From an uncultured bacterium (GTDB lineage Bacteria; Cyanobacteriota; Cyanobacteriia; Cyanobacteriales; Microcoleaceae), in assembly GCA_964619285.1 (NCBI GenBank), contig CAZUCT010000238.1, positions 1-11,280 on the forward strand: 11,280 bases of DNA, read 5' to 3'. Below are positions 1-11,280 of the stretch, in pieces (the stretch's first letter is position 1; the number at the start of each line of letters is the position of its first letter). Both the position numbers and the translations under genes were made by a program. The notes under the pieces were generated by a model. The model worked only from the letters and a program-made list of their open reading frames with translations. It ran no database searches and was not told the origin of the DNA.

Positions 1-596
1 GTATCACTTAAGTCAAGACCGCGCAAGACTATCCCGTAAAATGTTCTTTCTCCTGCCGCATAACGCCTTAGAAACTCTTCAGCAGTTATAACTCGGTCGG
101 GGTCGTTTTCAATCCGACCATCTGGCATTATAGTATTGCAAAAAAGAGCATTTTTGAGGTTAGTATTTGTCAGATCGGCATCAGTTAGGTTGACATCAGT
201 TAAGTTCGCATCAGTCAAATTAGCATCAGTTAGGTTGGCATCAGTCAAATTAGCACCAGTTAAGTTCGCGAATTTCAAAATTGCGTTAGCCAAATTGGCA
301 TTTACTAGGTTAGCATAACTCAGATTAGCTCGCGCCAAGTTGCTATCTCTGAAGTTTGCACCAGTTAAATTTGCGTTAGTTAAAATAACACTTGCCAGAT
401 GACAACCATTAAGATTGGTTCTACTAAAATTAGCATTGCTTAAGTCGCTGCGAGTCATATAAGCATAACTTAGGCAGGCATCGCTCAGATCGATGTCGCT
501 CAAGTCCGCATCGCTTAGGTAAACTTTTGTTAGATCGAATCCGACAAAGTTTCTTTCTCCTACAGCGTATCTTTGAAATAATTCTTGTCTGTTCAT
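1..596 (-). CDS. Pentapeptide-repeat protein, partial; ATG at 596, C-terminus runs off the window start
   Basis: Minus-strand frame from ATG (596..594) stays open to position 1. It translates to MNRQELFQRYAVGERNF..., then A(D/N)LxxANLTDANLTDANLTDVNLTD pentapeptide repeats, then ...CNTIMPDGRIENDPDRVITAEEFLRRYAAGERTF..., i.e. a second module begins. There is an in-frame stop 21 codons upstream of the ATG, and GAGG lies about 8 nt upstream. This frame is not in the ORF track because it lacks a stop inside the window. The listed 430..690 ORF is out of frame and lacks repeat periodicity. Confidence 0.75.
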   Translation of the reverse strand, partial: MNRQELFQRYAVGERNFVGFDLTKVYLSDADLSDIDLSDACLSYAYMTRSDLSNANFSRTNLNGCHLASVILTNANLTGANFRDSNLARANLSYANLVNANLANAILKFANLTGANLTDANLTDANLTDANLTDVNLTDADLTNTNLKNALFCNTIMPDGRIENDPDRVITAEEFLRRYAAGERTFYGIVLRGLDLSD

Positions 597-667
597 AAGT
601 ACCTCTGAAAATACAAAACAAAATAAACTGGTCGAATAAGGAGCATTCGCTCTTCTTTATCGTTTCT

Positions 668-1963
668 TTATTCCAACCAATCGGGTCCAATTAATACATA
701 TCCATCCTCAAGAATTGTCTTGTGAAAGAAAGCTCCAATCCCAGGATGCCAGTTCTTAGCACCTTTGAAATTAGAGACTACCAAGATAGCATTTTCCGTT
801 CCAAATCCCATACACTCTGCTTCCTCAAACTCAGCACCACTGAGAACAGCTTCAGTGGCATCAGCATATATGAGGTCTGCCCCAGTCAAATCTGCCCCAG
901 TCAAATCTGCACCTATCAAATTCGCGTAACTGAGGTCGGCGTAACTGAGGTCGCTACCGAGCATCTTTGCATCCATCAAATTCGCGTAACTGAGGTCGGC
1001 ACAACTTAACTTACTCAGAACCATCTTGACCCCCTTTAAATTGGCATAACTAAGATTGGCTCCTCTAAAATCCACAGCACCTAAATCGGCTTCAAACAAG
1101 TCGATTTCACTCAGGTCTGCTTCGTACAGAGATTGACCCGTAAATCTAATTCTCGCAAAATTTCTCTCGCCTGCGGCATACCGCCTCAGCAACTCTTCTG
1201 CATCTATAGAAATTTTCTCTGCGGCATTACACACAATTGCGGGATTGAGATTGGCATCAGTTAGATTAACCCCTTCCAATTCTGTCTCTTCTAGATCGAC
1301 ATAGCTGAAATCCGCACCAATTAAGGTGACATCAGCTAAACGAGAATTGTACATAGTCGCTCTTCTGAGGTTAGCATCATTAAAGTTGACTCGTTCCAAA
1401 ATCGTATTAGTGAAATTTGCTTCTCTGAGGTTAGTACCACTGAAGTTCGTATCAGCGATATGGCAATTACTAAAATCTGCTTCTCTGAGATCGGCAATGC
1501 TGAAGTTCGCTTGAGTTATAACGCAACTGCTGAAATCTGCTCCTCGTGCATCAGTCTGACTCAGGTCAGTTCCTACCAAAACAGTCTCAGCTAGGTTAGC
1601 TTTATACAGACAAGCACCACTAAGAATGGCATCGCTCAAATCGGCTCCTCTTAAATTTGCTCTCAATTCTAATTCTACTGGACTCAAGCGAGCATTTCGT
1701 AAGTTAGCACCCCTAAGATTAGCCTCAACTAAGGTAGCCATTTCTAAATTAGCCATTTCTAAGTTGGTCTGGCTTAGGTTAGCACCGTCCAACCGAATAG
1801 CTCTTAAAAAACCCTTTCTCAGATTTGCCTCGCTTAAGTCAGCACCAGTCAAGTTAGCGTATTGCAGTTTGCCACTTGTTCTGTCAGCCCTCAAAAGATC
1901 GAGTTGCTGAAAATCTCTTTCCCCACAAGCGTAGCGTAACCGTAATTCTTCTGCTGGTTTCAT
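668..1963 (-). CDS. Pentapeptide-repeat protein with two tandem PRP modules
   Basis: The ORF-track frame 668..2032 (454 aa) is dominated by A(D/N)LxxA(N/D)L pentapeptide repeats. The N-terminus of paralogues aligns at MKPAEELRLRYACGERDF (ATG at 1963), not at the upstream MRKWH (2032), so the shorter start is favoured. The longer start 2032 has GGGAG only 2 nt upstream. An internal re-start of the module is seen at EELLRRYAAGERNF. The C-terminal cap is NFKGAKNW...HKTILEDG. Confidence 0.8.
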   Translation of the reverse strand: MKPAEELRLRYACGERDFQQLDLLRADRTSGKLQYANLTGADLSEANLRKGFLRAIRLDGANLSQTNLEMANLEMATLVEANLRGANLRNARLSPVELELRANLRGADLSDAILSGACLYKANLAETVLVGTDLSQTDARGADFSSCVITQANFSIADLREADFSNCHIADTNFSGTNLREANFTNTILERVNFNDANLRRATMYNSRLADVTLIGADFSYVDLEETELEGVNLTDANLNPAIVCNAAEKISIDAEELLRRYAAGERNFARIRFTGQSLYEADLSEIDLFEADLGAVDFRGANLSYANLKGVKMVLSKLSCADLSYANLMDAKMLGSDLSYADLSYANLIGADLTGADLTGADLIYADATEAVLSGAEFEEAECMGFGTENAILVVSNFKGAKNWHPGIGAFFHKTILEDGYVLIGPDWLE

Positions 1964-2041
1964 AATTTGATAACAAGTCAATAATTTTTTGTCTCTGAAT
2001 AGTCTAGCAAAAATTCTGTGCCATTTTCTCAAAAATTGTCA

Positions 2042-2542
2042 TTACTCCCACAGGTAAGGTCCGCGTGCAAACTCTCCATCAGGAAAGATTGTTTTGCAAA
2101 TCAAAGCTCCCCTGCCGATGCAACAATTTTTAGCGCCTTTGAAGTTGGTAGCAACTAAGATTGCCCCATCAAGTTTACATTCGAGAAGCTCGGCTTCTTC
2201 TAAGTCCGCACCAGTGAGAATAGCTCCTCTAAGATCGGCGTAACTAAGGTTGGCATTTGTCAAGTCTGCACCGCTGAGATCGATTTCCTTCAAGTTAGCG
2301 TAGCTGAGAATTGCTCCCTTGAGGTTATTGCCTAGCATTTTCGCCTTACTCAAGTTGACACGAGTGAGATTTGTTCTTTCCAGCTCGCTCGGACCTGTGA
2401 GGTCGGCTTCGGATAAATCTATCTCTGTTAGGTTGGCTTCGCTCAGATGCGCATATAAGCTAATGCTAGTAAAATCCCTTTCTCCTGCGGCATATCGTCT
2501 AAGCAATTCTTTGTATTCGAGCCATTTCTTCATTTGCTTCAT
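2042..2542 (-). CDS. Pentapeptide-repeat protein
   Basis: ORF-track frame 2042..2617. The repeats are ANLTEIDLSEADL..., the N-cap is KELLRRYAAGERDF, and the C-cap is TNFKGAKN...CKTIFPDG. The start is probably ATG at 2542 (MKQMKKW...), because 2543..2617 is AT-rich promoter-like DNA (ttttatataaaa) and the paralogue N-termini align there. Confidence 0.8.
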   Translation of the reverse strand: MKQMKKWLEYKELLRRYAAGERDFTSISLYAHLSEANLTEIDLSEADLTGPSELERTNLTRVNLSKAKMLGNNLKGAILSYANLKEIDLSGADLTNANLSYADLRGAILTGADLEEAELLECKLDGAILVATNFKGAKNCCIGRGALICKTIFPDGEFARGPYLWE

Positions 2543-2626
2543 AATTGTTCTGTTATGTTTGAATTTTATATAAAACCTAAAATTTTTTTCCAGTATCGCT
2601 TTTTTAACGACGTTCAATTTCTTACT

Positions 2627-3052
2627 TCAATCTGGCATAATCGTCTCACCCTCAACGACTGCACCACTGAAATCTGCATGACTTAAATTGGCGTTGTCAA
2701 GGTTGACTTCTTCTAAAATAGCCCCCCTTAACTTAGCATGACTCAGATTGGCTCCCTTAAGAGAAATCTGATGAAATGTAGCACCGCTGAGATCTGCTCC
2801 TTCAAAGTTAACCCCATTTAATTCGGCTTCCGCAAATGCAGCCCCTCTCAAGGAGGCACCAGTGAAGTCAGCGTCACAGAGCGTAGCTTCTATGAAGTTA
2901 GCTCCCACCAAATAAGCACCCTTAAAGCACGCACCTCGTAAATCTCTTTCGAGCAAATTAATGCCGGGTAACTGAAATCCACTAAATTCCCAATTTCCTG
3001 CCTGATATCGCTTCGTAAATTCAGTAAAATCCCTAACTATTCGATCGCTCAT
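2627..3052 (-). CDS. Pentapeptide-repeat protein (141 aa)
   Basis: MSDRIVRDFTEFTKRYQAGNWEF N-cap, then repeats such as GANFIEATLCDADFTGASLRGAAFAEAELNGVNFEGADLSGATF, ending ...GETIMPD. GGAG lies about 8 nt upstream of the ATG. Confidence 0.85.
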   Translation of the reverse strand: MSDRIVRDFTEFTKRYQAGNWEFSGFQLPGINLLERDLRGACFKGAYLVGANFIEATLCDADFTGASLRGAAFAEAELNGVNFEGADLSGATFHQISLKGANLSHAKLRGAILEEVNLDNANLSHADFSGAVVEGETIMPD

Positions 3053-3099
3053 GTACTTTCTCCTTCATCCTAGTTGTTATAAAAATCCGATTTTTTGGC

Positions 3100-3573
3100 T
3101 CAACAATTATTGCTTTTAATAGTACCATCGGGCATTATCGTTTGATGAAAAATAACTCCCGTCAAGTCAGCATCGATGGCTGCGCCGCTGAAATCCGCAT
3201 AACTCAAATCGGCATTCGCGAGAATAACTTTTTCTAAAATAGCACCCCTTAACTTCGCATAACTGAGATTTGCTCCTTTAAGATAAATCCGAATCAACTT
3301 GACACCGTTTAAATTGGCAGCCTCTAAATTAGCCCCGTCGAATCGAACTTCCTCAAACACCGCTCCTCTTAGATTGGCAGAAATGAATTCTGTACCACGA
3401 AGATTAGTGCCAAAAAAGCAAGCTCCTGGAAGATGGGAGTAGTTAAACCGGGCTCGTTCGAGATTTTTATAGGGACAAACCAGCCCCGATAGCTGAAATC
3501 GAACAAACTCCCAAACACCATCCTCATAGCGCTTGCCAAATTCAGCTTTATTCTTAAATATGGCAGAACTCAT
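3100..3573 (-). CDS. Pentapeptide-repeat protein (157 aa), paralogue of 2627..3052
   Basis: MSSAIFKNKAEFGKRYEDGVWEF N-cap, the same repeat and C-cap pattern (...HQTIMPDG), AAGGAG 8 nt upstream of the ATG. Confidence 0.85.
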   Translation of the reverse strand: MSSAIFKNKAEFGKRYEDGVWEFVRFQLSGLVCPYKNLERARFNYSHLPGACFFGTNLRGTEFISANLRGAVFEEVRFDGANLEAANLNGVKLIRIYLKGANLSYAKLRGAILEKVILANADLSYADFSGAAIDADLTGVIFHQTIMPDGTIKSNNC

Positions 3574-3606
3574 CTATTTTCTCCTTAAACGGTTTTTTTC
3601 AATCTG

Positions 3607-3612
3607 ATTATA
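3607..3612 (-). promoter_or_regulatory. Candidate sigma-70-type -10 hexamer (TATAAT) for the 3100..3573 pentapeptide-repeat gene
   Basis: Minus-strand reading upstream of ATG 3573: ...tctttgcTATAATcagattgaaaaaaaccgtttaAGGAGaaaatagATG. The -10 is a perfect consensus hexamer. The best -35 candidate (TAAACA/TTAAAC at about 17 bp) is weak. Confidence 0.3.
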
Positions 3613-3632
3613 GCAAAGATTCGGTTTGATGT

Positions 3633-4436
3633 TTAACAAAAGTAGCTAATGAAACCTGAAGTATTCTGAAACAATATTATTCTACGTTCTGGTAGTTCAA
3701 TAGCTTCAATAATCTCTCCGTCCACTGTTTCTTTTAATTGATGAGTTTCTGGATTTATGATATAGCCTTGTCCTCCAGAAATTATGATGAGGTCTATTCG
3801 ATTGGGATGTTGGTAAACACCACAAAATTCAGACTTGCCTGGTTCAAAACAACCGATCCACTCTTCACCCAAATCTGAGAAAATTTCAACTACCAATCCT
3901 TCTTGATTTGTTTTTCTATCGGTGACGTAAAACCGTTCAGGGTAAAAATGTAGAGGAATGTCGAGTAAAATTCTAAAATTTTCCAGTACATATCTTTCTG
4001 AATTTTCATCCCACCTCAATCTGGAGCGTTTGATTTTTAGCCATTCCCACACGGCAGTTGGATTAGCAAGAGCATCAAAACCTTTTGGCATTGGCAAAAG
4101 AACATTGAGAACCCAGGCAAGTTGACGTATAGAGCCTCTTCCACTAGGAATTCCGGTCAAGATATCTTCTGCAACATCTAATTTTCCAAAAGTAAAAAGT
4201 CCTGCACTAAATACAAACAAGCTTACTTTTACACTTTTTATTGTTGGTTTGGATGCATTCTGATTCTGTAGTTGCGATAATTTTTCTTTAGACTCATTGT
4301 AAAGATTTTCCAAAATGGTATGTAAGGCAATATCAGAATTCAAAGTGGAACGGGAAACCGCTTGACCCCCTACAAATTTTATCTGCGATCGAACCATTTC
4401 CCTATAGCGTGCTGCTTGAGTAGTATCTATTATCAT
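3633..4436 (-). CDS. Hypothetical protein (267 aa), no recognisable family; probably co-transcribed with the upstream ART-like gene
   Basis: A clean 267-codon ORF lying 30 bp downstream of the 4467..5084 gene on the same strand. AAGGT lies immediately upstream of the ATG. No motif that I recognise (no ARH, macro or Walker motif). Confidence 0.6.
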   Translation of the reverse strand: MIIDTTQAARYREMVRSQIKFVGGQAVSRSTLNSDIALHTILENLYNESKEKLSQLQNQNASKPTIKSVKVSLFVFSAGLFTFGKLDVAEDILTGIPSGRGSIRQLAWVLNVLLPMPKGFDALANPTAVWEWLKIKRSRLRWDENSERYVLENFRILLDIPLHFYPERFYVTDRKTNQEGLVVEIFSDLGEEWIGCFEPGKSEFCGVYQHPNRIDLIIISGGQGYIINPETHQLKETVDGEIIEAIELPERRIILFQNTSGFISYFC

Positions 4437-4466
4437 TTACCTTAGCTAGAAAAAATAATGAAATTA

Positions 4467-5084
4467 TCAGCGAGAAGGAATAATGAGATTCCCCGCTTCA
4501 TCTAGATCGAAGTAAGGAATATTTCTTGCAGGAATGACTTGAATGATATTTTTGTTTGGTATTTGGTTCAAAATTATGTATTCATTTTCTCCAACTAACC
4601 CACTCCAGCCCTTAGGAATGATAGCTTTTTCCCTTGGCAAACGTAGTACAAATGTTACTCCGTCCGATCCTGCGTAAGAGGAAGCAAGCCCAGGAAAACG
4701 GGTTGTAGGAATTCCTACAGCACCCAAAGGTTCTCCAGCTAGATTGGGTCCAGCCAAAAACCCAGGAACAAGTTCCGTATGCCACCTTGCAGTATAGCCT
4801 GCAATATCTGCGTCACTTAATCCTTCTGCACGCATCCGTCTTACCAAATCTTCCGAAGCTGCTATTCCTTGTTCGCGAGCAAGAGGACTTAAAATTGGTG
4901 TTGTTCCCCTGCGCTGACCCCGATAGAGAACTATCAAATCCCTCAGGTCGAGCCACCACTCAGAAACAGTACCTATCAAGCCACGTTCGAGATGATGAGA
5001 AAGTTCATCAAGGGTAGCTGGAGCGGTGCGAGTGCTTACGTCATCAACGATGGAACGAGAAATAGCCAAATCCGAAGCTGTCAT
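4467..5084 (-). CDS. Putative mono-ADP-ribosyltransferase, R-S-E (C3/iota/VIP2-like) clade
   Basis: Motif order and spacing match the ART fold: beta1 LIVLYRGQRRG (aromatic-Arg, cf. C3 ...IMLFRGDD..., iota ...VYRWCG...), a Ser-rich beta2 GLASSYAGS (degenerate STS), then VLRLPREKAIIPKGWSGLVGENEYIILNQ (cf. iota ILRLQVPKGSTGAYLSAIGGFASEKEILLD and C3 ...AGQLEMLLP), giving an E-x-E catalytic dyad followed by a hydrophobic strand. ATG at 5084. The frame stays open for 30 more codons upstream with no start codon. Confidence 0.55.
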   Translation of the reverse strand: MTASDLAISRSIVDDVSTRTAPATLDELSHHLERGLIGTVSEWWLDLRDLIVLYRGQRRGTTPILSPLAREQGIAASEDLVRRMRAEGLSDADIAGYTARWHTELVPGFLAGPNLAGEPLGAVGIPTTRFPGLASSYAGSDGVTFVLRLPREKAIIPKGWSGLVGENEYIILNQIPNKNIIQVIPARNIPYFDLDEAGNLIIPSR

Positions 5085-5177
5085 TCCCCTAACTGCTATC
5101 CAGTCTAAACCAAATCCACCTGCATAAGTAAATAAAGGCAGATAAGCTATACTTGACGCGGCGAGGAATTGCGCTTT

Positions 5178-5206
5178 TCATGACTCACACTCATGACTCA
5201 CACTCA
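5178..5206. repeat. 13-bp tandem direct repeat tcatgactcacac x2.2, each copy carrying the palindrome TGACTCA
   Basis: tcatgactcacac at 5178-5190, an identical copy at 5191-5203, then tca. It lies about 95-120 bp upstream of the ART-like start and just downstream of the MVP stop. A third related motif, TGACTGAG, is at 5241-5248. Confidence 0.6.
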
Positions 5207-5347
5207 AAAACATCTTTTTTTCTTTGAGTTAAGAGTATGTTGACTGAGAAATCAAAAAACGCATTTTCTGCCCGTGCCGAGTATAACCTTTTTTATCGCG
5301 CTCCGCGATCGCTACAAACGACTATCGCTAAAGCGATTACTACAAAC

Positions 5348-11280: not shown

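Follow-up and report, generated by a model that had tools for sequence, protein, structure and literature searches.

A predicted ADP-ribosyltransferase toxin domain and its putative immunity partner beside a cyanobacterial MVP homolog

The 205-aa ORF and its neighbours

The window analysed here, that is, the whole stretch of 11,280 nucleotides to which the positions below refer, carries on its minus strand a homolog of MVP, a 205-aa ORF separated from it by 263 nt and, 30 nt further downstream, a 267-aa gene. The features of this region that bear on the function of the ORF are:

5348..8071 (-): MVP homolog (Pfam Vault 1.5e-67, MVP_shoulder 5e-50), an upstream neighbour that is not part of the system
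5085..5150 (-): pre-toxin linker remnant IAYLPLFTYAGGFGLDWIAVRG, in frame and with no start codon; 5' truncation edge
4467..5084 (-): 205-aa ORF, the toxin module, with a helical lead-in (residues 1-49) and a predicted ADP-ribosyltransferase (ART) fold core (residues ~50-190)
4920..4925 (-): codons of Y54-R55, where beta1 ends (model strand 50-57); R55 is proposed as the Arg that binds NAD in the R-S-E triad
4701..4715 (-): codons of G124-I125-P126-T127-T128, equivalent to the S-T-S motif, on strand beta2 and followed by a helix
4581..4589 (-): codons of E166-N167-E168, the E-x-E dyad, where the ARTT-type loop ends and beta5 begins
3633..4436 (-): partner gene, 267 aa, encoding a putative cognate immunity protein
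3984-4310 (-): conserved and intact immunity-type domain of the partner (residues ~43-151)

The 205-aa ORF belongs to the minus strand, the plus-strand reading being riddled with stops; it starts with an ATG, is intact and keeps all the invariant residues of its family. An earlier, sequence-only reading described it as unannotatable-looking, which is accurate: no Pfam family is matched (the best, DUF7587, has an E-value of 0.26, far below threshold), and NCBIfam, the PADLOC models and the PDB sequences gave zero matches. The peptides quoted in that reading are all found in the ORF, and its numbering of E166 and E168 is correct. Moreover, none of the curated ART families of Pfam (ADPrib_exo_Tox, Enterotoxin_a, Pertussis_S1, ART, DarT, Tox-ART-HYD1 and others, with the gathering threshold as the criterion) appeared even at E<=5 in any of the 37 family members scanned, where DUF7587, again below threshold, was all that came up. 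Whereas a word-indexed search found 10 relatives only, an exhaustive profile search recovered 116 cluster representatives at 50% identity, 53 of them with E<1e-30. The toxin domain is an ART family so far uncurated, with no Pfam or NCBIfam model; the family is new, while its kind, polymorphic ART toxins with immunity proteins, is well known. Conservation was read from an alignment of 49 domain copies, which are 25-55% identical to the window protein.

Predicted fold, active site and possible targets

Searches with predicted structures of the ORF returned almost exclusively ARTs, with TreX on top and with Tpt1 and Scabin also high in the ranking. The ART fold and the R-[ST]-E-x-E layout proposed from the sequence are borne out by these searches and by an Arg and an ExE that are invariant family-wide. 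The LYRG peptide, which had been taken as the aromatic-Arg of beta1, contains Y54-R55 and lies on model strand 50-57, with Y54 and R55 each conserved in 48 of the 49 copies and G56 in all of them. At the other end of the core, E166 is present in 49/49 copies and E168 in 48/49, and the model strand that follows the dyad opens at 168/169 and runs to 172. The proposal was thus right about the ORF, the peptides and the ExE, but it misplaced the serine motif, which is not GLASSYAGS: the true equivalent is GIPTT on strand beta2, where G124, I125 and P126 are kept in 46-47 of the 49 copies (46-48 with the nearby G121), position 128 is T or S in every copy and position 127 in 39, and where both structure models show a strand (124-128) followed by a helix (131-138). 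The placement of all these motifs in the models was judged by secondary structure. A fold other than ART and a loss of the triad positions were both looked for, and neither was found. The marks of the R-[ST]-E clade of ARTs that sequence and predicted structure can show are present, namely a predicted split beta-sheet ART fold, an Arg on beta1, an S-T-S-type motif on beta2 and an ExE at beta5, and the 205-aa ORF very probably encodes a toxin domain that ADP-ribosylates its target.

On the other hand, to judge from the models, the kinship of the family to known ARTs is visible at the level of the fold only. TreX and Tre1 (Rhs-/PAAR-borne T6SS ART toxins; PDB 8S2M, 6DRH), the former with the same placement of R and ExE, show no significant sequence similarity to the family, and a marginal sequence match to TreX (E 0.065) was not reproduced in two repeats with C-terminal sub-profiles. 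Further near-invariant residues of the family are S66 (48/49), R70 (45/49) and S77 (45/49). The S66/R70 motif (ILSPLAR), which lies just after beta1 and is an extra relative to TreX/Tre1, and a three-helix insertion of ~70 residues between beta1 and beta2 are both family-specific and not explained by known ARTs; with this insertion, the spacing from R to [ST] reaches 72 residues, compared with 39 in TreX. The CT-like R-S-E ARTs (cholera toxin, heat-labile enterotoxin A, pertussis S1, ArtA and CARDS) are 13-17% identical to the ORF, which differs from them in having neither A2/B-subunit partners nor a signal peptide, and no match to Pfam Enterotoxin_a or Pertussis_S1. Iota toxin Ia, VIP2 and C3 (ADPrib_exo_Tox), which had been advanced as the closest templates, belong to the same superfamily and follow the same R-S-ExE logic (QxE in C3), but the nearest relatives are instead of the TreX/LT-CT-PT type. 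The ART-like PT3 of a preprint on polymorphic-toxin discovery (10.1101/2021.10.19.465003), also considered, resembles diphtheria toxin and does not match the R-S-E domain of the ORF.

In TreX, R15 is found where beta1 ends, S54 on beta2 and E100/E102 at the start of beta5; its toxicity is abolished by either E100A or E102A, it modifies arginines of FtsZ, and the E-x-E dyad is reported as typical of arginine-modifying toxins (PMC11606950). By analogy, the 205-aa protein would be a C-terminal warhead in which beta1 ends with R55, beta2 carries T127/T128, and E166/E168 sit where the ARTT loop passes into beta5. In such a toxin, as in solved relatives such as TreX, NAD+ would occupy the cleft that the split beta-sheet forms, and the enzyme would transfer ADP-ribose to an essential target in the recipient cell, with E168 as the likely catalytic glutamate and E166 assisting the transfer. 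The earlier deduction that an E-x-E makes the enzyme arginine-specific is plausible in the light of TreX and Tre1 (PMC11606950), but it is unsafe, because R-[ST]-E Rhs toxins also modify EF-Tu, 23S rRNA, structured RNAs and one specific tRNA (PMC13617354). Protein arginine is the leading guess, a tentative one in view of this diversity of targets and of the high structural rank of Tpt1 and Scabin. A different chemistry or target for the ART fold, either as an NAD+ glycohydrolase or as an ADP-ribosyltransferase acting on DNA, rRNA or tRNA and not on protein arginine, is a possibility that we consider somewhat unlikely, since the invariant ExE is the arrangement of arginine-modifying toxins and the best structural match is itself one of them. 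In any case, the family is a candidate for target discovery; TreX-like ARTs strike FtsZ, EF-Tu, rRNA and tRNA.

Carriers, partner genes and the orphan cassette

In long relatives, of up to 1632 aa, the toxin domain is a C-terminal module. Among the 16 that were scanned, three contain RHS repeats and 11 carry PF13699 (the eCIS core, formerly DUF4157) near the N-terminus, followed by a long linker and by the toxin domain at or near the C-terminus. DUF4157 is a marker of eCIS cargo toxins, in which it is usually N-terminal and joined through a long linker to a C-terminal toxin (PMC8213781). These 11 relatives share that architecture of DUF4157 cargo toxins, or EATs, whereas the window copy is without the DUF4157 part; the ORF-type C-terminal domain is not named in the main texts of the eCIS-toxin papers, supplementary lists apart. 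In Nostoc sp. RF31YmG (L069/L070, positions 1-8029), the toxin domain forms the end (E 2e-57 and 7e-41) of a giant protein of ~5000 aa with Big_13/He_PIG repeats. The genes after it encode a partner homolog and then a PPIase, a C39-peptidase ABC exporter and an HlyD-type adaptor; the giant protein is a candidate for a cyanobacterial polymorphic toxin delivered by a T1SS. One other locus (L006) has an Rhs core just upstream of the toxin domain. The same C-terminal warhead is thus found on three unrelated chassis, RHS_repeat proteins, PF13699 eCIS_core cargo and giant Big_13/He_PIG proteins of the T1SS type, filamentous cyanobacteria included, which is the defining pattern of polymorphic toxins and the reason for assigning the family to them. 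Most of these carriers are of the eCIS-core/DUF4157 type, unlike the T6SS of TreX and Tre1. The inter-bacterial toxins of filamentous cyanobacteria are poorly charted, and the toxin family described here comes with a matching immunity family.

Two details of individual relatives can be added. The Rhs core, linker and toxin domain of L006 (2366-5197) lie in three frames on a contig of 2x coverage, and these splits probably reflect sequencing errors that shift the frame of a single Rhs-ART gene. In three other relatives (P0007, P0017 and P0018) the toxin domain is followed by a Pro-rich linker of ~100 aa and a LysM domain, so that the warhead does not occupy the extreme C-terminus; the LysM domain suggests peptidoglycan anchoring.

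The gene immediately downstream of the ORF was missed by the sequence-only reading. Residues 43-151 of its product match the downstream ORF of L006 (E 2e-19), and in L001, L002/L003 and L005 an ORF of 159-164 aa begins 5-10 nt after the toxin gene, the copies of L001 and L002 being 49% identical. With the further matches of a partner HMM in L004, L068 and L069/70, a homologous partner is found in every toxin locus with downstream sequence, directly after the toxin domain, as in polymorphic toxin loci. A profile of partners unites all their forms (hhalign 96.6%), which come in sizes of ~150 aa and ~330-345 aa, and occasionally the partner homologs are solitary, without a toxin (L071-L073), as expected of orphan immunity genes. 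Searches of the partner family in Pfam, PADLOC and PDB sequences gave zero matches; to the extent of the Pfam and PDB searches, it differs from TriX and Tri1. The 267-aa protein is a putative cognate immunity protein of the 205-aa toxin, which it would bind and block, possibly by occluding the active site as in TreX-TriX and Tre1-Tri1. In L005, a 139-aa ORF (2507-2926) that overlaps the toxin start bears a weak likeness to the partner family (HMM E 4e-4); it is a candidate for an additional immunity-like gene, degenerate and placed before the toxin.

The window pair is cut at both ends. At the 5' side, the linker remnant IAYLPLFTYAGGFGLDWIAVRG, which is homologous to the N-terminus of P0002 and to the linker of full-length toxins, is preceded in translation by an in-frame stop at 5178-5180, and no carrier exists within the 11-kb window that could act as a delivery module. 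A close relative of the pair (L068; toxin 87% and partner 75% identical) shows nucleotide similarity that opens exactly at the codons of the remnant, with nothing shared upstream of them. The in-frame stop, the start-less remnant and the lack of a carrier define the window copy as an orphan cassette. At the 3' side, the second, C-terminal domain of the partner (residues ~152-267), which is uncharacterised and without a Pfam match, is ~75 aa short: the alignment to its closest relative, P0125 (342 aa), reaches the last residue of the partner, and P0125 runs 75 aa further. This tail was sought beyond the stop codon and across the window and is absent, which indicates that the partner was cut by a rearrangement, as opposed to a nonsense mutation, and leaves a cassette of about 3636-5150. 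Toxin and partner are both under purifying selection and are not decaying (dN/dS against L068 of 0.156 and 0.291, respectively); as L068 has the same truncation, selection went on after it.

Orphan Rhs-CT and CdiA-CT cassettes generally consist of a linker remnant, a warhead and an immunity gene, without a delivery domain, and the classical ones lie directly downstream of the main rhs or cdi locus. The window cassette likewise has a start-less 5' linker remnant, an intact warhead with its immunity-type gene and no delivery domain, but no main rhs/cdi locus is visible on the 11-kb contig. ORF 4467-5084(-) and ORF 3633-4436(-) are probably an orphan toxin-immunity cassette of a polymorphic-toxin system, with an ART warhead, brought beside MVP by rearrangement.

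Carrier-less pairs of toxin and partner amid housekeeping genes occur in several genomes (L001, L005 and L068, besides the window), the gap between the two genes is tight (5-30 nt in these and in L002), and both genes are under purifying selection. These three observations would also suit a toxin-antitoxin or abortive-infection module that works inside the cell, like DarTG or ParST, and where a standalone ART would be restrained by its partner and freed by phage or stress. Such a module is nonetheless unlikely, for neither the toxin, the partner nor a full-length relative matches a PADLOC defence family, most members of the family are fused to secretion or delivery carriers, and the order of the genes, toxin first and partner second, is that of polymorphic toxin loci. 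Moreover, the start-less carrier-linker remnant present in both the window and L068 copies indicates derivation from a secreted toxin.

The truncation at both ends, with a start-less linker behind an in-frame stop and with the last 75 aa of the partner found nowhere in the window, could alternatively mark a dead relic, that is, a broken fragment of a toxin locus whose expression or activity is lost; a promoter and terminator scan around the pair also gave no signal above shuffled expectation. A relic is quite improbable, however, given an intact ORF with its ATG and every invariant residue in place, the dN/dS values with respect to a relative of the same truncation, and the intact immunity-type domain of the partner (residues 43-151). 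The orphan cassette has lost its carrier and the C-terminal 75 aa of its partner, and both genes have stayed under selection. Its most likely present role would be protective, through the immunity gene, with the toxin either held in reserve as a warhead that can recombine into a carrier gene or expressed alone at a low level.

The MVP neighbour and the surrounding genes

The eukaryotic vault contains vPARP (PARP4), which has the ART superfamily in common with the ORF, and the ORF likewise adjoins an MVP homolog. It had been suggested on this ground that the ORF is a shell-modifying enzyme or a sequestered toxin tied to MVP. Among 185,579 species genomes scanned, 61 bacterial MVP loci were found; filamentous cyanobacteria account for most of them, and the others come from Anaerolineae, Thiomargarita/Parabeggiatoa and one Actinomycetota MAG. 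Relatives of the toxin or of the partner occur in 0/61 of them, as searched by tblastn and by HMM on six-frame translations over up to 8 kb of flank per side where the contig allows. Reciprocally, the toxin family's other loci all lack MVP nearby wherever the flank is long enough to tell, L068 (47 nt upstream) being uninformative. In the two closest genomes, MVP is 92% and 82% identical and the DNA matches window 5342-11227 in the same order, with nucleotide identities of 91% and 81%, respectively, but in blastn and tblastn comparisons the synteny goes precisely as far as the stop codon of MVP (5348), and none of the genes of window 1-5341 is present downstream of MVP in either genome. By these comparisons, the adjacency of the ORF and MVP is a lineage-specific accident of a variable region; being accidental, it lends no support to the shell-modifying and sequestered-toxin ideas, and the MVP hypothesis is essentially refuted at the level of gene neighbourhoods. 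The toxin gene belongs instead with its conserved downstream partner.

An ART that would ADP-ribosylate the MVP shell as vPARP/PARP4 does, or a toxin stored in a bacterial vault-like particle, is accordingly close to untenable in the face of these data, to which should be added that the active site of the ORF is of the R-S-E type (R, [ST] and ExE), not the H-Y-E triad of PARPs, and that the ORF comes with a conserved partner of its own and with carriers of the kind seen in secreted toxins. It is also very improbable that the pair has been kept beside MVP because the toxin was co-opted to act on, or be packaged in, a vault-like particle, as a prokaryotic counterpart of vPARP, or, less exotically, that the carrier-less pair has become an intracellular NAD+-dependent abortive-infection module. 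As there is no bacterial "vPARP" beside MVP here, the locus is silent on the function of the bacterial vault protein; its interest is moderate for the toxin and secretion field and low for vault biology. Gene neighbourhoods are not analysed in the literature on bacterial MVP (10.1101/872010).

With regard to the MVP homologs themselves, full-length copies 60-92% identical to that of the window (L007-L067) are present in filamentous cyanobacteria, Anaerolineae/Thermoflexales, Thiomargarita/Parabeggiatoa and an Actinomycetota MAG, and this distribution implies a horizontal spread among large or filamentous bacteria. Directly upstream of MVP, window 8153-10672 (-) encodes a Ser/Thr kinase fused to a WD40 propeller, with sub-threshold Pfam matches to TEP1 beta-propellers. 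It was considered as a conserved, TEP1-like vault partner and rejected, as it adjoins MVP in just the two closest genomes (L048 and L007) out of the 61 loci.

On the other side of the pair, window 668-3573 (-) contains four tandem genes for pentapeptide-repeat proteins of 454, 191, 141 and 157 aa, none of which L048 or L007 has after its MVP gene. A number of long ORFs on the antisense strand of this interval are repeat artefacts. The 157- and 141-aa proteins have a similar N-terminal lead-in, and so do the 454- and 191-aa proteins between them.
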